Notes under the pieces: model-generated
What the model was told of the DNA's origin: nothing
The model's input: only the letters and a program-made list of their open reading frames with translations
Database searches by the model: none
NCBI GenBank assembly: GCA_964342905.1
Contig: CAYFIG010000001.1
Coordinates: 1 to 37,225, forward strand
Reading direction: 5' to 3'
Origin: an uncultured bacterium
GTDB taxonomy: Bacteria > Methylomirabilota > Methylomirabilia > Rokubacteriales > CSP1-6
DNA: 37,225 nucleotides
Shown: one piece after another, positions 1 through 37,225 of the stretch
Position numbering within the stretch: the stretch's first letter is position 1
How the letters are laid out: every line of letters begins with the position of its first letter
Translations under genes and position numbers: made by a program

Positions 1-42
1 CGAACTGCCGGCTTCCACCCGCGCAACAGCCCGCATCAGCAT
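1..42 (-). CDS. 5' end of an unidentified gene following gvpN (partial, runs off window)
   Basis: ATG at 42-40 is preceded by GGAGGTGG (55-48) 8 nt upstream. Only 14 codons are visible (MLMRAVARVEAGSS), so the product cannot be identified. An alternative ATG overlaps the gvpN stop at 58-56. Confidence 0.25.
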   Translation of the reverse strand, partial: MLMRAVARVEAGSS

Positions 43-57
43 CGAGTCCACCTCCCA

Positions 58-972
58 TCAGCAGTACTGCCTGACAAACTTCTTCACCAGCTCCCTGACC
101 TTGGCCTGGTTGCTCTTGCTCCCCACCCGGCTGGTCTCGGAGGCCAGGATGTCCCGGCAGACCTGCTGGAAGACCGCGCTGGACCCCTTGACGTGACCAT
201 TCAGCACCGTGAGAGATTTGGCGATCATGATCGCGCCGCGAACGGTGGGGGTGAACTCGCAGACGCCGGACTCCCGGAGAGCCCGGACGACCTTGACGAT
301 CTTCGCCGCGTCCTTCCGCAGAAGGCCGGACTTCGCCAGGACGATGGCTATCTCCGTCTCCTCATCGAAGTGATCCAGGTCCATCGTGATCATCCGGTCG
401 CGGAGGGCATCCTGACTCCGATGCACCCCGGCATACTCCTCGGGGTTCGAGGTGAAGAGGGCCGTGAAGTTCGGATCCACCCTGAGATAGCTCTCGTCTC
501 CCCCCCGGCCGACAGGGAGGTCCATCATCCGCTCCTGGAGGATGGAGAGGAGGATGTTATTCGCCTCAGGCCGGGAGCGGGTGAACTCGTCATAGATGAG
601 GGTGAAGCCGTACTTGCAGGCGACGGTGAGGCGGTTATCCACCCACCGTTTGACCATGTCCTCTTCGACTTTCAGGACCCGGGAGACAAAGCGGTCGATG
701 ACCTTCCTCAGGTGATAACCGTACTCACCTCCAACCAGGTTCGAGGTCGTGAACTCCTCGTCGCCGTGGATCATCACTACCGGGCGCTTGAGCTTGCTCG
801 CCACGTGGAGGGCCAGGGTGGTTTTCCCCGTGCCGGAGGCCCCGCGGAAGTGGACCGGGAACCCCGCCTTGCTATAGCCCAGGGCCCGCTCGGTCAGGTC
901 TTTGACGAACTTTGTCTCCACAAAATCCGGCAGAGGGGTGGGCTCGAGGATCGTGGTGAGTTCCTCAATCAT
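58..972 (-). CDS. gvpN: gas vesicle protein GvpN (AAA+ ATPase, MoxR/CbbQ-like)
   Basis: 304-aa ORF with Walker A GASGTGKT. Length and overall sequence look like the GvpN family. It is co-directional with and downstream of gvpA. Confidence 0.9.
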   Translation of the reverse strand: MIEELTTILEPTPLPDFVETKFVKDLTERALGYSKAGFPVHFRGASGTGKTTLALHVASKLKRPVVMIHGDEEFTTSNLVGGEYGYHLRKVIDRFVSRVLKVEEDMVKRWVDNRLTVACKYGFTLIYDEFTRSRPEANNILLSILQERMMDLPVGRGGDESYLRVDPNFTALFTSNPEEYAGVHRSQDALRDRMITMDLDHFDEETEIAIVLAKSGLLRKDAAKIVKVVRALRESGVCEFTPTVRGAIMIAKSLTVLNGHVKGSSAVFQQVCRDILASETSRVGSKSNQAKVRELVKKFVRQYC

Positions 973-981
973 GGTTGCCTC

Positions 982-1320
982 CTACACGAGAAGGACAGCG
1001 CGAGGGGTGAGCACGCCTCTCCCGCGGCAGTGAGTGCAGGGGAGGCCGCTCCCTAGGGTCCGTCCGCTCCCGTGGCAATCAGGACATGACTTCCCGGGAC
1101 CACCGGGGGTCACAACTCCCCTCCCACCACAGACCTGGCAGGTGATCCTCGTCCCGTAGGGCTGGACCCCGCTCCCCCGACAGTAGGCACACCGAGCCAC
1201 TGGTTCCTCCATATTGACCGTGCCCTTCCCCAAGCAGACCTGGCACCGGGCCAGGCGCGAGAGGAGGCCGAACGGATCGGACCCCTTCCCCCGGCAGAAC
1301 TCGCACCGCATCGCCGTCAT
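982..1320 (-). CDS. small cysteine-rich protein with six DnaJ-type CxxCxGxG zinc-finger motifs
   Basis: 112-aa ORF containing CEFCRGKG, CQVCLGKG, CAYCRGSG, CQVCGGRG, CPDCHGSG and CTHCRGRG. A purine-rich SD (AGGAAAGGGGGAAGAG) sits directly upstream of the ATG at 1320. The ORF ends 9 nt before the gvpN start. Confidence 0.8.
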   Translation of the reverse strand: MTAMRCEFCRGKGSDPFGLLSRLARCQVCLGKGTVNMEEPVARCAYCRGSGVQPYGTRITCQVCGGRGVVTPGGPGKSCPDCHGSGRTLGSGLPCTHCRGRGVLTPRAVLLV

Positions 1321-1353
1321 CTCTTCCCCCTTTCCTGTTCAGCCTTTGATGTC

Positions 1354-1710
1354 TCAGCGAGCTGGGCCTGCGGCCGTGGACTCCTGGTTCGCGCGTCCCA
1401 TAGGCTCCCTCGCGTCCGCTGGAACATCCCTCATCCAGCCACGGCAACGCAGTTCCACGCGAAGACGAGTCGGCATGGCCTCTGACCAATAGGCGAGGGA
1501 GAACTGATTGCATCCCAGGCTCGTCAACTCTTGCTTCATCTCAGCGACGGGCCGGGCAAGCTGGTCGGCGAGGTCTCCGCCATGAACACCGACTTCCCGC
1601 CAGATCGCCATCTCGCCCCCAATCCCTTGAACAGGCCAAAGCGCGAGGAAGGCGACAAGCATTACCGCCCCCAGCCAGAAAGAAGAACCCCGCACAGCCT
1701 TAAGAGACAT
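1354..1710 (-). CDS. hypothetical small protein with N-terminal hydrophobic (signal/anchor-like) segment
   Basis: 118-aa ORF with hydrophobic stretch FWLGAVMLVAFLALWPV near the N-terminus. Its ATG is embedded in the last codons of the upstream gene (GCG AAT GTC TCT TAA), and GGAGGAGGGGG lies just upstream. I recognise no family. Confidence 0.5.
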   Translation of the reverse strand: MSLKAVRGSSFWLGAVMLVAFLALWPVQGIGGEMAIWREVGVHGGDLADQLARPVAEMKQELTSLGCNQFSLAYWSEAMPTRLRVELRCRGWMRDVPADAREPMGRANQESTAAGPAR

Positions 1711-2308
1711 TCGCCCCCTCCTCCCTTCTCAACTGCGCAGGTGAAGCCAAATCATTCTTGGACCAGCGCCGGGACTGGATGGCGCTGAGGGTAGCCTTGA
1801 ATTCCACGACCCTAACGGAGCTCCCGTTGGAAAGGAGTCCGTGGAGGGCCCGGACCAGCTCGTCCTGCTCGCTTTGGAAGTCAGCCAGGAGGGTCCTGAC
1901 TTCCCGCTCCCGCTCCTCTCGTCTCGCCTCGATCCCTTTCAAGAGTTCCTTGACAGTTCCGATCCGTTCGGCTTCGCCTCTAGCCAGAGCCTCCTTCAGG
2001 GCGGCCGCCAGTGCCCTCTGCTCAGCCAGGTAGTCCTTTATCGTTTCTTTGATCGCCCTCTCGCGCTCCTCTTGGCGGACGAGGATCCCCTCCATCATCG
2101 CGTCGAAGTCCCGCCTCCTCAGAGAAGCGACCCGGGCCAGGGTCTCCCTGAGCTGGGCCCTCATCGCCTCCCGCTGGCGCCGGAAGGTCTCCAGCATTTC
2201 GTGAGTGGCCTCGACAATTCGCTCTACCCACGAGATCCTGGCCTCGTAGGAGGCGATGACCTCCCGGGCCAGGGGCCCCATCTGCTCTGGGACATGAATA
2301 CTTGTCAT
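1700..2308 (-). CDS. coiled-coil, Arg/Glu-rich protein with internal repeats; paralogue of 2333-2794; candidate GvpC-like gas-vesicle accessory protein
   Basis: 202-aa ORF that is strongly helical and charged. The motif GILVRQEERERAIKETIKDYLAEQ recurs as GIEARREEREREVRTLLADFQSEQ. It shares the motif F(D/Q)AM..GI..RQEER.R with the neighbouring 153-aa protein. The start is uncertain (ATG at 2308 or at 2281). Confidence 0.7.
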   Translation of the reverse strand: MTSIHVPEQMGPLAREVIASYEARISWVERIVEATHEMLETFRRQREAMRAQLRETLARVASLRRRDFDAMMEGILVRQEERERAIKETIKDYLAEQRALAAALKEALARGEAERIGTVKELLKGIEARREEREREVRTLLADFQSEQDELVRALHGLLSNGSSVRVVEFKATLSAIQSRRWSKNDLASPAQLRREEGANVS

Positions 2309-2332
2309 TCGTGTTCGTGACTTGTCCTTCCC

Positions 2333-2794
2333 TCAGCGGGCAAGGCCGGCGCGTTTCTTCGCCATCGCAGCGGCCATATGCTGCCAGTGGCCAGAGGCGG
2401 CCTCACGCTCCCGCCAGAAGCCATTCAGCATGCTTGCCATCTCCCTGTTCCTTTCCTCCTGGCGAGCTCTGATGCCCTGATGCATCGCCTGGAACTCCCT
2501 CATCCGGGAAAACGCGGCGTTGCCAAGGAATCGTCTAAGGTCCGCTGCCTTCCGCCTGAGCTCGTGCTGAATATTTTTCATCTCCTGCCGAAAACCCTTC
2601 AGCTTCGCCGCGGTCTCTTGCCTGAGGGCCGCCACCGTTGCCACCCGGGCGTCGAACGAGCTGGCGATCTCCTGGGCCAGGGCCCGCATGTCCTCGGCCA
2701 GTCGCATCGTGCCGAACCTCCCTTCTCGTGAAACTTCCTCCTGCGAGAAGTGGAAAGTCTCAGGAGCCTTCTTTGTTTTTTTCCTGAATACCAT
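2333..2794 (-). CDS. coiled-coil Arg/Glu-rich protein; paralogue of 1700-2308; candidate GvpC-like gas-vesicle accessory protein
   Basis: 153-aa ORF with a strong SD (AGGAGGGAATC) before the ATG at 2794. LAQEIASSFDARV...EFQAMHQGIRARQEERNREMASML aligns with LAREVIASYEARI...DFDAMMEGILVRQEERERAIKETI of the 202-aa protein. Confidence 0.78.
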   Translation of the reverse strand: MVFRKKTKKAPETFHFSQEEVSREGRFGTMRLAEDMRALAQEIASSFDARVATVAALRQETAAKLKGFRQEMKNIQHELRRKAADLRRFLGNAAFSRMREFQAMHQGIRARQEERNREMASMLNGFWREREAASGHWQHMAAAMAKKRAGLAR

Positions 2795-2806
2795 GATTCC
2801 CTCCTG

Positions 2807-2822
2807 GGGCGCTGATGCGCCC
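2807..2822 (-). other. GC hairpin (GGGCGC-AUCA-GCGCCC) abutting the SD of the 153-aa gene
   Basis: Perfect 6-bp G/C stem with a 4-nt loop, ending 1 nt upstream of AGGAGG. It overlaps an 8-nt direct repeat CGCTGATG (2810-2817 and 2822-2829). Confidence 0.35.
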
Positions 2823-2912
2823 GCTGATGTTAGTCAGGAGAGAGATCCTGGCGAGACACGCTCGGCGGTCGTCCGCTCAAGGGTACCCCGGCAGAAACCC
2901 CTCACTGGTCCT

Positions 2913-2939
2913 GGCAGCCGGCCTTACGCCGGCGCTGCC
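2913..2939 (-). other. GC-rich hairpin with the gvpA stop codon in its loop
   Basis: RNA GGCAGC-GC-CGGC-GUAAG-GCCG-GCUGCC gives about 10 bp with a 2-nt bulge. The UAA stop (2926-2924) lies in the loop. No U-tract follows. Confidence 0.35.
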
Positions 2940-3139
2940 GCCGTGGCGGTCAGGCCGATGGCCTCGGCGTACTTCAGGTACGTCTCGACTGAGGCCACCA
3001 CTACCCGGGCCTCGATGGCCAGAAGCTCGATCCCCACCAGGGAGAGACGAACCCAGGCATCGATGACCACGCCCTTATCCAGGATCCGGTCGACCACTTC
3101 CACCAGGCTGGACGACGCGATTGCCTTCTCTACTGCCAT
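2924..3139 (-). CDS. gvpA: major gas vesicle structural protein GvpA
   Basis: 71 aa: [64 protein letters not shown]... This is the near-invariant GvpA core. I place the start at the ATG at 3139 rather than the GTG at 3145 used in the track. The SD AGGAGGTGA lies upstream. Confidence 0.97.
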
Positions 3140-3146
3140 GCTCACC

Positions 3147-3578
3147 TCACCTCCTTTCTGTTTGCCCCTCAGGGCCGCTGCCTACCGGCTCGAGCGAGGG
3201 GCTTTCTAGGCCCTCTTTGACGACCCGCCTCAAGAGGGCCGCCACCTGGTCCAGTTCAAAGGGCTTCGAGATGAAGCCTTGATACGCGCCGCGCTGGATC
3301 CCCTCTTGGATCGGCGGATCCGCCCCGTAGTGGTAGCCCGAGATCACCACAATCGGGAGCCGGGGGGCGAGCTGCCGGATGGTGTGCGAGACCTCGAGGC
3401 CGCTCTTGCCAGGGAGCTTGACGTCGATGATGGCCACATCAAAGCTCCGCTCCCCCACCGCCTGGATCGCGTCCTCGCCCCGGTGGGCTTGGGTGATGTG
3501 CACCCCGTCGTCCGCCAGGCCCTTCTCTAGGGCCCAGCAGACGTCCTTCTCGTCGTCCACGACGAGGATTTCAAGCAT
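3147..3578 (-). CDS. single-domain CheY-like response regulator (receiver only)
   Basis: 143 aa with the acidic pocket VVDDEKD, phospho-acceptor context [11 protein letters not shown], plus VVISGY and SKPF. There is no output domain. Its last codons (AGG AGG TGA) form the SD of gvpA, which starts 7 nt after the stop. Confidence 0.92.
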
Positions 3579-5076
3579 CCGGCCTCTCCGCCGGAAGGAT
3601 GACAGTAAAGGTGGAACCCCTACCCACCTCGCTCTCCACCCGGATCGTGCCGCCGTGCTGTTGGACGATGCTGTAGGCGATGGAGAGGCCCAGCCCCGTG
3701 CCTTTCCCCGCCGGCATGGTCGTGAAGAAGGGGGTGAAGATGCGGGGAAGGTGCTCCTCGGAGATCCCGCACCCGGTGTCGGCGAAGCTGACCTCGATCC
3801 ACGCCTGGTAATCAGGCGGGGCGAGCCCGGTCTCTACGGTGAGCCGACCGCCTTCGGGCATGGCATGATAAGCGTTCAGCATGATGTTCATGAAGACCTG
3901 TTGGAGCAGGTTTTTGTTGCCTCTCACCCCCGGGAGCTCCGGGGCCAGGCGCTTTTCTATCTCAATGGACTGAAGGGAGATCTGATGGCCGATGAGGGAG
4001 AGGGCGTCTTCGATGGCGCCGTTGATGTCCACCCGCTCCACCATTCCCTCCGAGGGGCGGGCGAACCGGAGGAGGGTTTCGATGATGGCGCCGGCCCGGT
4101 TGGCGGCTGTGTGGATCTTCTCGGAGCACTCGCGCCGGACGCCGGGGTCATCCGCCTTCTTCAGGAGAATCTGGGCGGCGGAGGAGATGATGGCCAGGGG
4201 GTTCCGGATCTCGTGGGCGATGCCGCCGGCCATCTCCCCGAGGGCGGCCATCTTGGCCGACTGGATCAACCGGAGTTCCAGCTGTCGCTTCTCCGTCAGG
4301 TCCCGCCCCACCCCCACCAAGGCCACCACCCGCCCGCCCGCGTCCCGCATGGCTGAAAACCGCCAGGAGATGAGGAGCTCCTCGCCACCTTTCGCCCTCA
4401 TCCGGGTCTCCAGCTCCTGGACTCTCCCTTCCCGAGCCAGCTCGGCGAGGAGGGCCTGGAGGTGGGGCCGGTCGGCCTCCAACGAGAACTCGGCAATCTG
4501 CCTCCGCTCCACCTCCTGGGGTGAGAACCCCAGGATCCGGGCGGCGGCCCTGTTCCAGGTCATCACCGCGCCGGTCGGATCCAGGGAGACGATCAGGTCG
4601 TTGGCGCTCTCCACGACGCTGGCCAGGTGGCGTTCGGCGTCTCTCGCTCGGTCGCCCAGGTTCTTTTTCTCCGTCACATCGTCCATGAAGAGCATTACCC
4701 TCGCTACCCGCCCGTTCCCATCCTTCAGGGGAGCCAGGCTGTAGAAATAGATGCGGGCGGTCAGCCCCGGAGCTCGGTACTCCACCTCCCCGCCCTCGAA
4801 TGGCCTGCCGGTCTGGTACACATCCCGGATCTGCTCCTCCAGGCCGGTATACGAGAGGATGACAGGCGGGAAGACCTCGCTGATCCGCTCCCCGAGCACC
4901 GCCCCTTCCTGTTTCCTCAACTTGGAAAGAAAGTTCCGGTTAGCAAAGGTCACCCTCAGGGCGCTGTCGAGGATCAGGATGGAGGAGGGAATATGGGTGA
5001 GAATGTCCGTGTGGAAGTTCTGCTCACCTGCGTCCGGGACGGTCACGTCGCCGACGGCCCCGCTTTGCCTCTTCAC
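3571..5076 (-). CDS. soluble PAS-domain sensor histidine kinase (PAS-PAS-HisKA-HATPase_c)
   Basis: H-box AHEIRNPLAII, N-box MNIMLNAYHAM, G1 FADTGCGI, G2 GKGTGLGLSIAY. Two PAS-like regions, and no hydrophobic transmembrane segments. The 3' end overlaps the response-regulator start by 8 nt. The TTG at 5181 used in the track lies inside a sigma54 promoter, so I prefer the GTG at 5076 (SD AAGGAGAAGG at 5094-5085). The ATG at 5154 is an alternative. Confidence 0.88.
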   Translation of the reverse strand: MKRQSGAVGDVTVPDAGEQNFHTDILTHIPSSILILDSALRVTFANRNFLSKLRKQEGAVLGERISEVFPPVILSYTGLEEQIRDVYQTGRPFEGGEVEYRAPGLTARIYFYSLAPLKDGNGRVARVMLFMDDVTEKKNLGDRARDAERHLASVVESANDLIVSLDPTGAVMTWNRAAARILGFSPQEVERRQIAEFSLEADRPHLQALLAELAREGRVQELETRMRAKGGEELLISWRFSAMRDAGGRVVALVGVGRDLTEKRQLELRLIQSAKMAALGEMAGGIAHEIRNPLAIISSAAQILLKKADDPGVRRECSEKIHTAANRAGAIIETLLRFARPSEGMVERVDINGAIEDALSLIGHQISLQSIEIEKRLAPELPGVRGNKNLLQQVFMNIMLNAYHAMPEGGRLTVETGLAPPDYQAWIEVSFADTGCGISEEHLPRIFTPFFTTMPAGKGTGLGLSIAYSIVQQHGGTIRVESEVGRGSTFTVILPAERPDA

Positions 5077-5177
5077 GCTGGTTGCCTTCTCCTTCGGGGG
5101 CAATGGACAGGCCCCCCGGCACTTGCGGGAGAGAACTTCGTTGTGCGAGTGCATCGATCTACACGTGCAGAAGAGGG

Positions 5178-5192
5178 GCAAGGTTTATGCCA
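5178..5192 (-). promoter_or_regulatory. sigma54 (-24/-12) promoter upstream of the HK-RR-gvpA operon
   Basis: The minus strand reads TGGCAT-AAACC-TTGC, against the consensus TGGCAC-N5-TTGC. The GG and GC dinucleotides are at the exact spacing. It lies in the 312-nt gap between the sigma54 activator gene and the kinase gene. Confidence 0.65.
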
Positions 5193-5240
5193 GGCGCTCG
5201 GGGAGACCACACGACCCCTCACTTGCCCGGCGGCAGCCAG

Positions 5241-5280
5241 ATATGCAAGAGATGTATGAGAATATGTATGAGACAAGAGA
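5241..5280. repeat. AT-rich island of about 12-nt direct repeats (ATATGCAAGAGA / TGTATGAGA / ATATGTATGAGA / CAAGAGA)
   Basis: ATGTATGAGA occurs at 5252-5261 and again at 5264-5273, with degenerate copies flanking them. The island sits about 50-90 nt upstream of the -24 element. Confidence 0.5.
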
Positions 5281-5316
5281 AACCTGGTGAAATTCCCTCT
5301 GGGCGCCCGACCAGAA

Positions 5317-5350
5317 CTATGGCAACAACTCCCTGGGCCGGATGCCATAG
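5317..5350. promoter_or_regulatory. 8-bp perfect inverted repeat CTATGGCA-N18-TGCCATAG; candidate enhancer (UAS) for the sigma54 activator
   Basis: The arms at 5317-5324 and 5343-5350 are exact reverse complements. The repeat is roughly 125-160 nt upstream of the -24 element at 5192. Confidence 0.4.
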
Positions 5351-5493
5351 CAGCGCGGGCTGGACGGGGGGCGATCGGAGAAGTGTGAAGAGGACGGTCA
5401 GGAGGGTGAGGAAGTCTTGGACCTTCTGCTCATGTCGCTTCGTAATTCTTCAAACCGGCGCTCATGTCATTGGAGGATCCTTGCCCGGCCACG

Positions 5494-6891
5494 TCACGAC
5501 GCCAGGAACTCCTGAGTCAAGATGCCGTAGCGCTTCATCTTAAGGTGCAGGGTCTTATAGTCGGTCTTGAGGACCCGGGCCGCCTCGCTCTTGTTACCTT
5601 TGGTGGCCTCGAGGGCCAGGCGGATCACCTGCCGCTCCGCCTCAGCGATGGCCGTTTTCCTCGTTTCTTTCAGGGAGAGACCCACCGCTCCGGGCCCCCA
5701 CTCTGCGGCTGAAGGTGCCCCCAGAGATCCGGCCCCCAGGGCCGCGAGATGCTCCGGCCTGATCACATCCGGGCTCAGCAGGACAGTCCTGCGAATGGCG
5801 TTCCTGAGTTCGCGAGCGTTGCCCGGCCAGGGATGGTCGAGGAGAAACTGGGCTGCCTCCTCTGATAGCCCCCGCACCGGCCGCTTTAGCTCCATGCTGG
5901 CTTCTTCCAGAAAGCGCTTGGCCAAGTAGAGGATGTCTTCCTTCCGCGCCCGGAGGGGCGGAAGGGTGATGGCGAACTCGTTCAGGCGGTAGTAGAGGTC
6001 CTGCCTGAACCGGCCGGCTCGCATCTCCTTCTCCAGCGGGAGGTTGGAGGCGGCGATGATCCGCACGTCCACCGAGACCGTGCGTTTGGCACCCAGGGGC
6101 TGCACCCGTCGCTCCTGCAGGACCCGCAGGAGCTTCGACTGGGTGGTCAACGGGAGGTTAACGATCTCGTCGAGGAAGAAGCTTCCCCCCTCGGCAAGGT
6201 GAAAATGGCCCTCCTTCTTCCTGTCGGCACCGGTAAAGGCCCCTTTCTCGTAGCCGAACAGCTCCGACTCGATCAGCGTCTCGGGGATGGCCCCGCAGTC
6301 CAGGGCGATGAAGGGGTTCTCGTGTCGGGCGCTCTGCTGGTGGATAGCCCGGGCCACCAGTTCCTTGCCCGTTCCCGTCTCCCCCTGGATGAGGACGGTA
6401 AAGGTCGACCCAGCCACCTGCCTCACCTGCTGGATGACCTTTTGGATCTCCGGAGTCCGACCCATCAACTCCCCGAGGGAGCCACCCGCGCCGAGCTGAC
6501 TCCTGAGCGCCTCGAGCTCGGCCAGCAGCGCCTGCCGCTCGAGGGCCTGCCGCACGGTCAGGATGATCTGATCGTTGTGAAACGGCTTGGTGAGGAAGTC
6601 GTAAGCCCCCAGCCGGAGGGCCTGGACCGCTGCGGGGATGTCCCCGTAGGCCGTGAGCATGATCACCGGAAGTGCGGGAGCGATCACCTTGAGCTTGGCG
6701 AGAGTCTCCATCCCGTCGAGCCCTGGCATCTTGAGATCCAGGATGACGGCTGCGGGAGCCTCCGCCAGGACCCGGTCCAGGGCGGCCTGGCCGTCCTCCG
6801 CCTCGACTACCTCGAACCCTTCGACGCAGAGCACCTCCGCCAAGAGCCAGCGCATATCGGCTACGTCATCAACCACCAGGATCTTTGGCAT
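5494..6891 (-). CDS. NtrC-family sigma54-dependent response regulator (REC + AAA+ sigma54-interaction + Fis-type HTH)
   Basis: 465 aa counted from MPKILVVDD. Walker A GETGTGKE, sigma54-contact loop GAFTGA, and C-terminal HTH GNKSEAARVLKTDYKTLHLKMKRYGI. The 26-codon N-terminal extension in the track overlaps the upstream gene and is not REC-like. Confidence 0.93.
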   Translation of the reverse strand: MPKILVVDDVADMRWLLAEVLCVEGFEVVEAEDGQAALDRVLAEAPAAVILDLKMPGLDGMETLAKLKVIAPALPVIMLTAYGDIPAAVQALRLGAYDFLTKPFHNDQIILTVRQALERQALLAELEALRSQLGAGGSLGELMGRTPEIQKVIQQVRQVAGSTFTVLIQGETGTGKELVARAIHQQSARHENPFIALDCGAIPETLIESELFGYEKGAFTGADRKKEGHFHLAEGGSFFLDEIVNLPLTTQSKLLRVLQERRVQPLGAKRTVSVDVRIIAASNLPLEKEMRAGRFRQDLYYRLNEFAITLPPLRARKEDILYLAKRFLEEASMELKRPVRGLSEEAAQFLLDHPWPGNARELRNAIRRTVLLSPDVIRPEHLAALGAGSLGAPSAAEWGPGAVGLSLKETRKTAIAEAERQVIRLALEATKGNKSEAARVLKTDYKTLHLKMKRYGILTQEFLAS

Positions 6892-7558
6892 TTTTGCCCG
6901 GCTCCTGTCCGGTGCTTCCCGACGTCTCAAGATCCAGCATCGGTCCGACTCCCGGGTGGAACGTGGCAACGGGCTCGACGATAGCGGAAAGCCGCCGAAT
7001 CACCTGGGTGATTCGCTCGCAGCGTTCGAGGATGACCTTTACCCTCTCGACAGCCTTCGCTTCCCTCAGCTCTCTCTCCAGCATCTCGGCGTGGCCAACG
7101 ATAGCGGCCAGAGGGTTATTAATCTCGTGGCTCAGCGCACGCGCCGCCTCCAGGAGGGTCGCAACCTTGGCGGCCCTGAGGGACGCTGCTTCCAGATCCC
7201 TCTTTTCCAACGCCCTTCTCACGGTGAAGACGATCTCGTCGTTGTCAAACGGCTTGGTGAGGAAGTCGTAGGCCCCCAGCCGGAGGGCCTGGACGGCGGA
7301 GGGCAGATCGCCATAGGCAGTGACGATCACGACGAGCATATGGGGAGCCACCGCCCTTGCCTGCTCCAGAACCTGGATGCCTTCGAGCCCCGGCATCCTA
7401 AGATCTAGGAGGACCACGTCCGGGGGCTCGCGCGTGATCTGCTCGAGGGCAGCCTGGCCGTCCTCTGCCGCGACCACCTGGAAACCCTGATCTCGGAGCA
7501 CACCCGTCAGGAGCCAGCGCATGTCGGGCTCGTCATCCGCCACTAGCGCTTTCGGCAT
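6869..7558 (-). CDS. receiver domain fused to a HisKA/DHp domain, with no HATPase_c catalytic domain
   Basis: 229 aa. The REC domain (MPKALVADDE...TKPF) is followed by the H-box ALSHEINNPLAAIVGHAEML and about 60 further residues, with no N/G1/G2 boxes. The REC domain is paralogous to the REC of the next gene. Confidence 0.85.
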   Translation of the reverse strand: MPKALVADDEPDMRWLLTGVLRDQGFQVVAAEDGQAALEQITREPPDVVLLDLRMPGLEGIQVLEQARAVAPHMLVVIVTAYGDLPSAVQALRLGAYDFLTKPFDNDEIVFTVRRALEKRDLEAASLRAAKVATLLEAARALSHEINNPLAAIVGHAEMLERELREAKAVERVKVILERCERITQVIRRLSAIVEPVATFHPGVGPMLDLETSGSTGQEPGKNAKDPGG

Positions 7559-7822
7559 TGCCAGCTTCGTTATCCCACCCGGGCCTGAACGCTCTTAGGA
7601 ACCATGGCCGGAGAAAAGCGATGAATCAGCTTTCGTGTGCCCGCTGGCTTTCTACAATCGAAGATGCGAACGAGGTGAAACCGAGCGGGGGCTGCCACCC
7701 AGCTCGAACGGAATCACCGATACGCTCGTCATCGGGGTAAGATTCGGGCATCAACCGATGACAGCCCTACTACCTCACGTGGCTACTCCCTTCCCTTAAA
7801 CGATGAATTTCTCGGGGAGAAC

Positions 7823-7846
7823 GAAAAAGACAGACGGAGACCGTCT
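7823..7846 (-). terminator. intrinsic-terminator-like hairpin plus U-tract
   Basis: The minus-strand RNA reads AGACGG-UCU-CCGUCU followed by GUCUUUUUCGUUCU. That is a 6-bp stem with a 3-nt loop and a U-rich tail. The upstream segments GGAGAC and UCUGG can pair alternatively with GUCUCC and CCAGA. Confidence 0.45.
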
Positions 7847-7945
7847 CTGGAAAACCGCGAGTCTCCAGACCGGGAGCGTTGGTCGTGAACCGGTTTCGTG
7901 GTTTCCACCAACGAATGTGCAAAGTCGGTTTCGCCAAACGCTACC

Positions 7946-7960
7946 GCAAGCTCCGTGCCA
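7946..7960 (-). promoter_or_regulatory. sigma54 (-24/-12) promoter, exact consensus match
   Basis: The minus strand reads TGGCACG-GAGC-TTGC, which equals the consensus TGGCACG-N4-TTGC. It is about 390 nt upstream of the REC-DHp gene start (7558) and about 100 nt upstream of the hairpin at 7823-7846. Confidence 0.7.
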
Positions 7961-8164
7961 AATCCCAAGCACCCCGCTTGCGCAGCAGTTCCGAGTAATA
8001 AAGGAGGTCTCTAGCGCCTGCCGCGTCTCCCATAGAGGCCAGAAGGCCCTTCAGTCTGCCACTTCGAATCAGCGCGTCATAGCTGGGAGTGGCGGGCAGC
8101 CTGGCCGGTTAAGCCTTTTTGCCGGAAGGGACCATTCGCGTTGTCACTTCATTCAATTTTTCTT

Positions 8165-8194
8165 TTTTATCCACTTTTCCCCGTGGCTTGTCAA
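8165..8194 (-). promoter_or_regulatory. sigma70-like promoter (TTGACA-N18-ATAAAA with TGn extended -10)
   Basis: The minus strand has TTGACA (8194-8189), an 18-nt spacer ending in TGG, then ATAAAA (8170-8165). It lies in an AT-rich patch of the non-coding gap. No convincing ORF follows. Confidence 0.3.
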
Positions 8195-8596
8195 GGGCCA
8201 GGCGAGAGGCGTCCGTTGAGAAATTAGAAATAGGGGTCGAGGTTCCGTTGCACGCTTCTTCTCGGAGCCCCTCCAAGCTGAAAAAGTGGACGCGTCTACG
8301 GGCACGGGAGCGCGAAGACAACCCTACAAACCCTTTCATCGCCGCCCCCGGTCCTGCACCGGCTCCGGTGCCGGCAGGCCTTGCGCTGCGCCCGACCGCC
8401 GGATGGAACACCGGGCCTCGGCGATTCCGATCCCTCCCACACACTCTCTTTCCGAAAAAGGGAAGCAATTACAAAGCCAATACGAGTAGCGTTCCACGTG
8501 TTTACGTGAAGTGGTTGATTATCTGGCTTTACTTCGGGCTCAGGGGGGGGAGGAGGTTCCGACTTGAATTCAACGAAAATCCCGCGCTGGAGGTGT

Positions 8597-9715
8597 TTAG
8601 AGCGTCCGATAGAGGTCGGCAAACGCGCGGACCTGGGACGCGAAGGTGAACGGGCGGACAGCGGCGCGCGCGCGCTCAGTCATGAGGGCCGGTTCAGCGT
8701 TTCTGAGCGCCTCCAGCCCGTTGGCGATGGCCGCAGGATCTTCGGGGTTCTCGAGGATCCAGCCGGTCTCGTCGTGACTTACGACTTCAGCCCCGCCGCT
8801 CCTTCCGCTCGCCAGGACCGGGAGCCCCGCGGCCAAGGCCTCGAGGTGGACATTGCCAAAGGGCTCATAGAGAGAGGGGAGGGCGACCACATCCGCCGCG
8901 GCGTAGAAGCGTTCCACGTCGGGGCGCGACCCGGCCCAAGCCAGACGTCCTGCGACGCCAAGTCGCTCGGCGACGGCGCGATAGGGCCCTGGACTCCCCT
9001 TCCCGACCACCAGGAGCCATGCGCCGCGGCCGCGGAATCTGGCGAATCCCTCGATGAGGGGACCCAGGCCCTTCCGCTCGAACCCCGAACCGACCATGAG
9101 GATGACCCAGGCATCCCTCGGGATCCCGAACTCGGCCCGGATCGCCGGACCGAACCGCTTCCGGTGATCCGGATGAAAGCGCTCCTGATCCACGCCGTTG
9201 TAAATCACCGTGAGCCGGGACTCGGGCACCCCGTAGAGCCTCCGGATCTCCTCTCGCCCCTGGCGCGAGATGGCAACGATCCTCCGGGTTGAGCCCGAGG
9301 TAAAGATTCTGCGCTCAAGCGACAAGAGCAACAGGTGGGAGGGATTGGCTCGAAGTGCGAGCCGCCTTGCGCTCCCCAGGTGCCGCGCCTTGACTCTAAG
9401 ATAGGCTCGATGGCACCCCTCTCCGGCTCGGTAGATATCCTGCGTGAGGCTCCGTTCGTGGCTCTGAACCACGTCAAAGCGATCCCGCACGACCCCCATG
9501 CGGGCAGCCAGGACGAATGAGATGAGGCGCGCCGGTGGCGGATACGGGATCACTGGGAGTCGGTGAAGCGTCGCTCCCGGGACCGGGAACTGCCCTGGAG
9601 GGCTGAAGAGATGGAGATCGTATCCCTGCCTCACGAACTCCTCGATCAGCCCCGCGGTGGCGTTCTCCAGGCCGCCGTAGAAGACAAACGGACGGCAGAT
9701 GATGGCCACTCTCAC
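8597..9715 (-). CDS. glycosyltransferase family 4, WaaG/RfaG-like (LPS core glycosyltransferase)
   Basis: 372 aa. FVFYGGLENA, DIYRAGEGCHRAYL, MVGSGFERKGL and the E-x7-E region resemble WaaG. This is the last gene of the LPS operon. Confidence 0.85.
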   Translation of the reverse strand: MRVAIICRPFVFYGGLENATAGLIEEFVRQGYDLHLFSPPGQFPVPGATLHRLPVIPYPPPARLISFVLAARMGVVRDRFDVVQSHERSLTQDIYRAGEGCHRAYLRVKARHLGSARRLALRANPSHLLLLSLERRIFTSGSTRRIVAISRQGREEIRRLYGVPESRLTVIYNGVDQERFHPDHRKRFGPAIRAEFGIPRDAWVILMVGSGFERKGLGPLIEGFARFRGRGAWLLVVGKGSPGPYRAVAERLGVAGRLAWAGSRPDVERFYAAADVVALPSLYEPFGNVHLEALAAGLPVLASGRSGGAEVVSHDETGWILENPEDPAAIANGLEALRNAEPALMTERARAAVRPFTFASQVRAFADLYRTL

Positions 9716-10848
9716 GCGCGGGCTCCGCGAGCCGCGCTCTCGATCAGCGGGAAGAGAAGCCGGCGAGCGGCCGCGTAGCTATACCGCTCCTCGGCGCGCG
9801 CGCGGGCGCGACGGCCGAAGGCGGACGCTTCGTCGGGATGATCGAGGAGAAAAGCGAGGGCGTGGGACAGAGCCTCGGGATCATCGGGCTCCACCACCAC
9901 GCCGCAGCCGTCCAGGATCTCGGGGACCATGGAAACCTGGGTGGAGACGATCGGGCGGCCCAGCGCCATCGCGTCGAACAGCTTGGCGGGAACCTGGCCG
10001 AGGCTCTCGCTCGAGCGTCGCTGGGGCACCGCCACCACATCAGCGGCCTCGAGGTAGTGCGGGATCTCGGCAAAGGGGATTTCACCGACGCACCTCACGC
10101 CGGGAGCGACGGCCCTGAGACGTCGTCCCGTGGGGCTGTCGGGATCGGTCCCCACAAGCGCCAGGATCACGTCGGCGCGCTTGAGGCGTCGCACCGCTTC
10201 GGCCAGGTCGTCAACGCCCTTGTAGTCCCGGGGCGTGCCGAGAAACATGATGACCTTCTCTCGGCTGATACCCAGGCGAGAGCGAGCCGGGGCAGGGTCG
10301 TGAGCGCCCGGGCTCCACGCCTCGGTATCCCTGACGTGGGGGATCAGGAGTCCTCCGAAGCGTGATTGGAGGAACCGGGACGCCACCGTCCGGAACCTGA
10401 CCCGGTGGACCAGGCGCTCCAACATCCACGTCCACGGGAGCCCGTTGGGGTTGGCCAGGTTGAGGAACCGCCCGATCCGTCCCCAGAGCCCCGCATGGTA
10501 GAAGAACCCTACCTCCCAGTCATCGATGTCCAGGACCAGCTGATGTCGAGACAAGAGGCGCTTGAGAAGCCCGACACCGAGACTCGTGGGACGGGGCTTG
10601 GAGGCGTAGATCAGGTCGCCATCCGCCAAGCTGAGGAGGCGGGGGAGCGCGACCAGAAAGCCCGGATAGCGGGCGCCCGACACGCTTCGGTAGGGAACGG
10701 GGCCGCCCTGGACGGGGCGCCAGAGATCACGACCAAAGCAAGGCCCCACCACCTCGACCTCGTAACGCGGCGCCAAGAGCCGGGCCAGGAGGTCAGCGCG
10801 CCCCGTCGCGTTCGTGGAGAGATCGAAGCAGAGAATTGAGATCTTCAC
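9712..10848 (-). CDS. glycosyltransferase (GT-B fold, GT1/GT4-like)
   Basis: 378 aa. The C-terminal half has a GT1/GT4 signature (FLGTPRDYKGVDDL...VPQRRSSESLGQVPAKLFDAMALGRPIV). There are 4-nt overlaps with both neighbours. Confidence 0.8.
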   Translation of the reverse strand: MKISILCFDLSTNATGRADLLARLLAPRYEVEVVGPCFGRDLWRPVQGGPVPYRSVSGARYPGFLVALPRLLSLADGDLIYASKPRPTSLGVGLLKRLLSRHQLVLDIDDWEVGFFYHAGLWGRIGRFLNLANPNGLPWTWMLERLVHRVRFRTVASRFLQSRFGGLLIPHVRDTEAWSPGAHDPAPARSRLGISREKVIMFLGTPRDYKGVDDLAEAVRRLKRADVILALVGTDPDSPTGRRLRAVAPGVRCVGEIPFAEIPHYLEAADVVAVPQRRSSESLGQVPAKLFDAMALGRPIVSTQVSMVPEILDGCGVVVEPDDPEALSHALAFLLDHPDEASAFGRRARARAEERYSYAAARRLLFPLIESAARGARA

Positions 10849-11978
10849 TGGCTCGAACTTCGGACCAGCCGGCTGTACAGGGCAACCAAGCGCTCGGCGA
10901 GCCGACTGCCGGAATAGCGCTCTTCCACCAAGCTGCGTCCCGCGGCGCCGAGGTCTTGTCGAAGCTGCCTGTCTTCGAGGAGGCGACGAATGGCGACCGC
11001 CAGGGCCTCGGGATCCCCGGCGGGAACGAGAAGGGCGTCGTGCCCGTTCGTGAGGGCCTCGGGGACTATGCCCACCCGGCTGGCGATGAGCGGGCGGGCC
11101 ATGGCCAAATACTCGAAGACCACCCGGCCCATGCCATCGGACTCCAGGGGCACGTAAAGGCCGACGTCCATGGCCGCCATGGTGCGCGGAAGATCGGGGA
11201 CAAATCCCATGAACGTGAATTGGTTTTCGAGTCCGGCCTTCAGGATTGCCTCCCGAATTGTGGCCTGGTGTCTCCCCTGACCCGCGAGGAGCACGTGCGG
11301 CCGGATCCCGTCGCGGGCCAGCGCGGTCACCGCCTCCAGCACGACCGCATGCCCCTTCATGACGCGGAGCCCGCTCACCATGCCGAGCAGCACCGCTCCG
11401 TCGTTGAATCCCAGCGCAGCGCGGACCGCGCGGCCATCCACCCGCGGATGAAACCGGTCGGTGTCGACGCCGCCAGGGAGCGTCACCACGCGCTCAGGAG
11501 GAAGCAGGCCCGAGGTCACGTACTGGCGGTTGATCGCGTCGGTCACGGTCAGGACGAGGTCGGTGGCAGTTTGGTAGAGCCAACGATTCCCGCGATGAGG
11601 TCTCACGACTTGGACGATGTGCCGAGTCCTCACGAGCGGTCGGGGAGACCAGGAAAGCCGATTGGCCAGCGCGGCCAACCAGTGCTCCTTGCCCCGGTGA
11701 ACGTGAACAACATCCACCTGCGGGAGCCAGCGGATGAGGCGGGCGATGTCAGCCAGGTCGGCGGTGGGCTTGAGACCGCTGCGTAGCCTGAGAGTCTCGA
11801 TTCGTTTGACCCCCAGCGCCCGGGCCGGGTTCACAACCCGTTCCTCGGTCCCGGCCCGGCAGCAGAGGACGGCGTCGCACCCTGCCCGCTGGAGCTCGTG
11901 TACCGCCTGGGCTGCCCAGTACGCGTCCGAGCTCCACCCCCGGCAGCTCATCACGTGGAGAACACGGAGCGAGCTCAC
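10845..11978 (-). CDS. glycosyltransferase family 4
   Basis: 377 aa. LRVLHVMSCRGWSS at the N-terminus, then MVSGLRVMKGH and PLESDGMGRVVFEYLAMARPLIASRVG. There are 4-nt overlaps with neighbours. Confidence 0.85.
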   Translation of the reverse strand: MSSLRVLHVMSCRGWSSDAYWAAQAVHELQRAGCDAVLCCRAGTEERVVNPARALGVKRIETLRLRSGLKPTADLADIARLIRWLPQVDVVHVHRGKEHWLAALANRLSWSPRPLVRTRHIVQVVRPHRGNRWLYQTATDLVLTVTDAINRQYVTSGLLPPERVVTLPGGVDTDRFHPRVDGRAVRAALGFNDGAVLLGMVSGLRVMKGHAVVLEAVTALARDGIRPHVLLAGQGRHQATIREAILKAGLENQFTFMGFVPDLPRTMAAMDVGLYVPLESDGMGRVVFEYLAMARPLIASRVGIVPEALTNGHDALLVPAGDPEALAVAIRRLLEDRQLRQDLGAAGRSLVEERYSGSRLAERLVALYSRLVRSSSQ

Positions 11979-13150
11979 CGGCCACTCCCCAACCTCTGGT
12001 TGGGGGCCCGCAATCTCCGATTGGGGCCCCGCGGCCTTTGCCGCAGGCGGGCAAGGACGTCGTAGTAAGCGGTCTCCACCGTCTCCACCGCACGCTCAGG
12101 GTTGAACTCACGTTCGGCTCGAAGCCGCCCTGCCGCTCCCATGCGGCGCGCACGCTCAGGGTTCAGAAGGATCTCTCCCAGCGCCCGCGCCACACTTTCT
12201 GGCTGGTCATCGGCAAGGAGCAGGCCGGTCTCCCCATCCAGCACAGTTTCCGGGAGCGCGCCGACGCGGTGGGCAACCACAGGCTTCGCCACGGCCATCG
12301 CCTCCACGGCGGCCCGGCAGGATTCCTCGGAGCCTGCTCCCATGAGGGCAAAGCAGTCCATAGCAGCCAGCAGTTGCGGAAGGTCGGTGTCCCGGTAGCC
12401 GGTGAAGAGGACCCGGTTGCCCAACCCAAGCTCGAACACGCGACGTTCAAGCCTGGGCCGGGACTCTCCCTTCCCAACAAGAAGCAGCCGCGCCTCAGGG
12501 AGCAGCTGGAGGAGCAGGCGGAACCCGTCGATCAAGAGCTCGTGGCCCCGGTTCGGAGCGAGCCGGGCCACCGAGCCGACCACCGGAGCCTCGCCGAGCC
12601 CCAGCTCATCGCGGACCGCCTTGCCGTCCACGTCGGGGGAGAAGCGCCTGAGATCTGTCGCCGCTGACACGAGCCAGACCTGATCCGGTTGAAAGCCAGT
12701 TTCCAGGCTCCGGATTTGGATCTGGCGGCTCACGGCAAAGACGGCGTGAGTCCTCCGCTGAAGCGCCCTGGATAGCCAATCCCGCTTGACGGCCCGGTGG
12801 CTGTGGAACGTTCGGAACAACGCCGCCTGGCCGTGGCAGATGGCACCGAGCCAGTGGTCGTGGGAGTGGTGACAGTGGATGATGTGGACGGTCTCCCGGA
12901 CCACCAGCCGACGGAGGCAACGCATGTCGTGGCAGAACGCTCGCGGCCGAACACGTGGATCGAGGGAGAGATCGGGAAGCAAGGAAATCCCCGCCTCCAG
13001 GGCTTTCGTCTCGAAGCGATCCCCCCGCACAGCCCCGAGCAGGACGCGATGGCCGCGCTCTTCGAGCCCTTTGACGAGGCGGATGATCGGGTCCGCGCTC
13101 CCGGTCCACCAGCGGTTCGCGGCGAGGTGAAGCACCCGGAGGGGCGTCAT
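11975..13150 (-). CDS. glycosyltransferase family 4
   Basis: 391 aa from the ATG at 13150 (MTPLRVLHLAANRWWTGS...), with SVARLAPNRGH and GSEESCRAAVEAMAVAKPVVAHRVG. The GTG at 13183 used in the track lies inside a duplicated segment. Confidence 0.85.
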   Translation of the reverse strand: MTPLRVLHLAANRWWTGSADPIIRLVKGLEERGHRVLLGAVRGDRFETKALEAGISLLPDLSLDPRVRPRAFCHDMRCLRRLVVRETVHIIHCHHSHDHWLGAICHGQAALFRTFHSHRAVKRDWLSRALQRRTHAVFAVSRQIQIRSLETGFQPDQVWLVSAATDLRRFSPDVDGKAVRDELGLGEAPVVGSVARLAPNRGHELLIDGFRLLLQLLPEARLLLVGKGESRPRLERRVFELGLGNRVLFTGYRDTDLPQLLAAMDCFALMGAGSEESCRAAVEAMAVAKPVVAHRVGALPETVLDGETGLLLADDQPESVARALGEILLNPERARRMGAAGRLRAEREFNPERAVETVETAYYDVLARLRQRPRGPNRRLRAPNQRLGSGR

Positions 13151-13203
13151 CAGAGGCACGTCCCGCGCATTCTCTCGCACCACCAGCGGTTCGCGGCGAG
13201 GTG
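13106..13203. repeat. 24-bp perfect direct repeat (CCACCAGCGGTTCGCGGCGAGGTG) at 13106-13129 and 13180-13203
   Basis: Exact match read directly, with a 74-bp period. Copy 1 encodes HLAANRWW of the glycosyltransferase N-terminus. Copy 2 lies in the intergenic spacer. Confidence 0.9.
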
Positions 13204-13220
13204 GAGGATCGTGAGCGCAC

Positions 13221-14303
13221 TCACGAGGTGAGCAGCCCGTCGTAGAGGGCGATCAGGCGCCGGATGGCAAGAGCGCGCGAGAAGCGCTCGGCGACGAGCT
13301 GCCTCCCCGCTTTGGCGCGCCGCCGGGCGAGGTCCGGTTCCCTGAGGGTCGTAAAAATTCCGTCAGCGAGAGCCCCGGCATCGCCAGGGGGGACCAGGAG
13401 CCCGGTCACCTCGTGCTCGATCACCTCGGGGACTCCGCCGACCGCTGAGGCGACGACCGGGAGCTCGGTCGCGAGGGCCTGAAGCACCGACTGCGGAACT
13501 CCCTCGGTGCGGACAGACGCCAGGGCGAAACAGTCCATGGCGCGGAGCAGGTCGGGGACATCGGGGCGAAAGCCGGTGAAGCTGACGGCCGCCGAAAGCC
13601 CCGCGTTCCGCGTGAGGGTCTCGATCCACTGCCGCCTGATCCCGTCTCCCACGAGGAGAAGCCGCGCGCTGGGGAATTCCCTGAGGACAATCCGAAAGGC
13701 GTCCAGGAGGTATTGGTGCCCCTTGGAGCCGCGAAACATCGCCACCGAGCCGATCACGGGCGGCGTCAACCCCAGCTCGCCCCGGACCCGCTCACCGCCG
13801 AGACCCGGGCTGAACTCATCGAGATCCACACCCGCCGGAATCGCCACGACCTTGGTCGGACGCACGCCGGCCGCGATCAGCAGCCGGCGGATCGTCTCCC
13901 CGCTGGTCACGATCCGATCGACCAGGAACGAATAGACTGGGTTCCAACCGCGGCGAACGGAGATCGAAACGTGGCGGCTCCTCACCACGGGGATCCGCCC
14001 AAGCCGGGCAGCCATTCCCCCGAGCCAGGCATCCACCGAGCTATGGGTGTGGACCAGCGCAATACGCTCTCGTCTGATCGCAAGCGCCAATCGGCTGACC
14101 GCGGAAAGATCCCACGCCCCCCGCATCCTGACACGGATCACCCCGAAGCCGGCCCGTTGGGCCTCGGCAAGGATTGTGCTCCGGGGCTGCCCTGCGAGGA
14201 GCACCCGCCAGCCCTGATCACGGAGCCAGCTCACTTCGGTCAGGATTCGCACTTCCTGGCCTCCCCACCCCAGCGAAGCCTCAGTGTGGAGGATGGTTCT
14301 CAC
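13221..14303 (-). CDS. glycosyltransferase family 4
   Basis: 360 aa with ILHTEASLGWGGQE, SVAMFRGSKGH and ASVRTEGVPQSVLQALATELPVVASAVGG. Confidence 0.87.
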   Translation of the reverse strand: MRTILHTEASLGWGGQEVRILTEVSWLRDQGWRVLLAGQPRSTILAEAQRAGFGVIRVRMRGAWDLSAVSRLALAIRRERIALVHTHSSVDAWLGGMAARLGRIPVVRSRHVSISVRRGWNPVYSFLVDRIVTSGETIRRLLIAAGVRPTKVVAIPAGVDLDEFSPGLGGERVRGELGLTPPVIGSVAMFRGSKGHQYLLDAFRIVLREFPSARLLLVGDGIRRQWIETLTRNAGLSAAVSFTGFRPDVPDLLRAMDCFALASVRTEGVPQSVLQALATELPVVASAVGGVPEVIEHEVTGLLVPPGDAGALADGIFTTLREPDLARRRAKAGRQLVAERFSRALAIRRLIALYDGLLTS

Positions 14304-15322
14304 GCTGGCGTCCCCGCCAAGGAGCGAGCGGCGGCAAGAACCTCGTCGACGCCGATCCCGCGCATACAGGGATGATCGATGGGACAGTGGGTGAGGAAGC
14401 AGGGGGCACAGGGGACGTGCTTGGCAATGGCTCGCACTCGTCTGCCGCGGGGTGCGGTGAGGCGGGGATCGGTGGGGCCGAAGAGCACGACCACCGCCAC
14501 ATCGAGGGCCGCGGCCAGTTGAGCCACTCCAGTGTCTCCTGAGACGAGCAGCGTCAAGCGCGAGAGGAGCCGCGGAAGGAGCGCGGGGGTATCGCGTCCA
14601 ACCAGCGAAGCCAGAGGAGTCGGAGCGCGTTTTAGGACCTCGGACGCCGCCTCGCTCTCGGCGGGAGATCCCAGGAGTACGGGCGTCAGTCCGTTCCGCT
14701 CCAGCTCGGCGGCAAGGGAGGCCCAGCGCTCAAGGGGCCAAAGCTTGGACGGGCCAAAGGCCGCGCCGAGATGGAGCCCGACCAGCGAGGTACCCTCCGC
14801 GATCCCTGCCGCGCGTAGGAGTTCAGCAACGGCCGTGTCCTCAACGCCTGGCGTCAGGTTCCAGATAGGAGCAGTCTCCACGAGTCGGATGTTAAAAACT
14901 TCCAGGAGCTTCAGATACTCATCCACTTGGTGGTGCCTGGGTCGGGGGGGCGGAACTGGATGGGTCAGGAGCCAGGAGCGGCCGTCGGTGGCGAAGCCGA
15001 TGCGGTAGCGAGCGCCCCATCTCCACGCGGCGAGGGCCGATTCGAAGGAGTTCGGAAGGAGGAGCGCGGTGTCGGGACCACGGGCACGAAGGGAACGAGC
15101 GAGAGCGAGGCGGCGGAGGAGACTTCTCGGATACGACACGACTTGGTCAGCCACGGCCTGATCCCGGAAGAGCTCGGCCCACGGCCCCACAAGGGTGATG
15201 CGCCCATGGGGGACTCCGGCTCTCAGAGCCCTGAGTGTCGGCAGAGCCATGATACTGTCACCGAGCCAGTTGGGGGCCCGTACCACCAGCTCTTGGATTT
15301 CGGTAGGGTTAATGGGGTTCAT
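14300..15322 (-). CDS. ADP-heptose:LPS heptosyltransferase (GT9, WaaF/WaaC family)
   Basis: 340 aa. VVRAPNWLGDSIMALPTLRAL at the N-terminus, then GDTGVAQLAAAL and the C-terminal CAPCF..C cysteine motif, all typical of GT9. Confidence 0.85.
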   Translation of the reverse strand: MNPINPTEIQELVVRAPNWLGDSIMALPTLRALRAGVPHGRITLVGPWAELFRDQAVADQVVSYPRSLLRRLALARSLRARGPDTALLLPNSFESALAAWRWGARYRIGFATDGRSWLLTHPVPPPRPRHHQVDEYLKLLEVFNIRLVETAPIWNLTPGVEDTAVAELLRAAGIAEGTSLVGLHLGAAFGPSKLWPLERWASLAAELERNGLTPVLLGSPAESEAASEVLKRAPTPLASLVGRDTPALLPRLLSRLTLLVSGDTGVAQLAAALDVAVVVLFGPTDPRLTAPRGRRVRAIAKHVPCAPCFLTHCPIDHPCMRGIGVDEVLAAARSLAGTPA

Positions 15323-16361
15323 GCCGGGTGAGACCCTGAAACGCCCTCTCCCAGAGGTCGCGTCCGTCGGCCAGGTGGAGGCGCACTGCCAGGGCCAAGA
15401 GCGGAAGCGACGGCAGCGCCAGTTCCAAGCATCGGACCGCGTCCTTTTCGGTGGTGATCAACGCCCGGGCTCCACAGGCCTGGGCGTGTGAGGCCAGCGC
15501 CTCCAGCTCGTTCGAATCATACCAATGGTGGTCTGGGAATTCGGTAAACCCGGCAACGCGGACACCGAGCTTCGCCAGGGTTCGGGCAAAGTCCCCCGGA
15601 CGCGCAATCCCCGCAAAGGCATACGGGCAGAGGCCGCGAAGTCCCGTAAGTCCAGAGACGGTTCTGCCCTGAACCTCCCAGTATTCTACCGGCTCGTAGC
15701 GGGCGCTCACAATTCTTCCCTTGGGGTGTTGGGCATGAACCGTGTTCGCGATGGCCCGTACGCTCGCTTCGTCCTCGGGTTCCGTGATCACCACGAGGTG
15801 GGCGCGAGCCAGCGCGCTGACCGGCTCCCGGAGCGGCCCACGCGGGAAGAGGCGGCCATTCCCCCAGGGCGTGGAGCCGGAAACCAAGACGATCTCCAAA
15901 TCCTTCTCCAGGCTCCGGTGCTGGAAGGCGTCATCGAGGACCAGAGCCTCGACACCAAAGTGCTCAAGGCAAAGTCGGCCCGCTTCGTAGCGATTCTCGC
16001 CCACCACGACGGGGATGCCCGGAAGCCGACGGGCCAAGAGGAACGGCTCGTCCCCCGCCTCCTGGGGATTCGCCCTGATCCCGTGGCGGTCTGCCACTAC
16101 CAGGGTCCCCCGAGTCCGTCGGCCATACCCCCGGCTCACGACTCCCGGGACAATGCCAACGTTCATGAGAGTCCTCACCGCCAGCTCGACAGCCGGGGTT
16201 TTTCCGGTGCCGCCAAGGATCACGTTGCCGACGGAGATTACCGGAGCGGGGAGTTGACGGCTCTTAAGAACGCTGCCCGCGTAGAGAGCGTGCCGCAAGG
16301 CGAGAACACCGCGGTACCCGAAGGTAAGCGCCGAGAGCGAGAAGGCCAAAGCCGGCTGCAT
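15309..16361 (-). CDS. lpxK: tetraacyldisaccharide 4'-kinase
   Basis: 350 aa from the ATG at 16361 (MQPALAF...), with P-loop VGNVILGGTGKTP. The 105-codon extension in the track overlaps waaA and is Arg/Gly/Pro-rich junk. Confidence 0.88.
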   Translation of the reverse strand: MQPALAFSLSALTFGYRGVLALRHALYAGSVLKSRQLPAPVISVGNVILGGTGKTPAVELAVRTLMNVGIVPGVVSRGYGRRTRGTLVVADRHGIRANPQEAGDEPFLLARRLPGIPVVVGENRYEAGRLCLEHFGVEALVLDDAFQHRSLEKDLEIVLVSGSTPWGNGRLFPRGPLREPVSALARAHLVVITEPEDEASVRAIANTVHAQHPKGRIVSARYEPVEYWEVQGRTVSGLTGLRGLCPYAFAGIARPGDFARTLAKLGVRVAGFTEFPDHHWYDSNELEALASHAQACGARALITTEKDAVRCLELALPSLPLLALAVRLHLADGRDLWERAFQGLTRHEPH

Positions 16362-16387
16362 CTTGCCTTCCCAAGCCTCTTCCCACC

Positions 16388-17662
16388 TCACGGTGTCGGC
16401 CTCGCAACGAGACGTTCGAGGAGCTCCAACGTCAGCCGCACCGAGCCTTGTCGGCTCGTCGCTGCCTCGAACCCTGCGTTCCCCATGAACCGTCGAAGTT
16501 CGGGATCCCGCAGGAGGCGGTCGAGCGCAGCCTCTAGCTCGTCGCCGTGCGTGACCAAGAGGGCTCCGCCCGAGGCAAGCAGGAGCTCGGCACTCTCCTT
16601 GAAATTCCCCGTGTGGGGGCCGAACAGAACAGGCTTCCGCCCGAGTGCTGGCTCCAGCATGTTGTGGCCACCCCAAGGGATCAGGCTGCCGCCCACGAAA
16701 ACCACGGAGGCAACCTGGTAGAGCTGGGCCAGCTCGCCGACCGTGTCCAGCACGATGACGGCACGAGCCCCGGGGCGGATCGGGAGCGCGCTCCGCCTGA
16801 TCGGCTCAAGCCCTCTGAGACGGATGAGCCGTTCTACCTCAGGGACGCGTTCGGGGTTGCGGGGTGCAAGTATCAGGACTAAGGACGGGTGCCAGGCCTG
16901 GAGCCGGAGGAAGGCATCCAGCACGATCTCCTCTTCGCCCGCGTGGGTGCTTCCCGCGATCCAGACCGGCTCCGATCCCGAAAGCCCGAGGAGGCGCCGC
17001 CAGAGCGACTCAACCCCGGCGTCGTGGGGTGACGACTCGGTTTTCAGATTCCCAGTGACCACCACGCGCTCGGGCAGGGCGCCCAGGGCGATGATTCGCC
17101 GCGCGTCCTCGGCGGATTGCATGGCAAACATGCCGATCTGGCGCAAGGGGCGCCGCATGAAGACACGCACCAGCCGATAGCGGCGGAAGGAATGATCCGA
17201 GATCCGGCCGTTGGCGATCATCGCGGGGATCTCCCGTCGGCGCAGCTCGCGAAAGAAGTTGGGCCAGATCTCAGTCTCCAAAGCCACGAAGAAGGTGGGC
17301 CGGATCGCCTTGAGCGCCCGCTTGATGGGGCCGGGAAGGTCGAAGGGGAAGTAACAGTGGGTGGCGAGGTGGCCGAGGCGATCGCGGACGATCGTTCTCC
17401 CTGTCGGAGTCGCAGTGGAGACGACGATGTTCAGGCCCGGCCACAGGCGGTGGATCCCCTCCACGAGCGGGACCGCGGCGACCGCTTCCCCCAGCGAGAC
17501 CGCGTGAATCCAGCAGCGAGGTTCGGGTGGGAGTCCGTCAAGCCAGCCGAAGCGCTGGCGGAGCAGGTTGGAGAAATCACCCCGGCGCCAACGCCGGACC
17601 ATGTAGGCCGGGAGGTAGCCAAGAATCGCCACGGCGAAGCCGAGCGTGTAGAGGGCGTACAT
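16388..17662 (-). CDS. waaA: 3-deoxy-D-manno-octulosonic acid (Kdo) transferase
   Basis: 424 aa with an N-terminal anchor, then WIHAVSLGEAVAAVPLV and the overall KdtA/WaaA layout. Confidence 0.92.
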   Translation of the reverse strand: MYALYTLGFAVAILGYLPAYMVRRWRRGDFSNLLRQRFGWLDGLPPEPRCWIHAVSLGEAVAAVPLVEGIHRLWPGLNIVVSTATPTGRTIVRDRLGHLATHCYFPFDLPGPIKRALKAIRPTFFVALETEIWPNFFRELRRREIPAMIANGRISDHSFRRYRLVRVFMRRPLRQIGMFAMQSAEDARRIIALGALPERVVVTGNLKTESSPHDAGVESLWRRLLGLSGSEPVWIAGSTHAGEEEIVLDAFLRLQAWHPSLVLILAPRNPERVPEVERLIRLRGLEPIRRSALPIRPGARAVIVLDTVGELAQLYQVASVVFVGGSLIPWGGHNMLEPALGRKPVLFGPHTGNFKESAELLLASGGALLVTHGDELEAALDRLLRDPELRRFMGNAGFEAATSRQGSVRLTLELLERLVARPTP

Positions 17663-17737
17663 CAGATCACGGCCAAACCGCCAACCGTCCGGCGGACGAC
17701 GGCCGGAGCGGGGTGACGCGGCGGCGGTCTGCCAGCG

Positions 17738-18898
17738 TCATCGCGGGTACCCCGCGACCTCGAGGATTCGACGGGCCGCTCGCTCCCCCACCCCTGGAGT
17801 GCCGAGCGCCCCTTTGAGCTCGGCGAACGCCAGGCGTTGAGCCTTAAGCGCTTCGGGGTTCCGCAGGAGGCTCACCGCCTCCTCGGCCAGACGGAAACCC
17901 GTGGCATTATCTTGCAGCAGCTCGGGCACCACGGCCCGCCCAGATACAATGTTCGCCAAGCTTACCCACGGGATCCGGATCAGGAGTCGGGCGATCATCC
18001 CGGTGAGGCGGGAGACGCGGTAGCAGACCACCATCGGGGTCCCGATCAGGGCCGCCTCCAGCGTGGCGGTCCCGGAGGCCACCAGGAGGAGATCAGCGGC
18101 AGCCATCACCTCGTACGTCCGCCCCCGCACCTGGAGAAGCTCCAACGGGGCATTCCTGAGCAGTCGCTCCACCAGCGCCGGGTCCACGCTGGTGGCGGGC
18201 GCCACGAGGAAGCGCGCTTGGGGAATCGTCTCGCGGATCCGCCGTGCGGCCTCCGCCATTGGTGGGAGAAGCCGCTCCACCTCCTCCCGGCGACTTCCCG
18301 GGAGGAGACCGATCAACGTGGCGTCGAGGGGAACTCGAAGGGCTGGGCGAGCGTCGTTCCGGCTCAAGCCATTCGGGAGAACATCGAGCAGCGGATGGCC
18401 CACGAATTCCACCCGGGCGCCGGCCGCCTCGTAAATCCGCGGCTCAAACGGGAACACGGCCAGAATCTCGGTAGCGAGTCGGGCGAGGAGCCGGGCCCGT
18501 CCCCGGCGCCAGGCCCACACCTGGGGCGGGATGAAATAGACGACGGGGATCTGAAGCCGCTTGGCCACGCGAGCGAGCCTGAGGTTGAACTCCGGAAAGT
18601 CGATAAGGACCACGGCGCGCGGCCGCTGCGCCATGACCTCCTTTCGAAGGAGTCTGAACGCGCGGAAAAGTCGTGGAAGGCGGGAGAGCGCCTCGCCCGC
18701 ACCCACCACGGCATGGCTGACCGTATCGGCCAGGAGTCGCACACCGGCCTCGGCCATACGCGGTCCACCCATCCCCACCAGCCTCCAGCCCGGGCCCTGC
18801 CGCTGGAGTGCTCGGGAGAGCGTGGCCCCGTGCAAGTCGCCGGAGGCCTCCCCGGCCACCAGCATGAGGCACGGTGAACTGTCAGCCGTCACCATCAA
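17738..18898 (-). CDS. lpxB: lipid-A-disaccharide synthase
   Basis: 386 aa with LMLVAGEASGDLHGA, YFIPPQVWAWR and LPGSRREEV. Confidence 0.92.
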   Translation of the reverse strand: MMVTADSSPCLMLVAGEASGDLHGATLSRALQRQGPGWRLVGMGGPRMAEAGVRLLADTVSHAVVGAGEALSRLPRLFRAFRLLRKEVMAQRPRAVVLIDFPEFNLRLARVAKRLQIPVVYFIPPQVWAWRRGRARLLARLATEILAVFPFEPRIYEAAGARVEFVGHPLLDVLPNGLSRNDARPALRVPLDATLIGLLPGSRREEVERLLPPMAEAARRIRETIPQARFLVAPATSVDPALVERLLRNAPLELLQVRGRTYEVMAAADLLLVASGTATLEAALIGTPMVVCYRVSRLTGMIARLLIRIPWVSLANIVSGRAVVPELLQDNATGFRLAEEAVSLLRNPEALKAQRLAFAELKGALGTPGVGERAARRILEVAGYPR

Positions 18899-19691
18899 CG
18901 CTCACGATGGAGATTCCCGAGCTGTTGGCCCGTGCGACGACGGATTCAAGGTCGAGGATGGCGACTTTTCCTGCCTCCACAGCCAGGGCCCGGGCTCCGC
19001 CGCGAGCCATGGTCTGCAGGGTGTCCGGTCCCACAGTGGGAAGGTCAAAACGGTAGTCCGCTTGAGCCGCGATGGCCTTGACCACCACCGCTCCTGGACC
19101 TGAAAGCTGGCAACCCCGCCGAATGGTCTCGCTGGTCCCCTCGATGGTCTCGACTGCCACCGCGACTCCACGTGAGACCACCACAGTCTGCCCCACCCCG
19201 TACTCCGCGCATTGGCGGGCGAGGCGGAGGCCGAGACTGATGTCTTGCCACTCCGCCTCAGAGGGTGGGCGCGCGGTGAGGGTGCCCGCGGGGGCCAGAA
19301 GGTTGGCCAAGAAGGTGCGCTGGTCCAGAACCTCGATGCCGAGCGTCGACAGCGTATCTGCCACAGCCATGCCAAGCGCAACATCGGAAAGCCCGCCAGC
19401 CCCGGTGAGGATCTGGTGCGCCGTGGCATCGAGCGCGCTCGCGTCGAACAGGATTGCTTTGCGGAGCGTTCCAGAAAAGACGACGGCAGTGACCCGCTCG
19501 GCCCGAAGCGATTCCAGTACGCGGCCAACCTCGGTCAGGCGGCTTGGGATCACGCGATGGACCAGAGGCTCGAGCTCCGACGCGTCCCCGAAGGCGAAGG
19601 CCACCACGCGCCAGCCCTGACGAACTGCCTCAGCGGCGACGCGGCCGGGCAGGGTCCCGGCGCCGACGATCAGGCCGAGCGTCTGCTCCAC
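18882..19691 (-). CDS. lpxI: UDP-2,3-diacylglucosamine pyrophosphatase LpxI (DUF1009 family)
   Basis: 269 aa with LGLIVGAGTLP at the N-terminus and FDLPTVGPDTL...ALAVEAGKVAILD at the C-terminus. It lies between lpxA and lpxB, as in LpxI-type lipid A clusters. Confidence 0.8.
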   Translation of the reverse strand: MEQTLGLIVGAGTLPGRVAAEAVRQGWRVVAFAFGDASELEPLVHRVIPSRLTEVGRVLESLRAERVTAVVFSGTLRKAILFDASALDATAHQILTGAGGLSDVALGMAVADTLSTLGIEVLDQRTFLANLLAPAGTLTARPPSEAEWQDISLGLRLARQCAEYGVGQTVVVSRGVAVAVETIEGTSETIRRGCQLSGPGAVVVKAIAAQADYRFDLPTVGPDTLQTMARGGARALAVEAGKVAILDLESVVARANSSGISIVSVDGDG

Positions 19692-20698
19692 GGAAGATCC
19701 TCCGGCCAGACGATCTCGCGCCGGCCTTCACGGATCATCCGCTCGATCTCCAGGGCCACGGCCAGGGACCGAAGGTCCTCCTCCTCGGGAAGCTCCAGCG
19801 GTCCCCCTGCCCGGACCTGGCGCACCGCTGAGATCAGGTGGAGGATTTCGAGCTTCAAGGGATTCTCTTTGTGAACAAAGAGGTGCTCAACAAAGGAGGC
19901 TTGCCGATAACGGATGGACTCGCGGTTGAGGGTGTACTCCTGGGAGGCCCGGCGGTGAATCTGAATGTCCTGGTCCGTGTAGTCGAGGAGGATGTAGGCG
20001 TCGGGCTGGGTGATGGCGAGGGTCCGGACTTTCTCCTCTGTGGCTCGGCTGGCGGTGATCGTGGCGATGGTGCCGGTGTCAAAAAGGATCTGCACGCTGG
20101 CCACGTCGGGCCCCGTCGAGTAGATGGACTGGCCCATCGTGCTGAGCTGCCGGGGCTCGCCATTCACCAATCCCAGGACGATGTCGATGTCGTGGATCAT
20201 CAGGTCCATGACCACCGTATCGTTTTGGACCCGGGGGACGAAGGGGCCGAGCCGCCGCGACTCGATCAGGATGGGCCGCTCCACGATCCTTTTGAGTTCC
20301 TGCACCGCGCCGTTGAAGCGCTCCACGTGCCCCACGTGGAGAACCGCGCCGGACTGGCGCGCGACCCGGAAGAGCTCTTTCGCCTCCTCCAGCGTCGGGG
20401 CCATGGGTTTCTCCACCAGGACGTGGATCCCGGCCTCGAGGAGGTCGCGCACTACGGCAAAGTGCTGATCGGTGGGCACCGCCACGCTGGCCACATCCAC
20501 TTTGCCGATCAGTTCCCGGTGATCGGTGAAAGCCTGGGTGTCGTACTGGACCGCCAGGCGTCGGACCTTGTCCGAGTCCACGTCCACGATCCCGACCAAG
20601 TCCACGTTCCAGAGCTCGGCATAGACGAGGATGTGGTACTGCCCCATGTGGCCGGCCCCCACCACCCCGGCGCGGATCCGCCGGACCGCACGCTCCAT
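19670..20698 (-). CDS. Gfo/Idh/MocA-family NAD(P)-dependent oxidoreductase (GnnA-like candidate)
   Basis: 342 aa with Rossmann motif RAGVVGAGHMGQYH and the EKP motif VLVEKPMA. It is embedded in the lipid A operon, overlapping lpxI by 22 nt and lpxA by 1 nt. Confidence 0.85.
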   Translation of the reverse strand: MERAVRRIRAGVVGAGHMGQYHILVYAELWNVDLVGIVDVDSDKVRRLAVQYDTQAFTDHRELIGKVDVASVAVPTDQHFAVVRDLLEAGIHVLVEKPMAPTLEEAKELFRVARQSGAVLHVGHVERFNGAVQELKRIVERPILIESRRLGPFVPRVQNDTVVMDLMIHDIDIVLGLVNGEPRQLSTMGQSIYSTGPDVASVQILFDTGTIATITASRATEEKVRTLAITQPDAYILLDYTDQDIQIHRRASQEYTLNRESIRYRQASFVEHLFVHKENPLKLEILHLISAVRQVRAGGPLELPEEEDLRSLAVALEIERMIREGRREIVWPEDLPWSRRSA

Positions 20699-21606
20699 CA
20701 GAAGATTCGCTCCTCGTCAAGCACTGGGCGCCCGGAGCCGGATACGCCCGTTGCCACATCCAGATCCTCGCCAGGATTCGCCCCACGCTCGAGGTCTTGT
20801 CCGCCGCCGGCTTCCTCCCCCCGAGAGGGACTGCAGATACCGAGCTTGGAGGTCTCGACGAACTCCGCTAGGCGGACGATGAGGGGGGTCATCGAGATCT
20901 CGGCGCGGATCCGCCGGACCGCGGTCGCCGGCGCGAGCCCGGACCGGTGGAGGATGCGGAAGGCGGCCTTGATCTGCCGGCGGTCCTCGGCCCCAACACC
21001 TCCGCGCCTGAGCCCGATGACATTGACGGAGCGCGCCGTGGCGGGCGCTCCGTCCACGATCACGAAGGGCGGGACGTCCTGGTGTACCATGGAGCCCGCC
21101 CCGATGTAGGCGTAGGTACCGATCCGGGCAAACGGGTGGATGCCCGAGAGGCCGCTCACCGTTGCCCGGTCCTCAACCTGGACGTGACCGGTGAGGCCCG
21201 CGTAGTTGACGATGATCACGTGGTTGCCGATCTTGCAGTCGTGGGCGATGTGGCTCATCGACATGAGAAGCGCGGAGTTGCCAACCTCAGTCCAGCCTTC
21301 CGGGGTTGTGGCCCGGTGGAGCGTCACATACTCGCGGATCACGGTGTCTTCCCCGATGCGCACGCCCGAGGGCGTGCCGGGCTTATACTTCAGGTCTTGG
21401 GGTGGGGCCCCGATGATGGACCCATGCCCGATTCGGGTGCGCGCGCCCACGATCACCCGCCCCTCCAGAACCACGTGGTGGCCCAGCTCGACGCCGGGCC
21501 CCAGTTCGACCTCGGGCCCCACCACCGAGTAGGCGCCGATCGTCACGCCCTGGGCCACCCGGGCCCGCGGGTCGATCACCGTGGTGGGGTGGATCGAGTT
21601 ACTCAT
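20698..21606 (-). CDS. lpxA: acyl-ACP:UDP-N-acetylglucosamine O-acyltransferase
   Basis: 302 aa from the ATG at 21606 (MSNSIHPTTVIDP...), with hexapeptide repeats and the C-terminal helical domain. The start overlaps the lpxD stop by 8 nt. A roughly 40-aa acidic/Gly-rich tail extends beyond the usual LpxA end. Confidence 0.92.
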   Translation of the reverse strand: MSNSIHPTTVIDPRARVAQGVTIGAYSVVGPEVELGPGVELGHHVVLEGRVIVGARTRIGHGSIIGAPPQDLKYKPGTPSGVRIGEDTVIREYVTLHRATTPEGWTEVGNSALLMSMSHIAHDCKIGNHVIIVNYAGLTGHVQVEDRATVSGLSGIHPFARIGTYAYIGAGSMVHQDVPPFVIVDGAPATARSVNVIGLRRGGVGAEDRRQIKAAFRILHRSGLAPATAVRRIRAEISMTPLIVRLAEFVETSKLGICSPSRGEEAGGGQDLERGANPGEDLDVATGVSGSGRPVLDEERIF

Positions 21607-22678
21607 CACGGTCCTCGCCGGAATCGGGGGGTGTGAGCCCGAGTCGTCCCTCAAGCTCCCGCACCTGCCGCTCCAGCGCCCGCACTCGCCGCAAGAGTTC
21701 CGGGAGCCTTGGCAACGCCGCTGAGATCCGCTTCGCCTCCGCCGCCGGTCGTGGCGGGAAACCCCAGTACGGCCCGGCCTCCGGAAGGTTTGAGCCGGAG
21801 GGAACTCCGGATTGGCCTCCGAGCATCACCCCGTCGCCGAGGGTGACGTGATCGCCTACTCCTACCTGGCCTGCCAGGACGGCCCGATTCCCGACCTTGG
21901 AGGAGCCTGAAATCCCGACCTGGGCCACGAGGATCGCATCCTCCCCGATCTCGACGTTGTGCCCGATCTGCACCAAGTTGTCGATCTTGGTGCCCCGGCG
22001 GATCAGGGTCTGACCGAGCGTGGCTCGATCAATGGTCACGTTTGCGCCGATCTCGACCTCGTCCTCCACAACCACCGTCCCGACCTGGGGAATCTTCCGG
22101 TGGCGGCTACCGTTGAAGACATAGCCAAACCCGTCGGCACCTAGCACCGCTCCGGGCTGCACGATTACGCGGTTGCCAAGCTTCACCCTGTCGCTGATCA
22201 CCGCATGCGGATAGATGACGCAATCGGCTCCGATCTCGACGCCTTCGCCCACGTAGACGAGGGGAAAGATCCAGGTTCGCTCCCCGACCACCGAATCGGT
22301 CCCGATGACAGCCAGGGCGCCCACTGTGGCGGTCGGGTGCACGCGAGCATTGGCCGCGATCTGGGCTGAGGCGTGGATCCCCCCGGGAGGGATGCCGGGC
22401 GGGTGGAAGAGCTGGAGAAGGCCGATCAACGCGACCTGGGGGTTGTCAGCCCTGAGGAGCGCTCCGGGAAATTTCCCATCGCGTGGCACCAGGAGCGCCC
22501 CAGCCAGGGTGGTCCGGGCCAGGCTCGCAGACCTCGGATGGGTGAGGAAGGAGATCTGATCGGGGCGCGCGGTCTCCAAGGGGGCCACCCCAGTAACCTC
22601 CTGGTTGGGGTCACCCTCCAGCACGAGTCCGAGCACCTGAGCGATCTGCCCCAGCGTCAATGGTCGCGCGACGCGCAT
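21599..22678 (-). CDS. lpxD: UDP-3-O-acylglucosamine N-acyltransferase
   Basis: 359 aa with N-terminal LGQIAQVLG, a long left-handed beta-helix hexapeptide region and a C-terminal coiled coil. Confidence 0.92.
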   Translation of the reverse strand: MRVARPLTLGQIAQVLGLVLEGDPNQEVTGVAPLETARPDQISFLTHPRSASLARTTLAGALLVPRDGKFPGALLRADNPQVALIGLLQLFHPPGIPPGGIHASAQIAANARVHPTATVGALAVIGTDSVVGERTWIFPLVYVGEGVEIGADCVIYPHAVISDRVKLGNRVIVQPGAVLGADGFGYVFNGSRHRKIPQVGTVVVEDEVEIGANVTIDRATLGQTLIRRGTKIDNLVQIGHNVEIGEDAILVAQVGISGSSKVGNRAVLAGQVGVGDHVTLGDGVMLGGQSGVPSGSNLPEAGPYWGFPPRPAAEAKRISAALPRLPELLRRVRALERQVRELEGRLGLTPPDSGEDRDE

Positions 22679-22683
22679 ATCAG

Positions 22684-23229
22684 CTACTTCTTCGCGCGGC
22701 TCGTTTCCTGGTCATACGCTTTGATGATCTCGTCGGTGATGTCGGCCTCAGGAGAGCCGTACAGCACCCCCGCGCCGCGCCGCTCGACGATCATCTGGTA
22801 GCCGCGCTGCTTCCCGTACCGCTCGATCACCCCGGACAGCTCCTGGAGCACCTTTTGGAGGACACCCTGCTCCTTCTTCTCCAGCTCCTTCTGATAGTCG
22901 TCGACCAGGCGACGAAGGTCGCGGACCTTCCGCTCAAGCGTTTCTTGCTTTTCCTTCCGGGCCTCCGCGCTCAGCAGGACACCCTTCTTCTCCAGGTCCT
23001 CTCGGAGTTTCTCGACCTCCGCACGCTTGCCGTCCACCTCTTTCTGCATCGTCACCTTTTCGCGTTCGATTTGCTCCCGAGCTGCGACGCCGGCGGAAGA
23101 GCGCGCCAGGATCCGCTGGACATCCACATATCCGATCTGAACTGGCGACTGTGCCGCAGCTCCCGTGACGAAGAGCGGGGCCATTCCGACCAGCCCCGCC
23201 AGTACCATACCAACTGCTGCCCACCTCAT
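22684..23229 (-). CDS. skp: periplasmic chaperone Skp/OmpH
   Basis: 181 aa from the ATG at 23229, with signal peptide MRWAAVGMVLAGLVGMAPLFVTGAAA followed by a charged coiled-coil body. The position between bamA and lpxD is the conserved one. The track's extension overlaps bamA. Confidence 0.8.
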   Translation of the reverse strand: MRWAAVGMVLAGLVGMAPLFVTGAAAQSPVQIGYVDVQRILARSSAGVAAREQIEREKVTMQKEVDGKRAEVEKLREDLEKKGVLLSAEARKEKQETLERKVRDLRRLVDDYQKELEKKEQGVLQKVLQELSGVIERYGKQRGYQMIVERRGAGVLYGSPEADITDEIIKAYDQETSRAKK

Positions 23230-23251
23230 GCGTCTTCTCCTCACGAACCGG

Positions 23252-25510
23252 CTAAAATGTCGAGCCCACCGAGAAGTGAAACTCGGTCGGGCTCTCCCCC
23301 TTCCGGCGGTCCAGGTTGTAGCCCCAGTCCAATCGGATCGGCCCAAAGGGTGACTGCCAGCGCATTCCGACCCCCGCGGCCTCCCGGGTGTCAGTCGGAT
23401 CGAAATCCTTGGTGAAGCCGTACACGTTGCCCGCATCGAAGAACGTGGCCAACCGGATCCCAAAGCCGATGGGGATTACGTGCTCCAGGTTCAGCAACAC
23501 CTCGGACGTCCCGCCGATGCGGGTGCCGGATGCATCCACGGGAGAGATCTGCCGGGCCTTTCGGCCCCGGATGGAGTTGGACCCGCCGAGGAAGAACCGT
23601 TCGAAGAGCGGCAGATCCTGGTCGCCAAACCCGAAGCCGTACCCCGCTTCAAAGCGGCCGGAGAGGATCGTACCCCAGAAAACCGGGTGGAAGTAGGAGA
23701 CGTTCCCAACCGTTTTCAGGAACCTGTTGTCGCCGCCGAGCCCTGCGACGTCGGTGGCAAGGCTCAGCAGGCCCCCCTTCGTGGTGGCGAACACATTATC
23801 GCGCGTGTCCCTGGTCACGGCTCCCCCGATCAGCGAGGTGACGGTGGTGCCCTCTTCGCTCGTCAAGACGGTCGAGGCCAGATTGGACACGTCGGAAATC
23901 TCGTCCCGGCTAAGCCGGTAAGTCAGGTGCGCCCGCGAGAACTCCAGGAACGGGTGGCTCAGCCGAAGACCTCCACCCAGGCTGTCCACGGTGAAGTCCA
24001 AGAACACGCGGCGGTTGTTGAAGAGGTCGAACCCGGCTGAGAGCGGCCGGTCAAAGAGCCAGGGCTCGGTGAAGGAAACCACTCCCTGCTGGGTCCGCGC
24101 CCCGCCGCGGAGCCGGAGCGACACCTCCCAGCCCTTGCCAAGAAAGTTACGCTGGGAGAGATCAATGAGCCCGAGAAAGCCGTCAGCCGAGCTGTACCCG
24201 CCTCCGAGGCTGAAGAGCCCAGTGGGACGCTCGGTGACCTCAATGTTCACCGCGATCTTGTCCTTGGCTGATCCTGGGGCCGTCGAGGCCCTGACGGTCT
24301 CGAAGTATCCCAGGTTCACCAGGCGCTGCCGGGCCCGGTCGAGCTTTTGGCTGGTAAAGAGATCGCCCTCCGCCATCGGGATCTCTCGTCTCAGGATCTT
24401 CTCCTGGCTCCGTACGTTCCCGCTGATGTTGATCCGCTCGACGAAGACTTCCGGGCCTTCCGTAATCTCAAGGGTGAGGTTGACCTTCCGAGCGGTTGGC
24501 TCCTGGCTGGTGATCGGGCCCACGTCTACAGAAGCCCGGCCGATGCTGCTGTAGAGATCCCTGATACCTTCCACGCTCTCTCGCAGCTTGGATCGGGAGA
24601 ACACGTCGCCGGGGGCCAGCTTGACCTGCCGGCGGACCTCTTCCACGGGGAGCACGTTGGTTCCAGTGACACCCACGCTCCCGACGGTAAACTGGGGGCC
24701 CTCCACCACCTTGATCGCGATCGTCACCCGAGCGCGCTTCTCGTCCACGCTGATCTCGTGGCCCTCCACCCTGGCTTGGATATAGCCATGGTCATTGTAG
24801 AAGAGGAGGATTCGCTCCATGTCTTCTTCCAGGCGCTGGCGCTGGACGACCCCGCGGAGGATAAAGAACTGGCGTTCCTGAGTCGCCATCACTCCTTTGA
24901 TTTGGCGGGGAGTCAGACCCTTGGTCCCCTCGATGACGATGCGCTCGATAGTGATCCGCCGTCCTTCCGTAATCCGGAACACAACCTTCACATCTTCCTC
25001 AGCCACTCGCTCGGTTTCGGGAGCAATCTGGACCTCGAAATACCCCTCGTCCTCGTAATGGTCCTTAAGCTTGCTCACGGCCTTCTGCACGTCCACGGGG
25101 TTGTAAACGGTTCCAAGCTTGAGATCGATCTTCTCCTGCAGGGTTGAGGTATCGATGCGCCGGTTGCCAACGAATCCGATGTCGCGGATAAGCGGACGCT
25201 CCACCACCATCAAGATGATCTTCACGCCTCCCTCGAAGTCTTCCACTTGGAGCTGGACGTCGTCGAAGAACCCGAGGGCGAAGATGTTCCGGATGTCTTC
25301 AGCCAGCCGGACGGGGACGAAGGGAGATCCCACCTTGGTCTGGACCCGCCCCAGGATCACGGCCTCCTGGATCCGCCGGTTCCCCTGAACTGCGATCTCC
25401 TTAACGAGAACCGGTTGCTGCCCTTCCTGGGCCGGAGTCCGGAACGGGAACAGGAAGAAGGCAAAAAAAAGGAAGAGCAGTACCCTTCCTCGGCTCATCA
25501 TCGGCCGCAA
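23252..25510 (-). CDS. bamA: outer membrane protein assembly factor BamA (Omp85; POTRA repeats plus beta-barrel)
   Basis: 752 aa with a signal peptide, POTRA-like repeats, and a C-terminal barrel ending ...EFHFSVGSTF (terminal aromatic residue). Confidence 0.95.
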   Translation of the reverse strand: MRPMMSRGRVLLFLFFAFFLFPFRTPAQEGQQPVLVKEIAVQGNRRIQEAVILGRVQTKVGSPFVPVRLAEDIRNIFALGFFDDVQLQVEDFEGGVKIILMVVERPLIRDIGFVGNRRIDTSTLQEKIDLKLGTVYNPVDVQKAVSKLKDHYEDEGYFEVQIAPETERVAEEDVKVVFRITEGRRITIERIVIEGTKGLTPRQIKGVMATQERQFFILRGVVQRQRLEEDMERILLFYNDHGYIQARVEGHEISVDEKRARVTIAIKVVEGPQFTVGSVGVTGTNVLPVEEVRRQVKLAPGDVFSRSKLRESVEGIRDLYSSIGRASVDVGPITSQEPTARKVNLTLEITEGPEVFVERINISGNVRSQEKILRREIPMAEGDLFTSQKLDRARQRLVNLGYFETVRASTAPGSAKDKIAVNIEVTERPTGLFSLGGGYSSADGFLGLIDLSQRNFLGKGWEVSLRLRGGARTQQGVVSFTEPWLFDRPLSAGFDLFNNRRVFLDFTVDSLGGGLRLSHPFLEFSRAHLTYRLSRDEISDVSNLASTVLTSEEGTTVTSLIGGAVTRDTRDNVFATTKGGLLSLATDVAGLGGDNRFLKTVGNVSYFHPVFWGTILSGRFEAGYGFGFGDQDLPLFERFFLGGSNSIRGRKARQISPVDASGTRIGGTSEVLLNLEHVIPIGFGIRLATFFDAGNVYGFTKDFDPTDTREAAGVGMRWQSPFGPIRLDWGYNLDRRKGESPTEFHFSVGSTF

Positions 25511-25554
25511 GCCCTCCCGTCCGCTGGAGTAAACAGCGGCGAGCGGACCCGCCG

Positions 25555-28002
25555 TCAGTGCTCCGCCAGCTCGAGGGGGGGCTCTACCGGTTCCTGCTCG
25601 CGCAGAGCGAAGGCTTCCCCCTCGCTGTCCACTGCGATGCGGGCGCCTTCCGAGAATTGCCCGCGCACGATGGCCTCGGCCAGAGGATCCTCGATGTGCT
25701 TCTGAATGGTGCGCCGGAGCTGTCGGGCGCCGTAGATCGGATCGTACCCTTTTCGAACCAGGAGATCCTCCGCGCTGAGGGTCAGCACGATACGAATCCC
25801 CTTCTCGGCCAGCTGTTTGTTAATACGATCAATCATGAGGCGGATGATCCCCTTGATGTGGTTCACCGAGAGCACGTGGAAAACGACGATCTCGTCGATT
25901 CGGTTGATGAACTCGGGCCGGAAGGCGCGCTTGAGTTCCTCCATGACCCGCTCCTTCATGCGCTCGTACGACTCATCCTGGGACTCTTGGAGGAAGCCCG
26001 GCGTCGTCCGCTTGCCGATCAGCTGGGTCCCTAAGTTGGAGGTCATGATGAGGATGGTATTTTTGAAGTCGACAACATGCCCCAGCGAATCCGTGAGCCT
26101 CCCGTCGTCCAACACCTGGAGTAGCAGGTTGAACACGTCTGGGTGGGCCTTCTCGATCTCGTCGAAGAGGACCACCGAGTAGGGGCGGCGGCGGACCTTC
26201 TCGGTGAGGAATCCCCCCTCTTCGTACCCCACGTAGCCCGGCGGGGCGCCGAGCAGCCTGGACACCGAGAACTTCTCCATGTACTCCGACATGTCGATGC
26301 GAATCAAGGCGTTCTCGTCGCCGAAGAGGAACTCGGCAAGGGCGCGCGCCAGCTCGGTCTTCCCCACTCCGGTCGGCCCGAGAAAGATGAAGGAACCCAC
26401 GGGGCGCTTAGCGTCCTTGAGGCCCGCCCGGGACCGCCGGATGGCCCGGGACACCGCCACGAGCGCATCATCCTGGCCAACGATCCGCCCGTGGAGGGCC
26501 TCCTCCATGCGGGCGAGTTTCTGCGATTCTTTCTCCTCCAGCTTGGAGAGCGGGATGCCGGTCCAGCGGGAAACGATGTATTCAATATCCTCCTCTCCCA
26601 CGCTGGTCGAAACCTTCCCCTTGTGCTTTTCCCACTCCCGCTTGAGATCGTCGTCCCGGCCGCGAAGGAGCTTCTCCTTTTCTCGGAGTGAGGCGGCTTT
26701 CTCGAACTCCTGGGCTTCCAGGTACATGTCTTTTTCCCGCACCACTCGCTCGATCTCTTTCTCGAGCTCCTTGACCTCCGGTGGCGGGGTCAGCGCCATG
26801 AGCCGCGTCCGTGACGACGCCTCGTCGATCACGTCAATAGCCTTGTCGGGGAGCTGGCGGTCGGTGATATAGCGGTCCGCCAGCTTGACCGCGGCGTCGA
26901 TGGCTTCGTCGGTAATCTTCACCCGGTGGTGAGCCTCGTACTTGTGCCGGAGTCCCCGGATGATCTCGATGGCCTCGGGAACGGTCGGCGGCCGCACAAT
27001 AATGGGTTGGAAGCGGCGCTCCAGGGCGCCGTCCTTCTCGATATACTTCCGATACTCGTCAAGGGTCGTGGCGCCGATCGTCTGGATCTCACCCCGGCTG
27101 AGGGCGGGCTTCAGCATGTTGGAGGCATCGATGGCGCCTTCGGCGGCTCCTGCACCGATCAGCGTGTGGAGCTCATCGAGAAAGAGGATCACGTTCTCGG
27201 ACTGACGGATCTCTTTCATCACGGCCTTGAGTCGCTCCTCAAACTGGCCGCGGTACTTCGTGCCTGCGACGAGGGCACCGAGGTCTAGCTGGAGCAAGCG
27301 CTTTCCGGCGAGCACGTCGGGGATGTCGTGGTTGACGATTTTCTGCGCCAGCCCCTCGACGATGGCCGTCTTCCCCACCCCCGGCTCTCCGATCAGCACC
27401 GGGTTATTCTTGGTTCGCCGGGCCAGGATCTGGATGACGCGCTCAATCTCCATCTCCCGGCCGATGACGGGATCCAGCTTCCCCTCGCGGGCCAGCTGGG
27501 TCAGGTCGCGAGCGAACTCATCCAAGACGGGTGTCTGGGAGCGTTTCTTCGGACGCGGATAGTACTGATCGCCCAGCAGCGCCAGTGTCTCCTGGCGGAC
27601 CTCGTCGAGCCGGGCTCCGAGCGATTCGAGAATCTTGGCGGCGATGGACTGTCCTTCCTTCATGAGGCCCAGTAGGAGGTGCTCGGTGCCGATGTAGTTA
27701 TGACCAAGCTGGCGCGCCTCCTCGATGGAGAACTCGAGCACGCGCTTGGCCTGCGGCGTGAAGGGAACCTCGCCGAAGGTCAGAGTCTTGGGGAACCCGG
27801 CGAGGGCGCGCTCGACCTCGGCTTTGACCGTCTCGAGTTTGAGACCGAGGCGTTGGAGGACAGCGGTGGCGATCCCTTCTCCATCTCGGATCAACCCGAG
27901 GAGGATGTGCTCGGTTCCCACGAAGTCGTGACGAAACCGGCCGGCCTCCTCACGCGCCAGAATAATGACCCGCCGCGCCCGCTCCGTAAATCGCTCGAAC
28001 AC
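25555..28002 (-). CDS. clpC: ATP-dependent Clp protease ATP-binding subunit ClpC (class I AAA+, two NBDs)
   Basis: 815 aa with a GTG start. The N-terminus has a Clp_N repeat ([13 protein letters not shown]...GTEHILLGL; second copy [11 protein letters not shown]). Walker A motifs are GEPGVGKT and GPTGVGKT, with a short UVR-like middle domain. Confidence 0.92.
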
Positions 28003-28073
28003 TTGTGTCAGCCCCTTCCTCTGCTATTCGGATTCACATCTGGCTCGCCATCCCGGACGGCAAGGCCAGTTTT

Positions 28074-28079
28074 ATTATA
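28074..28079 (-). promoter_or_regulatory. possible -10 box (TATAAT) upstream of clpC
   Basis: A perfect TATAAT on the minus strand lies 72 nt upstream of the clpC GTG, in an AT-richer patch. No good -35 element was found. Confidence 0.3.
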
Positions 28080-28218
28080 CCTAACCCCACAACGGCCTCC
28101 TAGTCTTTATTTTAGAGACCCTGGGTGGGGGTGTTCTCCTGCTGGACGAGATTCTAGAGCGCCTTGACCGTGCGAACAGTCAGCTGGCCAAGCCCCGGAA
28201 CCAACCCGCCGGTCGATC

Positions 28219-29286
28219 CTAGACCTCCTGGGTCCAGCCGCGAGAGTCCGGGACCCGGGCGTACTGGATGTCAACGATCGCCTGGTACAGGCGTTGCGTC
28301 AGCTCACCGATACGTCCTTCATGAATCACGATGCGCTCACCCCGGTACGCGAGCTCACCGACGGGCGAGATGACCGCGGCGGTCCCGGTGCCCCAGACCT
28401 CACGGAGCGTCCCGTTGCGGGCGGCGGCGATCACCTCGTCGATCGTGATCGGGCGCTCGGACACGGAGAGCCCCCATTCGCGCAGGAGGATCAGCACCGA
28501 GTCCCGGGTCACGCCGGAGAGGATCGTGCCGGTAAGCGGAGGGGTGACGATCTCATCGCCGAGCCGCAGCATGATGTTCATGGTCCCGACTTCCTCGACG
28601 TACTTCCGATGAACGCCGTCGAGGTAGAGGACCTGGGTGAATCCGGAGTGGTGCGCTTCTTCGGCGGCGAGGAGGCTCGCGGCATAGTTGCCGCCGGTCT
28701 TCGCCTCGCCGACCCCACCTTCCACGGCGCGGACGTATTTCTCCATGACCAGGATCTTGACCGGGTTCATCCCCTCGGGGTAGTAGGCGCCGACAGGCGA
28801 GAGGATCACATAGTACAGGTAGGACTTCGCCGGCCGGACGCCGAGGAAGGGCTCGGTAGAGATTATGGTGGGTCGGACGTACAGGGCCGTGCCCACGCTG
28901 GAGGGAACCCAGTCGCGCTCCAGCTCCACCAGCTCCACGAGCGACCGGAGCGCCAGATCCGGGTCCAGCGGCGGGATGCACATGCGCCTGGCAGAGCTGT
29001 TGAGCCGCTCGATGTGCTTCCCGGGCCGGAACAGGCGCACCCAGCCGTCCACGCCTCGGAAGGCCTTGAGCCCCTCGAAGACCGACTGCGCGTAGTGGAG
29101 AACCGCTGTGGCCGGATCCAGGGACAAGGGCCCGTACGGCTCGATGCGCGGGTCGTACCAGCCTTTCTCCTCCTGGTAGTCCAACAGGAACATGTGATCG
29201 GTAAAGACCGTGCCGAACCCGAGATCCTTGTCCTTTGGCTTCGGCTTCTTCGTGGCCGCCCGGTTGATCCTGATCGCGTCGCTCAT
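28219..29286 (-). CDS. ilvE: branched-chain amino acid aminotransferase (PLP fold type IV)
   Basis: 355 aa from the ATG at 29286 (MSDAIRINRA...), with GFGTVFTDHMF, EGLKAFR, GEAKTGGNYAASL and GVTRDS. Confidence 0.9.
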   Translation of the reverse strand: MSDAIRINRAATKKPKPKDKDLGFGTVFTDHMFLLDYQEEKGWYDPRIEPYGPLSLDPATAVLHYAQSVFEGLKAFRGVDGWVRLFRPGKHIERLNSSARRMCIPPLDPDLALRSLVELVELERDWVPSSVGTALYVRPTIISTEPFLGVRPAKSYLYYVILSPVGAYYPEGMNPVKILVMEKYVRAVEGGVGEAKTGGNYAASLLAAEEAHHSGFTQVLYLDGVHRKYVEEVGTMNIMLRLGDEIVTPPLTGTILSGVTRDSVLILLREWGLSVSERPITIDEVIAAARNGTLREVWGTGTAAVISPVGELAYRGERIVIHEGRIGELTQRLYQAIVDIQYARVPDSRGWTQEV

Positions 29287-29361
29287 GATCGCCCTCGGCT
29301 TGAGGAGTGGGTCCAGGGAGAGTCTAGCATGCTGCGACCGCCACTGCGAACCAAGCATCGG

Positions 29362-30042
29362 CTACGGCCAGGGAACCGCCCGCCCGTCCACGAGCCGATA
29401 GCCACGATCTGCCTTTCGCGCCAGCTCCTGGTTGTGGGTGGCGACGACGAAGGTCAGCCCCCGTTCGGCCTGGAGCCGGAGGAAGAGATCGAAGATCACT
29501 TCGCTCGTCTTCGGATCAAGGTTTCCCGTCGGCTCGTCAGCCAAAATCAGCCGGGGCCGGCCGACGAGCGCCCGGGCAATGGCGACTCGCTGATGCTCAC
29601 CGCCCGAGAGCTCTCCCGGCCGGTGTCGCTGCCGATCGCCGAGCCCGACTTCGCTCAAGGCCTCTGCGGCTCGGCTCCGGGCTTCGTCGAACGGCCGCCG
29701 CTGCAGCAGCGCCGGGAGCATGGCGTTCTCCAGCGCAGTCATCTCTCCGAGGAGGTTGTAGAACTGGAAGATGAACCCGACCTCCGTCCGGCGAAACCGG
29801 GCCAGCTCACTTTCCGAGCGGGTGAAAAGATCCTCGCCGTCGAAGCGGACGTGGCCTGCCGTGGGGCGATCCAGGGCTCCCAGGAGGTGGAGGAGCGTTG
29901 ATTTCCCGACCCCGGAGGCGCCGACGAGGACCACGACCTCGCCTGGCCGCACCGACATGTTCACCCCTCGGAGGACCCGAACTGGCTCGGGACCGCTCCG
30001 GTACTCCTTTTCCAGCTCCCGCACCACCAGGAGATCACTCAT
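29362..30042 (-). CDS. lolD: lipoprotein-releasing ABC transporter ATP-binding protein (LolD/MacB-type)
   Basis: 226 aa with Walker A GASGVGKST, signature LSGGEHQRVAIARAL and Walker B LILADEPTGNLD. It overlaps the upstream permease gene by 8 nt. Confidence 0.8.
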   Translation of the reverse strand: MSDLLVVRELEKEYRSGPEPVRVLRGVNMSVRPGEVVVLVGASGVGKSTLLHLLGALDRPTAGHVRFDGEDLFTRSESELARFRRTEVGFIFQFYNLLGEMTALENAMLPALLQRRPFDEARSRAAEALSEVGLGDRQRHRPGELSGGEHQRVAIARALVGRPRLILADEPTGNLDPKTSEVIFDLFLRLQAERGLTFVVATHNQELARKADRGYRLVDGRAVPWP

Positions 30043-31279
30043 AGCGGAGAACCTCCGCGGGCGGGAGGGCTGCGGCCCGGCGGGCCGGCGACAGGGTGGC
30101 CAGGAACGAGATCGCTAGGGTGGCGGTGACGACCAGGACAAAGTCGGTCCCGGTGAGTTTCATCGGGAGATGGTCGATCTGATACACATCGGCCGGCGGT
30201 CGGATGATCTTGAAGGTATTCTGAACCCAGATCAACACCCAGCCAAAGCAGCTCCCCGCCGCGGTCCCCACCATCCCGATCAGCATCCCCACCGACAGGA
30301 AGATGCTCGCGATGCTCCCAGCCGAAGCGCCCATCGCCTTTAGAACCCCGATCTCCTTGCGCTTCTCCGCGACCAGGAGCACCAGGTGGCCGATGATGGC
30401 GAAGGCCGCCACCAGGACAATGATGGCCACGATGATGAAGAGCGCCAGCTTCTCAAGCTGGAGGGCGGCGAAGAGATTGCGGTTCATCTCCATCCAGTCC
30501 CGGATCCAGAACCCGGCACCGAGGCGGGCAGCAATCGCCTTCCCCACGGCTTTAGCCGCAAACGGGTCGTGGAGCTTGACCTCGATCCCCGTCACCCGGT
30601 CATCGAGGCCAGCGAACTCCTGGGCTACCGGGAGCGAGACGTAGGCCAGCGAGGCGTCGTACTCGTACATTCCCGCCTCGAAGATCCCGGCCACGACAAA
30701 GCGGCGCATCTTGGGAACCATCCCCACCGCTGTCATGACGCCCTGGGGAGAAATGACGGTCACCGCGTCCCCCGGGATCACGCCCAGCGTGCGGGCCAGC
30801 TCGCGGCCGAGCGCGATCCCCGGATCGGCACCCGAGCGGCTGAGCGTCTCGAGATTTCCCTGCTTGATCTGACGACCGAGGTCAGCCCGCACCGCCGCGT
30901 CGGAGAGGTCCACGCCCCGCACGAGCCCCCCTGTCGCGCCACCGCCCTGAGCGGTGAAGAGCGCCTGCTGGAGGACGAAGGGACCAGCACTCTTCACCCC
31001 CGGCAGTCCACTCAGGCGCTCGGCCAGACTGCGGAAGTCCCCGACCCCACGGCCTCCCCATTCCAAAACCAGGATGTGGGGATTGGCCGCGATGATCTTT
31101 TCCTTAATCCCGTCCTGGAAGCCTGTCATGACGGCAAGCACCACAATCAGCGCGCTCACGCCCAGGAACACCCCGCCGATCCCGATCCAGACAAACAGCG
31201 AGAGGTTGGTCCGTGTGCCCCGGGCCCGGAGGTAACGGAGACCGAGGAATAGCTCAAAGGGCAAGCTTCGGCTCAGCAT
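30035..31279 (-). CDS. lipoprotein-releasing system permease LolC/LolE (FtsX-type with MacB-like periplasmic domain)
   Basis: 414 aa with the characteristic N-terminus [13 protein letters not shown], four transmembrane segments and a large loop after TM1. Confidence 0.85.
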
Positions 31280-32793
31280 GAGCGCGCGTCGCCTTCGTCG
31301 GCTTCCCCAGGCCTGGGCTCGGGCCTGAGATGCGGGAAGAGGATGACGTCCCTGATCGAGGGCTGATCGGTGAACACCATCACGACCCGGTCAATCCCGA
31401 TCCCTTCCCCGGCCGTTGGGGGCATGCCGTACTCGAGCGCCCGGACGAAGTCCTCGTCAAGCCAGTGGGCCTCGTCGTCTCCGCGTTCCCGTTCGGCCGC
31501 CTGTTCCCGGAACCGCTCCCGCTGCTCCCGGGGGTCGTTCAGCTCGGTGTAGCCGTTGGCCAGCTCCGTCTTGGCCACAAAGAGCTCGAAGCGATCAGCC
31601 AGCCTGGGGTTCTCTCGCTTCCGCTTCGCGAGCGGGGAGAGCTCGATTGGAAAGTCTGTGACGAACGTGGGCTGAACCAGGGTCGGCTCCACCAAACTTT
31701 CGAACAGGGCTTTCCAGTGTTTCGCCCGTGTTCCGGCTGGATCCGTCTGCACCACGCGCCCCTCCCCATGGTGGCGAATCAGCTCCCACGGATCCGTGTC
31801 CGGAGTGACCGGGACGCCAAGCTGCTGGGCGATGCCTTCGTGGAACCGGAGCCGACACCAGGGAGGGGAGAGATCGATCCTGTTCCCCTGGTAAGTCACA
31901 CACGGGCTCCCCGTGAGAGACTGAGCCAGGTGAAGGAAGAGCGCTTCGGTGAGCTCCATCAGGTCGCTCGCGTCGGCGTATGCCTGGTAGAGCTCCAGCA
32001 TGGTGAACTCGGGGTTATGCTGGGTGGACACCCCCTCGTTTCGAAAGTTTCGATTGATCTCGTACACCCGGTCGAACCCGGCGACCACCAGTCGCTTGAG
32101 GTACAGCTCGGGTGCAACCCGCAAAAAGAGATCCATGCCCAGGGCGTTGTGGTGAGTGACGAACGGCCGGGCCGTAGCCCCGCCCGGGATCTGTTGCATC
32201 ATCGGCGTTTCGACCTCCAGAAAGCCACGGGCATCCAGGAACTCTCGGATCACCTTGACCAGGCGGGTCTTCAAGACGAACACGTCCCGGACCCCGGGGT
32301 TCACGAGGAGGTCCACGTACCGCTGGCGGTAGCGGGTCTCGACGTCCTTGAGCCCGTGCCACTTCTCCGGGAGCGGTCGGACCGACTTGGTCAGGAAGGC
32401 GAAGGATTTGACGGCCACGGTCAACTCGCCCGTGCGGGTCCGAAACAGCTCCCCCGTCACCCCGATGAAATCTCCCGTATCCAGGTCGGTGAAGAGGGCG
32501 TAGTCATCTGCCAGCTGATCGGTGCGGGCGTAGAGCTGAATCTGCCCGGTGTAGTCCCTGAGGTGGGCGAAGCAGGTCTTGCCATGGTGCCGGAGCGCCA
32601 TGATGCGTCCCGCCACGCTGACGGTACCGAAGTTCCTGAGCTCCTCCTCGGTGGCCCGGACGCGGAGCGGCTCGAAGTCACGGACCCAGTGGGTGACCGG
32701 GTAGCGGCTGCCAAAGGGATCGATCCCGCGCTCCCTGAGCGCCTGGAGCTTGGCGTGGCGACGGCGGATGAGCTCGTTGGTGTTGTCGAGCAC
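31273..32793 (-). CDS. lysS: lysine--tRNA ligase, class II
   Basis: 506 aa with an OB anticodon-binding domain ([19 protein letters not shown]) and class II motifs ([22 protein letters not shown]). Confidence 0.95.
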
Positions 32794-32804
32794 GGTCCGC
32801 TGCC

Positions 32805-33903
32805 CTATGCTGGCTTCCCTGCCAGCAGAAAAGCTCTGATAAAGGGATCAAGCTCGCCGTCCATGACCGCCTCTACGTTCCCGACCTCCAAGCCCGTGCG
32901 GTGGTCCTTGATGAGCTGGTAGGGATGAAACGTGTAGGAGCGGATCTGGCTTCCGAAGGCGATCTCTTTCTTCTCGCCGGTCAGCTCGGCCAGCTCTTCT
33001 CGCTGTTTCTTCTCGTAGAGCTGGTAGAGCCTGGCGCGGAGGATCCGAAGTGCGGTGTCGCGGTTCCTGAGCTGGGAGCGCTCGTTCTGGCACTGGACCA
33101 CGAGCCCGGTTGGGTAATGGGTGATCCGAACCGCCGAATCCGCGGTGTTCACCCCCTGCCCTCCGGGGCCGGACGACCGAAACACGTCAATACGAAGATC
33201 TTCTTCCCGGATCACCACCTCCACGTCCTCCACCTCGGGGATCACCGAAACCGACACGAACGAGGTGTGCCGGCGGCGGGAGGCATCAAAGGGAGAAATC
33301 CTGACCAGCCGGTGCACGCCGGTCTCGCCCTTGAGATAGCCGTAGGCGTACTCTCCCTTCACCTCGATCGTGACGGACTTGACCCCCGCCTCTTCCCCTG
33401 GAAGCAGGTCCACCACCTCGGCGGCATAGCCAGCCCCCTCGGCCCAGCGGAGGTACATGCGCATGAGCATCTGAGCCCAGTCCTGGGACTCGGTGCCTCC
33501 GGCGCCGGGGTGGATGGAGAGGATGGCGGCCTTCGCATCGTGCGGGCCGGAAAGAGTGATTTTTAACTCGAACTCGTCGAGACCGCGTCGGAGCTCCCGG
33601 ACACCGGCCTCAATCTCGGGCGCGAGCCGCTCGTCCCCTTCCGCTGTGGCCAGCTCCCAGAGAAGGCGGATCTCCTCGGCCTGCCTGGCGAGATCCCGCC
33701 AGCGGCTCACCAGGCGGGACAGTTCAGAACGCTCCTGCACCAGCCCCTGGGCGCGGCGGCTGTCATCCCAGAAAGCCGGCGAGGCCATCTCCATTTCGAT
33801 CTGGCTGAGGCGAGCTTCCTTCGCGGAAAGGTCAAAGATGCCCCCGAAGGTCATCGAGCCGCTTTTCAAACTCCAGCACCTCGCGCTTCAGCTCTCCCGG
33901 CAT
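32805..33903 (-). CDS. prfB: peptide chain release factor 2, expressed through a programmed +1 frameshift
   Basis: The main ORF carries SPF-type RF2 features and GGQ ([11 protein letters not shown]). A 23-codon frame-0 leader ([23 protein letters not shown]) starts at the ATG at 33903 and ends at CTT TGA C. Confidence 0.95.
33832..33837 (-). other. RF2 autoregulatory +1 frameshift site (CTT TGA C) with an upstream internal SD-like GGGGG
   Basis: The minus strand reads CGGGGGCATCTTTGAC. The E. coli site is AGGGGGTATCTTTGAC. After the shift the reading continues D L S A K E A R L, matching the long ORF. Confidence 0.9.
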
Positions 33904-33904
33904 G

Positions 33905-35443
33905 TTAGACCACCCTCCGGAGGGCTGCCCAGCCGAGCGCGCCGAGCGCGAGCCCGAGGCAGGCGTAGGCGAAGAGATCGCCGTAACGGGTGTAAAACGT
34001 GGTCCGGGTCCGACCCACCAGGTGGCCCACCAGGACGCCGCGCTGAAAGAGCCCCAGGACCTGGCGGATCCGACCGGTCGGCTCGATCATCGCGGATACG
34101 CCAGTGTTGGCAGCTCGCGCGATGGCGACCCGGTTCTCCACGGCCCGGAGTGGGAGCACCGCGAGGTGCTGCCACGGGCCGCTGGTTTTGCCGAACCACG
34201 CGTCGTTCGTCATGTTCACCATGAACCGAGCCCCGTTCGCCACGAACTGGCGGAAGAGTTCGGGGAAAAGCCCCTCGTAACAGATCACCACCCCGAAGGG
34301 TACCTTTTGGAACGGGAACACTGCGTGAACCGTTCCTGATTCCAACTCGGAGATGAACTCCGCCCATCCTCTGACAAAGCCGAGGAGTGGACTCAGCGGC
34401 ACGTACTCTCCGAACGGAACGAGATGTATTTTATCATACTTGGCCGCGATGCCTTCTTTCCTCAGGAAAAACGCGCTGTTGAAGTAGCGTCGAGGGGTCC
34501 CGGGCGCCGCATCCAACGCCCCCAGCACGAGCGGCGCCCGCACCTCTCTCGACATAGCGCGAAGCCGCTCGAGCGTGGCGGGGTCGTGCCGGAGAGAGAT
34601 GGGAGCCGCGGTCTCAGGCCAGATCACCAACGCCGGGGAGGCCTGACCCGCTTCGACGGTGAGCGCCCGGTACACATCCAGGGTCTGGGCCAGAACGCCA
34701 GCATCCCACTTTCGGGCTTGGTCAATAGAGGGCTGGACCACGGCGACCCGGAGGGTGCCGTTAGCGCTCCCCGCGAGCGCCTGCCAGCCGACGGCGAGAG
34801 TGAGCAGAAGCAGGGCTGCGGCGGCCGCGAGCCCGCCTCGAGCCCTGGAGAGACCGAGGACCACGACGGAAGCGATCGCCGCATTCACGCTCCCGATGAG
34901 GAACGACACGCCGTACACGCCCGTCCACTCTGCGATCTGAATCACGGGGAGCACAAACGCTTGAGAGTAGCCGAGCAATCCCCAGGGAAATCCCGAAAGG
35001 ACATGACCCCTGAGCCACTCGCCCGCAACCCAGAGGAATGGCGCTGCACCGAGGCCGAACCCGGGCCCCCGGCGGCGGCAGAGCCAGCTGACCGCGCTCG
35101 CGACCAGCCCAGCGTAGAGTCCGCAGTACCCAGCCAGCCCGAGGATGGGAAGCCAGGTGAGGGGCCAGGGAATCGCACTGTAGGTCTGGAAGGTGTAGTC
35201 GAGCCACCGGAGGAGGAGGGTGAAGAACGCAAATCCGTAAAGCCATCCGTCGGACAAAGCCTGGCGAGGGCTTCGCACCAGGGCGCAGGAGAAAACTGGG
35301 ACCAGCGAAATCCAGATGAGCAAGTGCCAGTTGACGCCCGGATAGGCGAGGACTCCGAGGACTGCCGAGGCGAGGAGGAGTGAGAGCCTGACTCGGGCAT
35401 TACCGAGTACACCAAGCCCCGGGGCCGCAGGATCAGCGGCCAT
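33905..35443 (-). CDS. lnt: apolipoprotein N-acyltransferase
   Basis: 512 aa with a multi-TM N-terminal half and a CN-hydrolase domain (VVQPSI...VICYEGLFPE...NDAWFG). Confidence 0.9.
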   Translation of the reverse strand: MAADPAAPGLGVLGNARVRLSLLLASAVLGVLAYPGVNWHLLIWISLVPVFSCALVRSPRQALSDGWLYGFAFFTLLLRWLDYTFQTYSAIPWPLTWLPILGLAGYCGLYAGLVASAVSWLCRRRGPGFGLGAAPFLWVAGEWLRGHVLSGFPWGLLGYSQAFVLPVIQIAEWTGVYGVSFLIGSVNAAIASVVVLGLSRARGGLAAAAALLLLTLAVGWQALAGSANGTLRVAVVQPSIDQARKWDAGVLAQTLDVYRALTVEAGQASPALVIWPETAAPISLRHDPATLERLRAMSREVRAPLVLGALDAAPGTPRRYFNSAFFLRKEGIAAKYDKIHLVPFGEYVPLSPLLGFVRGWAEFISELESGTVHAVFPFQKVPFGVVICYEGLFPELFRQFVANGARFMVNMTNDAWFGKTSGPWQHLAVLPLRAVENRVAIARAANTGVSAMIEPTGRIRQVLGLFQRGVLVGHLVGRTRTTFYTRYGDLFAYACLGLALGALGWAALRRVV

Positions 35444-36164
35444 AGGCCAGCCGCTCGCCGAGGATTCGCGGCAGCCCGGATCGATAGATCTTGGCCTGGG
35501 CCGTTACCGTATCGTAGGCCACCCGGTGGATGGTCACGCTGGACGCCTCGAGATCCCACACGGCGTAGGCGGCTCGCGGGTCACCGTCCCGGGGCTGCCC
35601 CACGCTCCCGACGTTCACGATGAATCGACGATCGGGGTCAAGGGAAACGGTTTGCTGACCGGGAAGGAAGCGGTCTCCCTCCTCTCCCCGCGCCCAGACC
35701 GCCGGCCGATGGGAGTGACCGACGAAGCAGAGCCGACCGGGAAAGAAGTCGAACACCTCGAAGCCATCCTGGGGAGTGATGAGGTACTCCCACCTCTGCG
35801 GAGTACGCGGGCTTGAGTGCACCAGCGTGGTGCCGTGGAGCGTAAGCGTGAGCGGAAGCTTTGTCAGGTACGCGCGCGCTTCGTCAGCGAGCTGCGAGGC
35901 TGTCCAGAGCGCGGCGGCCCGGGCCACCGGGTTGAACCAGTCGAGGTCAAGAAGCCCCACGCTGCCGTGTTCGTGGTTTCCGACGACCACGGCCGTGCAC
36001 CGTCGGCGAACGGTCTCCAGACACGGACCTGGGTCGGCGCCGTACCCCACCACATCGCCCAGGCAGACAAGCCCGTCCACTCCCAGCTGCTCTGCGTGGG
36101 TGAGAACGGCGGTCAGGGCCTCCAGGTTTGCGTGGATGTCAGCGAGAAGCGCGTAGCGGATCAG
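35433..36164 (-). CDS. calcineurin-like metallophosphoesterase (YfcE/MJ0936-like); start codon non-canonical or unresolved
   Basis: Motif II CLGDVVGYG and motif III VVVGNHEHG lie in the track ORF (GTG at 36080). Motif I (LIRYALLADIHAN) is in frame upstream, with no ATG, GTG or TTG available. The candidate starts are CTG at 36164 or ATC at 36161. Confidence 0.75.
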   Translation of the reverse strand: MIRYALLADIHANLEALTAVLTHAEQLGVDGLVCLGDVVGYGADPGPCLETVRRRCTAVVVGNHEHGSVGLLDLDWFNPVARAAALWTASQLADEARAYLTKLPLTLTLHGTTLVHSSPRTPQRWEYLITPQDGFEVFDFFPGRLCFVGHSHRPAVWARGEEGDRFLPGQQTVSLDPDRRFIVNVGSVGQPRDGDPRAAYAVWDLEASSVTIHRVAYDTVTAQAKIYRSGLPRILGERLAYGR

Positions 36165-36180
36165 AGGGCCTCGGCCAGGA

Positions 36181-36597
36181 TCAGGGAGTGGGCCGGAGCT
36201 CCTTTCGGACCCGATCCAAAATCCCGTTGATGAACCGGCTGGACTCTTGGGTACTGAACTTCTTTGCGACTTCCAGCGCCTCGTTAATTGCCACCTTGGG
36301 AGGGACCTCGGTCAGCCAGAGAAGCTCGAAGATCCCTTCGCGAAGAATGTTGCGGTCAACCACCGCCATCCGCTTCAGGTCCCAGTGCTCGGTATACTGA
36401 ATGATCAGCTCATCGATCTTTGGCTGGTGGAGCTTGGTCCCGCGGACCAGGGCCTCCGTAAAGGCCCGCACCTCGGGATACACGGGGTGTCGGCTCCAGA
36501 ACTCCGACAGGTGGGGGCTAGGATCCGTCTCGTCCCAGAGGTCAAGCTGGTAGAGAAGCTGAAGCGCGAGCTCGCGGGCCTTTCGTCGCTTGCCCAT
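36181..36597 (-). CDS. nusB: transcription antitermination factor NusB
   Basis: 138 aa with RRKARELALQLLYQLD and the overall NusB layout. It sits directly after ribH, which is the conserved ribH-nusB pair. Confidence 0.92.
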   Translation of the reverse strand: MGKRRKARELALQLLYQLDLWDETDPSPHLSEFWSRHPVYPEVRAFTEALVRGTKLHQPKIDELIIQYTEHWDLKRMAVVDRNILREGIFELLWLTEVPPKVAINEALEVAKKFSTQESSRFINGILDRVRKELRPTP

Positions 36598-37137
36598 TTA
36601 TCTGAGGCGGGGCCTAGACCCAGCTCCCCCAGCGACCCTGGCACCGCGCCCGCGGCCCGGGCGCGGCAGGCCGAGAACCCACTCGGCCATCTCAAGGGCC
36701 GCCAGCGCAGCCTCCTCGCCGCGGTTGCCCCGAGCCCCGCCAGCGCGGTCCCAGGCCTGGTCCTCGGTCAACGCCGTCACGACCCCGAAGGAAATCGGGA
36801 TCCCCGTATGCATGGCAGCTTCGCGAATCCCGGCAGCGGCCTCGCGTGCCACAAGCTCGAAATGGGGCGTCTGGCCTCTGATCACCACGCCCAGGCAGAC
36901 CAGCGCGGCAAAGCGGCGGGTCAACGCGAGCTTGAGCGCTGCCTGCGGGAGCTCAAAGGAGCCGGGCACCCAGTGAACCTCCACGGCGTCGGAAGACACG
37001 CCGTGGCTCCTGAAGACTTCGAGCGCCCCGTCAAGGAGGCGCTTCGAGATGGGTTCGTTGAAGCGGGCTGCGATGATTCCAAAGCGCCGGCGGCCCGTCG
37101 CAGCGCGAATCTGACGCGTCGGCGCTCGGCCGGCCAT
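36598..37137 (-). CDS. ribH: 6,7-dimethyl-8-ribityllumazine synthase
   Basis: 179 aa from the ATG at 37137, with RFGIIAARFNEPI, WVPGSFELP, GVVIRGQTPHFE and a roughly 25-aa Arg/Gly-rich C-terminal tail. The track starts at the TTG at 37146. Confidence 0.92.
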   Translation of the reverse strand: MAGRAPTRQIRAATGRRRFGIIAARFNEPISKRLLDGALEVFRSHGVSSDAVEVHWVPGSFELPQAALKLALTRRFAALVCLGVVIRGQTPHFELVAREAAAGIREAAMHTGIPISFGVVTALTEDQAWDRAGGARGNRGEEAALAALEMAEWVLGLPRPGRGRGARVAGGAGSRPRLR

Positions 37138-37144
37138 ACTAGTC

Positions 37145-37225
37145 AAAGGAGAGGGAGGAGAGGAAGTAGGGGAGGAGGGAAGGAAGGAGGGAGGAAGAGG
37201 AGGAAGGAGAGGAGAGAAGAAGAGG
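37145..37225. repeat. 81-nt homopurine/homopyrimidine tract (irregular GGA/GGAGG/GAA units), truncated by the window end
   Basis: On the plus strand, 80 of 81 bases are A or G (the single T is in ggaagtagg). The tract lies immediately upstream of ribH on the coding strand, where it reads as a CU-rich run. Confidence 0.9.

Follow-up and report, generated by a model that had tools for sequence, protein, structure and literature searches.

A candidate GvrA/GvrB/GvrC-type regulatory head of a gas-vesicle operon with an added kinase-less REC-DHp protein

Four signalling genes stand just upstream of gvpA in a 37,225-nt stretch of DNA from an uncultured bacterium (here, the window). They encode a REC-DHp protein (T), an NtrC-type sigma-54 enhancer-binding protein (A), a soluble PAS-PAS histidine kinase (K2), and a single-domain CheY-like receiver (Y). 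The evidence tips modestly towards a regulatory head of the GvrA/GvrB/GvrC kind for the gas-vesicle operon, carrying one extra accessory component, T. Judged from sequence, the likeliest role of T is to modulate the phosphorylation of A as an accessory protein. The original prediction had proposed a possible Spo0-type chain through all four proteins as the core logic of the locus. An obligatory four-step relay is unlikely because T is an optional add-on, and the chain as core logic is not supported in view of the T-less sister clusters, the H144-to-Asp variants of T, the paralogous receivers, and the ancestral presence of a second kinase, K1.

T, A, K2, and Y lie on the minus strand at the positions first assigned to them and are co-directional as proposed; gvpA is on the same strand (Table 1). 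Packing is tight: T and A overlap by 23 nt, K2 and Y overlap by 8 nt, and 7 nt separate the Y stop from the gvpA start. The gvpA product scores 132 bits against the NCBIfam GvpA model (cut-off 100). The operon genes downstream of gvpA have homologues in the same order in loci L001, L005, L175, and L177. A sigma-70-like promoter was not found in positions 1–9000, and rpoN is absent from the window.

Table 1. Features of the signalling and gas-vesicle region of the window
Feature	Position	Strand	Size or sequence	Basis
gvpN	58–972	-		TIGR02640, 338.7 bits
DnaJ-type zinc-finger protein	1320–982	-		
ORF	1710–1354	-		
Two paralogous coiled-coil proteins	2794–2333, 2308–1700	-		
Operon remainder inside the window	58–2794	-		Pfam and NCBIfam
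gvpA, gas-vesicle shell protein	2924–3139	-		Pfam Gas_vesicle; NCBIfam GvpA
Y, single-domain CheY-like receiver	3147–3578	-	143 aa	Pfam Response_reg only
K2, soluble PAS-PAS histidine kinase	3571–5076	-	about 501 aa	Pfam, sequence context
P2, sigma-54 (-24/-12) promoter	5177–5192	-	TGGCATAAACCTTGCC	conserved across related loci
Candidate upstream activator sequence	5297–5350	-	CTATGGCATCCGGCCCAGGG, GCCATAG, TTCTGGTCGGGCGCCCAGAG	
A, NtrC-type sigma-54 enhancer-binding protein	5494–6891	-	465 aa	Pfam
T, REC-DHp	6869–7558	-	229 aa	Pfam, alignments A1 and A4, AlphaFold2, dN/dS
K1 remnant, deleted REC-PAS histidine kinase gene	7560–7778	-		blastn, frame-0 translation
P1, candidate sigma-54 (-24/-12) promoter	7945–7960	-	TGGCACGGAGCTTGCG	ahead of the T-A pair

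The domain anatomy of A, K2, and Y is that first described. The open reading frame of A (5494–6969) contains the Pfam domains Response_reg, Sigma54_activat (235.7 bits), AAA_lid_14, and HTH_8, with GAFTGA in the translation, and A probably starts within it at the ATG at 6891. Its NCBIfam scores, 418 bits for AtoC and 407 bits for NtrC, are under the equivalog cut-offs. The K2 frame (3571–5181) has two PAS domains, HisKA, and HATPase_c in Pfam, that is, a complete kinase core, and its H-box is AHEIRNPL. The probable K2 start is the GTG at 5076, with GAAGGAGAAGG just ahead, and it agrees with the gene calls in L004 and L171. Y has Response_reg as its sole domain. Its distinct family comprises about 106 clusters of 47–100% identity, hosted by Rokubacteria, Methylomirabilota, Nitrospirota, Tectomicrobia, and others, and Y adjoins gvpA in every locus extending that far.

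T, too, is as predicted, a receiver joined to a DHp with an H-box but without an ATP-binding domain. Pfam places Response_reg at residues 5–112 (108.6 bits) and HisKA at residues 137–190 (45 bits), and a Pfam scan of 6869–7558 gave no HATPase_c. The receiver residues are D9, D52, T80, and K102; the H-box is SHEINNPL, with H144, and a PMLDL motif lies near the C-terminus. A cryptic ATPase domain, which had been named as potentially fatal to the original prediction, is excluded by Pfam, by the short tail of about 20–38 residues past DHp helix 2, by the AlphaFold2 model (pLDDT 84.7), and by Foldseek. The model consists of the REC domain, a continuous helix (106–163), a second helix (167–191), and a short β-hairpin followed by disorder; its Foldseek matches in the PDB are confined to the REC part. 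The T receiver looks like a paralogue of the A receiver, on a parallel branch. It is about 57% identical to the receiver of A, 38% to that of K1, and 31% to Y, and its helix α1 (DMRWLL) is common to T and A.

Two islands of conservation stand out in the A–K2 spacer, which is otherwise divergent among the 8–9 loci aligned. One is P2, lying about 100 nt ahead of where K2 starts. A GG-N10-GC element occupies its position in every related locus: TGGCATAACATTTGCT in L005, TGGCATAACACTTGCT in L174, TGGCCCAACATTTGCT in L004, and, in T-less clusters, TGGCACCACGCTTGCT (L175, L176) and TGGCACTACGCTTGCT (L177). The columns GG and TTGC are invariant (alignments A2 and A5). The other is a palindrome block about 115 bp upstream of P2, the best-conserved island of the spacer, T-less clusters included. 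It is made of two CTnTGG-N9-CCAGnG palindromes and one extra half-site, with CCATA, TCTGG, and CCAG as invariant columns in the same alignments. Both elements are conserved ahead of K2-Y-gvpA. The predicted sigma-54-dependent output is plausible. P1 has one mismatch to TGGCAC-N5-TTGCW. Elements like it stand in L001 (TGGCACAGGTCTTGCG) and L173 (TGGCATGCGGCTTGCT) ahead of whichever signalling gene comes first, and weaker versions, with TTGA at -12, are found in L171 and L174. The reading of P1 as a promoter, originally ahead of K1, is tentative because no conserved activator site was found upstream of it.

The gene neighbourhoods bear out the association with gas vesicles. Three independent contigs extend as far as gvpA and show the same gene order beside it (L001-3, L004, L005), whereas L171 and L174 keep the order through Y and then end. 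T is 67–78% identical across these loci. Because the order recurs on independent contigs, the arrangement as read from these sequences is not due to chance. Among named taxa, Rokubacteria and Methylomirabilota are the nearest relatives. The signalling module accompanies the gvp genes even where the genomic flanks differ. Together with the conserved sigma-54 promoter, this makes the link to gas vesicles firmer than originally argued. T itself is patchily distributed, with about 31 clusters at 90% identity against the 106 or so of Y. No T gene is present in L175/L176 (Ca. Methylomirabilis limnetica) or L177/L178, where the sets run K1 and/or A, then K2, Y, gvpA, and onward. Compared with the window, these sister clusters have A at 73–74% identity (L175, L177), K2 at 67–70%, Y at 67–69%, GvpA at 94–97%, and GvpN at 86–88%. 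Therefore, A can be controlled without T.

The four-gene set first described holds for the window but not for most T-bearing relatives, which have five signalling genes, the fifth being the REC-PAS kinase K1 directly upstream of T. In the window, a remnant of roughly 220 nt keeps the K1 leader, ribosome-binding site, and GTG, with stop codons next, together with an internal fragment, inverted, and ~100 nt from the end of the coding sequence. Its leader can be aligned to the one in L174, and 7734–7676 matches K1 in inverted orientation. By blastn, 7659–7560 matches the K1 3′ end of L171 (73.5% over 102 nt, E 1e-8) and also those of L172, L173, L004, L174, and L001. The frame-0 translation of the remnant ends in VQARVG*, where K1 of L001 ends in VQACVG*. 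A tblastn search with the K1 proteins of L001 and L004 found no K1 gene in the remnant region. In the ancestral signalling set, T is immediately preceded by this second kinase, which the original prediction could not have included because the gene is deleted in the window. In both the window and L005, K1 was lost while T was kept, and A is there without an adjacent kinase.

A working scheme can be proposed as follows. Phosphorylated A would bind the palindrome block, as its position and conservation suggest, and would then switch on P2, from which K2, Y, and gvpA through gvpN would be transcribed as one unit. Since K2 and Y lie inside this unit, they would be under the control of A, a positive feedback. 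The cytoplasmic, double-PAS K2 would be the sensor kinase, with Y as its translationally coupled receiver. Either phosphate would reach A straight from K2, the two-component system being branched, or K1 upstream would supply it in relatives. T may be a kinase-less descendant of Rec-controlled histidine kinases and is probably phosphorylated by the same donor as A. Its DHp, gated by its own phosphorylation state, would probably drain A, as a phosphatase or phosphate sink; alternatively, it may shuttle phosphoryl groups to A. The phosphorylation partners and the sign of T's effect are those that we infer from sequence.

A, K2, and Y resemble the GvrA/B/C set of Serratia sp. ATCC 39006, a comparison made from published descriptions. 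In both, an NtrC-family activator, further regulators, and gas-vesicle genes share one gvp cluster, and a -24/-12 promoter precedes the gvpA-containing operon. The Serratia kinase and receiver genes, gvrB and gvrC, close a separate sigma-70 operon, whereas here the kinase and small receiver share the transcription unit of gvpA and stand between the promoter and that gene. The present locus also differs in phylum and in its extra components, T and, in relatives, K1. The gvrA-C precedent named in the original prediction is correct (PMC4982088): GvrA and sigma-54 act at the Serratia gvpA1 promoter, GvrB and GvrC are also required, and this general control pattern is described as conserved across Proteobacteria (PMC4982088, PMC11778176).

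Purifying selection acts on both halves of T, with dN/dS of 0.14–0.26 for REC and 0.27–0.54 for the DHp and tail. Alignment A4 holds 44 sequences of T and close relatives, and the T sequences aligned include 29 from the gas-vesicle clade. D9, D52, K102, Asn148 (H+4), and the tail residue Asp209 are invariant in it, and Glu145 is present in 43. In HisKA kinases, the phosphatase-critical positions are E/D at H+1 and T/N at H+4, and the EnvZ DHp alone keeps phosphatase activity. His144 is found in 41 of the 44; the other three, all in the gas-vesicle clade, have Asp, and one of these, its codon two bases different, stands in an intact K1-T-A context. A phospho-His intermediate would predict conservation of the H-box His as strict as this (41/44 here and 98/98 among diverse kinase-less relatives). 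The conservation counts against T as a sink or phosphatase, since loss of the His should be tolerated more often in a protein that is nothing but a phosphatase or sink.

In design, T is like the Rec-controlled kinases (prototype, Leptospira LvrB), in which receiver phosphorylation is transmitted through a helix according to a heptad rule (PMC13269768). It has their N-terminal receiver, a continuous helix to the DHp, an intact H-box, and a linker length that is a multiple of seven residues, K102 to H144 spanning 42 residues or six heptads. Unlike LvrB, T has no catalytic domain, and receiver phosphorylation therefore cannot release one. The Pak-SdrG-PhyT-PhyR system offers the best functional parallel to T, whichever of the two roles T has. 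The kinase-like PhyT of Sphingomonas melonis has no kinase activity. Initially taken for a phosphatase, it proved to relay phosphate to the output regulator from a single-domain receiver, and to sequester that regulator as well (PMC5898713). PhyT, unlike T, is membrane-bound and lacks a receiver domain, and it controls a partner-switching sigma-factor pathway instead of a sigma-54 activator.

A Spo0-like or PhyT-like relay, passing from K2 to Y, to His144 of T, to the A receiver, and so to sigma-54 transcription, is unlikely. Its attraction is the parts list of Bacillus Spo0 (KinA, Spo0F, Spo0B, Spo0A), namely kinase, single-domain receiver, His helical-bundle protein without kinase activity, and regulator, all present here with phospho-acceptor residues intact. 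Spo0B and ChpT are both kinase-like His-phosphotransferases fed by single-domain receivers, and PhyT sets a further precedent (PMC5898713). The conservation of His144 also favours a relay, and T as a bridge from K2/Y to A would agree with the loss of K1 and retention of T, after which no kinase gene adjoins A in the window and L005. However, sister clusters carry A, K2, Y, and the gvp genes but no T, no fourth regulator is listed in the Serratia set (PMC4982088), and Asp replaces the His in three gas-vesicle-clade T sequences. The supposed input, K2 and Y, would itself depend on the output, as both genes lie behind a promoter that A controls, and the fully conserved receiver of T is left without a role. 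Nor is T related to Spo0B in sequence: its DHp is of the HisKA type and is joined to a receiver within the same protein, the α/β domain of Spo0B is missing, and SPOB_a has no Pfam match in T and matches only one of its 98 relatives.

That T acts by protein binding, without phosphate chemistry at His144, is improbable. T could form mixed dimers with the A receiver through an NtrC1/DctD-like receiver and coiled coil, holding or releasing A, or its DHp could form mixed dimers with K1 or K2. The T profile does match NtrC1 and DctD receiver-plus-linker structures over residues 5–147, the T and A receivers are close in sequence, and the Asp variants stay under selection in intact contexts. DHp heterodimers of the RetS-GacS type are established. 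Against such binding, the H-box residues H, E, N, N, and P are near-universal in a very broad family, which points to chemistry and not to packing alone, and the T DHp is only 26–28% identical to those of K1 and K2.

It is quite improbable that T is a fused Spo0F-Spo0B analogue, in which a kinase (K1 where present, otherwise K2) would phosphorylate the T receiver, which would pass the phosphate to His144 within the dimer and on to the A receiver as a checkpoint or delay. Spo0F and Spo0A both dock on Spo0B, and the DHp-contacting helix common to the T and A receivers means that both could dock on T's DHp. The T gene also stands between those of K1 and A, with translational coupling to the latter, and the spacing in T fits the heptad rule (PMC13269768). 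The T-less clusters and Asp variants again tell against it, and a kinase able to act on the T receiver should act directly on A as well, whose surface is nearly identical, so that the relay would be redundant. A functionless remnant of a truncated Rec-histidine kinase, suggested by the missing catalytic domain and by a tail that aligns with the first catalytic-domain β-strand of K1 and K2, is close to refuted by a frame intact in about 31 clusters (57–100% identity), dN/dS well under 1 in both halves, invariant receiver catalytic residues and Asp209, and recurrence of the same kinase-less ending in at least 98 diverse representative proteins.

The preferred reading of T as a modulator of A also has a wider setting. 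The DHp and tail of T belong to a large kinase-less family in which the sensor domain in front is REC, PAS, or GAF, as expected of signal-gated enzymes. By architecture, T falls in the class of 'HisKA, no HATPase' and REC-(PAS/GAF)-HisKA regulators of archaeal and bacterial censuses, which share the conserved His, and for which Galperin et al. suggested a role in phosphotransfer or as phosphatases, with the remark that no member had been studied (PMC5847659). P2CS labels such proteins 'possible incomplete histidine kinase'. The T family is set apart within this class by its HEINNPL H-box and conserved MLDL tail, and one of its clades is linked to an operon whose phenotype is easy to score.

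Four signalling genes ahead of gvpA were proposed from the sequence, and their coordinates, Pfam domains and packing bear this out. They encode T, a REC-DHp protein; A, an NtrC-type sigma-54 activator; K2, a PAS-PAS kinase; and Y, a CheY-like receiver. T and A overlap by 23 nt and K2 and Y by 8 nt, and gvpA, which passes the NCBIfam GvpA cut-off, starts 7 nt past the stop codon of Y. The observation is judged correct because the Pfam domains, the overlaps and the gvpA and gvpN calls agree. A matches Sigma54_activat with a score of 235.7 bits and is encoded 2.4 kb upstream of gvpA, with which it is conserved. A histidine kinase gene and a small response-regulator gene, K2 and Y, are adjacent within the gvp cluster.

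Signalling genes, gene remnant and candidate promoters of the gas-vesicle cluster (window coordinates)
Feature	Coordinates	Strand	Description
P1	7960-7945	minus	-24/-12-like candidate promoter ahead of K1 remnant; recurs in L001 and L173, weaker in L171 and L174
K1 wreck	7560-7778	minus	leader, ribosome-binding site and GTG kept; inverted internal piece; decayed 3' end
T	7558-6869	minus	229 aa; Pfam Response_reg (residues 5-112) and HisKA (137-190), no HATPase_c
A	6891-5494	minus	NtrC-type enhancer-binding protein; Pfam REC, Sigma54_activat, AAA lid, HTH_8; GAFTGA
P2	5192-5177	minus	candidate -24/-12 promoter; TGGCATAAACCTTGCC in window, TGGCACCACGCTTGCT in L175/L176, TGGCACTACGCTTGCT in L177
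K2	5076-3571	minus	soluble PAS-PAS-HisKA-HATPase_c kinase (Pfam)
Y	3578-3147	minus	one receiver domain (Pfam)
gvpN	972-58	minus	passes TIGR02640

T had also been described as having no ATPase domain, and this is confirmed by Pfam, by an AlphaFold2 model and by PDB searches. In the model (pLDDT 84.7), the last helix of the receiver is continuous with DHp helix 1 (106-163); helix 2 (167-191) comes next, then a short beta-hairpin, and the end of the chain is disordered. In the PDB, Foldseek and HMM searches gave matches to the receiver part only, and no solved full-length analogue was found. A hidden ATPase domain is excluded, because only 38 residues remain past DHp helix 2, no such fold is present, and HATPase_c is not matched. 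In Rec-controlled kinases, the helix joining receiver and DHp has a length that is a multiple of seven residues (PMC13269768). T obeys this rule: its receiver is N-terminal, its helix is continuous, and K102 and H144 are 42 residues, i.e., six heptads, apart. Identity between the DHp of T and those of K2 and of K1, the REC-PAS kinase described below, is just 26-28%, and the PMLDL tail of T aligns to the first beta-strand of the K1 and K2 catalytic domains. By this comparison, T looks like an LvrB-type Rec-controlled kinase that lost its catalytic domain, retaining the N-terminal receiver and heptad-multiple helix but not HATPase_c. Partners cannot be assigned from the DHp specificity positions H+7, H+11 and H+12, since these are small residues in T, K1 and K2 alike.

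The truncated design is widespread. When 1.84 billion representative proteins were searched with the DHp and tail of T (residues 122-229, window 6872-7195), 1326 matches were returned at E up to 0.001, counted as clusters at 50% identity. Among the best 148 of the 1326 (P0242-P0389), 114 (77%) end no more than 25 residues past the match and are thus kinase-less. HisKA was found in all 98 of those 114 with a length of 150 aa or more, and HATPase_c in 0/98. Their front domains include REC (32), PAS (about 29) and GAF (18), as well as HAMP, MASE1 and STAS. The 98 share the consensus NHEINNPL...P....Y..G..MLDL, in which the His is invariant. The C-terminal P...G..MLDL tail is a family feature defined in the present work; L208, D209 and L210 of the T tail are invariant or nearly so (alignments A4, of 44 T sequences, and A6). 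The kinase-less truncation is an old and stable design. Galperin et al. noted the architecture class, suggested phosphatase or phosphotransfer roles and stated that no member had been studied (PMC5847659). We looked for a characterised member of the kinase-less DHp family and found none.

The family of T itself is tight, with about 31 clusters (57-100% identity, ~230 aa), the sources of which, where named, are Rokubacteria or Nitrospirae MAGs. The order T, A, K2, Y, gvpA, then gvpN, gvpF/L and gvpG, is found in all the long contigs opened that reach there (L001-3, L004, L005), and the partial contigs L171 and L174 have the identical order up to the contig end. The predicted co-occurrence of the four genes with gvp genes is thus seen. 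The flanks change from genome to genome, being urocanase, ABC transporters or AspS elsewhere and a lipid A/LPS, BamA and Skp block in the window; therefore, the signalling genes travel with the gvp genes. The Y family is larger than that of T, at about 106 clusters, 11 distinct ones of which were covered for the presence of T. In L172 (8739-12818), a T orthologue (74% identical) is flanked by a REC-HisKA-HATPase_c kinase of 421 aa on one side and a REC-PAS-kinase-REC hybrid of 696 aa on the other, and no sigma-54 activator is seen up to the contig end; from this locus, the tight T clade may not be exclusively linked to A. Scanning genome contigs for the KP-loop and H-box patterns of the T alignment gave at least 600 matches; the 80 loci kept included no close relative, none with gvp genes and no cluster of the Serratia type. 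Of the distant REC-DHp members, L007 and L009 adjoin complete kinases and L010 adjoins MglB/MglA-like genes, with no gvp genes near any of the three.

In most T-bearing relatives, a fifth gene is present. This gene, K1 (REC-PAS-HisKA-HATPase_c, about 490-510 aa), immediately precedes T in L001-4, L171, L173 and L174. The 1-kb gap upstream of T in the window holds no K1 gene, only its traces, as follows. The final ~100 nt before T match the K1 3' end (73.5% over 102 nt against L171, E 1e-8), part of the interior is present in inverted form, the decayed reading frame closes in a K1-like VQARVG*, and the retained leader, ribosome-binding site and GTG run into stop codons. It follows that the four-gene set of the window is a reduced five-gene set. 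In L005, K1 is cut to a 116-aa in-frame stub (L005 3527-3877), a loss by in-frame deletion that is independent of the window's. The T of L005 (3852-4544, P0026) still shares 85% identity with the window's in the receiver; in the DHp and tail it has drifted to 49%, with the H-box DHNIRNPL (Glu to Asn at H+1). This drift may reflect relaxed or redirected selection following the loss of K1. Separately, a 'K1-activator fusion' is called in L175 (6400-6630; 1037/1051 aa). We rejected it as proof of a K1-A partnership because the two parts are joined by a poly-G/poly-P coding run that has the look of an artefact of assembly or sequencing.

Between A and K2, the spacer shows little conservation outside two islands (alignments A2 and A5). 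The first is a -24/-12 element, P2, in which GG and TTGC are invariant. The second, ~115 bp upstream of P2, is a 54-bp block (5350-5297) with two CTnTGG-N9-CCAGnG palindromes and a GCCATAG half-site. Both the putative sigma-54 promoter and the palindrome block are kept in all related loci. The block is arranged as tandem activator sites of NtrC-type proteins usually are, and is a candidate site for A. K2, Y and gvpA are packed too closely for a promoter to fit between them, and a sigma-70 promoter scan of window 1-9000 found none. The simplest reading is that A activates P2, from which K2, Y, gvpA and the remainder of the operon would be transcribed.

P1 stays tentative, as no conserved activator site lies upstream of it. 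A window-wide search for further CTnTGG-N9-CCAnAG palindromes gave no match, and so, with no conserved site upstream of P1, autoregulation of P1 by A is not claimed. Rfam searches of the whole window and of 5000-8700, with E up to 1, returned nothing; the long leader after P1 is therefore not a known RNA. Within this old K1 leader, ~100 nt downstream of the P1 -24/-12 element, is a terminator-like hairpin followed by a T-run (7826-7848, minus strand), partly alignable with L174 and with no Rfam match, which could serve as an attenuator or mark where a short transcript ends. In two relatives (L004 12081-13750, L173 4679-5715), a DksA/TraR-type zinc-finger gene and a 123-aa ORF are inserted between the activator and K2, behind a second copy of both the palindrome block and the sigma-54 promoter (in L004, the promoters are at 12329 and 13681). 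DksA is named among the factors affecting Serratia gas vesicles (PMC11778176).

How T acts on this system is the point at which the original prediction must be amended. It had joined the genes in a Spo0-like relay running from K2 through Y and T to A. The parts stand, as does the link to sigma-54 and gas vesicles; the Spo0-like chain as the core logic, with T an obligatory link, does not. Four observations argue against it. First, gvp clusters without T exist in L175/L176 (Ca. Methylomirabilis limnetica) and L177/L178. These share P2 and the palindrome block with the window, and their products are closely related to its own (A 73-74%, K2 67-70%, Y 67-69%, GvpA 94-97% and GvpN 86-88% identity); in L177, K1 overlaps A directly. 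The M. limnetica cluster is well transcribed in a lake bloom, going by a citing paper's account (Graf et al. 2018, cited in PMC11008690). Second, the H-box His of T, present in 41/44 close relatives (A4) and 98/98 distant ones, is Asp in 3/44, all within the gas-vesicle clade, and at least two of these three changes look independent. One Asp variant sits in an intact K1-T-A context, where its codon is GAT vs CAC, two bases apart, and hence is not a read error. Third, the receiver of T is 57% identical to that of A, as against 38% to that of K1 and 31% to Y, and the T and A receivers have the alpha-1 helix (DMRWLL) and the beta5-alpha5 region in common; a donor reaching T should therefore reach A too. 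Fourth, K2 and Y sit downstream of the putatively A-dependent P2.

On balance, we lean towards a GvrA/B/C-like sigma-54 module in which T is an accessory that modulates the phosphorylation of A. T would compete for the donor, with a receiver-gated phosphatase or shuttle activity. The two relay variants, in which T passes phosphate as a step, are together a doubtful account, faced as they are with the four observations; even so, apart from the Asp variants, the H-box His is very well conserved, and the T receiver is live, since D9, D52 and K102 are invariant and T80 is kept in 43/44 (A4). Purifying selection on T (dN/dS 0.14-0.54) and the retention of T in two K1-less lineages, the window and L005, count on the same side, as does the precedent of PhyT, a supposed phosphatase later found to be a phosphotransferase (PMC5898713). 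No homology of T to Spo0B or to HPt domains was seen: SPOB_a is absent from the Pfam scan of T, which matched Response_reg and HisKA only, and was matched in 1/98 relatives. We hold it unlikely that the kinase-less sensor-DHp proteins are true His-phosphotransferases, with T carrying phosphate from K2/Y or its own receiver to A after the loss of K1. If they were, T would be a HisKA-type counterpart of Spo0B, ChpT or PhyT that is fused to a receiver and controls the formation of an organelle. It would also be the first protein to prove tractable in a very large and so far unstudied family of signal-gated HisKA DHp proteins. That T acts by binding only is more improbable again, and that this selected gene is a dead remnant is scarcely credible.

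The sigma-54 module has a parallel in Serratia. There, GvrA works with sigma-54 at the gvpA1 promoter, with GvrB and GvrC required as well (PMC4982088, PMC11778176). Here too, an NtrC-family activator is encoded inside the gvp cluster, and a putative -24/-12 promoter precedes the gvpA operon, a likeness by layout. The adjacent K2 and Y genes correspond by domain type to GvrB and GvrC, which we take to be a histidine kinase and a small response regulator. By analogy, the region would be a module of the GvrA/B/C kind that places gas vesicles under sigma-54 control outside the Proteobacteria, with an accessory kinase-less Rec-DHp protein. Such control has been studied in Serratia and is described as conserved across Proteobacteria (PMC4982088, PMC11778176); similar logic is now seen in Rokubacteria/Methylomirabilota relatives, with a delimited promoter and a candidate activator site.

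T is the more useful lead. Kinase-less DHp proteins appear in census counts, yet no member has been studied, and their broad family is the more interesting by-product of the analysis. One T clade sits in an operon with an easily scored output, namely cell buoyancy and refractile vesicles, and gas-vesicle clusters have been expressed heterologously as acoustic reporter genes. Thus, whether such proteins are phosphatases, phosphate shuttles or decoys is directly testable. Natural controls are at hand: some clusters have T and others lack it, the same holds for K1, and the H-box carries either His or Asp.

The rest of the operon has features of its own. The spacer between gvpA and the next gene folds no better as RNA than shuffled sequence (z = -1.27). 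After gvpA, in the usual gvpC position, is a pair of coiled-coil paralogues (2333-2794 and 1700-2308; ~33% mutual identity) with sub-threshold matches only and no significant Pfam or NCBIfam family, kept in all related clusters. A DnaJ-type CXXCXGXG zinc-finger protein is encoded at 982-1320; it has a counterpart in L005 and two in L175, and no match was found in L001 and L177. A 118-aa ORF with a hydrophobic N-terminus and no family match (1354-1710) fills the ~380-nt gap between the second coiled-coil and zinc-finger genes, and is an extra in the window because those two genes overlap in L175. Upstream of the gas-vesicle island, 8597-35443 is taken up by a housekeeping block of the ordinary diderm kind, with its genes on the same strand. 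It encodes five GT4 glycosyltransferases, a heptosyltransferase, LpxK, KdtA, LpxB, LpxI, LpxA- and LpxD-like proteins, Skp, BamA, a Clp-family AAA+ ATPase with Clp_N and ClpB_D2-small domains, an FtsX/MacB-type permease (LolE-like), LysRS and Lnt.

What the first reader, a model, noticed from the sequence alone, without database searches (positions are those of the whole stretch)
5178..5192. Sigma54 promoter placed to drive kinase, CheY-like regulator, gvpA and downstream gvp genes
The minus strand reads TGGCAT-AAACC-TTGC, with the invariant GG and GC at consensus spacing. It lies in the gap directly downstream of a sigma54 activator gene and upstream of the kinase-RR-gvpA string.

This gives a concrete model: the adjacent enhancer-binding protein activates gas-vesicle structural gene transcription through RpoN.

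It also shows that the TTG start at 5181 in the track lies inside the promoter. The kinase therefore more likely begins at the GTG at 5076, which has an AAGGAG-type SD.
Basis: partly seen in the sequence, partly recalled or inferred. Interest (0 to 1): 0.66.

Follow-up and report, generated by a model that had tools for sequence, protein, structure and literature searches.

The report
Sigma-54 promoter driving gas-vesicle operon
A textbook-quality sigma-54 promoter, conserved in related uncultured bacteria, sits just after its likely activator gene and ahead of a sensor kinase, a small regulator and the main gas-vesicle gene; this resembles the gas-vesicle control known in Serratia, but wired differently.

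Summary
The minus strand at 5192-5178 reads TGGCATAAACCTTGC. It is the best sigma-54 site in the whole 37 kb window. An equivalent GG-N10-GC site lies in the same gap, on the same strand, in every orthologous locus examined, while the flanking sequence has diverged.

The gene upstream encodes a complete NtrC-type activator with a GAFTGA motif. A conserved 54-bp block of two 7-6-7 palindromes, a candidate enhancer, lies about 140-175 bp upstream of the predicted start.

Downstream, kinase, CheY-like regulator and gvpA are packed with 7-8 nt junctions. There is no other sigma-54 site, no sigma-70-like site and no terminator.

Homologue N-termini and a conserved Shine-Dalgarno support GTG 5076 as the kinase start.

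The principle is already known: in Serratia, GvrA and sigma-54 drive gvpA1. Related plasmid clusters in Methylosinus and Methylocella have the site directly before gvpA, and clusters without the activator lack it. What differs here is the position: the promoter precedes the kinase and regulator, so sensor, regulator and structural gene form one unit.

No start site, rpoN gene or activator binding could be tested. This is a solid, well-supported annotation of moderate novelty.

The parts
5177..5192 (-). Sigma-54 -24/-12 promoter element TGGCATAAACCTTGCC (GG at 5191-5190, GC at 5179-5178)
   Evidence: Sequence read. Pattern statistics. Weight-matrix rank 1 of 74,420. GG and TTGC are invariant in 8 orthologous loci while the flanks diverge.
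5164..5168 (-). Predicted transcription start (about 5166), giving a leader of about 90 nt to GTG 5076
   Evidence: Inferred from the standard sigma-54 geometry, with the start 11-12 nt after the C of the GC. Not tested. The leader shows no special fold (z = +0.39).
5297..5350 (-). Candidate activator-binding enhancer (UAS). Dyad A is CTATGGC-N6-CCCAGGG (5350-5331), followed by half-site GCCATAG (5323-5317), then dyad B TTCTGGT-N6-CCCAGAG (5316-5297). The dyad centres lie at about -175 and -141, 34 bp apart.
   Evidence: Besides the Shine-Dalgarno/start region, this is the only part of the gap conserved at blastn level. Ten-locus alignment has 80% column identity. The exact pattern CTNTGGC-N6-GCCANRG occurs only in this gap of orthologous loci among the 92 loci held. 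The arms are 86% complementary against 31-46% in slid controls, without covariation, so it is a palindromic protein site rather than an RNA helix.
5241..5282 (-). AT-rich spacer with the 9-nt direct repeat CTCATACAT (5272-5264 and 5260-5252), lying between the enhancer and the promoter. It may be a bending or IHF-like region.
   Evidence: Sequence read. Not conserved in orthologues. Its function is inferred only.
5074..5095 (-). Shine-Dalgarno GAAGGAGAAGG (5095-5085) and the GTG start codon of the kinase (5076-5074)
   Evidence: Seven of 23 homologues start exactly at this column, as M/V-K-K-x-S-G. The Shine-Dalgarno plus start is conserved in L081, L083, L084 and L092. The 5181-5077 extension has GC1 below GC2, unlike the gene body.
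3571..5076 (-). Cytoplasmic PAS-PAS-HisKA-HATPase sensor histidine kinase (GvrB-like), 501 aa
   Evidence: Pfam. 40% identity over 485 aa to the kinase linked to the gvp cluster of the Methylocella tundrae plasmid.
3147..3578 (-). Single-domain CheY-like response regulator (GvrC-like). It overlaps the end of the kinase gene by 8 nt.
   Evidence: Pfam. 37% identity to the regulator linked to the Methylocella gvp cluster.
2924..3157 (-). gvpA (ATG 3139 to stop 2924) with a strong Shine-Dalgarno AAAGGAGGTGA (3157-3147) embedded in the 3' end of the regulator gene
   Evidence: NCBIfam GvpA scores 132 bits against a cut-off of 100. Sequence read. The leader GAGGGGCAAACmGAAAGGAGGTGAG is conserved in 5 loci.
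2795..2923 (-). Conserved, structured intergenic RNA after gvpA, including a hairpin that sequesters the Shine-Dalgarno of the next gene
   Evidence: 74% column identity. RNAalifold finds compensatory changes in 9 of 48 pairs. Single-sequence fold z = -2.84. No T-run terminator.
58..2794 (-). Downstream gas-vesicle genes: three unknown ORFs (2794-2333, 2308-1700, 1710-1354), a DnaJ-type zinc-finger ORF (1320-982) and gvpN (972-58)
   Evidence: Pfam and NCBIfam, with GvpN at 339 bits against a cut-off of 267. The same order is seen in L081-L085. No terminator was predicted.
5494..6891 (-). NtrC-type enhancer-binding protein (REC, sigma-54 AAA+ and HTH_8 domains; GvrA-like), 465 aa. It has GAFTGA, Walker A GETGTGKE and the REC phospho-acceptor residues.
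   Evidence: Pfam. Translation. 47% identity to the activator linked to the Methylocella gvp cluster.
6869..7558 (-). REC plus HisKA protein without an ATPase domain (a likely phosphotransfer or phosphatase module). It overlaps the activator gene start by 23 nt.
   Evidence: Pfam. A conserved neighbour in L081-L084 and L092.
7945..7960 (-). Second sigma-54-like site, TGGCACGGAGCTTGCG, upstream of the regulatory operon
   Evidence: Equivalent sites precede the regulatory operon in L081, L082, L084 and L086.

Best explanation
The site at 5192-5177 (minus strand) is a functional sigma-54 (RpoN) promoter.

Proposed mechanism. RNA polymerase carrying sigma-54 binds the -24 GG and -12 GC and waits as a closed complex. 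The NtrC-type activator encoded immediately upstream (6891-5494) is switched on by phosphorylation of its receiver domain. It assembles on the two 20-bp palindromes at about -175 and -141 (5350-5297). It then contacts the polymerase by DNA looping and uses ATP hydrolysis through its GAFTGA loop to open the promoter.

Transcription starts near 5166. It runs through a 90-nt leader into the PAS kinase (start GTG 5076), the CheY-like regulator and gvpA, and probably on into the following gas-vesicle genes through gvpN. High GvpA output is obtained at the translational level, through a near-perfect Shine-Dalgarno. The next gene is damped by a conserved hairpin that sequesters its Shine-Dalgarno.

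Because the kinase and regulator sit inside the activated unit, the circuit is probably self-reinforcing.

Shown here: the sequence element, its conservation, the activator's domains and motifs, and the gene packing. Inferred: sigma-54 binding, the start site, the activator binding the palindromes, the phosphorylation route, feedback, and the extent of read-through.
For: The site is exact and statistically unusual and is the top matrix hit in the window.

In 12 related loci the best site in the gap after the activator gene ranks 1st, 2nd or 4th in the whole locus. GG and TTGC are invariant while the flanks diverge.

The promoter stays next to the activator gene when the gene order changes. In L087 and L088 the order is activator, site, gvpA...gvpN, kinase, regulator.

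In the Methylocella and Methylosinus plasmid gvp clusters, whose Methylocella activator, kinase and regulator are homologous (47%, 40% and 37% identity), the top site in each locus lies 74-81 nt before gvpA. Two gvp clusters without an activator have no such site.

The activator has GAFTGA, a Walker A motif, the REC residues and an HTH_8 domain.

A conserved double-palindrome block lies 89-189 bp upstream of the site.

Kinase, regulator and gvpA are joined by an 8-nt overlap and a 7-nt gap. In L003 the kinase and regulator are fused and abut gvpA.

There is no other sigma-54 site above 8 bits on this strand from 5177 down to 1, and no sigma-70-like site or terminator.

Published precedent: in Serratia, gvpA1 has a consensus sigma-54 site upstream of its 5'RACE-mapped start and depends on GvrA, GvrB and GvrC (PMC4982088).
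Against: There are no transcript or start-site data.

rpoN is not in the window or in any sequence held, and the rest of the genome could not be searched.

The window's own palindromes are imperfect (1-2 mismatches each), and the short dyad pattern alone is not enriched in the window.

The -12 element is TTGCC rather than TTGCA/T.

It is unusual for the most abundant structural gene to be third in an operon. Where the gap before gvpA is 60-130 nt (L083, L085, L086), a separate promoter cannot be excluded.

No terminator separates the activator gene from the promoter, so read-through from upstream may also contribute.
Confidence: 0.72

Rival explanations
1. The sigma-54 promoter is real but serves mainly the kinase and regulator, as a regulatory feedback unit. 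Most gvpA mRNA would come from a separate, unrecognised promoter or processing site inside or just after the regulator gene.
For: gvpA is normally the first, most highly expressed gene of its operon. A roughly 35-nt segment before gvpA is conserved even where it is non-coding (L083, L085). The gap between regulator and gvpA is 60-130 nt in L083, L085 and L086. In Methylosinus and Methylocella the sigma-54 site is directly before gvpA, after the kinase and regulator.
Against: In the window, L081 and L082 the gap is only 6-7 nt, and in L003 gvpA overlaps the fused kinase-regulator gene. The conserved segment is fully explained by a strong Shine-Dalgarno. No sigma-54 site above 8 bits and no sigma-70-like site lies between 5177 and 2924. 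In L087 and L088 the same type of site is the only candidate promoter before gvpA.
Confidence: 0.14
2. The promoter is real but is activated by a different enhancer-binding protein, not the adjacent one. The conserved palindrome block would then be something else, for example a leftover of the activator gene's 3' coding end.
For: Binding was not tested. In L083 and L086 the block coincides with the last codons of the activator gene (YGI..LP*), so part of its conservation could be coding or historical. Sigma-54 activators can act on distant promoters.
Against: In the window, L081, L082, L084, L089 and L092 the block is a separate non-coding copy that keeps the palindrome, while the coding copy has lost it. 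Adjacency of activator gene and promoter survives rearrangement. In NC10-like loci a different activator recognition helix goes with a different upstream repeat, GGGAATC/GATTCCC. Presence of the activator tracks presence of the site across gvp clusters.
Confidence: 0.09
3. This is a chance match to the sigma-54 consensus in a GC-rich intergenic region, and the operon is read from an unrecognised sigma-70-type promoter or by read-through from the activator operon.
For: Short consensus matches do occur by chance. One of the three pattern hits (28283-28297, + strand) lies antisense inside a gene and is probably fortuitous. No terminator follows the activator gene.
Against: The expected number of such matches in the whole window is 0.10. 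Positional conservation holds in about 10 independent loci with diverged flanks. The site co-occurs with activator genes in unrelated phyla and is absent from gvp clusters that lack the activator.
Confidence: 0.04

Closest known systems
Serratia sp. ATCC 39006 gvpA1 promoter with GvrA, GvrB and GvrC (Ramsay 2011; Tashiro 2016, PMC4982088)
   Same: An NtrC-family sigma-54 activator is encoded in the gas-vesicle cluster. A consensus -24/-12 site lies upstream of the transcription unit that contains gvpA. A further regulator pair (GvrB, GvrC) is encoded in the cluster in the same order as the kinase and regulator here. All three regulators are needed for gvpA1 expression in Serratia.
   Different: In Serratia the regulators are in their own sigma-70 operon (gvrA...gvrC), and the sigma-54 site is directly before gvpA1. 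Here the site precedes the kinase and regulator, so they are co-transcribed with gvpA, and the activator operon itself carries a sigma-54-like site. That GvrB is a kinase and GvrC a CheY-like regulator rests on my memory of the papers.
Plasmid gvp clusters of Methylosinus sp. C49 (NZ_AP022334.1) and Methylocella tundrae (NZ_LR536451.1)
   Same: The same module and order: activator ... PAS kinase, response regulator, gvpA, unknown gene, gvpN. The Methylocella proteins are 47%, 40% and 37% identical to the window's. The top sigma-54 site of each locus sits in the unit (TGGCATGACCTTTGCC and TGGCTCCGTTCTTGCA).
   Different: Their site lies between the regulator and gvpA, 74-81 nt before gvpA. A gvpF/L gene separates the activator from the kinase. 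No function is annotated for these sites.
NtrC acting at glnAp2 in enteric bacteria (the classic sigma-54 enhancer; from established knowledge)
   Same: A REC, AAA+ and Fis-type HTH activator. Two palindromic sites about three helical turns apart, more than 100 bp upstream of a -24/-12 promoter. Activation controlled by phosphorylation.
   Different: Different half-site sequence (CTnTGGC-N6-GCCAnrG against TGCACC-N5-GGTGCA), different regulon and different sensor. Here part of the enhancer overlaps, or derives from, the activator gene's own 3' end.
AtoS/AtoC two-component system (the best NCBIfam matches)
   Same: It gives the highest-scoring curated models for the activator (419 bits) and the kinase (316 bits). 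It is a cytoplasmic-type PAS kinase paired with an NtrC-family activator.
   Different: Both scores are far below the family cut-offs (714 and 646), so these are not AtoC or AtoS orthologues. The target genes are unrelated.
Haloarchaeal GvpE/GvpD regulation of gvpA
   Same: Regulators encoded within the cluster control the gvpA promoter.
   Different: An unrelated mechanism: a leucine-zipper-type activator and an archaeal basal promoter, with no sigma-54 and no two-component signalling.

Membership tests
Sigma-54 (RpoN) -24/-12 promoter | GG and GC doublets exactly 10 bp apart within TGGCAC-N5-TTGCW | tested here: met
   The site reads TGGCAT-AAACC-TTGC-C, with 1 mismatch to the 16-mer consensus (W to C). 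It is the top matrix score in the window.
Sigma-54 (RpoN) -24/-12 promoter | Located in a non-coding region upstream of a transcription unit and on the same strand | tested here: met
   It lies in the 417-nt gap, 100 nt before GTG 5076, with all genes on the minus strand.
Sigma-54 (RpoN) -24/-12 promoter | Element conserved at the same position in orthologous loci | tested here: met
   GG and TTGC are invariant in 8 loci with unconserved flanks. The site ranks 1st to 4th in each of 12 loci.
Sigma-54 (RpoN) -24/-12 promoter | A cognate enhancer-binding protein with a GAFTGA loop is available | tested here: met
   The adjacent gene encodes REC, Sigma54_activat (E = 3e-70) and HTH_8 domains, with GAFTGA and GETGTGKE present.
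Sigma-54 (RpoN) -24/-12 promoter | Upstream activator sequence about 80-200 bp upstream | tested here: inconclusive
   A conserved double palindrome lies at -141 and -175, specific to this gap in orthologues. Binding was not tested, and the window's copy has mismatches.
Sigma-54 (RpoN) -24/-12 promoter | rpoN is encoded in the genome | not testable with these tools
   It is absent from the window and from 1.0 Mb of held loci. Its presence is inferred from GAFTGA-type activators.
Sigma-54 (RpoN) -24/-12 promoter | Start site 11-12 nt after the GC, with transcription dependent on activator and ATP | not testable with these tools
   This requires 5'RACE or dRNA-seq and reporter or in vitro assays.
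GvrA/GvrB/GvrC-type gas-vesicle regulation (Serratia model) | An NtrC-family activator is encoded in the gvp cluster, and a sigma-54 site lies upstream of the unit containing gvpA | tested here: met
   with the precedent. The same holds in the Methylosinus and Methylocella clusters.
GvrA/GvrB/GvrC-type gas-vesicle regulation (Serratia model) | A kinase-like and a CheY-like regulator pair are encoded in the cluster, in that order | tested here: met
   A PAS kinase is followed by a REC-only protein. They are homologous over their length to the pair in the Methylocella gvp cluster. Sequence orthology to Serratia GvrB and GvrC was not tested.
GvrA/GvrB/GvrC-type gas-vesicle regulation (Serratia model) | The regulators form a separate sigma-70 operon, and the sigma-54 site lies immediately before gvpA | tested here: not met
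   The site precedes the kinase and regulator, and there is no site before gvpA. The regulatory operon has its own sigma-54-like site at 7960-7945.
GvrA/GvrB/GvrC-type gas-vesicle regulation (Serratia model) | gvpA expression depends on the three regulators | not testable with these tools
   This needs genetics or heterologous reconstitution.

The most novel reading that the evidence does not exclude
In this Rokubacteria/NC10-type lineage the ancestral sigma-54 gvpA promoter may have been relocated. The sensor kinase, the CheY-like regulator and the major structural gene would then form one activator-dependent transcript, a hard-wired positive-feedback (switch-like) buoyancy circuit. This differs from the two-operon design known in Serratia and seen in the Methylosinus and Methylocella plasmids. 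In addition, the enhancer may have originated from, and in some genomes may still be, the last 33 bp of the activator's own coding sequence, later duplicated into a free-standing site.
Probability: 0.3. Interest if true: 0.55.

Novelty: new member of a known kind. Interest (0 to 1): 0.38.

Why it matters
This gives a concrete, testable regulatory model for gas-vesicle formation in an uncultured soil and groundwater lineage. The held literature has no paper that mentions both Rokubacteria and gas vesicles.

It corrects a gene start. The database copy of the kinase begins at ATG 5154, and the mechanical ORF begins at TTG 5181, inside the promoter.

It shows that the pairing of an activator with a sigma-54 gvpA promoter, described in Serratia, is widespread. 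It occurs in Rokubacteria/NC10-type metagenome genomes and in alphaproteobacterial methanotroph plasmids, and it is modular: the promoter moves together with the activator gene.

The compact unit of promoter, enhancer and activator could be useful for engineering inducible gas-vesicle reporters.

In itself this is a standard kind of promoter working in a known way.

Tried and rejected
- Rfam scans of the whole window, plus a sensitive scan of 5000-8700, found no known RNA family.
- The sigma-70 and terminator scans of 1-8600 found no sigma-70-like site. The only terminator-like hairpin is at 7848-7826.
- An RNA-structure or terminator reading of the palindrome block was rejected. There is no covariation beyond shuffles, no T-run, and the half-sites vary independently.
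- The short dyad core TGGC-N6-GCCA is not enriched in the window (29 matches against 23 expected). CTNTGGC-N6-GCCANRG with up to 2 mismatches is not enriched either (16 against 9.8). Its significance comes only from conservation across loci.
- I looked for a remnant of the 506-aa REC-PAS kinase that precedes the regulatory operon in orthologues. Only two short fragments remain, at about 7734-7560.
- I looked for rpoN in the window (Pfam on all large ORFs) and for an RpoN-box motif in all held sequence. Neither found it.
- Retrieving the source contig through the exact kinase protein failed. Cluster look-up gave no accession.
- Literature searches for Rokubacteria with sigma-54 or gas vesicles, and for Methylomirabilis with rpoN, gave nothing usable.
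- The leader 5166-5070 has no significant fold.
- The extra region in L001 between the duplicated promoter modules has no recognisable domain.
- The sigma-54 weight matrix was built from my memory of the Barrios et al. 1999 compilation. It is approximate and was used for ranking only.

Full report
OBSERVATION

The minus strand at 5192..5178 reads TGGCATAAACCTTGC. GG is at 5191-5190 and GC at 5179-5178, ten base pairs apart as in the sigma-54 consensus TGGCAC-N5-TTGCW (established knowledge, Barrios et al. 1999). The only deviation in the 16-mer is a C after TTGC.

The pattern TGGYAY-N5-TTGC occurs three times in the window against 0.10 expected from dinucleotide-preserving shuffles. I built an approximate sigma-54 weight matrix from memory and used it only for ranking. 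It puts 5177-5192(-) first of 74,420 positions on both strands, at about 16 bits. The next two hits are 8464-8479(-) and 7945-7960(-), which lie in the neighbouring non-coding region on the same strand.

GENE CONTEXT

All genes are on the minus strand (Pfam and NCBIfam):
- 7558-6869: a REC plus HisKA protein without an ATPase domain.
- 6891-5494: an NtrC-type enhancer-binding protein.
- 5493-5077: a 417-nt gap that holds the site.
- 5076-3571: a PAS-PAS-HisKA-HATPase kinase.
- 3578-3147: a CheY-like receiver protein.
- 3139-2924: gvpA (132 bits against a cut-off of 100).
- Below that: three unknown ORFs, a DnaJ-type zinc-finger ORF, and gvpN at 972-58 (339 bits against a cut-off of 267).

The activator has MPKILVVDD...ILDLKMPG...LTKPF in its receiver domain, Walker A GETGTGKE, the sigma-54 contact motif GAFTGA, and a C-terminal Fis-type HTH.

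The rest of the window (8.6-37 kb) holds housekeeping genes: glycosyltransferases, lipid A genes, bamA, clp, lolDE, lysS, prfB, lnt, nusB and ribH. It has no rpoN.

The closest named homologues of the kinase come from metagenome-assembled genomes labelled Candidatus Rokubacteria, NC10 or Nitrospirae.

COMPARATIVE EVIDENCE FOR THE PROMOTER

I fetched orthologous loci through kinase homologues. The order REC-PAS-kinase / REC-HisKA / activator / gap / kinase / regulator / gvpA / ... / gvpN / gvpF-L is conserved in L081-L084 and L092 (the contigs of L084 and L092 end within the regulator gene). L085 and L086 carry variants of the upstream regulatory genes, and L001-L003 and L089 keep the activator / gap / kinase core.

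In every one of these loci, the best weight-matrix site in the gap after the activator gene, on the coding strand, ranks 1st, 2nd or 4th in the whole locus. It lies 36-112 nt before the kinase start.

With eight distinct loci anchored on the site, GG and TTGC are invariant while the 30 nt on either side are not conserved. The consensus is yGGCAC-N5-TTGC. blastn of the window's gap finds only two other conserved islands: a block about 55 bp long at 5357-5296, and the Shine-Dalgarno/start region at 5117-5079.

In two more distant NC10-like loci (L087, L088) the gene order differs: activator, gap, gvpA ... gvpN, kinase, regulator. The top site of each locus (TGGTACrACCCTCGCA) again lies just after the activator gene and before gvpA. 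So the promoter travels with the activator gene and with the unit that contains gvpA, not with the kinase.

EVIDENCE FROM UNRELATED BACTERIA

A tblastn search with GvpN against plasmids found four bacterial gvp clusters that I examined.

Methylosinus sp. C49 and Methylocella tundrae carry the order: sigma-54 activator, gvpF/L, PAS kinase, response regulator, gvpA, unknown gene, gvpN. The Methylocella proteins are 47%, 40% and 37% identical to the window's activator, kinase and regulator over essentially their full lengths. In both plasmids the top-ranked sigma-54 site of the locus lies in the gap between regulator and gvpA, 74-81 nt before gvpA. The Methylosinus site TGGCATGACCTTTGCC is almost the window's sequence.

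Two gvp clusters without an activator gene (Spartinivicinus, Octadecabacter) serve as negative controls. Within 400 nt upstream of gvpA they have nothing better than 4.0 and -0.4 bits.

So presence of the activator and presence of a sigma-54 site ahead of gvpA go together.

CANDIDATE ENHANCER

The conserved block at 5350-5297 reads CTATGGC-ATCCGG-CCCAGGG ... GCCATAG-TTCTGGT-CGGGCG-CCCAGAG. That is two 7-6-7 palindromes of the form CTnTGGC-N6-GCCAnrG, 34 bp apart centre to centre, plus one extra half-site. With the start taken as 5166, they are centred at about -175 and -141.

Ten loci align without gaps at 80% column identity. The exact palindrome pattern occurs in nine of the 92 loci held, about 1 Mb in total, and every occurrence is in this gap of an orthologous gvp locus.

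The arms are complementary in 86% of cells against 31-46% for slid controls, but covariation is no better than shuffles. This is the signature of a conserved palindromic protein site rather than an RNA helix.

The block lies 89-189 bp upstream of the -24 element across loci. Two dyads about three helical turns apart, more than 100 bp upstream, is the classic NtrC/glnAp2 layout (established knowledge).

In the window alone the dyads carry mismatches and are not statistically significant. Binding is therefore inferred, not shown.

One curious point. In L083 and L086 the first palindrome is the last 33 bp of the activator's coding sequence (...YGIxxRxxLP-stop). In the window, L081, L082, L084, L089 and L092 a separate non-coding copy 24-144 nt past the stop (about 220 nt in L085) keeps the palindrome, while the coding copy has lost it. 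This argues that the palindrome is selected as a DNA site.

NC10-like loci with a different recognition helix (IDEKTLRTK against TDYKTLHLK) have different repeats (GGGAATC/GATTCCC) at the same place. That is consistent with cognate pairs.

WHAT THE PROMOTER DRIVES

The kinase and regulator genes overlap by 8 nt. The regulator stop (3149-3147) is 7 nt from the gvpA ATG (3139). A near-perfect Shine-Dalgarno, AAAGGAGGTGA, for gvpA lies in the last codons of the regulator gene, and this leader is conserved in five loci. In L003 the kinase and regulator are fused and abut gvpA.

On the minus strand from 5177 down to 1 no other site exceeds 8 bits. No sigma-70-like site or intrinsic terminator is predicted.

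Co-transcription of kinase, regulator and gvpA is therefore the simplest reading. High GvpA yield would be achieved at translation.

The 129-nt gap after gvpA is more conserved than the promoter gap (74% against 58% column identity). It folds into a conserved structure whose 3' hairpin pairs CUCUCUCCUG with the next gene's Shine-Dalgarno CAGGAGGGA. Continuation into the downstream gvp genes is therefore likely, but with reduced translation. This step is inferred.

KINASE START

TTG 5181, the longest ORF, lies inside the promoter element. The database copy of this protein is 527 aa, which corresponds to ATG 5154, only about 12 nt from the predicted start and without a Shine-Dalgarno.

Seven of 23 homologues begin exactly at the column of GTG 5076 (M/V-K-K-x-S-G-A-L), and the longer N-termini share no conservation. 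The Shine-Dalgarno GAAGGAGAAGG followed by a GTG or TTG start is conserved in L081, L083, L084 and L092. The 5181-5077 extension has GC1 below GC2, the opposite of the gene body.

COMPARISON WITH WHAT IS KNOWN

In Serratia sp. [quoted passage not shown] A consensus sigma-54 site lies upstream of the 5'RACE-mapped gvpA1 start. GvrB and GvrC are also required. [quoted passage not shown]

The window is therefore a new member of this kind of system, in a different phylum.

It differs in its wiring. In Serratia, and in the Methylosinus and Methylocella plasmids, the sigma-54 site is directly before gvpA and the regulators are transcribed separately. Here the site precedes the kinase and regulator, so sensor, regulator and structural gene share one activator-dependent transcript. 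That would make the circuit self-reinforcing if the kinase feeds the activator, which is inference. The regulatory operon also has its own sigma-54-like site at 7960-7945, whereas gvrA has a sigma-70 promoter.

The best curated models for the activator and kinase are AtoC and AtoS, but far below their cut-offs. They are generic NtrC-family members, not Ato orthologues.

LIMITS

No transcript data were available. rpoN could not be sought in the rest of the genome, and its presence is inferred from the GAFTGA activators. Activator binding, the phosphorylation route and the extent of read-through are untested.

VERDICT

Novelty is moderate: a new lineage, a relocated promoter, and an enhancer tied to the activator's own 3' end.

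Noticed in passing
window 7559-8596 (minus-strand sense): This is about 1 kb with no credible ORF. It carries two further sigma-54-like sites, 7960-7945 (TGGCACGGAGCTTGCG) and 8479-8464 (TGGCTTTGTAATTGCT). A terminator-like hairpin with a T-run lies at 7848-7826, about 110 nt after the first site. This could be a sigma-54-dependent small RNA or an attenuated leader. There is no Rfam match.
   Followed up: partly
window about 7734-7560: In orthologous loci a 506-aa REC-PAS-HisKA-HATPase gene lies between the upstream sigma-54 site and the REC-HisKA gene. Here only fragments remain. About 7659-7560 matches its 3' end (74% to L084 2492-2592), and about 7734-7676 matches an internal piece in inverted orientation. 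The first kinase of the presumed phosphorelay has been lost in this genome.
   Followed up: partly
window 5350-5317 versus 5532-5494; L083 4709-4741; L086 4713-4745: The first enhancer palindrome is identical in position to the last 11 codons plus stop of the activator gene in L083 and L086 (YGIxxRxxLP*). In the window a non-coding copy (it reads YGIRPRELLP* if translated) sits 144 nt after the real stop. The true C-terminal coding copy (YGILTQEFLAS*) has lost the palindrome. This looks like a duplication of the gene's 3' end that freed the binding site.
   Followed up: partly
window 2795-2923 (minus strand): The gap after gvpA is more conserved across loci (74% column identity) than the promoter gap. 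It folds into a conserved structure: a hairpin across the gvpA stop codon, a long central stem, and a 3' hairpin that pairs CUCUCUCCUG with the next gene's Shine-Dalgarno. Nine of 48 pairs show compensatory changes. There is no Rfam family for it.
   Followed up: partly
window 5176-5165 and the equivalent positions in L001, L002, L003, L083, L084, L092: A pyrimidine tract (consensus CTCTCCTTCGC) directly follows the -12 GC in most loci, covering about -11 to -1. It is not part of the usual sigma-54 consensus. It may be a lineage-specific promoter feature or a second binding site.
   Followed up: no
L001 4498-4523 and 4630-4645: This locus has a second copy of the enhancer half (GCCATAG-TCTGGCAACTCCGCCAGA) plus a sigma-54 site (TGGCCCAACTTTTGCT). 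It lies about 1.35 kb upstream of the regular module, in front of an inserted region with no recognisable domains. This shows that enhancer and promoter duplicate together as a module.
   Followed up: partly
window 6869-7558 (minus strand): This 229-aa protein has a receiver domain and a HisKA domain (H-box HEINNPL) but no ATPase domain. It is conserved next to the activator gene in the Rokubacteria-type loci. It is likely a phosphotransfer or phosphatase intermediate in a multi-step relay feeding the activator.
   Followed up: no
window 28283-28297 (+) and 19359-19374 (-): Two further sigma-54-like matches (TGGTACAGGCGTTGC; TGGCATGGCTGTGGCA) lie inside coding regions, the first antisense to the aminotransferase gene and the second within lpxI. 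They are probably chance or non-productive intragenic sites.
   Followed up: no
window 982-1320 (minus strand): A 112-aa ORF with a DnaJ-type CXXCXGXG zinc-finger domain sits just before gvpN. Downstream GvpF/L proteins in orthologous loci carry DnaJ J-domain hits. This points to a chaperone-like component built into these gas-vesicle clusters.
   Followed up: no

What the first reader, a model, noticed from the sequence alone, without database searches (positions are those of the whole stretch)
7823..7960. Consensus-perfect sigma54 promoter followed about 100 nt later by a terminator hairpin: candidate sigma54-dependent sRNA or attenuated leader
The minus strand at 7960-7946 reads TGGCACGGAGCTTGC, an exact match to TGGCACG-N4-TTGC. 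About 100 nt downstream lies AGACGG-UCU-CCGUCU followed by GUCUUUUUCGUUCU.

No ORF with a start codon and SD fits in between.

Upstream segments can pair with the terminator in a mutually exclusive way (GGAGAC with GUCUCC, UCUGG with CCAGA). That is attenuator-like.

Two readings are possible. One is a roughly 110-nt sigma54-dependent small RNA next to the gvp regulators. The other is a long (about 375 nt) attenuated leader giving autoregulation of the REC-DHp/NtrC-like operon.
Basis: partly seen in the sequence, partly recalled or inferred. Interest (0 to 1): 0.62.

Follow-up and report, generated by a model that had tools for sequence, protein, structure and literature searches.

The report
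Sigma-54 promoter with dead-kinase leader
The sigma-54 promoter is real and conserved, but the RNA after it is the leftover front and tail of a deleted sensor-kinase gene, and the "terminator" hairpin is weak, lineage-specific and no commoner than chance.

Summary
TGGCACGGAGCTTGC lies at 7960-7946(-). The hairpin AGACGG-UCU-CCGUCU plus GUCUUUUU lies at 7846-7822(-).

The promoter is credible. rpoN is present in the genome. The looser motif TGGCAY-N5-TTGM is 2-37 times commoner than its reversed control in this genome and four relatives. A sigma-54-type motif also sits upstream of the orthologous operon in at least six related loci.

The roughly 376-nt "leader" is not a dedicated regulatory RNA. 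In ten related Rokubacteria loci a ~420-526-aa REC-(PAS)-HisKA-HATPase kinase (HK1) lies between this promoter and the REC-HisKA gene.
- Window 7659-7559 is the decayed 3' end of HK1 (nhmmer E 2e-24, premature TGA).
- Window 7945-7790 is homologous to the HK1 5'UTR of relative G161 (z 7.1).

The hairpin is weak (-6.5 to -7.8 kcal/mol). About 0.15 such motifs are expected by chance in a leader of this size. It is broken in both alignable homologues. Rfam, paralogue and leader-peptide searches found nothing.

Best reading: an ancestral operon promoter now reading through a kinase-deletion scar into REC-HisKA and the NtrC-like activator. The scan did not find this before on other DNA.

The parts
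7946..7960 (-). Sigma-54 promoter P1: TGGCACGGAGCTTGC, with GG at -24 and GC at -12 separated by 10 nt. The predicted TSS near 7934 is inferred.
   Evidence: An independent assembly, L207, carries it with G7945A, giving TTGCA, which is closer to the consensus. Similar motifs lie upstream of the orthologous operon in G027, G159, G161, L212, L213 and L214.
7790..7945 (-). Ancestral 5'UTR of the lost kinase gene HK1.
   Evidence: The global alignment to the G161 HK1 5'UTR scores 12, against 2.2 +/- 1.4 in 500 dinucleotide shuffles (z 7.1, 0/500). The multiple alignment with G161, L213 and L214 shows shared sequence blocks.
7822..7846 (-). Hairpin AGACGG-UCU-CCGUCU (7846-7832) followed by GUCUUUUUCG. 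This is the proposed terminator.
   Evidence: -6.5 kcal/mol for the core and -7.8 extended. It is not in the consensus fold with G161. Two to three of its six pairs are broken in G161 and L213, and there is no compensatory change.
7770..7795 (-). Relic of the HK1 ribosome-binding site and start codon: GGGAAGGGAGTAGCCACGTGAGGTAG. It has no usable start and TAG stops follow.
   Evidence: It lines up with G161 GGGGAGGAGGTGAGCCATGGGGTAGG and L214 AGCAGAGAGGTAAGCCATGGGAGAG. This is suggestive only. Tested alone, 7800-7660 is not significantly similar to the HK1 5' regions.
7660..7769 (-). Unassignable stretch between the two remnants. It may be a decayed HK1 5' coding part plus the deletion junction.
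   Evidence: MAFFT places GCAGCCCCCGCTCG opposite HK1 codons ~50-54 (QPPL). Shuffle tests are not significant. The 41-aa ORF 7751-7626 has no SD and no significant protein match.
7559..7659 (-). Decayed 3' end of HK1, with a premature TGA and a 1-nt deletion. It runs up to the REC-HisKA start.
   Evidence: nhmmer with a profile of four relatives' HK1 genes gives E 2.2e-24.
6869..7558 (-). REC-HisKA protein, 229 aa, intact. It is the first gene downstream of the promoter.
   Evidence: Pfam Response_reg plus HisKA. It is 70-88% identical to its orthologues.
5494..6891 (-). NtrC-like sigma-54 activator (REC-AAA+-HTH_8), 465 aa. ATG at 6891 follows an AGGAG SD.
8166..8194 (-). Sigma-70-like promoter TTGACA-N17-GATAAA inside an A-rich island, about 205 nt upstream of P1.
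   Evidence: The same CTTGACMA plus A/T-rich element lies upstream of HK1 in G011, L209 and L215, which lack a sigma-54 motif. It falls outside the criteria of the promoter scan tool.

Best explanation
The window belongs to a Rokubacteria (Methylomirabilota) MAG, by the source names of the orthologous proteins. It carries a genuine, ancestrally conserved sigma-54 promoter, P1. P1 belongs to the regulatory operon that precedes a gas-vesicle gene cluster.

In relatives, P1 is followed after a 30-150-nt UTR by a hybrid sensor kinase (HK1: REC-PAS-HisKA-HATPase). Then come the REC-HisKA protein and the NtrC-like activator. In this lineage almost all of HK1 has been deleted. What remains is its 5'UTR, a broken start region, about 110 nt of unassignable sequence and its last 101 nt.

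Inferred, not shown: when an activator fires P1, RNA polymerase starts near 7934 and reads through this ~376-nt non-coding scar into REC-HisKA and the NtrC-like gene. The 6-bp hairpin with its U-run lies in the old UTR. It is most likely an incidental local feature that at most causes some leaky pausing or termination. It is not a dedicated terminator of an sRNA or an attenuator.

A sigma-70-like promoter about 205 nt further upstream may provide a second, sigma-54-independent entry into the same operon.
For: **Context**
- GvpN is at 58-972 (TIGR02640, 339 bits). The REC-HisKA, NtrC-like, PAS-kinase and REC genes are identified.
- rpoN is present.

**HK1 precedes REC-HisKA elsewhere**
- It does so in G011, G027, G159 and G161.
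- It also does so in L208, L212, L213, L214, L215 and L216.
- The closest relative (88% identity) has an ORF ending 22 nt before the gene.

**Remnants in the window**
- The 3' remnant gives E 2.2e-24.
- UTR homology to G161 gives z 7.1.

**The sigma-54 motif is real and recurs**
- TGGCAY-N5-TTGM against its reversed control: 18 v 8, 27 v 7, 52 v 12, 35 v 7 and 37 v 1 in the five genomes.
- P1-type motifs lie 30-150 nt upstream of HK1:
  - G027: TGGCACAGGTCTTGC
  - L212: TGGCATGCGGCTTGC
  - G159: TGGCACGGGAATTGA
  - G161: TGGCATATTTCTTGA
  - L214: TGGCACGAGTTTTGA
  - L213: TGGCACAGAAATTGT

**Assembly check**
- An independent single-sample contig, L207, reproduces promoter, leader and gene at 99.7% identity with no gaps. 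The kinase-less arrangement is therefore not a binning or assembly artefact.

**The hairpin is unremarkable**
- It is weak and at chance frequency.
- It is not conserved.
Against: - The TSS, read-through and any 3' end near 7824 are untested.
- The exact strict motif is no commoner genome-wide than its reversed control (2 v 2; broader scoring).
- Three relatives carry TTGA or TTGT instead of TTGC at -12. This departs from the canonical GC.
- The middle of the leader (7790-7660) cannot be shown statistically to derive from HK1.
- No enhancer (UAS) was identified for P1.
- The hairpin and U5 run are specific to this lineage. That is also what a newly evolved terminator would look like.
Confidence: 0.7

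Rival explanations
1. A ~105-110-nt sigma-54-dependent small RNA. P1 fires, transcription ends at the hairpin and U-run near 7824, and the short RNA acts in trans. It might have been exapted from the orphaned UTR after the kinase was lost.
For: - The promoter matches the consensus perfectly.
- A hairpin with a U5 run lies about 100 nt downstream.
- No coding potential lies in between.
- Everything downstream as far as REC-HisKA is dead sequence.
- The hairpin and the U5 run are derived in this lineage relative to G161 and L213.
Against: - The hairpin has 6 bp and a 3-nt loop. Its energy is -6.5 to -7.8 kcal/mol, and the U-run is separated from the stem by GUC.
- About 0.15 such motifs are expected by chance.
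- The 122-nt RNA folds no better than shuffles (z -1.0).
- No Rfam family matches.
- There is no paralogue in the genome.
- No homologue was found in 183 genomes of the order, apart from UTRs that precede an intact kinase.
- The homologous RNA in relatives is an mRNA 5'UTR.
Confidence: 0.1
2. A transcription attenuator. Mutually exclusive pairings (GGAGAC/GUCUCC against the terminator stem) set the fraction of P1 transcripts that reach REC-HisKA/NtrC, giving dosage control or autoregulation.
For: - The alternative 6-bp pairing 7866-7861 with 7841-7836 overlaps the terminator stem.
- The leader is long.
Against: - There is no sensing device: no leader peptide with an SD and no riboswitch or T-box hit.
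- The second proposed pairing (UCUGG/CCAGA) coexists with the terminator in the minimum-free-energy fold.
- The pairings are not conserved and show no covariation.
- Relatives with an intact kinase have no terminator at this place.
- The conserved P2 enhancer is absent upstream of P1, so autoregulation has no support.
Confidence: 0.07
3. P1 is a non-functional fossil. After the kinase was lost the promoter no longer matters, and REC-HisKA/NtrC are transcribed from the upstream sigma-70-like promoter or by read-through from the LPS operon.
For: - A sigma-70-like TTGACA-N17-GATAAA lies at 8194-8166. The same type of element replaces the sigma-54 motif in G011, L209 and L215.
- In Serratia the gvrA regulator operon has a sigma-70 promoter (PMC4982088).
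- No UAS was found for P1.
Against: - P1 is the best consensus match of all its orthologues, although the flanking UTR has diverged to barely alignable similarity from G161.
- The population variant L207 changes the next base towards the consensus.
- The deletion appears young. The closest relative still has an ORF there, so an intact fossil is also possible.
Confidence: 0.12

Closest known systems
Serratia sp. ATCC 39006 gas-vesicle regulation: GvrA (NtrC-like), GvrB (kinase), GvrC (receiver), with a sigma-54 promoter at gvpA1 and a sigma-70 promoter at gvrA (PMC4982088)
   Same: An NtrC-family sigma-54 activator, a histidine kinase and a CheY-like receiver are encoded next to gvp genes. A sigma-54 promoter drives the structural genes (P2 here, 5192-5178).
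   Different: - Here the regulator operon itself carries a sigma-54 promoter (P1). In Serratia the mapped gvrA promoter is sigma-70 type.
- Here an extra kinase (HK1) and a REC-HisKA protein precede the activator.
- In this lineage HK1 has been deleted.
Sigma-54-dependent small RNAs: Qrr1-5 (LuxO), Pxr of Myxococcus, CrcZ/CrcY (CbrB), GlmY. Recalled from general knowledge, not tested by name apart from the Rfam scan.
   Same: A sigma-54 promoter followed by about 100 nt of non-coding sequence and a hairpin with U residues, next to an NtrC-family gene.
   Different: - Those RNAs are conserved, have strong terminators and have characteristic structures.
- This stretch matches no Rfam family.
- It has a weak, unconserved hairpin.
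- It is homologous to an mRNA 5'UTR in relatives.
Gene remnants (pseudogene scars) left by internal deletion in bacterial operons
   Same: The two ends of a gene are retained in the syntenic position, the frame is disrupted by a premature stop and an indel, and the neighbouring genes are intact.
   Different: The scar now forms the 5' leader of the downstream regulators behind the retained promoter. A second lineage (L209) shows an independent in-frame deletion of the same kinase that leaves an open 116-aa REC-HATPase mini-protein.

Membership tests
Sigma-54 (RpoN) dependent promoter | GG at -24 and GC at -12 with exact spacing (TGGCAC-N5-TTGC) | tested here: met
   TGGCACGGAGCTTGC at 7960-7946(-), 11 of 11 specified consensus positions.
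Sigma-54 (RpoN) dependent promoter | The organism encodes RpoN and an enhancer-binding protein | tested here: met
   Sigma54_DBD at 205.7 bits on contig C45. The NtrC-like activator at 5494-6891 has Sigma54_activat at 235.7 bits.
Sigma-54 (RpoN) dependent promoter | The motif is conserved at the orthologous position in relatives | tested here: met
   G027, L212 and the window have TTGC. G159, G161 and L214 have TTGA. L213 has TTGT. G011, L209 and L215 have none. The motif class is enriched over the reversed control in all five genomes.
Sigma-54 (RpoN) dependent promoter | An upstream activator binding site (UAS) about 80-200 nt upstream | tested here: inconclusive
   The conserved P2 UAS profile finds nothing upstream of P1. 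No shared 9-mer exceeds shuffles among seven P1 regions. Local inverted repeats exist but are not conserved.
Sigma-54 (RpoN) dependent promoter | rpoN-dependent transcription start about 12 nt downstream of the GC | not testable with these tools
Intrinsic (Rho-independent) terminator | A stable GC-rich stem-loop immediately followed by a U-tract | tested here: inconclusive
   - The stem has 6 bp (4 GC) and a 3-nt loop.
- Its energy is -6.5 to -7.8 kcal/mol.
- The U5 run starts 3 nt after the stem.
- It passes a permissive pattern scan, but 22 of 200 shuffles fold as well.
- Such motifs occur at 0.32-0.44 per kb per strand.
Intrinsic (Rho-independent) terminator | Conservation or covariation of the stem in homologous sequences | tested here: not met
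   There is no change on both sides of any pair. Two to three of six pairs are broken in G161 and L213. 72% of cells pair, against 74% in shuffles. The orthologous segments fold at -3.6 and -3.7 kcal/mol.
Transcription attenuator / riboswitch leader | A sensor element (leader peptide, ligand aptamer, T-box or protein site) coupled to alternative terminator and antiterminator structures | tested here: not met
   An alternative pairing is possible in the sequence. No ORF has an SD. No Rfam hit reaches even E <= 10, apart from a chance-level Xanthine match elsewhere. The leader folds with z = +0.4.
Trans-acting small RNA | A discrete, conserved, structured transcript that is independent of the flanking genes | tested here: not met
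   - The fold z-score is -1.0.
- There are no paralogues.
- No homologues exist apart from mRNA UTRs.
- Whether a discrete transcript exists is not testable here.
Pseudogene remnant of the HK1 histidine kinase | Significant homology to the intact gene in the syntenic position, with a disrupted frame | tested here: met
   - The 3' end 7659-7559 gives E 2.2e-24, with a premature TGA and a 1-nt gap.
- Synteny holds in ten loci.
- The 5' coding part is not demonstrable.

The most novel reading that the evidence does not exclude
After the kinase gene was deleted, its orphaned sigma-54 promoter and 5'UTR acquired a hairpin (by a small local duplication of GTCT words) and a U5 run (by a G-to-T change relative to G161). 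Together they now produce a new ~105-110-nt sigma-54-dependent RNA, or a premature-termination checkpoint, that tunes the gas-vesicle regulators. That would be an observable birth of a regulatory RNA from a gene-loss scar.
Probability: 0.1. Interest if true: 0.6.

Novelty: new member of a known kind. Interest (0 to 1): 0.27.

Why it matters
The result turns an apparent sRNA or attenuator candidate into something simpler and checkable: a conserved sigma-54 promoter whose first gene has been deleted.

For gas-vesicle biology, it shows that in these uncultured Rokubacteria the regulatory operon itself is usually under sigma-54 control, unlike the sigma-70 gvrA promoter of Serratia. It also shows that the upstream hybrid kinase is dispensable and has been lost or truncated independently in at least two lineages.

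For genome scanning, it is a caution. Long "structured leaders" behind good promoters can be deletion scars, and the comparison with orthologous operons reveals this quickly.

Tried and rejected
- **Rfam.** The gathering-threshold scan of the whole window found nothing. The E <= 10 scan of 7300-8700 found only a chance-level Xanthine riboswitch hit at 8213-8268.
- **tRNA and tmRNA.** The scan found none.
- **Public contig collections.** The search for related loci in genome contigs and metagenome contigs returned only generic receiver-domain relatives of 49% identity or less.
- **Class-level genome search.** It added no orthologues beyond G011, G027, G159 and G161.
- **tblastn of HK1 against the window.** It found no remnant at protein level. 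Only DNA profile search did.
- **HK1 5' coding remnant in 7800-7660.** Tests against five references were not significant.
- **Strict local DNA alignment of the leader to relatives.** Not significant. Collinear global alignment was needed.
- **P2 enhancer profile upstream of P1.** No hit.
- **De novo shared 9-mers upstream of seven P1 promoters.** No better than shuffles.
- **Genome-wide intergenic enrichment of strict sigma-54 motifs, using crude gene calls.** None. The looser pattern against its reversed control was informative.
- **Closest relative (P0002, 88% identity).** Its contig DNA could not be fetched because the sample file is too large.

Full report
**Observation**

On the minus strand, 7960-7946 reads TGGCACGGAGCTTGC. 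AGACGG-TCT-CCGTCT lies at 7846-7832 and is followed by GTCTTTTTCG at 7831-7822.

No ORF of 10 codons or more inside the predicted transcript has a Shine-Dalgarno sequence. All ORFs in the 1038-bp spacer have flat GC1/2/3 of about 0.55-0.6, whereas neighbouring genes show 0.7/0.42/0.8. The stretch is non-coding.

**Context**

The window is contig C1 of a 2.48-Mb, 487-contig MAG. The source names of the orthologous proteins place it in Candidatus Rokubacteria. On the minus strand the order is as follows.

| Feature | Coordinates |
|---|---|
| LPS cluster (lpxB, kdtA, lpxK, GT9, five GT4 genes) | ends at 8597 |
| Non-coding spacer | 8596-7559 |
| REC-HisKA protein | 7558-6869 |
| NtrC-like sigma-54 activator | 6891-5494 |
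| Second sigma-54 motif, P2 | 5192-5178 |
| PAS kinase, then a receiver, then gas-vesicle genes including gvpN | gvpN at 972-58 (TIGR02640, 339 bits) |

rpoN is present on contig C45.

**What the leader is**

An alignment of the region upstream of REC-HisKA with three related copies showed that they carry coding sequence there. It is the C-terminus of a histidine kinase.

A ~504-526-aa REC-PAS-HisKA-HATPase kinase (HK1) directly precedes the REC-HisKA gene in these loci:
- all four relatives found by whole-genome search (G011, G027, G159, G161);
- L212, L213, L214, L215 and L216.

L208 has a 421-aa version without PAS. The closest relative (P0002, 88% identity) has an ORF that ends 22 nt before the gene.

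A DNA profile of the four HK1 genes matches window 7659-7559 with E 2.2e-24. The match has a premature TGA and a 1-nt deletion. This is the dead 3' end of HK1.

The stretch from just after the promoter to 7790 is collinear with, and significantly similar to, the HK1 5'UTR of G161. The score is 12 against 2.2 +/- 1.4 in shuffles (z 7.1, 0/500).

The sequence GGGAAGGGAGTAGCCACGTGAGGTAG at 7795-7770 lines up with the ribosome-binding site and start of HK1 in G161 and L214. It has no usable start codon.

The 110-130 nt between the start relic and the 3' remnant look in places like HK1 codons ~35-57. This could not be shown statistically, so I treat that piece as unassigned.

An independent single-sample assembly, L207 (ENA ERZ1292634), covers 8269-6862 at 99.7% identity without gaps. 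The kinase-less arrangement is therefore real and not an assembly artefact.

**The promoter**

The strict pattern TGGCACG-N4-TTGC occurs twice in the genome, the same as its reversed control. A broader score shows no intergenic enrichment with crude gene calls. The motif alone would be a weak argument in a 65% GC genome.

The looser pattern TGGCAY-N5-TTGM is clearly enriched over its reversed control in this genome and four relatives: 18 v 8, 27 v 7, 52 v 12, 35 v 7 and 37 v 1. At roughly one site per 100-250 kb, finding one within 30-150 nt upstream of HK1 is not chance.

| Locus | Motif upstream of HK1 |
|---|---|
| G027 | TGGCACAGGTCTTGC |
| L212 | TGGCATGCGGCTTGC |
| G159 | TGGCACGGGAATTGA |
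| G161 | TGGCATATTTCTTGA |
| L214 | TGGCACGAGTTTTGA |
| L213 | TGGCACAGAAATTGT |

Three loci (G011, L209, L215) instead carry a sigma-70-like CTTGACMA element inside an A/T-rich island. The window has that element as well, at 8194-8166, about 205 nt upstream of P1.

P1 is thus the ancestral promoter of the HK1-REC/HisKA-NtrC operon. The population variant L207 has A instead of G at 7945, giving TTGCA.

**The hairpin**

- Its core folds at -6.5 kcal/mol and the extended form at -7.8. Of 200 shuffles of the 33-nt segment, 22 fold at least as well.
- By the same permissive criteria as the scanning tool, such hairpin-plus-T-run motifs occur 1675 times in the genome. That is 0.32 per kb per strand in coding DNA and 0.44 in non-coding DNA, so about 0.15 are expected in a 376-nt leader.
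- The 122-nt putative sRNA folds with z = -1.0, and the whole leader with z = +0.4.
- In the two homologous UTRs that can be aligned across this point (G161, L213), the 3' arm and T-rich run are partly conserved as sequence (TCTCCGTCTG-YTCTTT). The 5' arm is not complementary.
- Two to three of the six pairs are broken, none shows a compensatory change, and 72% of cells pair against 74% in shuffles.
- The orthologous segments fold at -3.6 and -3.7 kcal/mol.
- The RNAalifold consensus of the window and G161 does not contain the hairpin.

Of the two 'mutually exclusive' pairings, GGAGAC/GUCUCC does overlap the stem. UCUGG/CCAGA merely abuts it and coexists with it in the minimum-free-energy fold. 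Both arise from repeated GTCT/AGAC words.

**sRNA and attenuator tests**

- Rfam finds nothing at gathering thresholds in the whole window, and nothing relevant at E <= 10 in 7300-8700.
- The leader has no paralogue in the genome.
- It has no DNA homologue in 40 relatives or in 183 genomes of the order.
- There is no leader peptide.

**Autoregulation**

The neighbouring promoter P2 has a strikingly conserved enhancer in five genomes: GCTATGGCA-N18-TGCCATAGTTCTGGCG-N4-CGCCAGAG. A profile of it finds nothing upstream of P1 in any genome. No 9-mer is shared among seven P1 upstream regions beyond what shuffles give. Which activator serves P1 is unknown, and autoregulation is neither supported nor excluded.

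**Mechanism, with basis**

| Status | Claim |
|---|---|
| Shown | The promoter motif and its conservation at the orthologous place |
| Shown | The HK1 3' remnant |
| Shown | UTR homology to G161 |
| Shown | Lack of conservation of the hairpin |
| Inferred | P1 still fires near 7934 |
| Inferred | Polymerase reads through the ~376-nt scar into the intact REC-HisKA and NtrC-like genes |
| Inferred | The hairpin is incidental or at most a leaky pause |
| Inferred | The upstream sigma-70-like promoter gives a second entry |

The rivals are a new sRNA (about 0.10), an attenuator (about 0.07) and a fossil promoter (about 0.12).

**Comparison with what is known**

The closest described system is Serratia sp. 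ATCC 39006. There GvrA (NtrC-like), GvrB and GvrC control a sigma-54 promoter at gvpA1, while the gvrA operon has a mapped sigma-70 promoter (PMC4982088).

Here the regulator operon usually has a sigma-54 promoter of its own, and sometimes a sigma-70-like one. It also starts with an additional hybrid kinase that is dispensable. That kinase is deleted in this lineage. In L209 it is independently cut down in frame to a 116-aa REC-HATPase mini-protein, in which residues 1-62 are joined to about residue 450 onwards.

Known sigma-54-dependent sRNAs (Qrr, Pxr, CrcZ, GlmY; from general knowledge) share only the superficial layout.

**Verdict**

This is an ordinary kind of feature, a promoter plus a gene-loss scar, in an interesting regulatory neighbourhood.

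Noticed in passing
window 8340-8420 (-): A frameshifted remnant of the C-terminus of a PD-(D/E)XK (Cas4/RecB-like) nuclease. Relatives in several genera encode ...LHAIEAGVFHPNPGWQCKDCQYRSRCW at the matching DNA. The window reads GPVFHPAVGRSARPAG in one frame and QRKACRHRSRCR in another. The 1-kb spacer therefore holds remains of at least two genes.
   Followed up: partly
window 8166-8194 (-); L020 (G011), L209 ~3075-3115, L215 ~62-100: A sigma-70-like TTGACA-N17-GATAAA sits in an A-rich island unusual for a 65% GC genome. The same CTTGACMA plus A/T-rich element lies upstream of HK1 in three relatives that lack a sigma-54 motif. The operon seems to alternate between two promoter types, and the window has both in tandem.
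   Followed up: partly
window 5300-5350 (-) and the orthologous regions of G011, G027, G159, G161: P2 is the sigma-54 promoter ahead of the PAS kinase, receiver and gvpA. It has a highly conserved enhancer, GCTATGGCA-N18-TGCCATAGTTCTGGCG-N4-CGCCAGAG, about 110-170 nt upstream in five genomes. This is very likely the binding site of the NtrC-like activator.
   Followed up: partly
L209 3176-3526 (NCBI JBFOMO010003828.1): An independent in-frame deletion of HK1 leaves an open 116-aa protein. REC residues 1-62 are fused to the last ~50 residues of the HATPase domain (BLASTP E 1e-15 and 4e-19 to the two ends of HK1). The kinase has been lost or truncated at least twice.
   Followed up: yes
own genome contig C485 (L013), 1-1516: A second copy of the module: HK1 3' end, REC-HisKA and the start of the NtrC-like gene. 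Its REC-HisKA is only 77% identical in protein to the window's. It is as distant as the copies in other genera, so it is either an old paralogue or contamination of the MAG. No other part of that HK1 is assembled.
   Followed up: partly
window 7945-7958 and 7969-7982: An imperfect inverted repeat, CGCAAGCGGGGTGC ... GCACGGAGCTTGCG (11 of 14), brackets the -24 element. G161 has a different perfect 8-bp inverted repeat (CTCTCGAA-GCGGGG-TTCGAGAG) at the same place just upstream of its -24 element. This may be a protein site or a hairpin in transcripts coming from further upstream.
   Followed up: no
window 7826-7840 (-); L213 ~1925-1945; L116 (G161): The sequence block TCTCCGTCTG-YTCTTT, which is the 3' arm of the hairpin plus the T-run, is shared with the HK1 5'UTR of L213 and partly with G161, although the hairpin is not. 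The block may matter as sequence, for example as a pyrimidine-rich element ahead of the ribosome-binding site.
   Followed up: partly
whole genome G000: The MAG is 2.48 Mb at an estimated 90% completeness, whereas most relatives in the family are 3.5-6 Mb. Together with two gene remnants in one spacer, this hints at ongoing gene loss. A fragmented assembly of 487 contigs may explain part of the difference.
   Followed up: no
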